A stretch of 63,946 bases of DNA, the filler included, from Reticulomyxa filosa (Eukaryota > Protista > Foraminifera), in assembly GCA_000512085.1 (NCBI GenBank). It is 16 parts of 16 records of this genome, joined end to end, with 100 filler letters (N's around TTAATTAATTAA, not from the genome) between each part and the next. Parts side by side here need not be neighbours in the genome. Positions count along the whole stretch, not along the records: positions 18,838 to 22,890 come from ASPP01045651.1; 15 more parts are not named here. One strand, written 5' to 3'. The notes beneath the pieces were generated by a model. The model saw only the letters and a list, made by a program, of their open reading frames with translations. It did not search any database and was not told where the DNA came from. Made by a program: the position numbers and the translations under genes. Shown here one piece after another: positions 1 through 63,946 of this stretch (its first letter is position 1; every line of letters starts with the position of its first letter).

Positions 1-54
1 AAAAAATTATGATGATTATACGTTTAATCAAAAAAAAAAAAAAAGATTTACAAG

Positions 55-1115
55 TTGGTCTGGTCGTGGTCGGCCTGACGTTACTGGTGCTGTCCAGTTT
101 GTCTATTTTCCTTGGATTTCGAAATTTTCATTTGAACACGGTCGTCTACAATCGACAAGTATATTCGATTTGCAAAAGCCGCGATTTCTCTTTTCTTGAA
201 TCCCTTCTTTACGTACTGTATGGCATTCCATTTTTATATATTGGTCAGTTCTGATGCTACTTCCTCCAATTTATTGCAACTTTAGAAGAGATACTTAAAT
301 GATACATATACATATATGCATATATACGTATACGTGTACGTGTATCCACTTTTGAGATATGCACACATGATACAAAATATAAGGCCGACTTGCATACCAC
401 TTGCGCCATGTGACAAAGGAGTGGCATGAAAGATCGAAAGGCGCAGTTATGAAATACAATGACAGCAAATGGGTGATGCTGATCAGTTACAATGTCTTTG
501 TAAGCATGGTGTTGTTGATATTCTTGGATCATACAGCATTCATCGATCCATTGAACTACTTCTTTGGTAAGGGTCTGACGCTGATCATTGTCATCACGAC
601 CAACATTTCTTTGTACATTGTTCCAAAGTTGTTCCGGACGGAACTCATGTGCGTTCATTTCCTCCGTTACTTGTGTGCCAAAATGTGCTCTGACCAACAG
701 GCAATTCTAAGTCCAACGAGTCTTTCCCCTATCTCTCCGAACTCACAACTCGATTCCCCTGGGGGCTCACACAATTGGAGATATCTCATCATTGATCGCC
801 AAAACAAAGAGAATCTTTACAAGGACATGGGATTAATTAAAGAATACTTAGGTCCTTTGGGTTATCGCATTGTTCGTGAAACACGAGAATGTTATGATGT
901 CTTTGTGTGTTTGCACAATATATACATATATTTATATATCTTCTTTTTTTTTTTTTTTTTACTATCTTATAATTCGTATCTGTTGTCTATATATAGTGAC
1001 TAACTCGCAAAAGGAAGGCACTCCAATTCCAACAAAACCAACTCCAGATGAATCAATTCATGAAATTGAACTTCACAGAAAAAACTCGGAAAAAACACTT
1101 GGCTCTGAGAGCTGA
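55..1115 (+). CDS. 3' part of a class C (GABA-B/glutamate-like) 7TM GPCR, spliced, 5' truncated
   Basis: Hydrophobic helices plus KYNDSKWVMLISYNV and ISLYIVPKL, matching the class C motifs FNESK-I---YN (TM6) and LF-PK (TM7). AT-rich introns at about 243-356 and 890-998. Confidence 0.75.
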
Positions 1116-2334
1116 ACCTTAACCTCTATGTGCCCAATGTCGACACGTTTTTCAGGGCAACAATCGCTGTTCAAAATTCGTCTCTCTCCTTTTTTTTTTT
1201 TTTTGCCTTGTTTCTTGTCATATCTTTACTGTTCGTGTGCATGTGAAAAACTCTCTTTGCTTTTGCTAGTAAAAATTGCTTCAAAACAGCTGCAACTTTT
1301 TGGAATGCAGGCAAGTTTTTAAGTGGAGCACACACTCAGATCGGTTATCTTTCAAAGTTTGTAAATTGTTTATCCTTTTGGTCTTGTTTGACCATAAGTA
1401 ATAGCGCAATATCATCTCAACTTGAAACAAACACTTTTGTAAGACATAATTTATCCATCATGAAAGTTTCTTCGTCTTCTAAAACTCTTTAACAAAAAAA
1501 AAGAACAAATCAATCTAACATTTTCAACAGTAGCTTTTCCATTGTCCATTATAGTAAAAAGTTTTCCAAGTTGAACCAAAAAAGTCCGTACAGTTGCTGT
1601 AAAAAAACAAATTTGAAACAATGGATTAACTGAAACAGAAATTTGAACGTGATTACTGTGCCTTGAAGACTATTACATATCTAAAGAATCAAATTTTCAA
1701 TTTGTAAAACAATATTTCTCAAAGGTATAAAAAAAGTGATAATACTAAACAAACTGAATTTTTATGAATTAAATTCCACATTTGATATCGATATCTAACA
1801 CAAATGATTTTTACTAATTTTCGTTACATTTTTGATATAAATTTGATCAACGAGTTTGATAAATTTTGAAAAAAAAAAGTGTTATTCATGTGATTGAATT
1901 AGTACATATAATTAAATTTTAAAACTGTTTTTATATATTGAAAATATCTCCAATTGTTGTCCAAGTCAATGTCATTATATTCATTTAATTTTTTTTTCAT
2001 TTGATCATCAACAGAAAAAGATTAAAAATATATACTATTTTCATTTTACGTGAACAGCACTTCTTTTTTTTAAAGATGAAAGAAATTTGTAAAAAATAAA
2101 TTTTTAGTTTGTGATAATGGCTTTTGGATGACAGAATAATACACACAATAAAATCTTTGTGTTTATTTTGTTTACTGGACAAAAAAAAAATTATTATAAC
2201 ATTTTTCAATAATAAAACACATTTGTAATAAATTTGCAAAGTTGTAGCATAGCAAACAAACATGACAACTCAACGACAAGTCGTGACAAGGTTAGAAAGG
2301 GACGAAACAGTGAAAAAAAAATCATAAATACTTA

Positions 2335-3127
2335 ATGACCCAATTTTTAGCCTTTTCAACAATTCATGGTCTAGAAAAAGAATGTTTAGGAGAAGTGAAA
2401 GAACTATTGCACGAATATTTGAAAAAAGAGAAAATAGAATTGGATTTTTTGAAAGCTGTTTCTGACAAGGAGTACCTATCAACACGACGTGGTTACGTGG
2501 TATTGGAATGTCCGTCACAGTATTTGAACATGTCTCTGTTCGGAGCATTGACAAAGTTGAAGTCAGTGCAGCGAATAATATACTTAGTGGGCGAGTTTGT
2601 AAAGCTTCCAATGGATGACACAATGTTGTCGTATCTGCAAACGGAAATAACATCAAACAAAGAAACGAATAAAAAGTGGCAGCAAGGACACGACTATTGG
2701 AAGTCGATGTGTTTAGCAACAAGTTTGAATTATTTGGAAAACGACAGCGTCGACCATCGATTCAAATCGAGTTATATCAGATATATAGAGGCTAATAAAG
2801 GAACGGACGAGTCAAAGACGGACAAGCAATCGATACCAATCCGCGAATTGAATGTCGATGAGCCCACGTATCGGATTACATGCGATCGTATTGGCAGCCA
2901 CGTCCAAAAGACAGACATTTTGGAGCCACAACTGGCACACGTCATTCACACACAATTTCCAACGTGGCAAGTGAAATTAAGCTATCCTGATATCCATATT
3001 TATTTTGATTTATTTCATGAACAATGTTTGTTTGGAATTATTCTTCGAGATGGTTTGATTATTTTTTTTTTTTTTTTTGAAAATAAACAAATAAATTTTT
3101 TAAAAAAAAATATATACATATATGTAC

Positions 3128-3160
<33 letters not shown>

Positions 3161-4168
3161 CAAAGGGATGCATCGACGCAATCGTCGCAATTTGCAACAC
3201 CACTTTCAAACGGCATTGAATCCATGCTTGTGTTATTTGCTGGCACGTATTGCTGATATTAAGCCTCACATGTATGTGTGTGACCCAATGTGTGGGATTG
3301 GTAGCATCCTCATTGAGTCGTTCTTGTCCTATCCTCACGCCACTTATATCGGAACAGATTGGAAGTTTAAACCTGTCCAAGAGGCAATTTGCAATACAAA
3401 ATATTGCAATATCCCATTATTAAACACTAGTGACCTGAAGTTTTCAATATACAATTTTTCATTTGTTCAAAAAAAAAAAAAAACAAAAAAAAAAACACAA
3501 ATGGAGAGATGAAACATGTGGCATAGAGAAGACAACATAAATGACGAACAAAAGTATGGAATATGTTTCACAACTGTCGATGTTACCACCATTTATCCTC
3601 CTCAATGCAATAGCATTTACTCCAAGCTGAAAAATAAAATTGATGTTGTCATCACTGACCCTCCTTTTGGACATAAACATGGAACCTATCAAAATAATCG
3701 AGAACATTTGTATCCCAAGATGATCAAATCCTTGATGTCTTTGATCAAGCCCGTTACGGGCAAATTATTGATGGTATTGAACAAAGTTCTATACAACTAT
3801 GTCATTTCATTTTTTTTTATTTGTTTATTTTTTTTTTTTTTTTCATATAGGCAACAATGGAAAGAAAATTAGTCAAAGAATTATTACAGCAAATGTACGG
3901 AGACGAGGGGTGCAAGTACGAGACAAAAGAAGTCGACATTGGGGGATTTAATGCATTATTGTTTATTATCCAAAAACTTAAAGTGGAAGAAGACACTATT
4001 GAAAAGGACACACACGCTCCAAAAAAGAAAGAAAAGAAAGAAAAGAAAAAAACAGGTAAGAAATCGACCGGAAACACATCTCACGCAAGCAATAAAATTA
4101 TTGCTATTACACTTTTAGTTTTGGTGTTAGGATTAGTGGCCAAATTGCTGTTGAACAGCTTTTGGTAG
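2335..4168 (+). CDS. THUMP-domain RNA (guanine-N2) methyltransferase, THUMPD2/3-like, 4 exons
   Basis: N-terminal HGLEKECLGEV, THUMP segment TYRITCDRIG...WQVKLSYPD, SAM-binding CDPMCGIGSILIE and DVVITDPPFG. GT-AG intron 3053-3165 joins RDG to MHRRN in frame; further introns at about 3430-3528 and 3786-3850. Confidence 0.88.
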
Positions 4169-4599
4169 AGTGTTTTTTTTTTTTGTCATCTTCACTCGTT
4201 TGCCTATCCTATGCTATCCTTGTTTTGTTACTTGAACTAATAAATTTTTTAAAAATCTGTACCAAACGGTCATCGAGAGGTACAAACAATCAACACTAAG
4301 TATCATTAGTCGTTCTGAGAAAGAAAAACATTCATACTTTCGTTAATGTTCTTCTTCTCCAAAGTAAGCAAGCAAAATCATAGTAAACAGCTCGATTGGG
4401 TATGTAACCAATTGTAAATGCGGTCATGTCAGTTGCAGAATATAATGCTCTGATTTGTAATTTTGAAATTTTTTGTAGGAATTGACTTACATTGATTGTT
4501 GTACAAAGAGAATTTTTTTGTTAAACATGGCTCATTCCAAAAAATGACATAGACAAAACAACAGTATGACAAAACTAACAAAAAAAAAAAAGGTGGAGA

Positions 4600-6779
4600 C
4601 TATAACAAACTGTTGCTTAACTTTTTCTTTTCTTTCAATTTCATAAGTTCTGCTTGTAGCTCGGGTGGTAATTGATTTTCAACATATTTTTTGTTTTCCT
4701 TGTAACATTTGTCACAAACGCGTTGCGGCTTCGTATATCCCAAGTGTGTCAGTGGCAATTTGCTAGACGAGCATTTCTTACAAAACACCTGTTCACAATT
4801 CTTGCATGTGTGACGGGTCCTCCAAAATGTGAAAGGTAGCTGGCAGTCAGTGCAAGTCATCGCATCGACGGCGGGTGTTTCTACTTGAGTAAGACTTTGA
4901 GCATCGGCCATGCGAGTGTTCAAATCCTCAAGCTCGTCGTATTGCAAAAAGAAGTCACTGAAAATGGGTTGCAAACTGGTAGGAGTTAGGACAAGCTCCA
5001 AAAACTATGATGATCATTTTTTTTTTTTTTTAAAAAAAAAAACCTGATGACAGTTTGGAGGCACAAAATTTTTTTAGTTTGGAGCAAGACTTAATTTACC
5101 TTTTTCGATGAGTCAGGGTTGTATTTCTCGCTTCGTGAAACAGGCCACGACCACAATGACACGCATCTTTCGGGAATACGGTTGTCAACACGTTCTTTTT
5201 CACAATTCAACAAAAAATTTCCAAACCAATGAGACTGGTGATGGTCCGCTAATCGAATTAAAAAGGAAGAATCAAACTCAAATTCTTCGGGATATTGTTG
5301 CATGATATGCCAAACACACTCCAAAAATTGGAAAAAAATGGGTGATCTTTCGTCAGGTTTTTGTGTGGTCCCATTTCTGTCCATGAACTTGTATCCAAAA
5401 GCGGTCCACTCCTTTTCGATAATCATTATGAACCCGCGAATAGTACGACAGAAAGGATCGATCAGAATTTGTGCCAATGAAGACAGCTGTGAAGTGCGAT
5501 CCCAGCCGTCGGAGCAATGGACAACAGCTGCCAAATTGTCCTATGTTGTGTGTTTTGAAACAGAGCCATTTCCCCCACACAAATATATATGTACATATAC
5601 GTATGTGTGTATATACATCATATATACAGATATGCTCAAATACGTAACAAATGTTAAAAAAATTAAACTGTCAACACAATTCGGCGTGCAATAAGAGAGG
5701 CACCGCTAAGCACTTTCCGAATGTACGACGGCCACATGGTTTTGGAAATGGCAGTGGTCCAATCAACCTCGGTGACAGCAGGACTGGTGACGACTCGACA
5801 AAGCTCGTCAAAGGATTTCCTCATGGCATGAATATTGTCGATATCTAAGAAGACTACTTTTGACTTTGTGTACCAACTGGAAGATTCAGTGCCATGTCCC
5901 TTTAGTTTGAAGAACAGAGAGAGAGACGTATAAACAATGGCATACATTATACACACGTATACATATATACATATATACATATATATATATATAGTATAAA
6001 TTTTTTTTTAATTTAAAAAAAAAAAACTCGGAGTCTATTGGCATGAGCAGCAGCCTCGCTTCTGGCGTCGAAAAAGACCAACTCCGCATTGGCTCCGCAT
6101 GTGACACGTATAACTTCAAAGTACTCTTTGTCGGCGTTGGAGTCTTTGTCGAAGACGCCGCGATTGGGCTGAGCGCAGCGCACCATGGTATTGCGCGACG
6201 GTTCGTGGAAGTAGGTCAAGACGGGGAGTCTGCCTTTGCTGCGGAACTTGGAGGCTTTTTTGACGAGCTCGTCGGACACGCTGGTGGGGACGTAGAAGAT
6301 GCAGGGATAGCTCGGACAGACGTCGTAGTTGGAGTTGCAAGTGGAGGGCCTCCACTTCATGGCGGGGACCTTTTGGCGTTGGAACTCTTCGTCCCAGTCG
6401 AACACGTCCCAGCAAGCATTGGGATACGACGTATGTCCGCGGACGTCAGTTTGCAAAGTGGAGTGGCGATACGCAAGGGCGAGATCGAACGTGATGGGAT
6501 CATTGATTACGTGATCGTTCAGACGTTTGTACAGCTCGAGCAAAAAGGTGCTCTTTTGAGTAAACTCCTCGTCAAACACCTGGCCCTCGTTGGGCGTGTT
6601 CGTGTATTCATTCTTGTTGTGTGGCTTTGCTACGCGCTTCTTCTTCGAATACAGCTTGAAAAACGACTTCTTTTCTTTACTGCTATCAAACGTCGCATAC
6701 GTCTCCGACTCGCTTGGCGTCTCGGCGGTGATCATGGCCGTGGCCATGGCCATAGCCGTAGCCGTAGCCGTAGCCGTAG
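4600..6779 (-). CDS. Myotubularin-family phosphoinositide phosphatase with C-terminal FYVE-like finger, 5' truncated
   Basis: Catalytic VVHCSDGWDRT; conserved FRSKGRLPVL, RCAQP, DARS, IDNIHAMRKS, IEKEWTAFG, ERSPIFFQFL. Last exon has an 8-Cys-type FYVE pattern ending RVCDKC. Confidence 0.95.
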
Positions 6780-6879
6780 NNNNNNNNNNNNNNNNNNNNN
6801 NNNNNNNNNNNNNNNNNNNNNNNTTAATTAATTAANNNNNNNNNNNNNNNNNNNNNNNNNNNNNNNNNNNNNNNNNNNN
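6780..6879. other. Artificial contig linker N44-TTAATTAATTAA-N44. The same linker recurs at 14552, 17154, 18738, 22891, 27690, 32349, 47605, 49024, 50178, 54403, 56445, 58880, 60151 and 62844.
   Basis: Identical 100-nt spacer with stops in all six frames, seen 15 times. Confidence 0.99.
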
Positions 6880-6880
6880 A

Positions 6881-6975
6881 AGAATATTTAGTTACAATAT
6901 TTCACAACTGCATCAAGGTGGATATATTTATACCGTTTCAGAAGACTGGACAATCCAAATATGAGACGCAAACAG
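6881..6975 (+). pseudogene. WD40 repeat remnant
   Basis: Translates GGYIYTVSEDWTIQI*DA, a WD repeat ending with TGA at the Trp position of WD. Confidence 0.5.
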
Positions 6976-7553
6976 GATATGAAATATAAAAGTTGGAAGG
7001 ATACAAGTATATTTAAAAAATTTATTATTTAAGTAAACAAGCAAGCTCAAGTAAGACCAGTGCGAACACATCAAAACGAAGGTCAGATATCTGTCAATAT
7101 ATTACTCTTAAAACAGATATCAAGTCCCATGTTTCGATCAATTTAGTATCATTTTGTTTTCTTCTTTAAGTTAACATGGTTCAAAAGATTAAAAAGGGGC
7201 AGTGGTTTACCAAATCAGGACAGATATGGTCATGATACTGACGCGGATTGCGGCATTAACAGCAGTACTGAGGCAACTTACAATATTTGACTTTTTTGGC
7301 TTTTGTTGAAATTTGCTTGTGTTTGGTTTTTTCATTCTTTTGATTGCTAGTTTATTGCTTGTTTGTGAGAAAAAATTAGTTGTATTGTTTACATAAAAAC
7401 AAAGTATACTTAATGTAATGTGCAATAAATTGGACAAATAAAAAAGAGAATAATACGTGACAAAAAAAAGGTAATGCTTGACTTAATTAAAAATCGTACC
7501 CAAGAATTTTTTTTAACAAAACTTATAGCATTTTATCTATACATAAAACGTTG

Positions 7554-10500
7554 TCAATTATTTGTGTTTTGTCTGTACAACTCGTAGAGGTAGGCATAAC
7601 CAGCAGCACAATACTCCCAAGTGAGTGAATTTCTTGGGAAAAATTCCAGCTCGTTTTCAAAAAATATGATGTTTTCTAACCAGTCACAGAAGGGTTCCTT
7701 TTTTTTCAAATCTCTCATCGCTTCTCCTCCCGAGATTGTGCCACCTCTCTCCAAGCTTCTAAAATTTCCTTTACTATTCTCAAAGGTGTCTTTTTTATCA
7801 TTTCTTGCAGCTGTTGTTTTAATGATTCTGTTAAAGGCACTCTGTAAATGTCCAATATATAACTGTCAATTGTACTTATATCGATAAACTTCAACACAGC
7901 ATCGTGTAAAAGTCGACATAAGTTACACATATGTCTGCATAGTATGAAGCTTTCTTGTTCCTCTTCTACATTCATGGCAAATAGTTTGCAGTCTTTTTCA
8001 TCGAATGACATTTGTTCAAGTAATTCCACAAAGCGTTTGTCCCTGTACATGAAGTAAAAAAAAAAAAATCAAAATATTAAAAAGTAGTGATAATTTTGTC
8101 TTGCTTGGTTGTTCATGACTTAACAAGTCAATTATTTTGATATTTTGAGAAACAAAGATGATGACTTCATTCAATATTTCCAAAGCCCTTTGCACATCGC
8201 TTTTCGATTTCAATGAAGAAAGAACAAGTTTCAACAATGGATGATCAATTGACTCTTTTTTCATCTCCTTGTTGTTTTCCTCAATAATCGCCATATTAAC
8301 TTTGATGTTCAATTGATTGGAAAATTGAAATAAAGGAATACCAATTTCCAACATTTGACGATTTTTAACAAATCGATCCTCAATTTCGTTTTCGATGGCA
8401 CGCAAATCCAACATGTTATTTCGAATTTGATGAATGGCTCCATATTCCAATAAGGGGAGACTCCACTGGGAAATTATTTCGGTTACTTGATCTTTGTCCA
8501 GATTAATGATATCAACTTTGTGAATATCAAACAAAGGCTTATTATTAACTGTCATTTGTTGTATTTGCTTGTGGTCATCATTGTCTATTTCATTTTTCTC
8601 GTCATTCTTTGCATCTTCTTTCTCTTCATTGTTTGCATATTTTTTTGACATTAGCATCACATTCTCTAAAAATTCATTGTGTATATCTTGCAACAATTCA
8701 ATGATTTTCACAATGATCAATCCATTTTCATTATCTCGCGCGATGGAAAACTCCAAACTAATTTCGTCATCATTATGTAATTTTGGAATAGTAAATGCCT
8801 TGCATTCATTTTTTACCTTTCGATTTGCCAATGCGTTCCAACATGTTTTGAAGCCACTCCATAATTGTTGATATGGCTCCACTTCATTTCCACAGTCTTT
8901 TTTTCCAACTCTTCAATTGTCTGGGCGATTGTCTTCTTTTGGCATTCTTGCTTTGTAATTTTTTGTGAAAAATGCAAATGCACACGTTTTATCCATTGTG
9001 CAAGAGTAGGCAAATACTTCACACTCCAAAGTTCATATTTCGAACACATCACATGATACAACAACGGGTATGTACGCTTTAATGAGGGCTCTATCATAAA
9101 CCTCTGGGCCAAGTCATCAAAGGTGACGTTATGGATAGTTAAAAACAAATGTGGGATATATTGTTTGCGATAACATTCGTCGATTACTCTGGTCTCCTCA
9201 ATTTCTGAGAGAATGATCTTCAACGCCTTGTCTTCGTTCACAGCAATTTTACTGCGATTGTTCAAGTCGTTGAATTTGTTAGTTTGGCTAAAAAAGCTAC
9301 AATACTGTGAGTCAAATTTTGTTTCAAATGCATAAGTAGTAGTGAGATCTATTCCGTTCAATCCATTTGGATACCATTGATTGAACGTTTGTGGTAAATT
9401 ATCCAATATTTGATGCAATACTACAGATAACAGTTCATCGTTCAATCGGGTGATCTTTCCTAACAATCTGAAATATCCAATCGCTTGTTTCCCCAAAAAT
9501 TTGGTCACTTCTGTTGCATTTTCTTTTTGTAACAGTTTTTGGAGTTGCTTGCATCCTTCTGGAACAGCCGCATTTCTGATCAATAATGCCAAATGAATTA
9601 GCAATCTCATCAGCGTGCATGCCACTTCAGAAATTTTTCTTATTTGTGTCATCCCCTCGTATCTCCAAAATAAATCTCCTATCGTTAATTCGTCATCTGA
9701 CCCATCCAAAATATATCCTTTAGGGATTTCTAGTAGTTTCATTCCACAGTTGGGATTTGAATGAGTTGTGTCACCAATTTCTTTTCCACATCCATCAACC
9801 GCACAAATTATCTTCTCTGTTGGATGACCACAACCAGTGATAAAGAATGGATGCATGTTTGGACAATAACTAATCGTGAAAGCCTCTCCATCATGTCTTG
9901 AACTTTTCAATACACGGACCAAATTCATCATCAAATTTTCTGGCATAGCTGGAATATGACCATTCATATATTCTTCAGGGGCTAATATTAATACCCGAAA
10001 TGGATTTTCTATTTTTCAAAAAATCATTTCTTAAAAAAAAATGTTTTGGAAAAAAAAAAAAAAAAGATGGAGTATATAACTGTTCATAATTTGGAGTGCA
10101 CCTAGAAAATGAAAACACAATCTTGAAATGAAGGCACTAGAGGCGTCACTGTCATATGCCAGCCTTAGATTCGCAGCAGTTGGAGGAAGCTGTTCACTTA
10201 GTAACACATTGACAAAGCTTTGTTCAATGTCGGTGCTTAGTACATCGCATTGCATTAAATAATCCTTTACCTCTATTTTTTTATTGTTGAAATTTTGCAA
10301 CGTATTCTGGAAAGGGAGAAAAAAAAGGAATCGTCTAATGCGATAAATAGGGGCTCTAACTCTTGAAATTTGGATTAAAGATGGAGCCACAAAGATTGGA
10401 TAAAGACAGAGCAGCAGCCAACAATGGAATAAAATCAGATTTATTTCCACTGTATTGTGGGTCCACTTTACCCGATTGAATTCCTTTCAAAAGCGTATCT

Positions 10501-12572
10501 CTGAAATTGGTATACTTATCTCCGTAAATGCCAATAAATGGGTCTGTTGAGGGGAGATTGGGCGGCTGGTATTTCAATACGGAAAACACATCACTCATTT
10601 GTGGCTGAACAAAGATTGGATAGTTTGTACGAATCATTTCACTCGTAAAAAATATTTGTGTCCAACCCATGCCTTTGGTAACATAGAATTGCTTCAGGAA
10701 CCATATGTGCAAGCTGTGTTGATAATACTTGTTTGTTTGATCAAAGTATGTTAGCAATTGGGATGCTTGTTGCATTATCATATGTAAGTCAATACTATTC
10801 TCCATTTCTGATATGGTAAGTGTATTCGTAACGGACAAAATGGAGTTAATACATTTGAACAGCTTTGCCTTCAGCTCTGAAATATCATGGATGACTTTAT
10901 TTGAACCATTGTATTTGATATCTGATGTACTTATATGCATGCGTTCCAATGCACGATTAAATAAGACTGCCTCATTCGAATCCAATGCGGGTATTTCATC
11001 CTCCCATTGATTTTGAATTAACTCTTCAAGGATTTGTAAACGAATCTGATCGATTTCATTTCTTGCACCTGACATCAAGTCTTGCACATTGCGAAATAAC
11101 TCGGTTATCGCAGAGCGATACACTTGTTGTTTATCTACAGTATCAAGTTTGTCAATTTGCTTCACCATTCTTAACATATGTCGAATGAAATGCAGACGTT
11201 TATTCAAAGCAAGATTCGTTCCTTTGAACATGCAATCCAAAATACCAAGTATTGTACTCTTGTCATTCAACCAACCATTCTCTGCTAATGACATGGCACG
11301 AAACAATGCATTGCTCAGGTTTGTTTGGTCAATCACTTGTCTTCCGAAATACTTTGCTCCAAGAATTTGAATTTGTGTTTGGCGACATAAGCACAATGTT
11401 TTTTCATATTCTTTGTTATCATCATACCAATCTTTTGAGAATTGTACAATTGTTGCAATTGCATTTTCTACTGGCTCCAAATTTTTGACAATATCACCCC
11501 AATCATTTTTAGATGAAAATGAAGTAAAGGATTTCAACAGCAAACAAATGGAGTCATTTAGTCTTGCACTTTCATTCCCCCCTTTTTCAACCACAATTTG
11601 AAACACAGACAATGAATTTGGATTCAATAACATTTCTTCCCAAATATGTTTTAAATCTTGTTCATTATTAATTTTATTACCTTATCTTGCACATTTCGAA
11701 GCAACACACGTTTATTGCCAATGCCAAATTGCCTTTTGACAAATTGCTTCATTTTCTCAAATGCACTGCGCCAATCGTATTTACTGCTATCGATTGATGT
11801 TGGTGAATTGAATGGGATCCAACTCACACGATGTCCGTCATATTCGAATATCAAACACATCTTTTTTTTTTTTTTTTGCTATTAAGTTTGAACGATAAAT
11901 AAAAATTAAAACAAAAAAATGGAAACGAAACAACAAGAATTTGAAAAGTATTCAAATTATTGTCAATCAACATTTCATCAAAATAATCCTTCAATTCATC
12001 CGCATTTTCAATTCTATCATCTCTGTTAGCTATTCTCGATAACAAAAAGAGCTTTTCATTGTTCTCTAATTTGAAATGCTCCAATATTTTGTTCCGTAAT
12101 TCGTTCCAATTTTTTTCCATAAATCTTTGACGATCGCCTCATTTGCATCACTCACATATTTTGGAGCGAATTCAAATTTTAATGTAATACCATCTGTTAC
12201 TTGCACTTTTTTATCTTTGATTTTCTTTTATGTATTTTTACAAAATCAACATTCTTTATCCACCATCTTTTGGATGAAAAAAAAATACTCCATTTTTTTT
12301 TTAGGGCTCACTTTAATCACAAAGTCCAAGCTTTTTAACCCTTTCGTACAACTCCCAAATTTTTGGAAGTCAGTGGGTAGGATTGCTTTGCCATCAATTT
12401 CTATAATGAAGCTCTCGTCGTATAAGTACTCTGAAAACACAGTTCGAATGTTGTTATATACGCCGTTCAAACCGTCTTGAACAGCGTTTAGACATATAGT
12501 CCTCAGTTTTCTTTTGATTGCAACACTTTTTTCATCAGGAGTAAATGTTGCTATTATCTTTGAAATTGACAT
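7554..12572 (-). CDS. RNF213-like E3 module protein (RZ finger plus C-terminal helical region) with N-terminal PB1/ubiquitin-like repeats; spliced, three apparent single-base frameshifts
   Basis: RZ finger YCPNMHPFFITGCGHPTEKIICAVDGC at 9865-9788, preceded by IPAMPEN and followed by GYIL and LMRLLIHLAL as in RNF213. C-terminal LRAIENEI and FPRNSLTWEYCAAGY. Confidence 0.8.
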
Positions 12573-12776
12573 TAGCAACAAAGCAAGACAGGAATTATCG
12601 TTAAAAAAAATTCTTTTACAGCACAGACCAAGTAAAGACGCTTAAGTTTGTAGAGTACCCCGGTTTTTGCACAAAACATTTACAAAAATTTGGAGCATGT
12701 ATTTATTCTAAACGAAATAGGTTTCCCATATACGATTACTTGCTACTGCATTGTGCAAATCAAGCCTCTCCCGGCA

Positions 12777-14551
12777 ATGACAACAATGGCGATAATGGGC
12801 CTTGATGAGCAGCAAATATAAATTCAAGTGAAAATGAAGTGCTTGCAACGACACAAACGATTGAAACAGAAGCTCAGATACATTTTTGAAATTTGGAAGG
12901 AAAGTAAATTGGAGGTTAAACCAAGAACAAGATATAATAAGATGGCAGAAATACTTAAAAATAATGAAAGTATGGGAAAGAAAATGAAAGTACTAGTGAT
13001 CATGATTTAAGGAAACGGGCGACGACTTTCATACAAAATGAAAGAAAAAAGGAAGCAGGAAAACAAAAGTACGAGGGAACATAAAAGGAAACGATAAATC
13101 AAGAGCTCCTAAATGCAAAAAAACAAACTAGCAAGATAACTGATTCCAAAGGTGCGAACAAGGGCGTGGAAATATATTTTGATTTTAGTAAGAATTCCAC
13201 CAGTCAAAGAATGATAATCGATTAAGGTGCAATTGCAAATTAATAAAAAGACCACAGACAGTGGCAAACATGACAAGTGATTTCACGAGATATGACTTTT
13301 AAAACAATGTGGCAAACAATGACGAGAATACGCAATAACGCAAGTATTCAAGATCAATTAGTAACTTTTATGAACGTATACAGAAGTAGATGGTATTACG
13401 AAAAAAGGTAACAACATGGACGAAGAACAATGTATTAAAAAAGAATATGTAAGACTTTAAGTTGAAAGAATATAATACAAATAACCAAACTTTAACTTAT
13501 AGCAACAATGAATGCAACATAATCGAAAGATAACGACACAAAAATTGACAATATTTTGAAAATAAAACATTGATATATAAATACAAAAAATGTGAACAAG
13601 GTTACTAAATCAAGAAAATGGGAAATGATGAATGAAAACTCAAGAAAGCATAAAGAAAAGCAAGTAATTTAAGAAATTGTAATTACAGTACAAGTGACAA
13701 TCACAGATATAAAGTACATAAAGTAGAAATTCTGAAGCACAAAACACAATAATGGAATTTTGCAAAGCATACAGACGCAATTTGAAGACAAAATGTATTG
13801 ATTTATAAAATGCAGAAACAGATTATGGACACAAATTAGCAAAGAGATAGTGTAAAAGAAAAATAAAGAAAACTGATGACACAATAAATGATATATGAAT
13901 ACATACAAACAATTTTCAAACAAAATAAAAATATGAATAAACAAACGAAACAAGTAGTAGAATGTATTAAAAAATCAAAACAAAAGATTAATATGATAAC
14001 AAATACAACGGAAGATATTAACTATTTTTGTATTGTTTTATACACTTTTATTAAAAACCAAACACTTTTTTGGATTCTCCAGGATGATTATGTATTATTT
14101 AAAAAAAGAATTTTGAATAAGTGTTGATTTTTCATGAAGAAAGAAATCAATGTTCATATGGGTTCATTTTAGGTAGATCTTTTTTTAGTTGCTGATTGTA
14201 TCATAATACGAGCATTGACAAGCGAAATGAAATTAAGTAATGAAATGTGTATAATGATCAGCAATAAAAGTTCTAAAAATATAGCATTGAAGAAGACAAC
14301 GAACATTTTATGCAAGCGAAAGTATTCTCAGTCATGGATTATGAGATAGTGAATGAACATGACTTCTGGCAGAAAGCAGAGCCAAAAATGGAAGTAATCA
14401 AACAATACGTAGCATCGGACCATTATACAATAAAATGCACTTTCAAAGAAGCGGGGAAACAGTAAAAGAAAGAATGAAGCTGATACGGAAAACACCGAAG
14501 ACGAAATGCAAAAAGGAAGTGAAAAAGAGATATATCAAATAATAGAAGATA
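12777..14551 (+). pseudogene. Degenerate A-rich coding-like sequence, unidentified
   Basis: Strong + strand A/G bias with short Lys/Glu/Asn-rich frames broken by stops; no motif recognised. Confidence 0.3.
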
Positions 14552-14651
14552 NNNNNNNNNNNNNNNNNNNNNNNNNNNNNNNNNNNNNNNNNNNNTTAAT
14601 TAATTAANNNNNNNNNNNNNNNNNNNNNNNNNNNNNNNNNNNNNNNNNNNN

Positions 14652-15045
14652 CATTATGCTGTGATCTTTCACTTGTTTGAACCAATTTTTTTTTAAAAAG
14701 TGCATATACATATATGTGTATATATTTGCTCTTTTCATTTTTTTTTTTGGCTCACATTAAAGCAATATTTTCTGCTTTTAATTGGGCTATGTCGATCACT
14801 TTGTCACCATATATTTGCTCTTCAATTGCCACATTTGTGAGCACGCTCTCCAATTCAAAGTCTGCAGATATGCCTTTTTCAGGCTCGTGTTCTGCTTCTG
14901 TTTCTTCTTCTGTTTCTTCTTCTATTGGTTCCTCTTCTTTCATACCAAAACGAACTTTACGACGTACTTTGAATTCATTGTTATCCACCACATTCTCCTC
15001 AATTTCATCTGCTGGACTCTCCATCACCACATCCAACGTTGCCAT
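14652..15045 (-). CDS. 5' exon(s) of an acidic/coiled-coil protein, 3' truncated
   Basis: ATG at 15045, Glu-rich ORF, GT donor near 14755, then contig end. Confidence 0.6.
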
Positions 15046-15289
15046 TTAATGAAACTATTGATGCGGATCTGCTCGCATGAAGGGAAAGCCGCCCTAAAGA
15101 CAAAGTTTTTTTTTTGTTTACAAGTTTAACGCTGCAGTTTCATAAGATAGCTTTCCTGTCGTTTTTGCAGATCACACTCCTAACTTTAACATTTTCTTTT
15201 AGCATGTTCATTTTTTACAAAGTGCCAAACTCGCTTAGTTGTTCCCCGTTTTCCACCCTCTCTTGATAGATCTTTTCGAAATAATCATA

Positions 15290-15790
15290 ATGTCAGCAAA
15301 TAGTCGCTACTCTGGTGTGGAATTACCTTCCCCGCTGATTTCATTTCAAAATAACCACAAAGCAGAAGAATCTTCTCGAGATCTGTCGGTGGAAGTGACA
15401 CACGAAGGAGGTTGCCACTGTGGAGCAGTAAAGTGGGAATTTGTTGGGGGAGAATCTCTAACAGTGTGGGACTGCAATTGCTCCATATGTCGAATGAAAG
15501 GTAATTTTCATACAATTATTCCAAAATCAAAATTCAAATTGTTGAGTGATCCCAGCAATTTGACAACTTATACATTCAACACAAAACAAGCCAAACATAT
15601 GTTCTGCAAAAAATGTGGTGTCCAATCCTTTTATCATCCAAGGAGCAACCCGGATGGTATAGGCATTCAAGTGTATTGCATCCAATCTAAAACAATCAAA
15701 AATATCACCTTTGCGACATATAATGGTCTCAATTGGGAAGATGCTTACAAAAAACTTGAAACTACCATTTCACAATTTTCAAAATTGTGA
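15290..15790 (+). CDS. CENPV: CENP-V / GFA (Mss4-like) zinc-binding protein
   Basis: HEGGCHCGAV, CNCSIC, HMFCKKCGVQSFYHPRSNPDG and NGLNWE are the GFA/CENP-V signature. Confidence 0.93.
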   Translation: MSANSRYSGVELPSPLISFQNNHKAEESSRDLSVEVTHEGGCHCGAVKWEFVGGESLTVWDCNCSICRMKGNFHTIIPKSKFKLLSDPSNLTTYTFNTKQAKHMFCKKCGVQSFYHPRSNPDGIGIQVYCIQSKTIKNITFATYNGLNWEDAYKKLETTISQFSKL

Positions 15791-15983
15791 TGTTCAAAGT
15801 TTTTATAATTGTGCAAAAGGGGAAAAAATAATTTATTTTTTTTCAAGTTCAAAATTGACATACTTAAAATTTTTTTAAAATACTAAAATTTATTCAGAAA
15901 CATTTATAAGTTATCAGACTAATCACAGAGAGCAAAGAGGGTAAAAATATTTAAAAAACTACATTTTTTTTAAAACATTATTA

Positions 15984-17153
15984 CTATTTCCAGTATATTT
16001 GTCTACATCTTTTTTTACCAACTGCCGACCTTGAGCGTCTTTTCAAGCACTTAGCGCTCTTTTCTATAAACGCCGCACTTTTTCGTTCAGTGTTTTGACC
16101 GTGTTTGCTGTTACTTCGAGTGTTTGGTGATTTCGTCCACAAGGCCTGAACAGAGCGTTTTTTTTTTATTACTCTGTTCATGAATATTTTCGGCTTCCAT
16201 CACCGCATCAAAAAGCTGTCGTTTCAAAGTATTTTTTTTAAAAAAAGTAGAATGGGGTAATAATTTTTTCAAAAATTCAGCTCAACTTTGTGTGGGTCGG
16301 TAATGTTTTTGTGCTGAAATACCGCCGAGTTTGCAGCTGTGTCTCTATGCTTTTCAGATATAATCTGTTCTGCTTGCTTTTTTGCAGTTTTTTGTAAGCA
16401 TTCGATCGACTTTTCAATATGTTTAAGTCTGTCGGAGTCAAAAGTAGAAGTGGAGCTTTTCTTTGGTAACACTGTACTATCTTGGTCACATTTGCAGTGC
16501 GCTGGAGAAACGGAGTAGGTACTCGGCTGAAGCGAAGCTTTTTCAGCCAATTGTTTTTCCAGCCTATCCATTCTCTCTTTCGACTGTGTCATGTCTTGTT
16601 TGCACTCCAAAATTGCAAGCTTTAATTCATGGATTATTTGTTCTTTGTCCGTTTTGTCAGAGCCACTTGTGCTGTGTGACTGTGTCGAACTGGAATGACT
16701 CATTGTGGGTTGCGTTGGACACACTCCTTTAACATAGGCAATTGACTCTTCCAACTGGCTCCACAATTTTGTCTCGATAGCAGACATTTTTTTTGTAAGG
16801 TGCAATCTCTGTGCCAAATATTTCGTTTGCTTCTTATCAATCATTTTTTTTTTTTTTTTTTGAAATTAATATTTTTGCAAAAGTTAATTGAACCTGGTTT
16901 TGCAATTTTTGGTAAAAATCGTCCATTAATTTGGAGCATGTTTGCTCGGTCCGTTGTGCAATTTCTGTGGCGTTTTTTGCAAACTGCTGTTGTTGTGCAA
17001 TGGACTGTTTCATTCTTTCCAAACACTTTTCGTACTCCTCTTTCACATATCTTCGCACCGAATCGCTAGTCGTCTTTGGCTGTTCTATGCTTATTTGATT
17101 CTCAAGGTACTCGATTTGCTTTGTCATGTTGTCTTGCACTTCTTTCAGCTGCT
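15984..17153 (-). CDS. 3' exons of a coiled-coil protein of unknown function
   Basis: Three consecutive heptad-rich Q/E/K ORFs (17139-16837, 16844-16269, 16181-15984) on the same strand. Confidence 0.6.
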
Positions 17154-17253
17154 NNNNNNNNNNNNNNNNNNNNNNNNNNNNNNNNNNNNNNNNNNNNTTA
17201 ATTAATTAANNNNNNNNNNNNNNNNNNNNNNNNNNNNNNNNNNNNNNNNNNNN

Positions 17254-17620
17254 TTTTTCATTTGGATGCTTTGCATCTGTTAGCAAAAGAAAAATAATAA
17301 TTAAATATGGGGTAGGCTCCCCGTCTCCGCAAGGAGTAATAAAGGTTTGTTATAAATTTATATATTCATTTTTTTAAAAAAAAAAATTTTTTGTTTATTC
17401 ATAACAGCTGAAACCCGTCTGTCAAAAAAAAAAAAGAAATGGTTTTTCATTTGGATGTTTTGCATCCTACAAAAAAAAAAAAAATTGAACATGGAGTAAG
17501 GCCCCCTGTCTCCGTAAGGAGTACAAAAGGTTTGTTATATATTTATATATATATGTTAACAAAATTAACTTTATTTGTTTTTTGAACAATAGCCTCAACC
17601 CATTTGTTCAAAAAAAAAAT
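17254..17620. repeat. Imperfect tandem duplication, period about 189 bp, with conserved hairpins
   Basis: Copies start at 17254 and 17443. They share TTTTTCATTTGGATGYTTTGCATC, GTCTCCGYAAGGAGTA, AAAGGTTTGTTATA and AACCC-T-TGT followed by poly-A. Confidence 0.85.
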
Positions 17621-17994
17621 AAAGTATACGTCATGTCCACGTCCCCATAATCTACAAAGAAACACTCAGGGGTTGAAGCCACCACGCATTCAAAAATAAA
17701 TAAAAGAGTTTGTTTTTTTATTTTTATTTTTATCTTTTTTTTTAAATCAAATATTTGTGTGCTTGTAAATAGGCACGCCCCCATCAAAAAAAATTCTATG
17801 TGTCCCCTCCCCATAACAAAACACAAAAAAATAGATTTGTTGGAATTGGAGCTTTTGGCTCCACAGCAAAAGTATATTTTTTGTTTTTTTCTTTAAAAGA
17901 TAAAAAAATTATTTTAATTTGTGATTGTATGTAGGAAATAAGATCAAGAACTTTTGGAAAGTTTTTTGTTTATGTATTTTTTATTTTTTATTTC

Positions 17995-18275
17995 TATTTG
18001 AGAGTATTGGGATATTGGGAAAAAGGGAAAAAGTGAAAAAGGAAAAAAGGAAAAAAGGGAAAAAAGTGGGAAAAATTGGTGGGGACAATTTTGTTTAAGA
18101 AAAATGAAAAAAAAGAATAATGAGAAAATAAAATAAAAAGAAAAAAAGATCAAAAAAATGATATTATTGAAAAAAAGAAAAAAAAAGATTAAAAGAGGAA
18201 AAAAAAGAAAAAAAGATGAAAAGAAAAAAAGATGAAAAAATAGGGAAAAAAAGTAGGAAAAAGGAAAAAAAAAAT
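17995..18275 (+). repeat. Purine-rich low-complexity tract (A-runs separated by G/GG)
   Basis: Repeated GGAAAAAA-type units, almost no C. Confidence 0.8.
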
Positions 18276-18837
18276 GTGGATATGCGCATGAGCGCACTGT
18301 GTAAAGAATAAGATGTCGTTCTCGACAATGAGACGACATTGTCAATGTTTATTGTTAAGCGGTCAGCTTGACGACCGTGAAATATTTAATGTTTGGGACA
18401 TGTGGACTTCAAGATTTGTGTTAATTGTAGTCGGGTCGATGAAATCCCATGCAACCAATGGCAGTGTCAATATGTTTCTTATTTTGATTGTATGTGTGGA
18501 CTTGGTTATTTGGCTTTCCTATACAACATCGTCAACACAAGAACCACCTAACCAGATGACGAAGCTTACTTTCAAAAATACTAACTTCATTTCAAAGTCG
18601 GAGATAAAATTCGTTTAATTGAAACCACCGATGCAGCTGGCACTGATAAAATTATTGCATTTGGTTTTGTGTTTTCTGCATGTAACAACAAACAACAAAT
18701 AAATATTTATACTTGTTATTATTATTTATGATTAATTNNNNNNNNNNNNNNNNNNNNNNNNNNNNNNNNNNNNNNNNNNNNTTAATTAATTAANNNNNNN
18801 NNNNNNNNNNNNNNNNNNNNNNNNNNNNNNNNNNNNN

Positions 18838-19750
18838 ATCGTCGACAAAGATACAATAACAACTGTTGGGCCACCAAGCAAAAGCTATTCCTTCCATTCC
18901 GTGTTTCGCGAGCATGCATCTAATGAACTGTGTAATACCATTATCGACCAAATGTTGCATAACGTCATCATGGGATTCAACGCTGTGTTGTTTGCCTATG
19001 GTCAAACAGTGAGCGGAAAGACATTTTCAATTATTGGCAATCAACAACAAACGGAAATCGGAATGCTGCCCCACATGTTGCGCTCAGCGTTGGACAAGCC
19101 GGGTATCTCACGAGTATCCCTCTCCGCAGTAGAAGTATTAGGACAAATCGTCACTAGTATTGAATTTTTCGACTTGTTGGATCAGCGCAATCAAAATTCG
19201 GATTGGTCGAAGAAAATCGGATCAACCACAATTAACATTGATAAGCTCAATCAAACCGTTATCCAAAACCCGGAAGACGCATACACAATTGTCCAAACCG
19301 CACGTCAGGCTTCACAAGTCGCACCAACAGGTAAAAATCCAGATTCCTCGCGTGGACGTGTCGTTTTTTTGTCTCAATTACAACCTCCAGCCCAAACGAA
19401 CGTACAGAATCAACAAAGTCCTTCATCGTGGTGGATTGCGCCGGAAGTGAGGGAGACAGTGCACTCGGCGATGACTTCGCTCATTCAACCGACAAGAAAA
19501 TATTACATTGTAGAAGACGGGAAGCAGGATGCATCAATACAGGTTTGTCGCAATTACAAATCATGTTCAAGAACTGCGTGAACAAGGAAAACTAACACAG
19601 GCAAAGGGCGATGGATTACGTAAGTTTTTGCACTAATTCGTTAACGCACATACACAAATATCCTTCTTGTTTACATTATCGCCGGCCGCAATCAACGCCA
19701 AAGCATCGGAAGCTACGTTAAAATTTGCAGACAATGCAGGAGCGATTTAA
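18838..19750 (+). pseudogene. Intronless kinesin motor domain, disrupted (2 frameshifts, 2 stops), 5' truncated by contig end
   Basis: GFNAVLFAYGQTVSGKT (P-loop, 19000-19023), NPDSSRG (switch I, from 19336), VVDCAGSE (switch II, from 19434, frame 3), REAGCINTGLSQL, LFTLSPAAINAKASEATLKFA (frame 2). Confidence 0.92.
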
Positions 19751-19938
19751 GTTCAACTAATACAGGTCCCTTCATCAATTAGAAAACAAATCCCATCCGG
19801 TCGTACGCAAACCAATCAGCGACAAGAAGTCCATGAACATAAAACGCACATATACCCGGTAGAACAAACAAAATTTGACATCCCCACAGGCAAACAAACA
19901 ATTGGTAAAAACAGTGTACGTAGTCATGTCCCAGCTGA

Positions 19939-22890
19939 CACAGCAGATCAACAGTTTCAGGCACAAGATATTTCGTCGCATCCGGCCCACGGATTCGAAA
20001 ACAGCGAGAGGAATTAAATTATCCGAAAGCGCAAATCCCGACAACAAACGAACTATTCTCCTCCACGTTCGACATAGATGAAGATGCCAATCCAATTTCA
20101 GTTCAACAATGCAAGACAGTTCCAGCACAGTCACGTAAGATCCATCCTGATTACGACAAAGATTTTTACTCGTGCACTGTTCCTCATTGCCCGCAGCAAG
20201 GGGTACGTTGGTCCGTCGTAGAAAGTCTTCACACACACATGAATCAACACGCGCAAAAGAACATCGCAGGCGAAGTTCATGTCGATTATATGCAGTCATT
20301 CTCCAGAATTATTTGTGTAAGCTGCCGAACAACAGTTTCAGTCGCACACGCAAGAAACGGAATGCACAAAAGATGTCAGAACGCTCAAAAGTTCTTCCAG
20401 CAATCGCAACTAGTCTCCAATCATACTCAACAGAACTTACAAATGGCTGGCACTCATTGGATCCTTCATTCACCAACAGCAATTGCAGTCTGTCCTGTGA
20501 GATTGATACCTCGAGTTCCAAAATGCTTACGAGCAGACGTTGCAGCGTGTGCGTCACATTGTCTCCAAGACATTAATACATACAATAGCGTCGCATGGAG
20601 TCACTGGGCTATGTTCACCAGAGTCATTTTGTGGAAACCAAGCAGGGGAAGCCCCAAAACCAACCGAATGATTACGTTGATTCGGGATAGAATTCGTCGT
20701 TGGAAGCAAAAAGACCTCCAGTCATTATGGAACGAGTTTATAGATCATTCCCGAGAGATTTCGTCCCACTCGTTAAAACCCGCACGAGCTCCCACCAAAT
20801 CCGACAAACTTCGATCATGTCGCAATTTTGCAGCATTGGGTGAGTACTCCAACGCTTTTTGAGCGCTTCACTCCCAAGGACGATCGACATACGACAAGTG
20901 CACAATAGATGAACTTAAAGCGAAACATCCAAGCGAGGAAGAACCAAAGATCGATTTAGAGTCACCACCAAGAAACCCATTTACGAAGGAAGAAGTAATT
21001 GCATACGCACAGAAGTTAAGTCGTTCTTCGTCCGGTGGTCCTGAATTTTTCTCAGCGCAATACCTCCTGGATATGATCCCCTTTGAAGTGGAATCGGGTG
21101 TTGTGAGTCAATGGACACAAGTGGCACAACTCATTGGTGAAGACGAAGTAAATGTGGAGGTTGCTGCAATCGCATATGTGGCTCGATTGATCGCCATTCC
21201 AAAACCAGACGGATCTCCTAGGCCGATAGTAATTGTATGTTTACTTCAACGTACGGCAGCAGCAATCCCTCCACAAGGCACAAACACGAAATACAACAAG
21301 CGGTGGTTGCGAAACAGTTTGGAATCAACGTCCCTTCAGGCGTGGAAGTATTCGTACATGGATTCAAAGCGGCTGTCCAATGGGCAAGCAAGGACAAAAA
21401 CTGAGTCGCAGTCAAAGTCGATTTCAAAAACGCTTTCAATATTATACGTCGTAAAAAACTATTGGAATTAGTCGGTTCGAGTCTACAATCATTATTCAAG
21501 TATGTTCATGGTTGCTATGGAAAACATTCGTCACTGTTTCTGCCAACTGGTGAAACCATTCCATCATGTACTGGCATACAACAAGGAGATCCACTCAGTG
21601 GATCCCTATTCGCAATAGTCTTGGCTGATGCCTTGGAAAATTCTTTTCATAATCACGCGTGCTATTGGGCAGCGTACCACGACGGTTTGACAATGGCAGG
21701 TACAATTGATTCTGTCTCTTCAGCATTGGCATCCATGAGAAACCTTGGCGAATCCCATGGATTGTTGGTAAATTTGTCAAAAAAGTGAGTGGCTGTCGTT
21801 AACCCCTCCAACAGATAGGTCATTGCTATTCTTTTACAACAACACTGGCAAGTATTGCTATTGGGACACCAACTGATGTAGATGCTGTTATGGAACAAAA
21901 AGTGACTAATTTAGATTCCACATTCGATACTATCGTGCAATTGGATCATCTACAGACATCGTTATTGCTTCTGCGTCATTGCAGGCATTTATCCAAAATC
22001 AACTATTTTCTTCGTGTTAACTTTACATCTTCAACTTGCAAATGGGCCAAACAGTTTGACCATTCAATCCGACTATGCATTGAGCGGCTTCTAGGCAGAT
22101 CTCTTTCTGATATTCAATGGAGATAATGTCAATTACCAATTCGGTGGGGTGGATTAAACCTGAGCACAATCAACAATTATTCAAGCGCAGCATTTATTAC
22201 ATCCGCAGCAACGGCATTTGACATGTTATCGAAGGTTTATCAGCACAGCATCCCTTTAGAATTGATATCACAAGATGAAATTGATTCCACAGTATACAAT
22301 TACAATACAAGAGTTCCTGTAACACAACAAATATCAAATTGGACAAATATTACATCTCAGTCATCACTTGCAAATTTCATATCAGTGCAATCTCTTCATT
22401 CGCCCCAAGCGTCAGCAGATGAACGTACCAATTCAATGCTTACTGCTTTGTCAATCAATCAAGCTTCAGCATTCCTCCATGCCAAGCCAAATCGTTTTGC
22501 GCGTACGTACTTCGAAAATAAAGAACTCAAAGCGGTTTTATACATGCGTCTAGGTCTCACTTTCAACTGATAATAAATACCATGGTGATCATCGTTGCAA
22601 AGTAGAAATGGATCCCTATGGAGATTATGGGTTAGCGTGCCCGTTCGGCTGAGGTCGCATTGCAAGACACGATGGAGTTGTCAGTGCAATTTCGTATTTA
22701 TTATCAAGAGCAGGATTGCAACATCAAAGGGAATGCCGTGACGGCTTTAACGGAAATGAAAGACCTGGTGACATTGGACTCAAATGGTTTGGAAGTGTAC
22801 GTTATATGACATTGTTCGACTTTGGAGTTACACACAGTTGGAAGCAACGACAAGGGCGTTATACAAGATTGAAAGCGGCAGACACTTTCT
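19939..22890 (+). mobile_element. Degraded CRE-clade-like non-LTR retrotransposon ORF (C2H2 zinc finger - RT - CCHC - restriction-like endonuclease), 3' truncated
   Basis: CTVPHC-x15-H-x3-H (20173-20250); LKAKHP; SSGGP; LIAIPKPDGSPRPI; QFGI; VDFKNAFN; GIQQGDPL (QQ from 21579); YHDG for Y(L)DD (21675); GLLVNLSK; LPIRWGGL; GDYGLAC...RHD; RPGDI...FDFGVTH. Multiple stops and frameshifts. Confidence 0.92.
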
Positions 22891-23051
22891 NNNNNNNNNN
22901 NNNNNNNNNNNNNNNNNNNNNNNNNNNNNNNNNNTTAATTAATTAANNNNNNNNNNNNNNNNNNNNNNNNNNNNNNNNNNNNNNNNNNNNTTGCGTTGTT
23001 TACAAAAGTTAAACTTTTTTGTGGTTCATTTTTTAATATAAAAAAAAAAAG

Positions 23052-23603
23052 GAAACTCGTGATCCTGAAGGCAAGTTCAAACCCAATGTTGTCAACACTG
23101 TGGTGTTCTTGGTAAGCACGGTCCAACAAGTAACTACATTTGCGGCCAATTATGCAGGGTATCCTTTTATGCAAGCCATTGGTGAGAACAAAAAATTGTA
23201 TCGCACCATCATGATATTATGTGGGATATGCTTCGCTTGTGCACTCAATTGGTTCCCTGAGTTCAACGAATATATGCAAATCTCTGAACTCCCTTCCGAA
23301 GAATTCCGAAACAACTTGATCGCATTGATGATTGCGGACTTGTTCATTTCCATCACTTGGGAAAGGCTGTGTCGCTCGTTTTTACGAAAAGTGCCTCACT
23401 CCTTGGTCAGACCCATCTTAGACTATCCTAATGAAAAACTCGTCACGGAAATTCGAAAGAAACACATCAACAAAAAAATTGAAGAGCGACAAAAACAAGG
23501 GGATACTGGCTTATGGGCTCAAATCAAAAAACAGTCACAAATGATACAAAAAATACAACAAGAACAAGCTCAAACCCAGGGACATCTCTCCTCCAAGCGA
23601 TAA
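23052..23603 (+). CDS. ATP13A1: Last exon of a P5A-type ATPase (ATP13A1/Spf1)
   Basis: FKPNVVNTVVFLVSTVQQVTTFAANYAGYPFMQAIGENKKL and FPEFNEYMQ match the P5A C-terminal membrane segments. Confidence 0.88.
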   Translation, partial: ETRDPEGKFKPNVVNTVVFLVSTVQQVTTFAANYAGYPFMQAIGENKKLYRTIMILCGICFACALNWFPEFNEYMQISELPSEEFRNNLIALMIADLFISITWERLCRSFLRKVPHSLVRPILDYPNEKLVTEIRKKHINKKIEERQKQGDTGLWAQIKKQSQMIQKIQQEQAQTQGHLSSKR

Positions 23604-24248
23604 AAAAAAAAATTGACTGCACAACAATACCGATAATTTGAGAAAAAAAAATATTCACATTACTCGAAACTTCAGTAGATGTGTTTTTTTGTTGCGAAAT
23701 TTATTTGAGCAATAACTTTAACAAGAGATTTTATTTTTGCCATGCAAAATGGTCTTTCATTTTCTTGGTTAAACTCCTTTTTTTGGATTAAATTGAATTT
23801 AAAACAATAAAAATTACTCTTAGTCTTGCACTACTCATTACAGCATTATATGTTTGCTTTATTTATATTTACATCCCTTTATTTATAGATCTTTTCAATT
23901 TCAATTTTTTTTTGACATAGCACGCAAAGCCTTGATTCTTAAGAAATGAATGTTTACAGCGTTTCACACATTTTCATTTTTCTCTTTCAAAAAATTGGAC
24001 GGAAACCCCCAAAGATGTCGAAATATTAAAAAAAAATTGAATAAAATTTGCACTTTTTCAGAAATGAATGGAGTGAAGTTTTTATTTGGCATAAATGAGA
24101 CAGAAAGTGATTCAGAGAGTGCAGATGAAGAATCAGTGGGTGAGTCAGAGTTCAGTGAACTGGTATGTGAAGTCAAAGGACGAAGTTCTATGATCGACGT
24201 ACATTACTGTATGAGATGTATGATTTTTGATGACTGAACAAGAATCCG

Positions 24249-25068
24249 ATGAAGAACAAGCCATCCAAAATACCACGATTGAGCCTTGACCATGTGACGA
24301 AAGAGTATGCAAAGGATGTGTACGAGCCATCAGCAGACACATATCTGTTAGTGGACGCAATAGAATCGGACGCAATGACTGGACGGCTAAACAAATGCTT
24401 CACAAAGAGTGACTCCAAAACCAGTAATGCATTTCACATTGTGGAAATTGGTTGTGGCAGTGGAGTGGTGATCACCAGTGTGTACCACATATTGCAACAA
24501 TACGTATTTCCGACATTTGAAAAACCGAATTACTTTGTCAGCGAATTCATTGTCACTGACATTAATGCGAAGGCTTTGTATTGCACCACAAAAACATGGG
24601 ATAAAAATACCTCCCTTTGCCACCCCTCAAATTCTGGCTCCACTTTTTACTCCTTCTTCTCTAACCTCTACTTCGTCCAGAGGTTGGAGCCAGTTGACTT
24701 GTGTGCAAACTACTTTGTTAGAAAGTTTGGAGTTAGACCAGCGGATTGATCTGTTGATATTCAACCCCCCTTATGTGGCGACCGAACTTTCCGAACTTGA
24801 ACGAGCCCACAACGAGAGGCAATTGGCTGCCGCATGGGCAGGTGGTCCGAATGGGACGTTTTGGATTGATATATTACTCCCTTGTGTTTCCACCTTATTG
24901 TCCAAAGATGGAGCCTTTTATTTGGTCACAATTGCATCCAACAACCCCTATCACATTCTCCAAGTGATGAAAACCCAATTTCACTTGTTCGGAACTATTG
25001 TGTGTAGAAAAAGAGTCTCTGAAGAAATGCTCTTTATCCTAAGGTTTTCTAGAGATCCAGAGTCGTAA
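24249..25068 (+). CDS. N6AMT1: HemK2/N6AMT1 (Mtq2) eRF1 glutamine methyltransferase, split over two frames
   Basis: VYEPSADTYLL, VEIGCGSGVV and TDIN in one frame; DLLIFNPPYV, AWAGGPNG and LSKDGAFYLV in the +1 frame. Confidence 0.9.
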
Positions 25069-25325
25069 GACTTTTTTTTTTTTTTTTCCCTTTCAATTGG
25101 CAAAACAAAAAATTGAAAAATTTTTGATTTTAAATATGTCGGTTCAAAAAAGAAATTTTGTTATTGCAAACGGCAAACGAAAAGGAGAGAGAAAAAAAGG
25201 GTATCCTACCCCTTTTTAAATAACAATAAAAAAAATTAAGAGAAACAAATAAATAGATAATATATATTTTTTTTTTCTCCCTCTCCATTCAACTTCATCC
25301 TCAAATATCCAAATAAGAAATCTCA

Positions 25326-25979
25326 ATGACAAGTTACGACGTTGTCGTGCTTGTGCTGACAATGATAGCAGTAGGCCTGGTGTTAGTGTTGGCCTGCTTG
25401 TGCGCAGGATGTTGTGTGCGTAAATGCTGGCGCACAAACGACTCAGACCAAGAGTATTCCGACACGCACCTGATGGACACGGGCAAAGACCACGGCGTAG
25501 TGGACAACCAGAAGTCACTATCCGACGAGAGCCAAGGCCAGGCATATCCATTGATAGTGCCGATGAGGTCATCAGCGACACTCAATCAAGGTCAGACACA
25601 GATGACAGTGCACTCCTCGTCCTTCCAAGGCCCGGGATCGGGAATGCCCCTCGGCATGGGCGCGAGCAGAGGAATGGGCATGGGTATGAGTATGGGATCG
25701 GGAACCTCTCAAGTGCCATCAGGTAAAAAAGACTTTCCAAGTCGTCCGAATTCGGCTGCAAACACACCAAAAAACTCGCCGTCCTTGCGTCCTGTAGTCC
25801 AGTTGCCGATGGCCCGAAGCGACCCAATGACCTCTTCATTGGAGAGTGGTAATGACAACAGTGGCAAAACTTTTCCTGCCACTACTACCACGTTCACTGG
25901 TACCATTGCAAATGACAATATTAATGTTAATGTTAATGTTAATGTTATTGATGACATTGCCAATAACAATAATAGTAAC

Positions 25980-26023
<44 letters not shown>

Positions 26024-26635
26024 CAATGAAAACGTATCCCCAAATCAAATTGGATCAATGGCCAAAACAAAATATGGACTTGCACGAACTAGTACGAACA
26101 TGTACCGAGAAAAAGACAACATGCAATCATCATTAGTGGATCGTTTTTTATATCCGATCAACCATCCCAATCACCCTGATCAAAAATCTAAACCACTTTC
26201 TGCAAACTCTTCTTTTTCTTCTTCTTCTGTTGGTCCTGGTGCTGGTACTTTCTCGTCCTCTTTTCTTCTCAAAAAGCGACCGAGCAACAACGACCTCAGT
26301 GATCTCCAACTCAACAGCAACAACAAGCTGTATAATACGTCCCCCGAAACGTGGTTCTGTCCATGCCTGTTATCCACGAGCTTAGCATCACCAAGTCGTC
26401 TGGTGCCATTGCCGTGATGCAGCTGCCCATACAGACACAAAGCAAAGTATGTCGAACTTTTAACTGCTACGTGGTTCAAAATGTTTCTAACACAAAAAAA
26501 GTACGTAAATGAAGTCATCAACAAATTTTTTTTTCCCCCCCTTTCGCGAAATAAACTTTGACCACTTTCAATTTTTTTTGATTAAAAAAAAAAAAAAACG
26601 GCTTGTTTCCATAAACGATTTGAAAACTGGGCCCT

Positions 26636-26670
<35 letters not shown>

Positions 26671-27689
26671 TGTGAAAATGGATCAGTAAGTGAACCTTGC
26701 TATGATGAGGCAAAATATTCGGGGCCTCCTGGCAAGTATCCCGGTGGACACGTGTCGAGTTGGAACGAGGAAGCTCCGCAGTTTGCAGAGCGATTGGGTG
26801 TGCCTGGAAGCAATAACAACAACAACAACAGCAATATGGCTTGCGGAGGTGGTAGCGGCAATGACAACACGACGCCAACCACATCGGACAGCGGCAGCGG
26901 AGGGGTAGTGCAAATGTTGGTGAACCCAATGTTATATACAGCCCCCAATGGACTGTCGTCCATGTGTTGGGTGCCTCCCCCGCTGACGGTCATTGAGGGA
27001 CGTAACTCGATGATCCAGAATAACATTGGTGCGACAGCAACCACAATAATAGGCAAGTCGACGAATCGAATCACAAGTGGTAGTGGTGGTGGTGGTGGTG
27101 GTGGCAATGGAAAGTCAATGGGGCTGCTAAATCTGAATCGCGCACAAACGATTCAAACTTTGACCTCGGGCAGCACGGTTGCGATGAGAAACGTCGATGC
27201 TGACACAGGTGGTGGAACGAAAGGATTGATAGCGTCAACGTCGGAGGTGATGAGCGCCACGCAAGGATCGCACGTCAGCTATCACAGCAGCAGTAGCAGC
27301 AACAGCAGCTCGGACAATGTCGGCAAAGCACTTCTCCAAAGAAGTTCCACCGTCAACTTGAACCCCCAAGAACACAAGGCACTGTCGCAACGAGGCTCGC
27401 GCGTCAACAAGTACACGCAGCACTTGGAAGCCAGCAAGCTGGCCGAAATAAGCATCAACGACATTGTCTTTGAGCGTTGCATCGGCGGGGGCAAGTTCGG
27501 CAAAGTCCACAAGGCCTTGTGGATCTCAAAGACCGTCGCCGTCAAGTGTCTTCGTGCAAATGAGGTTAATGAAAAAGAATTTGAAGACTTTGCACGAGAA
27601 ATATGTAGTTTTTTTTTTTTTTTATTTTTTTGAAAAAAAAAAAAAAAACGTGGAAGGAACGTGTCAAATTTTTTTAAAGATTGACTTGT
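25326..27689 (+). CDS. Membrane-anchored TKL-type protein kinase, spliced, 3' truncated
   Basis: N-terminal TM helix plus Cys cluster, long Ser/Asn/Gly low-complexity region, then IVFERCIGGGKFGKVHKALW...VAVKCL...EDFAREI (kinase subdomains I-III). Confidence 0.85.
25980..26021 (+). repeat. (AAT)n microsatellite encoding poly-Asn
   Basis: About 14 AAT units in frame in the kinase ORF. Confidence 0.95.
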
Positions 27690-28365
27690 NNNNNNNNNNN
27701 NNNNNNNNNNNNNNNNNNNNNNNNNNNNNNNNNTTAATTAATTAANNNNNNNNNNNNNNNNNNNNNNNNNNNNNNNNNNNNNNNNNNNNAACATTATCTC
27801 TGCCATTGTTTAGAGTCAAATGCTTGTATAAAGTTTAGCAGGTTCAACAAGAAAGTGTTACTTTGAAGATTAATCACATTTTCCCTGCAAAAAAATTTTG
27901 ATAAAAAATTTAGGTCAACTATATAGATTAATCATTATATAAAGATCAGAATTCTACAACATTGTGGAATGTAAAATCGTCTAAATTCTTTACGGACAAT
28001 CATGAGACCCGGATGGGGGGAAGACGTGGTGCATGCAGCGACGGTAGCTTAACTTGTTCGTGGAGCAGTGACCCGTACTCAAATTGGACGGTTTTTTATT
28101 GCCTTTTTTTCAAAAAATTATCTACTTTATTCTTGACAAGAAAACTTTTAATCTTTTTTTTTGGACGAAATCGGATTTTATTGTGTTTCGAGACTAGGAG
28201 CTATTGCCAATAGATCTTGAGAAAGTATAAAAATAAAGTCATTTTGCCCACACGCTACAGTACAAAGATAGCAAGGGGTCTTTTTAAAAAAGAAGTGGCT
28301 GAAAGTTTGCGATATAAACAAGAGTCAATATTGATGACTATGTTAAAAAGTTTAAAAAATGGTAA

Positions 28366-30280
28366 TTACTTGTACACAGTGTCAGTATCCAAAAAGTAAT
28401 GCATTCTGTTTAAAGGGTCCTTTTCAGGTTGCAATAATACAGTTTTATATTCCGGTTTCCAGTCTTTACACTTTGTACGCTTATAGTTTATCAAAGCGCT
28501 GTTAATTCTAGTTAAGACTTGGTGTAACATCCACACATGATGATGTCCATCAGTGGAATCCTTCTCAAAGGCCAATTTATGAAGAGGTACCTCAACGAGC
28601 AATGGTATGTCGCAATTGTGTAATATGTCACTCGGGACATGTCCCTTATGAAAATTGAAACCGCTTGTTTTCAAGTGTCCTGAAGGACGATCAGTACCTA
28701 ACCAATATCCATGACAATAATGAATGATATGCATGCCAGCGGTTAGGTCGGAAGTGTCATTCAGGAAACCCCAAGCAAGTTTGTCCCAAGGTTCCAAACT
28801 CGAACTAGTTTCGGGATCACTTACCATCGAAAACAGCATTTGATGCTTCAAGTCATAATGGGCACAAGCTAGGGCATAAGAATACATTTCTGCCAAAATG
28901 CTTGGAGGGGGATCTTTCTCTAGGCTTGGCGGGGAATACTCGACCCACTTTGGCACTATTAGCTTCCAATCGTCCGTGTGCATCATGTAAGGAGGACCAA
29001 CTGAGTAATGCTTCCATGCAGTGCCCTCATCTACCTTTTTACAACTTTCTGTCGTACAAAGTCCCCAGGTTATCCATTTGTCACCAATTCCATATAATTG
29101 TGATATTGGATGTCCCTTTCTCAACTTTTTTTTTTGTGATTGTTTTGGTCCCCCCCTCAGAAGAGTTTTTGTTGTTTGTTTAAGTTTGGGTAGAGTAACC
29201 TGTAAATGTTCTGGAAGAGATTGACTAAAATGAAAATCAAAAATCTTTGTGATGATCATGTCTGGATCCAAAAGTACCAAATAAGACTCCAAAAGCTCAA
29301 CTTCTTGCAGAAATTTATGCATCCCAAATGGCTTGTTGAAGTAATGAAATGGAGAACCTCCTCCTTTAAGATTGCGTTCTTCTTCATTTTCACCGGGAGT
29401 ATAATCAGGCGAAAAAAAGAAATGGACTCGTTCGGAGACGATCGCAGTGTCCATAGCCAGTAATTTTTCTTTCAACGACTGACAACCACTTACAATACGT
29501 GTTATTTGTCCTGGGTGTTTCAATCTAGCCCACGAATATAACAACACCTCACTTTCCCAATTTTGTTGTTCACTGCATCCACTACTTATCACAATGTGCA
29601 CATCATCTTTTGTATTTCTTATGTGTTGGCGCAATGACCGTGATAAGTTCTTTTATTTTATTTTTGAAAAAAACAAAAATCTTTTTTTTTTCCCAACAAA
29701 AGTACTTTGAAGAATTTGTATGCATGTGTTACACTCATCTTTTTCATTTGTTGCAATAAATGGACACAGTAGAAAAAAAAAATAAAAAATTTGTTTTTTT
29801 GAACTATTTTTAAACGAGCAGAATTGACATATGTCAAGTTTGCTATTTCTTCATCAGTGTAACGATCAAGTTTTGATATGTCATTCATTTTGTTTGCAAA
29901 AAATGGTGAAACAGTCAAGGGGGCATTGATTGTTGTCAATGTGGTATCTGTGTTTTGTTTGTTGTACATAAGGAGAATAATTACAACTACAACAATTGTG
30001 CATATGAAGCAGCCCATCGATGCGATTTCTTGTGGCCCATATGTCCTGTCTTCTTTTGTGCTCACATTTTGAAGCTCTTTTTTGTTGTCTCTATTGTCAT
30101 TTGTCCCTGTCGTGTTGGGATTGGCAGCTACATAATGTTGGCCTGTTTCAGACCGTTGTAAAGGGGTGGCACTGCTTCCTTTTTTTTGTTTTTTCTTACG
30201 CTGATGAAACAATTCGAAGTTTTCTAGACCTTATAATTTAAAAAAAGACCTGACACAAATTTACGGCGCCTTTCGGTCAT
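28366..30280 (-). CDS. Type II membrane glycosyltransferase, peptidyl-serine alpha-galactosyltransferase (SGT1)/hydroxyproline O-arabinosyltransferase (HPAT)-like; start uncertain
   Basis: N-proximal TM; HIVISSGCSEQQNWE, PGQITRIVSGC, FNKPFG, LLDPDM (DxD), VGPPYMMH, AEMYSY, HIIHYC. Confidence 0.8.
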
Positions 30281-30416
30281 ATTTAATTGATGACAATTTA
30301 TCAAAAATTAAAAAGTTCATTTTTTTTTCACCCGAGGACACGTTCCAAAAGAACTCTGTTAGTACAAAGTTTGCCCTCGAGTCAACTGTGCAACATTATT
30401 GAGCTAGCTAGTACCT

Positions 30417-31213
30417 TCAACCTGTAAAACCATCGGTCAAGGCATCAATTTTCTGCTGAATTCCAATCATCAGCTTAGTTTCTTCTCCATTTTCCTCTTG
30501 TGCCAGAACAATTCTTTCACTCATCTTGTCTAAGGTTTTCTGTTAGTAAAGCATTAAAAGAGCTGCTTTTTTAAAAAAATAACCAAAAAATGCAATAATA
30601 AAAACTTTGAGCATTTGCCCAAATTCATGTGCCATGTCTTCCATTTTTTTTTTCCACTCTTCTATTTCCTCATTTTTTTCTTTTATTTGACTTTGTGCTT
30701 TTTTTTCAAGATTATTTTTCTCTGTTTGCAAAAGACTAATTTCTTTATTTTTTTCTTCAATAATTTCTGTTAATGTGTCAATTTTGTTTGTTAGTTCATC
30801 TCTCATCAATTTATATTGTCGCGTCATATTTGCGGTTATGACAAAGGTTTTTTGTTTTTCTGCTTCATAATCCTGCAAAACATCATTTTTACAAAGTTTC
30901 AAAAGCAAAGAAGATTTTAAAAAATGAATATAAGTGCTTTATACTGCATTTAGTGCCTCATAATGCTGTCGAAATTCTTTCATTCCAGACTCAATTTCAC
31001 TTGCTTTGATTTTTTCATAAACTGAAACAACAAAGCCAAACTCTTTTTTTTTCTCCAAACAAGTGGAAGGTAACAAACTTAATTGATGCTTCAAAGACTC
31101 GATTTGAGTTTTGAGTAAAGTATTTTCATCTTGTAATGATAATGGCTCCTCTCCACTTGTTGGTTCTTTCTTAGTATTTGCTTTTTTTTTTTAGTGGATT
31201 TTTTCTTGCTCAT
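30417..31213 (-). CDS. CCDC153/DRC12-like axonemal coiled-coil protein, spliced
   Basis: Basic N-terminus, ITANMTRQYKLMRDEL and KMEDMAHEFGQMLK-TLDKMSERI resemble CCDC153/DRC12. Confidence 0.7.
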
Positions 31214-31573
31214 ATTGATATTAGAGATTTTTCTTTAAAAAAATGAAAAAAAAAATTAAAGCTATTTAATCTCATCAACGGCAATAATTGACGTCGATTT
31301 TTGTGACGAATTTAAATTATTTTTTAACATCTTATTGTAATAAGAAAATGATAATCGTACATATAATAAACTTTTCTTGCTCATAAATCCGACCATTTTT
31401 GCGGTGCTTTGTTATTTCAAATTTGATTTTCATAATTTTTTAACGTATTTTTTTAGTAAAAACAAATCTGGGTTGATTTAATGCTACACTAGAGCTTCTT
31501 TCCTGTTTCTAACGACTAGACTTTTCGTAGGGTTTGTAAAGTTCTTTTCAATTATCTCAAAAAACTCTAAGTA

Positions 31574-32217
31574 ATGGCTGAAGAACCAGAACAAACAAAA
31601 GCTTCTGAAGAAATAGCCGAAAATCCATTGGCGAAAGCTGACGATGAAGAGGAAATATATTCAAATATCTCAGATAGAACAGCCAAACGCAACGAACTAG
31701 CAAAGTCACTGTTTGGAATACTCTCACCAGCAGTAAAACAATGTGACCAAGTGGTAAGAGGAGTATTTCAATCTCAACAAAAAGTCTTGAACGAAATAGC
31801 AAATTTAGAGAAAAGTTGAGAAGTATTCCCTATCCCCTCTGATTAAAAAAATGAATACTAAACAAAAACAAATGTAAACAATTCGAAAACGCAGCATTAA
31901 ATGAATGGCAGAAAAAAGAAGAGGAAAGACGTCAAAAACAAAAGCAAGAAACACAAAGTGACGGGAAAACGGTTGAAGTTGTGGACGACAGGTTTAAGGA
32001 ATATCTCCAAAAATTGCGCGCCACACGCCAAAAGCTGAATAAACTATCGATACAATTGGGCATGATTCACCATCGACTGGATGTGGTACTTTATTATTTT
32101 AATTTTTACTGTTGTTATACGTTGATATATTAATGTAATCAAGTTATTGTTGTTTTGATTGAATAGATTAAAGATACTGCAAAACGAAAACTGGGCAAAA
32201 ACATTCAGTTGTGGTAA
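31574..32217 (+). CDS. SNAPIN: Snapin (BLOC-1 subunit 7)-like, 3 exons
   Basis: LAKSLFGILSPAVKQCDQVVRGVFQSQQKVLNEIANL and YLQKLRATRQKLNKL...IHHRL match the two Snapin helices. Confidence 0.75.
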
Positions 32218-32879
32218 TGTTCGAATTAGGTTCGACACTTTTTCAAAACTTCATTAATAGTACTCTCTTTCATCCCCTTTTTTCTCAAAAATTTTTTTGT
32301 TCTTATCCATCTCACATTTTTATTTTCAGCATCAATGACAAAAAAAAANNNNNNNNNNNNNNNNNNNNNNNNNNNNNNNNNNNNNNNNNNNNTTAATTAA
32401 TTAANNNNNNNNNNNNNNNNNNNNNNNNNNNNNNNNNNNNNNNNNNNNTTGGTGGATAGTAAAGACAATGATTCAAAAAAGGACCATTTAATACTATTGA
32501 AGAAATTTGGAACCAGTTCGAAACAGAATGTGAAAAAATAGAAAAAAATATTTGAAAAACTTAATAAAGTCAATTCCAAAGAAAATACAATCAGTTAAAA
32601 AAGCCAAATGAGATATAACACGTCGGTAAACTTAAATTAAATTTTAAAAAACAAATCTTATCATAATAAGGCAACAACAAAAAATTTTTTTAAAGTAAAT
32701 GAAAGATTAAAATTTTTGAAAAAATTAGAAATATTAATAAAAAGCCAAAATGATATTCAAAAACTACACGATTTGTAGATTTTTTTTTTTAAAAAATTTT
32801 GATTAAATGTTATTTTTTCATGGAGAAACACAATCATCTATATAAGGTGGCATTTTATGTGCCAACTTTCTTTTTTATC

Positions 32880-33225
32880 TTAATGTATTTGTAATTGTTG
32901 GCTATCTTTAATATCCCAAAAAAAAGTGGTTTTGTCAAGTGATGAAAAACAAATAACATAACGGCAATTATTATGATAATGATATTATGAAAATTTTACT
33001 CAAGACAACCATTCTGGATGTCCATTGAATACTTGAATTTGTTTGTTTGCTTCAACATCCCATACACGAACTGTGTTACCATATTATCAAGAACAAAGAA
33101 ATTGACTCCCATCAAATGTTAAACAATCAATGCTACTTACACAATTAGTATGTTCAGCGAATGTTGTGAGTAATTTAGACGATGCACAATATATGTCAAG
33201 TATAAAAAATTTAGTGGCCTATATT
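32880..33225 (-). pseudogene. Degenerate tandem paralogue of the adjacent WD40 gene
   Basis: LDIYCASSKLLTTFAEHTNCVSSID...NTVRVWDVEANKQIQVFNGH...VKFS*YHY aligns to the start of the 33612-34769 ORF, with several stops. Confidence 0.8.
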
Positions 33226-33611
33226 AATGATAATTAACATAAGACGAAATACATATAAACATTATTAACCTAACAATAAAATAATTATTTAGAGTAATTA
33301 CTTTTAATTGGCTTTTTACAGTTATTAGGAAAACAATTAAAAGATATCTTTAATGAGTTCATGAATAAATCAAAAATCAGGAATTACCAAAAAGCAAAAC
33401 ACATTGAGAGTGAACACTACATTAATGTTGTTAGTGCTGAAACTATTGAATGACTGATGTCGCTGAGCGAAAAAGAAATGTTACACAAAAAGATCAACGA
33501 AATAAAATTAAATTGTATTTAAAAAATTGATAAAACAAACAGTAATTTACCAACTGATTATGGATAAAGATATTATGAAAGAATTTGAAGGTGAAGAGAT
33601 GTTGAATGTGT

Positions 33612-34987
33612 TCATCCCCAAATACGAATACTACCATTGACTGAACAGTAACATAAATTGATTTCACAATTTTGATTTGTTTTATCATTATCATTTCTAT
33701 TCTTTTTCGATGATATAAATTTAAAACATCTTATTCCATAATCTTCTTGAATATCTCCTTTGATCATATATAACTCTTTCTTATTTGATCGAATATCCCA
33801 AAATCGAATTGTATTATCAAATGATCCAGAGCATATCACACTTGAATTATCACTAACTTCAATGTTATTTACTACAAATGGTGAATATTCAACAGTATAT
33901 ACAGTACTTTTATGTCCATTGAACACTTGAATTTGTTGACAAGATCGAATATCCCATAAGCGAACGCTTTTATCATTTGATCCAGATAATATTGTATTTA
34001 CATTACTATTTATTAATTCATTTGATCCGTATTTTACACTCCAAACATTACTTTCATGTCCATTGAAAACAGTTAATTGCTTGGATGTTTCAATATCCCA
34101 TATACGAATAGTTCCATCATATGATCCAGAACAAATAGTATATCCATTACCACCAATCAAACCAATAATATTACTTTTATTATTATCATTCTTGTTATTT
34201 TTGATGCTTTGTAACGGTGAAAAATCTGTGCATAAAACACCTTTTGTATGTCCTTTGAAAACATGTAATGATTTATGTGTTTCAACATCATATAAGTGAA
34301 TAGTCCTGTCATTAGACCCAGAACATAAATATTGACCACCATTAAATGATGAAAATTCAATGCAAAAAACAGAATCAGTATGCTGATTGTATCTTTGAAA
34401 TGCTATATTATCTTTGAAATCCCAAAAACTAATCGTTTTGTCATCTGATGAAGAACAAACGACATTACGACGATGATTACGATAATGATATGGTGAAAAT
34501 TTCACACAATACACAGACTTTGAATGTCCATTGAATGATTGAATTTGTTCGTTGTTATCAACATCCCATACACGAATTGTACTATCAGCTGATCCAGAAC
34601 AAATAAATTGATTATCATTGAGTACTGAATAATCAATACTATAAATCCAATTCTTATGTCCGGTGAAAGTTTTGAGTAATTTGGACGATGAACAAAATGT
34701 ATCAAGCATAAAAATATTAGCTGCCTGTATTAAATTGTAAACATAAAATAATAAATAAATATTTATCATTGAATAAAAAACATAACATATTTGGCAACAA
34801 TTTTGTCAAAATCATGAATCCATCCTAATTTAATCTTTGATATTCGAATCCAATGTTTGATAATGTTTTGAATTTCATCTTTTTCTGACTGATTCAACAA
34901 CAAATACATTACACGCAATAAAATCTAAAGACAACTAATTTCCTGAAAGAATGAAAAGAAGCTTACTAATGACAGTTGCATGGACAT
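33612..34987 (-). CDS. WD40-repeat protein with short N-terminal exons
   Basis: About seven GH...CSGS-D-TIR-WD repeats; upstream exon IIKHWIRISKIKLGWIHDFDKIVAKY. Confidence 0.95.
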
Positions 34988-36365
34988 TTCTTTTTCTTTC
35001 AATTTTTTTGAGAGCTCCTTAGATGATAGAAGATGAAAAAATGTTCGACTTTTTTCTATCAAGACCAACGAAGAGGTTGTCAACGCAAATTGATTACAAT
35101 CACATAACTTTTCATTATTTAACTTTTCAAGGCTTTTATTAATTATTTTTCATTCTTACAAAAGAAAGAAAATTCATCAGAAATTAAAAATCAAAAAATT
35201 TCAACATTTTGTCATTTTATTTTTTAGAATTTTAGGAAATTTAAAACACAGAACAAAAATGATTGAATTCTCTATTAAAAAGTAACATTTAACACTTTTA
35301 AAAATATGTACAAATAGCGTGGTTTTTAAATATGGCTTTGATTTTAGTTTTTGCATCTTTCCTAATGTAGGGCAAGTCCCTATTATACAATCTCAAATAC
35401 TAATGAAACGGTGAGACCCCCGGTGGGTTAAAACCCTCTTCACAACACAACTCACTTTTGTGTTTTCTTTACTCGTTTTCCTTTCTTGTGTTGAGATTAT
35501 TTTTGTTAATTTAATTTCCTTTTACTAAATTTGCTTTTTGGAACTAAGTTCCTTTCGTATTACACTTAGTCGTCTCCCTGTTCCTACACTAATTGCTTCA
35601 AAAAATTTGAATCTTTTATTGGCTTTGGGTCGTACTATCGTAACCATAAATCGCCAACTTTTTTAGAGGTGTTTTCAAATGTTCTGTAATAAATTTTTAA
35701 AAACAAGGTACTAAAACAAAAATTACTAAAAGAGTAAAGAAGAAAAATAAATGACGATAAAGTAAATTTTAATGTTAAGAATGTAATGGCGACAAGAAAG
35801 AATTTAAATTTTCATCTTTTTTTTAGTATTGTGCTGTATTAACTGCTTGATTCGTAGTTTTAAAATTATTTTTTTTGTATAATTTATCTTTTAGAGAATA
35901 AAAAAGCACACGAGATTCTAATAAGCTAAAAACAAAAAGAGGAAATAAAGACAAAAGTTCGAAAAAATTCTTCGAAAAATAAAATAACATTTTTTTGCAA
36001 AAAAATTTTATTATAAAAAAGATTGAAATTTTTGAAACAATTAGGAAAGGTGCAAAATGAAAATCAAAACCATATTTAAAAATTACATGATTCAAAGATA
36101 TTTTATAATTGTTGTTTCTTCTTGGAAAGTCGATCATCTCTATAAGTTGCCAACTTTCTTTCTTTTTTCATTTGTTTTGTTTCATTGATTCTAAAGATTA
36201 TTTTTTAATTGAAAAAATTAGTTCCTGTATTGACAAATTTTCCGTTGATTAATAAAATAAGCGCATTTAAGTCATTACTTTGCCAAGACCAGCCGCCCTG
36301 TGACTAACGTGTTTCACGATAAAAGGGGTTCACTGGAAAAAAGAGCGTTCACTATTGTCTTTGCT

Positions 36366-38575
36366 ATGTTGTTTTTGATTCTTTGGTTTTTCTTTTTTGG
36401 TAGAGGTACTTCCACTTCCCCTTGTGGTTGTATATTGACAGCAGGTGAAATGTTGCTTTTAGTTTTTGTTGAATTGTAAAAAAAAGGCAGAAAGGGAACA
36501 AGGAATGAGTTTTTTTGGGGGGGATGAAATGAAAGTAAACACTACGCTATATGGAATTGATCTTCCGAGTGGAGAGATTCACACTATACGTGATGTCGGT
36601 GTTAGTGTGAAAAGTATGACTCTAGATCCAACTACTCAGAGAATGTGGTTAGTTGATACAGAGTTCAATTTGTACAATATGGATTTGTGTGGCTCTAAGT
36701 TGCTAACCCCAATTAATCATTATTTGGTCCTAAATGCCTATGCACTCGCCTATGACTATTCGTTGGACTGGTTGTTTTTTTTTGTTAGAGTTAAAAGTGG
36801 CAGTTGGCTTTGCAATGGTATTTTTGTGTGTATACGTGTGATGCACGAAAAGCAGTACATTTTGGAATAATGAGAGAGTTTATTGTATATGTGTGTAACT
36901 ATGGACATAATGAAATAATATGAAAACAATTGTTTTTGAAAGTAACCTTTTCAACAGCGGACTTAGTATTTATGCAATATCTCAATAGTAGTATTATTCA
37001 TGCGGCAGTTTATGATAGTGCAAAACAATCGCTGTTATATGTAGGGAACACTGGCCTCTTTTTGCAAAAATATAATTCTCCGTCGTCATCACTTGTGGAC
37101 ACTATTGGGATCTACAATGGAATTGATGTTCAAAGGTGTTTTTTTTTACGTATGTATGTGTAATAAAGTTTAAACAATATTTGCTACTTTTGTTGCAAAT
37201 CACAGATGCAATGGCACAACGGACTCAAACAAGTATGTGATGATGGCCACAGCTGACGAAGTCTTTGTATATGACATTGAATCAAAAAGCAATTCCACAT
37301 ACAAGGTCAAAGGCTTTCCGTCCAAAAAAATTTCGGGTCTTATCACGCTTGGTACTCCTTGTTGTAATATTTGTCGAAATTCATCCAACTTGCTTTATCG
37401 ATGTTTCGGTAGGGTTTTTTTTTTTTTTTTTCCCTTTCCTCTACCTGCGTTATCGTGTCTTCATTTTTTATTTTATTGTATTGTATTTATTATACGTACT
37501 TATTAAATTTGTTCCACTGGTTCATAATTGGTTCATAATTACTGTCAATCACAATCTGCCATAGGCACTGACACTGGTTCGCCCACGAGTCAACCAACAA
37601 CTCATTCTCCTTCCACCACTTTGGTGCCAACGCAAACACCCACAAGTAATCCCACTGCGCTCACTTCTTCGCTGACAACTTCGACCATGCAAGGTCGACA
37701 TCAGACCCTGGCTTGGGAAAAGCAAACAAGAGCAATGATTCATTCCAGTCGGTGATGCCGATAGGCGCTTTGGTTGGAATCGGGGCGGCTTGCCTCTTCT
37801 TCCTCATCTGCGTGGTGCTCTTCGTGCGCTACTCGAAGCGCAAAAAAAGAGTGCCTGGCAATTTTGTTCGAAACGAAATTGCATTGTCCAATGGAGACCC
37901 CCGGCGGCGCACTATTTCTTTACTTGAAAAAGATGATCCTCAAAATACTGGAAGCAAGGACAATGCCGTTATGAAAGGCACAAAAACTACACAGGGTCTA
38001 TCTGCGCTTGATAAGGGTACACAAGAAGTGGTTCAGGATATTATCACTGATGATTTTATCACGAGAGTTACGAGCGTTTAATTTGATTGAAGCGAAACCT
38101 TTTTTTTTAATGTTTGAACAAAAAATACAAAAATTAGGGTGATCTCGCTTCAGTGGCATTATCAGAGGCTCCAACATTGTCAAATAAAAACATACAAGAA
38201 GAAGGAGAGGGAAGGGGAGTAGAAGGTCAAAAATCGACATCAGGAAATGATGACAAAGATGAAGAAAACTCAACAGAGCTAAGGGGAGATGTGACAACAA
38301 CGGGTGATGATGAAGATTTACGTGAGTTTTTGAAAGAAATTGGTTTACAACAATATTATGATAAAATGTGCAAACGTGGATGGACATTAAATCGGTTATT
38401 AAATTCTCACGATGGGACGCCTAAATCTATTGAGCAATTTAAAACAAAAATGGGCCACGACTTTCAAATGTCTTTGCGAGAACGGATTCATTTGACTACG
38501 TCCATCAAAAATAAGAGATTACAACTCTATCAAGAGGGGTACAATACTAACGACGGTACCGCCACCCATACTTAA
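36366..38575 (+). CDS. Type I membrane protein: signal peptide, beta-propeller-like ectodomain, S/T stalk, TM, cytoplasmic SAM-like domain; multi-exon
   Basis: MLFLILWFFFFG; SMTLDPTTQRMWLVD, ALAYDYS and AAVYDSAKQSLLYV repeats; PTSQPT stalk; TM followed by RYSKRKKR; DLREFLKEIGLQQYYDKM...MSLRERIHL. Confidence 0.7.
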
Positions 38576-39030
38576 GGTGTGGTGATTGATTCATCGGTTG
38601 ATCCTATGAGTTTTTTTCTCTTATTTTCTCCTCACTGTAAAGTTTATAAATACAGTAACATTAGTTTATTTCATTCTCAATAAACGATAAACAATGTCGT
38701 AATGAGTCCAATGAGCAAAACAACTCAATCATATATTCTTCTGAGTAAAACAGCTCCAAAAAATTTTTGAGAAAAATCGCTTTTTTTTTAGAAATTACAT
38801 TGGAATTTGACAAGTTTCTTTGATAATGTGATAATCACAAATAAACGATAATTATGTCGACATTCATTTTATAACCCATTTTTTTTTTTTGAGGAGAGAA
38901 GTGTAGAAAAAAGATATGTACAAGGTTGTCAAATAAAAAGAATAAGAAATGTACTTTTAGGATACAATTAGAAAATTTTTTTAGAAGAAAAAAAAAAATT
39001 TTTGTGACATGATTAATGATGTAAAGCAAA

Positions 39031-40631
39031 TTATGAATGTAGAGGTATATTTGTATCTTGTTCAGTCTTTTGGGTCGGATCATTATCATGAGGTTGTGGA
39101 TCCATGATCTCCAGATCGGTTTGTAAAGATGCATGGACATCATTATGTTCTGGAGATTGTTCTTTATGACTATCTTCATCGTCAATGGTGTGAAGTTTCT
39201 CCTTGGGTTCCGGTGGAGTGAGCATTTTCGTCATATCACGAATATGTGAAGAGTGACGGCGTCTGTGTGCCTCCGCACGTAATCCACCTTGCAATAATTG
39301 GAACAAGGGCAGCATCCGTACACAGTTTTGACGAATAGCTTGCCACAGTAAAAATGTTTGATACAAACACCAAACCGATAAAATCAAACTCAGTACACGA
39401 AAGTCCTCCGTAAATGAATAAAACAATGTTATCAGAGTCATAAAACCATTTGGATAAATCAATATCCTTGCAACATTCAGAAAATCGCGTTTGTACGTTA
39501 ATATGCTATGTGTGTGTTTGTTGTGGTTGTTATTGTCAGTTAATTGGTTCATTCTTCAGTGCTCAACACATATGTACAACTCAAACAATAAACCCCCTTT
39601 TTTTTTTTTTTTTTTGAGTAACAAATGTAAACCTGGCCAACAAGCGTGCGGCCTTCATCGAGTACACTGGAATAACACAATTAAATACAAAAATATCCAA
39701 ATTAACAATCCAAACAGAATTCAATACATTTACCCCCCAATGTTTCGACATCGGATATTGTATCGTTCTTTGAAAACTCCCTTTGGCATGTTATTAAAAA
39801 ACAACACATACTCTACGCTGTCATTAACAGAAAAGCGGTAATGTAACATTACATATAAATAAATAAATGAATATATATTCGACAAGCAATACCTGCCATC
39901 AGAGCAAGTACAACAAACACAATGACAAGAACCAAATGAATTAACGTGCCAACAAATAATGACGCCAGTAAGTGGTGCCAATTTTTGAAGTCATAGCCAT
40001 ATCCCATTATTCCATAAGGCCATATTATGCATCGATGCAATTGTCCATTTGCCTTGTTTCACAGCACATAGTTTATATAAACAGATAAATAAATATATGT
40101 ATGTATATAAATATTTTTTTTTTTTTTTATATAGTAACATATGGCGCTTTTGCACTTATTTTGAAAGCATGATTTGACTATTTATTTGCATTTATTTGTT
40201 GAAGTAGTTTAGCTAAACGAGATCGATCGCCCACATAGTGAGGACTGCATGGATGAACACTGAAAATAACATTATTACGCACAATGCCAAGGAGTGCAAC
40301 AGAAAATAGCCTGGCTCTTCGTAGTGTAGCACTGCCCAAAGCAATTCGCAAACAATATATAAGGGCAATGTTATGTGGACATATGTGGGAATGCCAAACA
40401 TCGCCTTAGTTTGCCATGTCTTCTCAAGTATTGCTATTCCTAATGGTACTATCGGCTGATATATGTTGGCTGAGTTTTTTATCACTCGGGAAAAATCTGA
40501 ATCTGTTCAAACATTGTTTTGTTCACAAGTCAACACAATTCTTTTTTGTCCTTTGAGTTCAAACGAATCAAACCTTGTCGAATAAACTTTATATCGTCGT
40601 CATTAGTATCTGATTTAACAGGTCCAAGCAT
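39031..40631 (-). CDS. Multi-pass membrane protein of unknown function, multi-exon
   Basis: Several hydrophobic ORFs (40485-40213, about 40040-39730, 39552-39031) separated by GT-AG AT-rich introns. Confidence 0.6.
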
Positions 40632-41019
40632 TGCTATATTGGATTGTTCTACTTTCGATGGAATAATATTTTATAATAGATTCACATCAAAAAAATCTTT
40701 GTTTTCCACAGAACGGCCCCGCACAGACTGATTGAATAGTCTTATTTTAGATTATTATTTTATTCACAATTTTTTTGTACAAAAAAAACTCAAATCTTAT
40801 CAGATTATTAATGTTTTTTGTATTTAATTATGATAATTGTAAAGTCTCCATCGATCTTCTTTGATCAAAATCAAAAAATGGTCTATGTTTGCAGGTAGAG
40901 GTTTTGTTTTGTTTTTCTTGTCAGCACTGTCTTGAATAAGAAAAAGTCCTTGTTTACTTATGCAATTACTGTCATCGACCATATCCTTCACGTAGACTAT
41001 TTTCCGGCTCAGATTGTTG

Positions 41020-42550
41020 CTAAAGTGTACGTAATTTCCACGATGTCACATCAACCAACCAAACAACAACAGCAAATATGCAATTTAGGTTTAACTTGCA
41101 TTCACCCCATATAAAAACATGCAACAAAAAAATGCGACTAAACTGGTAGCGACATTGCATATGCCTGGGGTGGATCATTAGTTCCTTCCATTTGCTGTGC
41201 CATATCAACAGGATAATAGCCAACATTGTGCTGTGATGCTTGCTGCTGTGGGTAATATCCTTGATTTGTTCCATTTGCATACATTGCCAAAGCACCTTTG
41301 ATCATCAAACAAGCAAAAAAAAAAAACAAAAAACAAACGCATACGTATACGTACAAACAATTAAAGTTGAGCGGATAAAAGGGATAGCTCCGGGAAATGA
41401 ATACATAAAAAGAGATAGAATAAATTAATAACCAGGTTGAATATTGTCTCCAACAGGTCGAGTCGCTAAAATCCTCCGTCTGAACTGAATTCTTTGTCGG
41501 ATACAAAAGAAGTAACATCCCAACATATTATGTACACAATAAACCAGCCATTAAAATAATATAGCGTCGGAAGGTATGAGAAAATCAGTAATCCGAGAAT
41601 GCAGTCTCGAAACACCCATTGTATCAGTTTCAGCCATGTCATGATCGATAACTTTCCTTCTTCATATGCCTTTTCAATATCTCGACAGTGGTCTGATTCG
41701 GGTCCATGGTTTGTCATTGGGCCAAGTCCAAAGAGGGATTGAAATTTTTTTTTTTGACAAAAAAAAATTTTCAAAGTTATTTCATTCGATCATAGTTTCA
41801 AAAAAAAAAAAAAAGCAAAAAAACTTTGGCCAAAGAGTTTCAAAATCAAAAGTGTCCATGAATCGGTAAGATGGCGGATGCACTTTTTGTCCACAGTGTC
41901 GTTTGGTCCAGCATTGAAACAACATTCGCAATTGCATATTGCCGCAATCTTTAGAGATTGTACGTGTATATGCAAGGCATATGTATACAGACTTGAGCAC
42001 ACCCTTTTTTTTCCCCCTTCTCTTCCTTTTGTTTTTGTTCAGGTTCATTTGGAATTCAGTTTATGTTTACTAAACTGTGATTAACAATTTGGCGCACTCC
42101 ACCACCATCGCAATTGCGAAAATGAATCCATATGAACCATACAGGTATAAGTATGCTCTTGCAGGTATACATTCACAGTTTTCAATCGAACAATCACCAC
42201 TATTACACCATTTATCGCCTTTTGTTTGTTATTTGTTTAAATTTTTGAGCCACAAATCAACATGTGATATTATTATTATCACTTTTTGTTTTGTTCGACA
42301 AACCCCCATTTCCGGATGCAATAAAGTTCACTCGACAGTATTTGTCTCCATCACACCCGCCCACGCTGACACATTGAACAGATGAACTGTTGCTGTGGGA
42401 ATAGTATTCGTGATCATCTTTACATATTGGTTTTTGCGAGTTGTACTCATAAGCCGCTATATTAAACCAAATAAATAAACAAATCATAATGCCTATGTCA
42501 AACACTACTGGCCAGTACAGCGTTCGCTTGCCGAGCCGTTGTGCTTCCAT
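41020..42550 (-). CDS. Membrane protein with Cys-containing loop and Q/P/Y-rich tail, multi-exon, unknown function
   Basis: TM segments in 42550-42257 and 41774-41466; tail YYPQQQASQH; 3' end uncertain. Confidence 0.5.
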
Positions 42551-44527
42551 GTCAATACTTGCAAAATATCAGCAAAAAAGATATAAACAATCTAATCCAA
42601 GCAATAATTTAATTGATATCGATATAATAAGCCTTTTTTTAAGAATACAAAATTTCTCGTTCATTTCTTGTGGGCGCAGAGTTTTTACGTCCAAATTCGT
42701 TAAAAAATTTAAATAAACCTTTTTGCAGCAGATACATAGTTGTAATCTTAAAATTTCTTGCGTTGTGACAAATTTTTCAATATTTTTTCCTTCTAAGGGA
42801 ACTGCGTGGTCAGATTGTATTGCATTTTGTTTATTTTCATATTTTTTTGTTTACAATTATGAATATTATATTTATCAAAAAAAGGTATAAAGTGTACAAA
42901 ATTTTAGTGTACATATATAAAATCAAATATAATATATTTATTAACTAGTGAGAGCAAAAGTATCTTAGCTATAGCAAATTTCTTAGTGTTTGTTATAGTC
43001 TCTGGCATGTGGAAACAAAAAAAATGACAAATCTTTGTATTGCAGCTATTTGTCAATATTAATATATTATAACTAGCTTCCAAACAATTTTTATAATGGA
43101 CAAAAGGATTTAGTTGTGTTAATGTTTTGTGAAAAAGATATTCAAAACTAGAAATGTATTTCATAAAAATTTCAAAAAAAAAAAAAAGTGTGATTCATGT
43201 AAGATAAAAATGATATATGTTTGCTATTTTTATGTAGACTGTCAATTATGATTAATAAAAACAAATATAAATATGATGCAGTTGACATTGGCAACAATTT
43301 GTTCTATTATATATAATAAACATAATTCTGAAATACTTATACATAATAATTACATGAACCACACTTTTTATTTTTATAAAATTTTTTTGCAGTTTATAAT
43401 TAAAAAATTATTATAAAAGATTGACCGCACGTGGAATTAAATATATGGAAATTTATGCTGAACAAACTTGAGAAATAATTGTAAAAATCGTTTTAATCAT
43501 GTTCGAGTTAACATTAAGAGCAACACATAGACATAACGTAGAATGTTTTTTGTTTGATCAAATCTCCCAAGATATTTTTCAGAAATTTGAGTTAACATTT
43601 TTATTATTTAATCTAAAACATGGATTTAAATCTAATCCAAATTGCACCAACATTTTGCTGATTTTGTTTGGAGGTAAATGAGTGTGTAACCTGTTCAGCC
43701 TTTTTGATATCTGATTGTTCAACAAAACCGAGTCGAACACTTATTTACTTAAATTTTCTCTTGTTTGGAGAATTGTTATCATTCCATAAACGTAAAGGTG
43801 AGTTAAACATTTTCATATTTCTTCTTTAATATTTGTGCAACATGTTTAAATTTTTTCTGGAAGACATCCAAACTTTGGCAGCCCAAGACAAATAACAAGA
43901 AAAAACAAATCTAACATCTAACGAAAGAGCGAACAAGAAAAACATAGAATCACCAAAAATGAAAAAAGAAAACCAGAAAAACAAACATATGTAGGTTGTC
44001 TCATAAACATCACAAGAAGATCACAAATTTTGTGAGTAGACAGAAGATACAACACAAAAAAAAAAGAAAAAAAACCAAAACAAAACAAAAGTAACAATGA
44101 TCAAAAATTTTTTGGTAGCAGTTCATATGTGTAACAGTATCCATTCACAAACAAAACAGAGGACAAAAGCGGAGGAAGAGTGGTGAAGAAGAAATAAAGA
44201 TTAACAAGCAAGCAAACAAAAGAAATGAATATATAGATTGCCGCAGACATAGAAAAACCGTTTATTCACAACACAACTCCTCATTCTGACCAAAAGAGAT
44301 AGTACTATATTTTCTCACCGATGGAAGTTGTGAAGTTTGGAAATAATTGAGCCCCTTGTTATACACGCGCCCATTTTTTTCTTCGACCATTTGTCCATTC
44401 TTCTCATCCGCCCAACATTGCCGCTCTTTCCTCACATATGAAAGATTACATGAAATTGGCAAAAAAAAAAAAAAGCAATATAATGAATCGTTTTCTTTCT
44501 TCTATTGCTCCTTTTGGTTGTCTGTTG

Positions 44528-47010
44528 TTACGAAAATCGAAGTAGTTGTTGCAACGCACGCGCCCAAAGGCGACAATCTTTTTCGCTTGAGCACTCCAAA
44601 CAAATGTGTTTTCGCTTCAACTTAATAGACTGAAACACATAGAGGTGCACAACCATTAAGCAGCAATTCCTTTGGCAATCGGACAATAAAATATGTTTAT
44701 TCCCTGGCAAAATATTTTCAACCCAATCCATAGGAAAATGCTCAAGAACTTGACCATTTTCGTTTTCAATAATCACCCAGATACGCCAACGGTCGTTATT
44801 CCCGGCGGCATCTTCATTGGTGGTTTTGGATTGAAGATTTGGTTCGTGTGAATGAGACGAAGCAGGGTCTGTGCTAGATTTATTTTCCAATTCAATCTTT
44901 CTTTTTTTGAGATGTTTTGCAATTAGCTTTTCTTCTCTCTCTTCTTTTTCCCGTTTCTTTTGTATGGCCGGATCTTTTTTATCTCCGGGATTATTGCCAT
45001 TGGATTTATGAAATTTACGAGGCAGCAATTCGATACGTATATTTACGTCGTGGATAATGTGTTTTTTGGGATACTTCTTATCTCGGTTGCCACGGCCATT
45101 GGCATCAACGACAGCAGTTAACACGTGCTGTTTCATTAACGTTCCACTCGTCAGAAAACGCAATTCCTGGGAAACTACTGTGTGAAATTCTCCCATGTAT
45201 TCAATGGCCAACGGTAAGCATTTGTCCATTATCGCATGTTCGAATAATATCCAATCGGATTGCATCGTGTCGGCATCCTTTCCGCCCAAGTGCAAGGAAT
45301 TAATAACAGTTTTGAGGACATGATATCCGTCAGCATTGGTTAAATCACGCCAAGTGCGTTTATCAGCGTCTATATAATGAATAGGAGTAAACACATGTAT
45401 ACGTATATACATATATATACACACACACACACACACCAAAATAGAGAGTATCAATACCGAGCATATTGGAAATAATCTTTAAGTAATGGCCAATCAAAAC
45501 GACACGCTTGTCCTGTGTGGCCGAGTATTGAATAAGACGTGAGGCGTCAATGATGGAAAACACGCCATTTTGATTGACCAAAAAAGATGCGGATTTGTGA
45601 TACATGGACAGCTTCCACATGATCACGACGGTTTGCATGAGCAGCTGCATGACTTTTTCTTTGCGAATGCTTCGTGCCCACAAGGCTTGGGTGACGGATA
45701 CATCACCACTGTTGACATAGCGAAGCCAGTGAATCAGTGTAGTGAGTAGCCAGAATAAGAACCGTCCGTGTTTGAATGCGCATTCGGTTGTGTACGACTT
45801 TTCATTTGCTTGCATTTTTGTCGAGTTTTCGTTGGCAGTGTTCCTCTTTTTCTCCTTTTCGTTTGTGTCTTGGTCTTTGTTCGCTTTGTTTCTTGTTGAA
45901 TGACGGGTATGTCCTCCCTCTCCATTGCCATCCTGCTGTTGGGACATATCTTGCTTTGGCTTGAAACGACGGTCCGCGTCCACTAGAATATCAATCATTT
46001 CCAAATATTCACGGAGCACCTCCAAATGATTATACAATATATTGACAAACATGGATGGCGAAACTATATTGGGGATGGCCGTCTTTTCTTCCATCGATTC
46101 GTATGGGATGTGATTCGGATCGTTTTTGGCAATGCCAAGGGATGCAAAGTGAATGGATAGATCCATCAATTTATCTATCATTGCTTGAAACACATTGAAG
46201 CGATCGAGCAATTGATAAATTTGGATTTGCCTAAACAATTGCGCGTCCACTTCGGTTTCGATTTCTATCTCCACGTCCTTCCAACTGTTTCGATCCTTGT
46301 CTCTTTCGTCTTCCTTTGTTGTCTGCATGTTTGTCATGCCAAACACATATCCGTGTACTTGACCATTTGTCACTGTCACTGGCTTCTTTCGTGTGCCATT
46401 GGCCTTTTCGACTTTGTCGCCCCGTTTTTGGGTCAGATACGTTTTCCATAGTTGGGGTTGGATCTTTTTACACAAACGGACGCCCAATGGGATTAGCATA
46501 ATATTTTCAGGGGATTTCATCACGTATATCATTTGATGGATCATTCCGCTCTGCAGCAAAATCGATTGGTAATTGTATTGCAATTTCTCGTCAATGAGAA
46601 CATCCTCTTTTGGCATGTGCGGAAGCCCTTGCAAAATATCCTCCGCATTCCAATCTTTGACTCCGTTATTGTGCAAATGTTTTCGTTCTTGTTGCTGTTG
46701 CTGTTGTTGTTGCTTGGATATACTCGACGACACTTCGGCATGCAATGTTGTGATCAGTATATTCAACAACTTGAAGCACATTTTCATCAGCGCATGTCCG
46801 TCGGTACAGTATTGCATCACGTCATAGAGATGCACATACATCTGATGGTTCATAAATGACACAATGTTAGTTGTATCTCGCATCATGTTGCCAATGCATC
46901 CCAGAGAAGACTGCTGAATATTCAATATCGTAACGTCGTCGATATTGCTCCATTCTTGCTGACTCCATGTCTCGGCCTTGATAGTCCGTGTCGGCTTATG
47001 TTTTGCATCG

Positions 47011-47042
<32 letters not shown>

Positions 47043-47604
47043 GTTGTTATTGTGCATTGTTCCTTCTGTCCATTGAACATTCTTTTTGTGCTTCAAACAA
47101 TAAAAGCGCAAGTACTCTTTCATAATGCTCATCAAAAACTCGGCGACTTTATGCTGCTGCCACAAAAGTCGACTGGTGGTACGGTCGTTGCTCAGGTTAC
47201 ATAACGCCACGCAGGCTCGTTTGACGATATCGCCTTTGTACAGGTTGTTATGGATGACAGACTTGACGTCGGTCACCGCGTTGATTCGGATCAACGAAGG
47301 GATATTCGCCGGAACAGAGGCCAAATTCGCTATACAGGTCAAGGCACTGGATATTATGCGCTCGTCCATCGTCGTGTTGCATTCACGACGTCGCAATGTG
47401 AATACGCAGATTTTGCCACCTCCATACGAGCATATCAATTTGCGGTTGTTATTGTTGTTCTCATCGTTCATATCCGAGTGCATGCAGCTTATCAAAATAT
47501 TAAAACAATGGATGCATAATTCATCGGCATTGCTATACCGATGCAGCATCGTAAGCATCAATTGTATTCCTTTTAATATGTACATATATATATATATGTA
47601 TATG
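44528..47604 (-). CDS. Armadillo-repeat protein with C-terminal PH-like domain, 5' truncated
   Basis: ARM-type helices (SALTCIANLA, RACVALCNLS, SSLGCIGNM, TVVIMWKLS); C-terminal GTLMKQH...ICLECSSEKDCRLWARALQQL. Confidence 0.65.
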
Positions 47605-47704
47605 NNNNNNNNNNNNNNNNNNNNNNNNNNNNNNNNNNNNNNNNNNNNTTAATTAATTAANNNNNNNNNNNNNNNNNNNNNNNNNNNNNNNNNNNNNNNN
47701 NNNN

Positions 47705-48064
47705 TCGTCGTCGTCGTCGTCATCTTTGTCGTCGGAAGGAAACTTAAAAGATACCATTGATGAAATGGCCAAGTCAATCGATTACTTGATTAGTGGAGGA
47801 GTCCCTTTTACTCAACAAATGAAAGATGTTGTACTCTCTGCTTCGAGTGACACTTCCACTTCTTTGATCAAATCTTCTGTTCCATCTCTCTTAATCAACT
47901 CCATTCACCAGGGATGTCATAATTGGATACTCAAACGCTTAACCGTCGCTCAAATACAACCTTTGTTTGCTCATGTCATCCCGAAATCCAGGGATGAAGA
48001 CAATCCTTGGTCGGAAATACCATTGGACTTAATCAAATTGATTCTAGCATTTGCTACTTTGTGA
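47705..48064 (+). CDS. 3' end of an unknown gene with a terminal F-box/SOCS-like helix
   Basis: Open frame from the contig start, ending WSEIPLDLIKLILAF. Confidence 0.45.
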   Translation, partial: SSSSSSSLSSEGNLKDTIDEMAKSIDYLISGGVPFTQQMKDVVLSASSDTSTSLIKSSVPSLLINSIHQGCHNWILKRLTVAQIQPLFAHVIPKSRDEDNPWSEIPLDLIKLILAFATL

Positions 48065-49333
48065 TCAATATAAAAAAAAATAAAAATGGGTTCAAAGATC
48101 TATAACAACATTTGTTTTGCCACGAACGTTATTTAACATTTGTTGTTGTACGTGAAATATACGAATCTGGGCTTTCGTTTTGTTTTCTTTTGAAATTTCA
48201 GTCGGGTTAATCTTTGGGTATGTTGACCAGGTAATACAAATTTCTGCACAAAAGGTAGATTTTTTGTTCATTCTTGTACTTGAAATTTACGGGTGGTGCA
48301 TTTTTCTCATTTTTGTAATTTGAACTTGGTTACTCAACATTGCTGTAGAGTCTTGATTGACTTTAAACATTTCCTTTTTAATATTCCAAAATTTTCTTCT
48401 TAAGTATATTTCAAAGGAATGTGATATGTTGAAAAATATTGCTCTAGCTGTTTTCATATTGGTTTTAAAAATTTTTTGCGTGGATACTTGCTTTTAATAT
48501 TTGTTGTATTTCACAAGAAATGAGACTGTTCACATTTTAATCCTTTTCATGGAACATATGACAAATAATACATTTCCATTTCAAAAATATTAAAAATAAT
48601 TCATTCGGTTTGGGTATTGTTACATTTAATTTCATTTAATTTTATATAAAGTTGACAAAAAAATTAACATTGTTCATTGACACTAAATTTTGCCAAAAAT
48701 CAAAAATCAGAACAAGTTGTATACATATTTTTAAAAATACTTTTCTTTGAATAAATTTCATTGTAAGAAAAAACTCAGATAAAAATATTGTCGGATCCTT
48801 AAGCCATTTTTATTATAATTTTCAGAACATAAAAAAAAGTAAATTGAGGGTTTAGAAGTCTAAGTAAAAAAATGAAAAATGTGATAATCAAGTAAATACT
48901 AATTTTATGAAAATTTAGCATGATATTGTTTCTGATTTTTGATCGATTTCATCTTCAATTGTTTTATGCTTCTTTTTGGCGTCTTTTCAAAGAATCTAAA
49001 ATCAAAATACAGTAAGATAAAAANNNNNNNNNNNNNNNNNNNNNNNNNNNNNNNNNNNNNNNNNNNNTTAATTAATTAANNNNNNNNNNNNNNNNNNNNN
49101 NNNNNNNNNNNNNNNNNNNNNNNAAAAAAAAAAAAGAAAAGCCTATCTACAATTCACAGACAACAGCGACGACAAAACAAGTCAAAAAAAAAAAAAAATA
49201 AGAAAAGAAAAGAAAAAGATGGAGAAAAAAAACAAACAAACACAAATGACTATTTCCCATCAAGTAAGACATATCTGTTCGGAAAGATGGGGAGGAGGTG
49301 GGGTGTATGAATGGAAAAATTGTTTTTTTTTTT

Positions 49334-50177
49334 TTACAATGAGTCGTTTTTTGTTTCTGTCAAGGCAAAGACAGGAGCTTGAGGCGGATTTTCAGTAGTG
49401 GTGATTCTTCCGGTCAGAATGCCTTGAACATCAATAAAGACGGATTTGACGCTTTCCAAGTCGTAGGCACACATGATGCGAATGAAGAGAAGCCTGGATG
49501 CGGCGGCTTTGGCCGTGGGTTGGTGATTGGATTTGGAGAGACGTTCCAAGGAACGTTGAAATTCCTGATAAAACTTGGTTTGAATAAAATGGACATTGGC
49601 ACTGAGATCTTGGTCGTCGCCCGTAAAATCTTGTGTCACCGAGTGTTCTTTGAGCTTTTTGCCTTGCTTCAGTTTACCATGCAACAAGTCCTTTTTGTTC
49701 AAAATCAAAATCATGTGTTGATGCACAAAGAATTCGGAATTGCAGATTTCACCAAATAAACTGATCGAATCCTCCAAACTATTTGTTGTTTCATCATCAT
49801 ACATTGGCTCATCAAAACTACTCAATGAGGCTACAAATACTACTGCACTTACATTCTCAAATTGATGAAACCACTTGCGACGCTCATTCCTCTGTCCACC
49901 CACGTCAAACACTTGAAACCATGTCTCGTTTATACATAGCTCTTGCTCCACTAATCCCGTTGTTGGTCTTCTTTGATAAAGAATATCTATCCAATTATAT
50001 GCATGTATATACATATATATAAATAAATATATATATATGTATATATATATAATTGCTTATTTGGTTTTTTTTTTTTTTTTTTTTTTGAGTTTTTACCCAA
50101 AATCTGTTGGCACATAGTCATCGCTTCCAATTCTGTCAATGTCATTTAGAAAATGTGAGCACGAGTGAAACAACCGC
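49334..50177 (-). CDS. Heterotrimeric G protein alpha subunit, 3' part
   Basis: YVPTD / DILYQRRPTTG (G2), FDVGGQRNERRKW (G3), LILNKKD (G4), MCAYD (G5). Confidence 0.96.
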
Positions 50178-50277
50178 NNNNNNNNNNNNNNNNNNNNNNN
50201 NNNNNNNNNNNNNNNNNNNNNTTAATTAATTAANNNNNNNNNNNNNNNNNNNNNNNNNNNNNNNNNNNNNNNNNNNN

Positions 50278-53200
50278 ACAAATTAATTGTTCTCATTGTT
50301 CACAATACTTTGGGACAAAAAAATCCATTTCCGATCTTTTTTTCACAGTTTTGGAGCAATGTCCTTCGGATAAACAAAAGAAGAGAGGGAAAATGTATAA
50401 TCCCTTCATTTGTGAAAAAATTTTGAATAGAAAATGGAAAATTGCTTTTGTTGATTCTTTAACTCACGGATCACCTTTACACTTGAAAAACGTGGCTACA
50501 GGTGATCCAACGGCCATGCTTGATCAAAATACTTCATTCAATCAAGTTGTTTTTTGTTTATATTGTAATTTATTACACGCACATGTATGTATATGCATAT
50601 ATGTAATTCGCTTGTTTGTTTTATTACTAACACATTTGTAATTTTGCACCCTGCACAATAATAAGATGCAAAAAATGGTACAACGCGCCTTCTTTTATTT
50701 GGAATTCCCATCATCTCTCAATGTCCCATTTGAGTTGAAGGAGAAATTGCTGTCCAAGGAAATCCAAGCAATGATGCTCACACGACTGAGATGGGTGTTA
50801 AAGAAAAACATCCCTTTTCAGCGTATTGTCGAAATGACAAAAAAAAAAATCGAACAAGTTTTAGCAAAAAAGCCAAATAAATCTTATCATAGCTTTATTC
50901 GACTTTATCAGACCATGGTAAATAATATTATTACTTTGGGATGGACCAGAGTGCTATTATCACTTTATGAAAATTGCTACTTTCAAGTTTTGTTTGTCAG
51001 GATAAATCGTATGATTGATATGTTTTGTTTGTTTGTGCTGTTCCCACAAATATGAAAATGCGGAATAACAATAATCAAATACACAAAGACGATATTTTGG
51101 GCAATGAAAAATAAAAACAAGCAATTGATAAATATTTTTGTAGCAAGTGCAGAAAATGACCGGTTGGTTCCATTATTCGATAAAGGTGAATTATCTGACG
51201 AAGAATTGCATCTTTGCAAAGTGAAAGTGAGTTATCGCGCAGACTTTCCATTCAGTTGGAATTTTCACATTTGGTGTCATAAGGTACTTGGAACGTTTGT
51301 TAAATCCAAATCGAAAAGAAATGGCTGTGACAACGAAGAAGTTGCAACTAATGCCATGGTATTGCAGGATTCTAATTATTTGAAAAAAAGTTTGAACGAA
51401 GACGGAAACTCTTTTCAACTGTTAACCCAATGCAGTCCTGAAAATTGTGAATTTTATGCAAAAGATGTGATTCGTAGCAATTTTCATATGTATTTATCAG
51501 TGAAAGAGGACGATCAATTAACTGACATTATCAAAGGCATTGTATTTTGTTTGATCAAGTTGACCGTGCAAAATGAAGAAATAAGCATTCCACTGATCGA
51601 GGCAATCTTTTATCATTTCAACTCCATTATCACCAAGTTTGTTCAATTCTTATCCCTTTGTGATGATGAGATCGTATTGTTGAATCTCAAAAAGGGATTA
51701 GAAGCAGACAAAAGTGTACCATCTTTGAATAAATTAATCGATGTGTTATGTGCATTAGTGAATTATATCTTGACGGAGATTCCACAAAATGGAAAATTAA
51801 AATTTGTTTTGAAAATGGACATTGCATGTAATGCAACAAGAGCTATCCTCAAATTTTTGCGACAACAATCCTCATCAACAGAAGAAATGTATGCAGATTT
51901 TTTGATCAAATATCGGCAGCTTCACATGAAAGTCCTTGGAATTAAACACATGCGGATAAGTTGTTCTACAACAACAAAAATTGAAGAAAATCAAGACATG
52001 GTCACTATATTAGATTTGGTAAAATATGGATATTTGAAAAATGTTAATATTATTCCAAAGATAATTAAGTCTGCTGCCAAATACATTATTACTCCTGACT
52101 CGGAGATGCAAAACTGTCTTTGTTTCATTCACGATTTGTTACAGATGGTTGAAAGCGTGGAAGATATGGACAATCCAAACAATCAACAAATATTCCAATA
52201 TGTCCTTCAAATAATATTTTCTCAACCTCAAGACTTTGTTCACATCTCTTCCTACCAACCTTTGCTCAAGTTACAAGCTTTGGAAATACTTGTGAAGAAA
52301 CAATGGACACATCTCCTAAAGGAATCTTCTGAATTTTGTATTATCAATCGAGCACACGAGAGATTGTATATTAATACAAAGATTGCGAATCATGCGATAG
52401 ATCAACCAAGTCGTACTCAAGATCAAAAGATTTCTGTTGTCTCACAATTGAAAGTGCGAATAACAAAAAATATGTTATCCTTGATCAAAATGGTGGAAAA
52501 ATTAGAGCAGCCATCTCAAACTAACAAATCTCGAATGTGTTTAACAAATATTTGTACAGATTTGTCTTATTTCCAGACAAATGTGCAATCTTTTGATAAT
52601 ATGTGGGAAGAGTATGGCTATTATTTACACATATGGTTCATCAAACAATGTTGCATATTAAAGAATATAGGCTGGACCCAAGTGTTCTTCTCACAGCCAT
52701 GGATTCGAAACGAATTTCCAGTATTTGGTCAAAGCAAGGTTTTTTCTCAATTATTGCAACAGCATTCTCATGAACATTTTGCACAACCATTCAATGAAGG
52801 CTTTGCCAAAAAATACAACTATTTCAAAGAAAACCTAATGTCGGATGACTACAATTGTTATACCAATGACAAACAAGACATTCCTTCTTTATTGACTGCA
52901 GTACTATCTATATCGGGCTTTGTTTTATCTAAGAATTTATCCAGTTTATATATAATACATATGTATTGTGTGTTTTGCAATGGATCTTCCAAAGATGGCG
53001 ATGTCTTGTTTCACAAATATAGAGATATTCGAGTACTTGCAAAAATTAAACTTTATAACTTCAAGGACAGAAGAAGCTTGTATTAAAAACTTGTTATTCA
53101 TGGCCCCAAGTTTTAATGATACAACCGATGAAGCCATTATGCGTCTCTCTTTTCATTGGCTAGGTGTTCTTCTGATCATGAAAAGTTACGAGAAAGCAAG

Positions 53201-54402
53201 GATTTGCGAAAAAATAATCCATTTTTGTCTTTATTGTTGCAAAAAAGACTAATTCAAATCTGGAAATATACAAAATGATATTTTTTCCCTTCTCTTCTTC
53301 AGAAAATCCGTTCAAAGTGTTGTTGAATGAACCTGAAAAGTTTATTAACCAACGCAAGCCAGGAGAAAGACTGAAAAAAGAAACAATTAAAACTTCATTC
53401 ACAATTTGTTATTGTCGAAATCAACATCCCTTTTTTGTGAAAGAAAGTCAAATAGATCATAAAGCGTTAAAATGTCCAGATCCATGGTGTGGATTTATGA
53501 TAGATTGTATCAATTCGAATTCAAAAAAAATAACAATAATTAATGGTGTGGATGAAGATGAAAAGCAAAATGAAGAAGTATCTCCCATGATTTATACACT
53601 GTTGCAATTTTTGAGTCATTTGACAATATTGCTGAGAGATATAAGTATTTCAAGAGAACGAGCATCAGATATACGGAAAGAAACAAAACATAGATTTCTA
53701 TTGTTATCCAAAATGACAGAAATGAAGGAAGAGATTCTTTGTATGGCATTACATGATTTACTTTGTGAATTTCCTCAATGGTTCAACAAAACATATCCTA
53801 ATGAATTGGATCAAATTGATTCACAAATCGTTGATAAATTTGAAAGAAAAATTGAACAAAATTATTCTCAATTTTTTATTGATTTTAAAAAATCCATTTT
53901 TATACGAAGAAATTCAGTCTCGACAAGTGAAATTGATCAAAAAATCAAAGAGAAAAAAATTATGGCCAATAGTTCTATCCCTCAATTGTTTTTGGTGGCA
54001 CGTATTGTATCGTCAGAAAATTTGTTATATAAATTTTATAATAATCCAGAATTGCCAAAGCAATATCCATTGCTGTTTCACACATTGAAATCAATTGACG
54101 ATCTTGAGTATGTCAAATGCTTAACTGGTATTGGACAATGGACAAAGCACTGTCATCTGCAATTCTCTGGAATACTCACAAAGAAAGAATGCGAAACCAA
54201 GACAATAACAAGTATCATCAACGATGGTAATAATACAAAATACAAAATATTTTGGCAGCAACTCGTCAAATGTTGGAATAGGTTTATTGATCACACTCCT
54301 GGTGTCTCACAGTTATCTCAAAATCTCAAAGATGTACATCTTGATTATTGTGTTTTGCAAGCAAGCACTCCAGGAAGGCTGATTGTAAACATTATTGAAA
54401 TA
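50278..54402 (+). CDS. Second RNF213-like E3 module protein, truncated at both ends, variant RZ finger
   Basis: YRADFPFSWNFH; YLHIWFIKQ...GWTQVFF (paralogue 1: SLHIWFLKQ...GWTQIFF); RLSFHWLG, ENPFKVLL, YCRNQHPFF, IPQLFL, YPLLFH. Confidence 0.8.
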
Positions 54403-54699
54403 NNNNNNNNNNNNNNNNNNNNNNNNNNNNNNNNNNNNNNNNNNNNTTAATTAATTAANNNNNNNNNNNNNNNNNNNNNNNNNNNNNNNNNNNNNNNNNN
54501 NNCGCAATATACAAAAATAGTATTTAACATTATATGCAATATTTTTCCTTTGTTTTGAACTTTGAACTAAAATACCAGAGTTGAGAGGGCTTGGTATTCT
54601 TTTAGTACATATGTGATTGTGTCGCTCCATGTTTGTTAGCACCATAGACACTTTTGCTTCAAACACTTGCCCCCATTTTGTTTGATTTTCCAATTAAAC

Positions 54700-56444
54700 T
54701 TAGGGTTACAACATACTATTTTCATAATTGGCTCCATTTGTTGAGAATTCTTTTTTAGTTGCAATATCTTTTGAATATTTTGGTATGATTTGTATTGGGG
54801 ATTTAGTATGTGTTGCATCTGTAATAATGGTTGTGTGGCAGTGGAGTGGCTGAGCGTAGTCTGGCCAAGTTTGTACGCGATACTATATGCTCGATGTTTC
54901 ACCATAAAAAGCCAATTGGCAGTCGTAATTGTGGTTGGAGGTGTGCCAGTGTGCCATGAGTTGGAGGCTGTGGATGGTAATGAGTACTTCTTCGGAAAAT
55001 GAAGTAATATGTTGTCTGCTTTGGTTTGCCAATATGATATGTGTTCGTACATGCGTATGTTGGTATCATTGACGTGTGGCTTGGCCTGCAAGAGTTTGTT
55101 TGGTCATCATCGAATGCCATGATATCAACAGCAGGGCTTCATTACGGGCTTTTAATGGAGGTATCCCAGCCTATATACGGATGGCCGCCATAGATGTGGT
55201 ACGTTATGTGCCCATAATTTTTATTAAGCAGGCATGCTGCGCACTTTCAAGTCGTCGTATTTGTGCGGTGGACAGTAACATGGGACTGATATTGTGTGCT
55301 TTGCGACTCGATCATGGTGGTCAGAGTTTGGACTTCGTTCATATCCAGGAGTTCATGGGCATTGGAGAGGAATAACTGTGGCTCTGTCGTTTTCCAAAGA
55401 CTTGCAACTTGGCGATACAATGTCAGTTTGTTGTTCCGAGCCAGTGTCTCGTGGCCCGTTGTCAACTGCTTTGCAATTGTGTGTTTGCGATGATGGACAG
55501 TTGCTGCGTCAGCTTCGCAAGATTGTAACTCAAACTGGAGTCAGATGAATCCAACACAATGTTCCCATCCACGTCGTCTACCATAAAAGATTGTCACATT
55601 GCAAATGCTGGCAATGACATCCAGGTATTTATCGATGGAATGCTTCCAATAATACTTTCATTTTGTCTTTGCCACGGACAGGTCGAAGGCCTCCCAAAAT
55701 ATCACTCGTTTCCGTGTTTTGGTGACAATTAATCATTCGCAAGTTTTATCGTCTCAAAAATGCCAGCATTTGAACCACTGTCGTTTTGCCGGCACCAGTC
55801 GGACCTACCAACAGCACGGGCACGCGCTCACCAATTTAAACAGTCGCTTCATCGAGTATGTCTGACTGATACTCTCAATTCCTTTCTTTGCGTTCGCATA
55901 AGAAAAGTCTTTCATGTCGTCGTTGCTGCTGCCTTGGCTACAATTGCTGCGACAATTTTGCACATTCCACGCGGTTGTACAACGACTGCTCGTCCATTTG
56001 GTGTTTGCAATGTTTTTTCAGTACTTCCATGAACTCGTTCTGCCACGCCATGCAGCAGTCATAGAACTCCAGCAGCAAGGTGATTGTTATATGTTCTCCC
56101 TCAAACGACCGAATGGTTGCCATACAAACTCGACTGTCGTCGATGTGAATATGTATTTGTCCAATAATGTCTATTTCATCACAAATATTGTTTTTGTACA
56201 CATATGTATGTGTGTGCATACACTTTTTTTAAAAAAAGTGCGATATTGCGTAGATTGTGTAGGTGAAGTGAGTGTACGCGTGTTTGTTTTTTTTGCTTGT
56301 TTGAGATTGTTCAAATTTCACTTTGGCATCAATTTAATCGTCCAATAATGTTTGAACAGCTCGGTCCCATTGACTCAGTTGTGTAGCCAAATAATAAATC
56401 ATGACGACTTGCCACATACTGTTGGACTCTCGACCAACACAGGA
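54700..56444 (-). pseudogene. Midasin (MDN1/Rea1) AAA+ pseudogene fragment
   Basis: PVLVESPTVCGKSS (56443-56404), EVLKKH...DEQSLY, SMKRLFKLV, PVLLVGPTGAGKTTVVQMLA (55820-55761), then stop and INCHQNTETSDILGGLRPVR. Many stops and frameshifts; left boundary uncertain. Confidence 0.85.
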
Positions 56445-56544
56445 NNNNNNNNNNNNNNNNNNNNNNNNNNNNNNNNNNNNNNNNNNNNTTAATTAATTAA
56501 NNNNNNNNNNNNNNNNNNNNNNNNNNNNNNNNNNNNNNNNNNNN

Positions 56545-57245
56545 CAAAGTGCAAAAAAAAAAATTCCCCCTTTTTAACACGCGACCTTAAAAAAAGTTCA
56601 ATAGTCCCCTTCTCAAAAAAAAAAACAACTAAAAATAATGTCGCACGACAAACCTTGGCAAATGGCCCCAAACATAATCAATTGCCATTGAATACACGTA
56701 GCGCACAACAAAAAGTTGAACGAAATACTTCCAAAAGAATATTTTCGCAAATAGGTCATCAGGAAGCCAAAGCCCACGAACATCATTCCCTAATTTTTTT
56801 TTATGTTTTTGTTTTTAGTCTTTTTTTGTATTATTCCAACGCCAAAGTAAAATAGTTGCTCACTTTTAAAAAAAGTGACAATTGTGGGGAGCAAAAAAAG
56901 AAAGGCGCGTATGTGTGCGTAATTTTTATACAAAAAAGCACTTTTGTTTTGATTGCAAAAAGAATAATGTGTGTAAATTACAAAACGTGGATGTCTTGAA
57001 ACAAAGAAAAATTGGCAGGATCCGGCGAATGCTCACGATAGTAATTCTCCGCCAATTGCAAACAAAATTAAAAACACCGCTTGCAATCCCAAACACATCA
57101 CAATAAAGGCTGGGTCATGTCCACTTTCTTCTTTGTCTCCAGCTGTTTCCTCTTTTTTTGTCTTTTTTTCTGGAGCTGTGTTGGTTTCTCCAACCTTGGA
57201 GGAAACAAGTTGTTGGGTTTCTACATCAGCATGCTGCTCAGCCAT
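56545..57245 (-). CDS. Rh-type ammonium transporter, 5' part (one apparent frameshift near 57050), 3' truncated
   Basis: [12 protein letters not shown], then FSLFQDIH joined across intron 56986-56790 to [28 protein letters not shown]...QW, the Rh signature. Confidence 0.9.
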
Positions 57246-57718
57246 GACTTTTTATCAAGTTTTCTTAAGAAATGGCAAAAAAGAAAAACACAACTTTTTT
57301 TTTTGTGGAAGAGAATCAAATTTTTGAAGAAAGACACCCCTCAGTACTCAAGACCCAGTCTTTTTTTTTTTACACGTTATATTTTTCTTTCGTTCATGTT
57401 AATCAGTGGACAAATACTTTTTAATGAACGAAAACAAATTTCGGTCTGTTTCATGAAAATGTGACAATATTTTTAAATGTTGATTTAATTTGCAGAACTA
57501 TGATGCTTGATCAGTAAAGATGTGGTCAATGATTTTTTTTTGTAATTTAACGTATGTCGAAAATCCAATCAGACATTTACCGAAAAAGATATATCAATTA
57601 CGAATGTGTTTTGAAATACATGTATGAAAGTGGCATGTAGGAAAAGCAAGCAAAGACTGTTTGTAGGTCCAGCGGTACAGGGAATAGCAAAAGAAAAACT
57701 GTGGAAAAAATTGTTGGA

Positions 57719-58855
57719 ATGACGACATTATCCACTCTTTGTTGGTGCTGGTTGGTGCATTGGGTTGCATTATCAGCGAGTTCACTCTCTGACCCAGCTC
57801 CCATATACTCGTGGACACTGTCGAATGTGGTGCCCAGACAATACCTACAAGGAAGCAGTGCCTTTGGGTATGACAAAGATAAAAACCCATCGAAAGTGTA
57901 CCTACTAGGGGGCAAGCCCAATATGAACTTGCACGTGGAATGGGATATAGAGAACACGACGTATCGACAGCTAAAGGACCTCCTCGTGAACATAAGCACG
58001 CACAAAGCGGTGACAATCGACAAGAGTGTATATGTAATGAGCAACGAATATCCATATAACTTTTATCAATATGCAATGGACGACAACCAGTTGTCAAAGT
58101 TGCCTAATCCAAAGTACAACAATCCGAATGGTTGCATAACGCATAACACGACGCATATTTTTTACCTAGGAGGAGGGACGTTGGACCAGCAGAGTATAAC
58201 GATGAAGAACACCAGATCGTTGCAGATGTATGACATTAGTAAGTACACATGGCAAGTGCGCAGCGACATTACAATGAACTACTACAGACACTCATTTGCG
58301 TGTGAGTACTCCAAACTTTGGAATAGCATTTTCGTGTTTGGAGGAGTCACCCTTCCGTCCAACTCGAGTATAAACAACCAAACCACCCACGACTGTCGAG
58401 CTAATGCTTTGCAGTCCATTCTCAATGACATTGAAATTATCAATCTGACGACAACAACGACGACGAATGGAGGTGGACATGGACAGTCACACATGCAATT
58501 GTTCCAGTCGAGTATGCTGCACAGCAGCGTGTCCGTGGGCGACTTTGTGTACGTCACCGGAGGACTCGTCCCTTGCTGTTGCAACCAAACCGACGTCAAT
58601 CACACTTTGATCGCCTCCGATTTCGTCCAAGTGTTCGACCTTCGCCATCTCAATGGCTCTCTTTTCAATGCCCGTCTCAACTTCAATCGCTATTCCCACA
58701 ACATGCTCTATACCGTGCTTCACTCCTCCCTTGTCATTTTCGTCTTTGGCGGAGAAACCCCGCGCTTCGTCGAGTACTCTAATCCTCTCTTCGACAATCT
58801 TATCACCACTACTGTCTTATCTTCTACTCAAGTTTCAAATCAATATTATAACTAA
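57719..58855 (+). CDS. Secreted or surface Kelch-repeat protein
   Basis: Signal peptide; VYLLGG, IFYLGG, IFVFGG, VYVTGG and IFVFGG repeats with N-glycosylation sequons. Confidence 0.85.
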   Translation: MTTLSTLCWCWLVHWVALSASSLSDPAPIYSWTLSNVVPRQYLQGSSAFGYDKDKNPSKVYLLGGKPNMNLHVEWDIENTTYRQLKDLLVNISTHKAVTIDKSVYVMSNEYPYNFYQYAMDDNQLSKLPNPKYNNPNGCITHNTTHIFYLGGGTLDQQSITMKNTRSLQMYDISKYTWQVRSDITMNYYRHSFACEYSKLWNSIFVFGGVTLPSNSSINNQTTHDCRANALQSILNDIEIINLTTTTTTNGGGHGQSHMQLFQSSMLHSSVSVGDFVYVTGGLVPCCCNQTDVNHTLIASDFVQVFDLRHLNGSLFNARLNFNRYSHNMLYTVLHSSLVIFVFGGETPRFVEYSNPLFDNLITTTVLSSTQVSNQYYN

Positions 58856-59879
58856 ATATAAATATATAAATATAAATATNNNNNNNNNNNNNNNNNNNNN
58901 NNNNNNNNNNNNNNNNNNNNNNNTTAATTAATTAANNNNNNNNNNNNNNNNNNNNNNNNNNNNNNNNNNNNNNNNNNNNATATATATATATATATATATA
59001 TGTGCATTTATTTACTTATTTATTAAATGTCATATCAACAAATACCAAACACATTTTCAAACAATTGAACCAACTAAACTTTGGACTTGTGGAATGGACA
59101 GCTCCATATCCATACGGTCTGCTTGCTCATTATCCCAACTGCGTTGATTTCGCTTCCCGCAACAATGAAAGTCCGGCAGCTCTTCGTTTCGACCTGCTAT
59201 ATACAATTGATAATGCTTCAGATGCAAATTAGCAAAGTGCGATCCATAGTACGGGTTGTTGTCAATGTGCAATACCTTCTTACCCGCACGGGCACATGCG
59301 CTTTAGTTTTCAATGTTTTGTATCTTCCTTTCAAATTTTTTTGTCTCGTCGCTCAAGACTAAAAAACAAAATATGTACAATTTAGGGGAAATAATAACCT
59401 GGAAACTATTGATTCAACTAGTCCTGTGCCCAAAATTATTACATCATATTCCAATTTTTCCAAAGTTATCTGTTCCATTTTGAAAATTTGGACATTCAAA
59501 ATTGAATGGCAAAAAAAAAGGAAACTTGTGTGTCTCGGGAATTTGGCTCTTCATATAGCAAAGATCATCTAATAGAGAAGCAGATGACAACATGATCCTT
59601 TTTATGATAAAGAGCTTCAATCAAGTAATTAAGCTGTTTTAAATATTAATGAAAAATATGCGATCAAGCTGTACACAGTACTTGCAGAAGGAGACTTTTT
59701 TAAGTCTCAAAAGTGGATATCACGTCTCCAAATGTAGTTGTCATTATTGTATAATATGATCTATGGAATTTGAGAAAAGATTTTTTTATATACGATATTT
59801 TTTTTGCAAAACGGAAAACGTTCAGCTGGTGCACTCTGCATAGTTTTTTTTTCTTTTGAGAGCCCCATCTAATTGAGAA

Positions 59880-60140
59880 ATGCAATCCGTTAGTGACTAT
59901 GAGATTGAGTTTACAAAGAGACCTTATGGATTTCGCATAGTTGGGGATGATAACAACAAGAATGCGATAGTGAAGGCAATTTTGGAAAGGGAATTGGACG
60001 AGCACTTGTGTACCGGATCATGGATAGGGCAGGTGAACCAAACAGTAGTAGAGAACTGGGATTTTTCTCACATTGTGAAGATACTTCGTGAGACGGAATT
60101 GCCTGTGTTAATGAAATTTCGAGTTGATGCAAAAAGATAG
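59880..60140 (+). CDS. PDZ-domain protein (small or first exon)
   Basis: FTKRPYGFRI...GSWIGQVNQTVVENWDFSHIVKILRETELPVLMKF is a PDZ fold pattern. Confidence 0.75.
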   Translation: MQSVSDYEIEFTKRPYGFRIVGDDNNKNAIVKAILERELDEHLCTGSWIGQVNQTVVENWDFSHIVKILRETELPVLMKFRVDAKR

Positions 60141-60250
60141 TGTGTTTTTTNNNNNNNNNNNNNNNNNNNNNNNNNNNNNNNNNNNNNNNNNNNNTTAATT
60201 AATTAANNNNNNNNNNNNNNNNNNNNNNNNNNNNNNNNNNNNNNNNNNNN

Positions 60251-60370
60251 TACTTCTTTTGTCTTCTGATTTATTCTTTAATTTACTTTGTTTAATGAAA
60301 GTCGCTATCATTGAGAGTAAAACTCTTTCGTATTACATTTAGTGAAGCGCTTCAATGTAGACTCCCCACA
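60251..60370 (+). repeat. 5' LTR (3' portion)
   Basis: Ends in CA two bases before the PBS; first 43 bp identical to the 3' LTR. Confidence 0.88.
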
Positions 60371-60372
60371 TT

Positions 60373-60385
60373 TGGCACCCACTGT
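60373..60385 (+). promoter_or_regulatory. Primer-binding site, probably tRNA-Lys-type
   Basis: TGGCACCCACTGT begins with TGG (complement of tRNA CCA) and resembles TGGCGCCCACCGT. Confidence 0.7.
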
Positions 60386-62698
60386 TAAAGCGAACGAACA
60401 AGCAGCGACAACAAAAAATGACAACATTAGAAGAACAACGACTAAGAGATATTAAAGATGAGTCCGAAAGTATTGATGCAAAGGTTGATAGATGTAGGAG
60501 AACATATCAAAGAAAATGAACCAATCGTATCATCAAGGTTACGATTATCCGTTAAGTGTAAGAGGTTAAGTTTCAGTGCAGGAACCAAAGACATTCACGA
60601 CATATTGTCGATGGATGATAAAGAACAAGCACATGACAAAAGCTTCATGTTAGGAAAATGTGATGATGATGCAAAAGAACATTTGGTACGGGAATCCGTT
60701 TGTAAGGATTCTACCGATGAAAATTCATTAAAGAAACAAATTCATACACTCCAAGAACAGATTACACTATTGTCACAGAGGTTGCAGCTACAGGAGTCAA
60801 AGTCGAGTGTTAGCCAGATGTATCAAGGTGATAATGGCAACATTAACCCCAAGTTGGTAGTGAATAGCACTTGTGCTGCAATACTGAGCGAAAGACCACA
60901 CGTTGTGACGTCAAGTAACAATGATAATACACATGATCTGAGGGACAGTACGGATGATCTTGTAATGAAGTTGGCAATGGATTCGTCCAATAGATTCAAT
61001 CACATTTTCAATGGAAGCAGATGTGACTTCCCTAGATGGAGAAGGCAGTTTTTATCATAGAAAGCAACTTATCATCTTTCCGATAAATTTTGCATGAGAT
61101 ATATGTTGTCGCAATGTTTGTCATTTGACGTACAGGATATGGTGGCAGCGGAACAACCTCAAACATTTGCTGAGTTGATGGCGTGGCTGTGTACAATGTT
61201 CGGAGGGAAACATCATGTAATTGAACGGACGGATGACTTGTTACACTTTAGAACAAAAAGCGGTGAAGGACCAGCGGATATACTGTTGCGTTGGCGCAAA
61301 GCAAAGTGCACATTGAAGTTGGAATTGGATTATGCTGCAGAATGTAAAGTGCCAGCAAGAAAGAGGTTACAACCTTCTGATGAAAGGTTAATGGAATCGT
61401 TGTTATGCGCTCTGGTTGGAATCGTAAGGCGACTGGTATACGAACAAAACCCGGAGCTCTGGAAAACATGCAGAGCAGATTCGATGATGAAATACAATCT
61501 AGACAAATAACATATCGAAGACAAAAATGGGGTCATAAGTATATAAACGATACGTATAAAGAATCGTATGACAACATTAACTTGCATGTCCAAAGTAATG
61601 CAGGTGAAAAACAAGTTACAGAAGATAAACAGCAGTCGAATGGTCTCAAATATCCAAAGCGTCATTGGAACGATGAATGTTGGAATTGTGGCGAACATGG
61701 TCATCAGCAAGGTGAATGTCCAAATCACAGAAACGAATTACACGTAATCGAACGACAATCAGATCAAGAAGTGGGGAGCATATACTTCCAATACTTGTTG
61801 TTGACAAATTGATCGAAACACCAGATACAATTGTCATTGAAGTATGCACCAAAGAAATAGGTAATATAAACGCAAACATCGATATTTATTAACAAAGGAT
61901 GCGAGGGCTTTCACTGTTGCACATGCAGGAGGGTCCATTACACTACAAGACAAAGTAGATCTTACTTTAAAGGATGTCAAAAACAATGACAAATCATTAT
62001 TTAATGAAAAATTCACCACATAACTTTATTTTATCTAGGAGTGCACTACGCCGGCTCGGGTATGCGTTGAGGTTGGAACATGGAAAATTTGATCATGCAC
62101 AATCTGACGAAATAGTGGAACATCAAGATTTAGAGCCAACTGCCGAATCAATATCAGATTTATATAGTGATGCTGTCGGATCCAATGAAACAATTGAATG
62201 CCATAACATTGACATTGTACCAATCGCTCAAAACAAACTTGTGGAGTCAGCGCATGAGCAATTGCATGAGTACAAATCCGTATGTGACCATAGCGCATGT
62301 AACACAGCAAAATTGTTGCCAGAATTTGTTAGTCAGTATACAATTAGCCAACGCATGTGTCCAGTAACTCTTCAGCCCACGAGCGAACAATGCTTTGAAA
62401 AGGTGGTACATGAATCAAAGTTGAGGAAATTGTACATTGACAATGAATATAAAGAGTTTGAAGCATTGTCCGAACAAGAACGCATTCTATTGGGACCATT
62501 AGACCAGTCAAATATGCCGTTAGAACAAGCTGATTCGTTACCACCATTAGAAACAATTGACAAGTCAAATCGACCGTCGATATCATTAAATAATGTCGGT
62601 GAAGTGGTAAGCATTGAACATAAAAAGGCCAAGGATGAAAGATACACACACAATGGCGAAACCGACGATCAAACAGGCGCATGTTGCACAGACGGTGC

Positions 62699-62711
62699 AA
62701 AGGGGGGGGAA
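62699..62711 (+). promoter_or_regulatory. Polypurine tract
   Basis: AAAGGGGGGGGAA immediately before the TG that starts the 3' LTR. Confidence 0.88.
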
Positions 62712-62843
62712 TGTAGGGCAAGCCCTTATCACACATGGCTGAACGCCTATGGAACTGAGGAGCTCACTTTGGGTTAAACTACCTCTTACTTGTTTTCTCT
62801 TACTTCTTTTGTCTTCTGATTTATTCTTTAATTTACTTTGTTT
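62712..62843 (+). repeat. 3' LTR (5' portion)
   Basis: Starts TGTAGGG after the PPT; its overlap with the 5' LTR gives a reconstructed LTR of about 209 bp. Confidence 0.88.
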
Positions 62844-63946
62844 NNNNNNNNNNNNNNNNNNNNNNNNNNNNNNNNNNNNNNNNNNNNTTAATTAATTAAN
62901 NNNNNNNNNNNNNNNNNNNNNNNNNNNNNNNNNNNNNNNNNNNTGTGTGTTTCATATTAATATTTTTTCATTGACATTTCTTAAATCCTTTTTTAATTTA
63001 ATAAAAGTGATTGAATCTTTAATGACTAATAAAAAAATTCTTTCACAAGGACCAAAATAATTGAATAACAAAGTGATATTACGCGATATGAAATATCAAA
63101 AGATTTAGACAATGTCGTCTGTTGGGACACAAAGAAAATTTGAAATAAATTACTCGCTTAACAGCAAGTCATTTCGTGTCATCTTTCGGTCAGTATAAAA
63201 AGAGTTAAGCTGAAATCATAATTAATGAAATGTTATTTTTTAAAATCAACAATCGATTCTTTGAATGCATACTTAAAAATCAGATAATGATTGTTTCATT
63301 TTCGTGAAACAAGTCACAAATACATTTTCAATCGAAGATAAAATATTTTTCAATGACAAAAAATAAATTATGATAGTCTCTTTGAACTACTTTCGTACAC
63401 AAAATCTCTTCGGCAACCTGGGAATCTAAATTCTATCCTTGTAAACTTTGGAAACAAGGATTAAAGCAATTGATGCAACATAAAAAAATAAAAAATTTGG
63501 AACTAGACCCTTTTTAAGGAACTCGTCGTAATTTTCCAATTCAAAAAGATTTATTTATTTATTCATTCGTCAATTATATGACTATAGTTTCTTCGTAAAT
63601 TAACTAAAATAATATGTTTGATTGATATTGTTTCATTTCGTATTATTATTATTCGAAATAAATGTGACAAAACATTAGACAAGCTTTGTCATCATAATAA
63701 CACATTGAGATAATAATATAAATTTTGTTTTTTACAAACCCTTCTTGTTTTCAATATCTTACAAGAGTTGCATGACATTTTATTAGCAATACGAGTTAAA
63801 TAATAATGATGTTATTGAATAAATTATTTTTAAATGTTAACTGATATTTAAAAGTAAGTATCAAAATGGGTTGATTTTTTGCGAGGACCCCACGACAAAA
63901 GAAAAGTTTTATATCATTTTTTCTATACAACCTACCAAATGACCTG

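Follow-up and report, generated by a model that had tools for sequence, protein, structure and literature searches.

A decayed retrotransposon of Reticulomyxa filosa whose ancestor probably encoded its own kinesin-like motor domain

The contig described here is very probably a dead copy of a multi-copy non-LTR retrotransposon, in whose ancestor a single ORF joined a kinesin, a reverse transcriptase (RT) and an endonuclease. The junction between kinesin and linker recurs in other copies, the lesions that interrupt it are private, the kinesin has been under selection, and natural ORFs with this architecture exist; thus, the kinesin has been shown to be an integral, selected and old part of a retroelement clade, and neither a neighbour of the element nor a one-off chimera. 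The same evidence, together with the consensus frame, supports the main proposal of a preliminary description of this sequence, according to which an ancestral ORF ran from kinesin through a linker and zinc finger to the RT and a restriction-like endonuclease (RLE). It is also possible, and held here tentatively, that this old clade, present in a foraminiferan and at least one other eukaryote, encodes a working motor that carries or anchors the retrotransposition complex.

Organisation of the contig

The window is the whole stretch of R. filosa DNA that was analysed (63,946 nucleotides, filler included; assembly GCA_000512085.1), and all positions count along it. Positions 18838-22890 are the complete 4053-bp contig ASPP01045651.1, one of whose edges interrupts the kinesin and the other the endonuclease. 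Composition is even throughout the piece (GC 0.38-0.47). The window copy holds, in this order and all decayed, a kinesin motor, a linker, zinc-binding motifs, an RT and an R2-like endonuclease:

18838..19747, + strand: kinesin-like motor domain (Pfam PF00225), cut at the contig edge
19748..19750, + strand: TAA closing the kinesin frame in the window copy only (CAA in copies L001, L003, L004 and L005)
19751..20172, + strand: linker from motor to zinc finger, put out of frame near 20001 by a private 1-nt deletion
20173..20376, + strand: two zinc-binding motifs, from translation
20377..21219, + strand: conserved pre-RT region with a TGA at 20860, from alignment with L002, L005, P0009 and P0014
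21220..21800, + strand: reverse transcriptase (Pfam RVT_1), with lesions relative to other copies
21801..22553, + strand: post-RT region, aligned with L005 and homologous to P0009 and L008
22554..22889, + strand: Cys/His motif and predicted restriction-like endonuclease, from conserved motifs and AF2/Foldseek, cut at the contig edge

PF00225 matches the window copy at 18838-19578 (E 1.2e-25, profile positions 36-220), and a second match at 19637-19747, weak when taken alone (E 0.23), covers positions 295-327 of the 327 in the profile and, hence, the exact end of the domain. Two 1-nt deletions, near 19370 and 19568, spread the kinesin over three frames, and it contains an internal TAA at 19634. 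The reading frames around the junction are as the preliminary description gave them: the kinesin frame ends in FADNAGAI followed by the TAA at 19748-19750 and stays open for 88 more codons (19751-20014), and a second frame, open from 19939, runs to 20859 with its stop at 20860-20862 and has no ATG upstream of the finger (the first is at 20239, and the finger, CTVPHC...H-x3-H, starts at 20173). One stop and one frameshift were said to separate the motor from the RT ORF; this holds, and both are private to the window copy, but both halves carry more lesions than these. Compared with other copies, the RT half has four further frameshifting indels and four further stops, including a 1-nt deletion at 21268, a TGA at 21402 and a 1-nt insertion at 21779 in the RT, a 14-nt deletion near 21818 and a TAA at 22124 in the post-RT region, and, in the endonuclease region, a 2-nt deletion at its start (22557) and a TGA at 22650.

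In translation, the first zinc motif reads C-x4-C-x15-H-x3-H (20173-20250) and the second C-x2-C-x13-H-x2-C (20314-20376). Both are kept in the related families P0009, P0014 and P0015, and Pfam C2H2 matches on the finger of the window family lie below threshold only. The pre-RT region that follows is 93% identical to L002 and 91.5% to L005, and P0009 and P0014 also align with it upstream of their RTs. RVT_1 matches the window copy at 21405-21785 (E 6e-10) and the intact piece of L005 with E 6.7e-21; the YxDD box is YHDG in the former and YHDD in the latter. An endonuclease-like motif, RHD...RPGD...D-x-G-V-T, is found at 22653-22889.

Classification of the element and comparison with known systems

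The window family is a non-LTR retrotransposon of the RLE type, with a C-terminal restriction-like endonuclease. Its RT is of the non-LTR type, with LINE-1 ORF2p (E 4e-9) and R2 (E 1.8e-6) as best solved relatives, and the endonuclease alignment conserves RH(D/N), E, RP-x-D and D-x-G-(V/I)-T. For the homologous domain of L006, the AF2 model (pLDDT 62) has an alpha-beta-beta-beta-alpha-beta topology, and its top seven Foldseek matches are all R2 proteins (probability 0.91-1.0). As this model is only fair, a PD-(D/E)xK endonuclease after the Cys/His motif is assigned with moderate confidence; a sequence search of the region against the PDB returned nothing, and no Pfam match to an AP endonuclease was found anywhere in the element pieces searched. 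Signs of mobility are the presence of the family in six contigs, a shared 5′ end, a 5′-truncated copy and independent decay.

The element may belong to the CRE clade, for which it is a candidate on the basis of its architecture and of relatives annotated as SLACS-like, at about 30% identity; for instance, RT relatives from Diplonema are annotated as “Retrotransposable element SLACS 132 kDa protein”. CRE1/2, SLACS and CZAR of trypanosomatids likewise have one ORF with zinc motifs before the RT and a C-terminal Cys/His motif plus RLE, but the R. filosa element adds an N-terminal kinesin-like motor and a long linker. Unlike what is seen in CRE-type site-specific insertion, no spliced-leader or other RNA gene was detected by Rfam on L001 and L003-L006. 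R2 elements share the single ORF and N-terminal zinc fingers, and R2 comes first among solved structures matched by the C-terminal model; they differ in that the R. filosa element has a kinesin and lies outside a 28S rDNA context, and its RT is, by sequence, at least as close to LINE-1 ORF2p.

Upstream gain of a domain has a parallel in the same RT group, where the neighbouring lineages P0121 (Diplonema) and P0065 have OTU as an N-terminal addition. This RT group thus tolerates domain gain upstream of the RT, the difference being that the domain added in R. filosa is a cytoskeletal motor. Among selfish systems, the maize Ab10 KINDR/TRKIN kinesins are similar in that a selfish system depends on a kinesin of its own for moving DNA-linked cargo along microtubules, but they are separate kinesin-14 genes, located on a drive haplotype and acting on knob repeats, with no RT fusion (PMC7462060). 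Alphaherpesviruses resemble the element in functional idea, as genetic parasites using microtubule transport; they recruit host kinesins or dynein via adaptors, whereas the polyprotein of the element encodes its own motor domain (PMC8402756).

Copies at other loci and the ancestral ORF

The window family comprises six contigs, all of them pseudogenes and none intact. The junction between kinesin and linker is crossed by four independent contigs, namely the window copy and L001, L004 and L005, which are 89-91% identical to it there; L001 and L005 continue into the zinc finger and RT. The preliminary description had considered that other copies might begin near 19940-20170 without a kinesin, but none of these three does so: they carry the kinesin and the same linker, and two of the three have other 5′ flanks. 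It had also considered that a consensus might keep the stop at 19748, which reads CAA in the four other copies listed above. Similarly, the base missing near 20001 is present in L001 and L005, and in L001 the flanking residues lie in one frame. Across the family, every frameshift is confined to a single copy, as are most stops; three TGA stops are each common to two copies, and these could stem from a shared source that was already partly dead, as opposed to CGA-to-TGA decay in parallel.

One 5′ end, at 6757 in L001 and at 421 in L003, is common to these two copies, whose flanks differ, and L004 is 5′-truncated at window position 18959 and adjoins an unrelated gene. In L003 a single frame, broken by just two stops, covers the motor, and homology ends at 19762, 14 nt past the motor end. 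This copy was evaluated as a progenitor kinesin gene and rejected: it is 96.9% identical to the RT-bearing window copy, to which the other RT-bearing copies are less close, and so it is a 3′-deleted copy. L003 and L005 adjoin one AT-rich repeat, and L001 has a different flank. These flanks were dropped as proof of site-specific insertion once they had been aligned, since the A18 run after the L005 ORF corresponds to A-rich sequence within the flanking repeat; for the same reason, a poly(A) tail is unproven. No single contig holds both element ends, from which target-site duplications and exact termini could be read.

The preliminary description had suggested building a consensus of the copies. 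The majority consensus of the six (with the long deletion of L001 left out of gap votes) is one frame of 1584 codons from an ATG, with no frameshift and with five residual stops, all in regions covered by four copies or fewer and three of them where there are only one or two. Its N-terminal Cys-rich region has a Pfam ZZ match below threshold (E 0.056). Between copies, dN/dS of the kinesin is 0.19-0.55 in 9 of 10 pairs, with p down to 7e-9, and shifted-frame controls give 0.44-3.2; the RT (0.26-0.39) and the linker (0.12-0.62) were compared in the same manner. This shows that the kinesin part has been under purifying selection between copies.

Related families

The architecture is also found in open frames. 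In a second R. filosa family, L008, whose contig ASPP01002760.1 bears the annotation “kinesin family member 4”, 1209 uninterrupted codons span the kinesin, the C2H2 zinc finger and the start of the RT; a third, P0015, has a degenerate kinesin (31.7 bits in Pfam, with a cut-off of 29.3). In another organism, a contig of SRR30503367 (L007/P0017) carries an intact kinesin-RT-endonuclease ORF of 1816 codons, with matches to Kinesin (E 1.3e-26) and RVT_1. Searches starting from P0017 gave no usable match in the ESM Atlas and one distant RT only in a metagenome scan.

In the RT tree, a single clade (SH-aLRT 99) unites seven R. filosa families, with kinesin-bearing families on both sides of its first split, and P0017 falls in the next clade out (93). 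Besides P0017, at least three R. filosa families have retained the kinesin domain, over a range in which RT identity falls to 35%. Between lineages, identity is 26-29% for the kinesin and 35-50% for the RT, the kinesin being the faster-evolving of the two.

The motor domain and its possible role

All element kinesins scored exceed the PF00225 cut-off, with 90.6 bits for the window copy, 106 for L003, 86 for P0014 and 94 for P0017 in addition to the value for P0015 given above, and Pfam Microtub_bd also matches the element motor. The P-loop (GxxxxGKT), switch I (SSRxH) and switch II (DxxGxE) are all present in the consensus of the window family (GQTVSGKT, SSRGH, DCAGS(D/E)) and in P0017 (GSSGSGKT, SSRGH, DLAGSE), and switch II is degenerate or lost in P0014. 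Switch I is SSRGH in three of the four element kinesin lineages, where kinesins have SSRSH, and only S-GH is left in the degenerate P0015. The predicted model of the P0017 motor, which lies at residues 445-760 or so, is a full kinesin motor fold (pLDDT 80, TM 0.73-0.76 to kinesin-1). Sequence and fold matches to kinesin-1, -3, -4, -5, -8 and -14 are all similar, and no named family is singled out.

The canonical microtubule-binding motif of kinesins is PYRDSKLT, in loop-12/alpha-5. It is found in none of the four element kinesin lineages; its position is taken by P-A-K-G-D-G-L-R in the window family and by V-K-G-K-G-L-V-R in P0017, and this replacement makes real motility uncertain.

The ORF of the active ancestor would have had about 1580 codons, with a short Cys-rich N-terminus first and then the kinesin-like motor domain, followed by a low-complexity linker, the two zinc-binding motifs, the RT, the Cys/His motif and the endonuclease. 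Other non-LTR proteins bind their own mRNA, and the protein of this element would do the same; its motor domain would then attach the resulting RNP to microtubules, either moving or anchoring it, and, in the microtubule-filled, multinucleate cell of R. filosa, the RNP would be brought to nuclei. Binding of the own mRNA and motor action on microtubules, taken jointly and as read from sequence, are plausible but somewhat doubtful.

Alternative explanations

A kinesin pseudogene or retrocopy might have received a CRE-like element by insertion or by template switching, in which case the fusion would be a chance juxtaposition that never was a working gene. L003, with its kinesin and element 5′ end and its homology lost at 19762, does resemble an RT-less kinesin when considered alone, but its near-identity to the RT-bearing window copy makes it a 3′-deleted copy; and with the same junction in four contigs, a junction stop and frameshift private to the window copy, and the same architecture in open frames of other families and of another organism, such an accident is very improbable. 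It is equally hard to credit that this is a domesticated kinesin-RT fusion, a host gene family duplicated at the DNA level and not mobile. The intact or nearly intact ORFs of L007 and L008 would fit such a family, as would target-site duplication not having been shown; by contrast, all six contigs of the window family are pseudogenes with private lesions, flanks differ, there are a shared 5′ end and a 5′-truncated copy, the endonuclease domain is kept, and one genome contains many diverged families.

The remaining alternatives concern what the kinesin does once it is accepted as part of the element. It could be a passenger, a host exon captured once (e.g., by 5′ transduction) and carried neutrally without a role, as might be expected from the partly degenerate motor motifs (loop 12 replaced, switch II lost in P0014) and from its faster divergence than the RT between lineages. 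In-frame dN/dS, however, is similar to that of the RT, with out-of-frame values of about 0.4-3, the domain has been retained among lineages as different as those described above, and no nucleotide-binding motif is missing from the P0017 motor, whose kinesin fold is predicted with confidence, so that neutral carriage is quite improbable. It is less improbable, but still on the unlikely side, that the domain was selected for something other than movement, as a nucleotide-dependent switch, an ATPase for RNP assembly or remodelling, or a static microtubule or spindle anchor. This would be consistent with the missing PYRDSKLT, the absence of an evident coiled-coil neck for dimerisation, a low-complexity linker, and the lack of an assignable transport family (Foldseek scores are alike for kinesin-1, -3, -8 and -14); against it stand the whole motor fold, retained with its P-loop, switch I and switch II, and the match to the Microtub_bd model.

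Implications

Nucleases, RNase H, proteases and a few further domains are among the known additions to retrotransposons. In our literature search for kinesins with a non-LTR, restriction-like endonuclease or RT domain nothing relevant was found, and no paper reporting the combination of kinesin, RT and endonuclease was found; the word kinesin is absent from a 2019 review of retrotransposon accessory domains (PMC6338049). If the reading of a retrotransposon with its own working motor is true, it would be the first case of a cytoskeletal motor built into a mobile element.

Kinesin gene counts in the R. filosa genome have been cited as showing the importance of the family in Rhizaria (PMC13746701). 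The preliminary description had anticipated that element copies would inflate such counts, and at least three deposited GenBank “kinesin” proteins (RFI_34852, “kinesin family member 13A” and “kinesin family member 4”) are indeed element-derived. As these are transposon fragments, kinesin gene counts in this genome need to be checked for such copies. On the reading of a retrotransposon with a working motor, part of the reported Reticulomyxa kinesin gene expansion would be transposon copies. Finally, a motor under selection in the only ORF of the element suggests that microtubule transport or anchoring can limit retrotransposition, an idea that can be tested directly, as the intact ORF of P0017 is available for expression; such a limit would suit a giant multinucleate cell built around microtubule highways.

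The window copy

The window copy fills an entire contig of R. filosa GCA_000512085.1 (18838-22890, 4053 bp), with these Pfam matches:

18838-19578, kinesin motor (E 1.2e-25, profile 36-220)
19637-19747, exact end of the kinesin motor profile (295-327 of 327)
21405-21785, RVT_1

As the preliminary description had held, the two kinesin matches make up most of a motor domain, the TAA at 19748 is followed by 88 open codons up to 20014, and an overlapping second frame is open (19939-20859) with no ATG upstream of the finger, its first ATG (20239) lying 3′ of the C-x4-C...H-x3-H motif. The claimed lack of an AT-rich spacer agrees with the even GC content (0.38-0.47) of the contig, the AT-rich flanks of other copies being at about 0.23-0.28. 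Decay of both halves was likewise evident, as comparison with other copies reveals 7 frameshifting indels and 6 in-frame stops distributed across the motor and RT halves.

Other copies and their common reading frame

Protein searches with linker/finger, kinesin and RT pieces led to R. filosa proteins whose contigs were compared by BLASTN. The family has at least five kinesin-bearing contigs, a lower bound obtained from annotated R. filosa proteins. The matching contigs are:

L001 (ASPP01004819.1), window 18841-21101, 89%
L002, RT-only short contig, 93%
L003 (ASPP01035467.1), window 18838-19762, 96.9%
L004 (ASPP01018948.1), window 18959-19987, to the contig end
L005 (ASPP01023056.1), window 18839-22890, 91.5%

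L001 has kinesin, linker, finger and RT in the same order as the window copy, and L005 extends beyond the end of the latter to reach the ORF stop. In L003 the entire motor lies in one frame with two stops, after which homology ends. L004 crosses the kinesin-linker junction and begins abruptly within the kinesin, at a border with unrelated AT-rich DNA, which is the pattern of a 5′-truncated copy; a phosphoribosyltransferase gene lies about 2.5 kb upstream. L001 and L003 share their 5′ end (L001 6757 = L003 421), upstream of which their DNA is unrelated. Of the other insertions looked for, L001, L004 and L005 have the same junction, two of them with different 5′ flanks.

Several features adjoin these copies. 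Past the homology break, the DNA of L003 (1915-2330) is lower in GC and contains a short open frame rich in Cys and His (CPIGEHEC...); the L003 gene model RFI_34852 splices round the element's stops. The L001 copy ends at window 21101; the next 740 bp or so (9423-10160, GC 0.40) resemble coding DNA, and gene model RFI_05514 joins them to element sequence. Upstream of the L001 element are tandem WD40-repeat genes, about 74% identical (1312-3442 and 4343-6226), and the regions downstream of them are likewise duplicated (1102-1479 and 6283-6649).

The stop at window 19748 is private to the window copy: its T is a C in L001, L003, L004 and L005, whose codon there is CAA (Gln). Likewise, the 1-nt deletion near 20001 is found in the window copy but not in L001 or L005. 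L001 has a natural 162-codon frame (7878-8363) that covers the motor from switch II to its end and continues into the linker. Across all copies compared, every frameshift and most stops are private to one copy. Only three stops, all TGA and each in two copies, are shared (window 20860, 22650; L001:8681; L005:1430, 1933, 3697); one of them is CGA in other copies, and the three would fit either CpG decay in parallel or a common source that was already partly dead. The plain majority consensus, with long deletions counted as missing, reads as a single 1584-codon frame from ATG without frameshifts, in which the 5 residual stops all fall where coverage is at most 4 copies (for three of them, one or two copies). 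The family N-terminus, upstream of the point where the window copy is cut (L003:565-915), adds about 120 residues 5′ of the motor with a Cys-rich motif, whose ZZ zinc-finger match is sub-threshold (E 0.056).

Selection on the motor

Nei-Gojobori dN/dS was calculated for copy pairs, with the same columns in two wrong frames as control and binomial p values against neutrality. Kinesin values were 0.19-0.55 in 9 of 10 pairs (p down to 7e-9) and 0.44-3.2 in the wrong frames; for RT they were 0.26-0.39 in frame versus 0.6-4.2 out of frame, and for the linker 0.12-0.62. The closest pair, the window copy and L003 (3% apart), gave 1.3, as expected from decay after insertion. It follows that the kinesin's amino-acid sequence was under constraint while the copies' source lineages diverged, to about the same degree as that of RT. 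The motor domain is demonstrably a selected part of the element's only ORF, and an old one given the families described below.

The same architecture in other families

A HMMER search with the intact L005 RT piece against 1.84 billion representative proteins returned several diverged R. filosa families (46-66% identity), followed by P0017 as next best. Three relatives carry a kinesin:

P0014 (ETO34218.1, 'kinesin family member 4, partial'), Kinesin and RVT_1
P0015 (RFI_32957), degenerate kinesin (31.7 bits, cut-off 29.3) 5′ of the same finger and RT
P0017 (Logan assembly SRR30503367, GC-rich contig), intact 1816-codon ORF

The P0014 contig, L008, has an uninterrupted natural 1209-codon frame comprising kinesin, linker, C2H2 finger and the start of the RT, then one frameshifted stretch, the endonuclease part and a stop. 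In P0017, Pfam matches Kinesin (E 1.3e-26, profile 30-319) and RVT_1, and the C-terminal motifs are the same; its predicted motor model (pLDDT 80, pTM 0.84) matches kinesin-1, -3, -8 and -14 motors at TM 0.70-0.76. Switch I reads SSRGH in three of the four element kinesin lineages, and PYRDSKLT was found in none of the four. No kinesin was seen in the related families P0009 and P0011, both cut or beginning inside a long linker.

The RT tree, built from 52 sequences, groups the R. filosa families in a single clade (SH-aLRT 99), with the window copy's family sister to the rest, P0015 in the other half and P0017 in the next clade out (93). Since kinesin occurs on both sides of the first split in the R. 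filosa clade and in P0017, the simplest reading is that the ancestor of this clade already had it, as probably did that of the larger clade with P0017. The proposed ancestral kinesin-linker-ZnF-RT-RLE element is supported by the private lesions, the one-frame consensus, the constraint and the open frames in L008 and P0017.

Predicted proteins of the RT relatives P0121, P0065, P0076 and P0094 have other domains 5′ of the RT, namely an OTU protease in Diplonema and in an ENA genome, a serpin and a Prim-Pol; some of these joins may be gene-model fusions. A DGSCLFGA motif in P0017 has an OTU-like look and no Pfam match.

Type of element, ends and flanks

The C-terminal region keeps RH(D/N), E, RP-x-D and D-x-G-V-T. 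For the intact endonuclease homologue in L006, AF2 predicts an alpha-beta-beta-beta-alpha-beta core (pLDDT 62), and the best seven Foldseek matches to this model are all R2 proteins (probability 0.91-1.0; next at most 0.14). No AP endonuclease was found in the element, and the closest solved relatives of its RT by sequence are LINE-1 ORF2p and R2. Taken together, motifs, predicted fold and RT relationships identify it as an RLE-type non-LTR retrotransposon. CRE-clade membership is plausible but tentative; Diplonema RT relatives are labelled SLACS-like by their source. The hallmark of CRE elements is insertion into spliced-leader genes, whereas the R. filosa element was not seen in any, as Rfam scans of fetched R. 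filosa contigs (L001 and L003-L006) found no spliced-leader or other RNA gene.

An AT-rich repeat, uninterrupted at L001 10991-11520, makes up the L003 5′ flank (67-392) with its left part and the L005 3′ flank (4439-4609) with its adjoining right part; Rfam found no RNA gene in it. The repeat may represent a favoured insertion target, or else a long duplication of the target; L001's own copy has a different flank. The repeat also occurs inverted at L001:10243-10439. Because about 40 nt 5′ of the L005 A18 run align with the repeat as well, this run is only a putative poly(A) tail or 3′ end, and a target-site duplication is likewise putative, no contig of the family having both ends of the element. 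In L007, the contig of P0017, the 3′ UTR runs without poly(A) straight into a (CCCTAA)n tract that closes the contig (6884-6907), and two TTAGGC(TTAGGG)3 blocks lie upstream (164-181 and 1061-1078, 897 bp apart, in the opposite orientation to that tract); its element may be a telomere-associated insertion.

Possible role of the motor and kinesin counts

The motor domain would link the element's RNP to microtubules, and we put transport or anchoring through such binding at slightly under an even chance; that the domain serves another nucleotide-dependent role is rather unlikely, and the remaining chance falls to other explanations. The motor lies 5′ of everything else, as in N-type kinesins, and a coiled-coil neck is not evident; if the domain moves at all, it would presumably do so as a monomer or with several copies attached to the same RNP.

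Full-text literature searches returned no paper linking kinesin with non-LTR or RLE retrotransposons, and a review of retrotransposon accessory domains does not mention it (PMC6338049). The large number of kinesins in R. filosa has been cited as a biological feature (PMC13746701). The suspicion that element copies inflate such counts is supported, as at least three deposited R. filosa 'kinesins' are copies of these elements.
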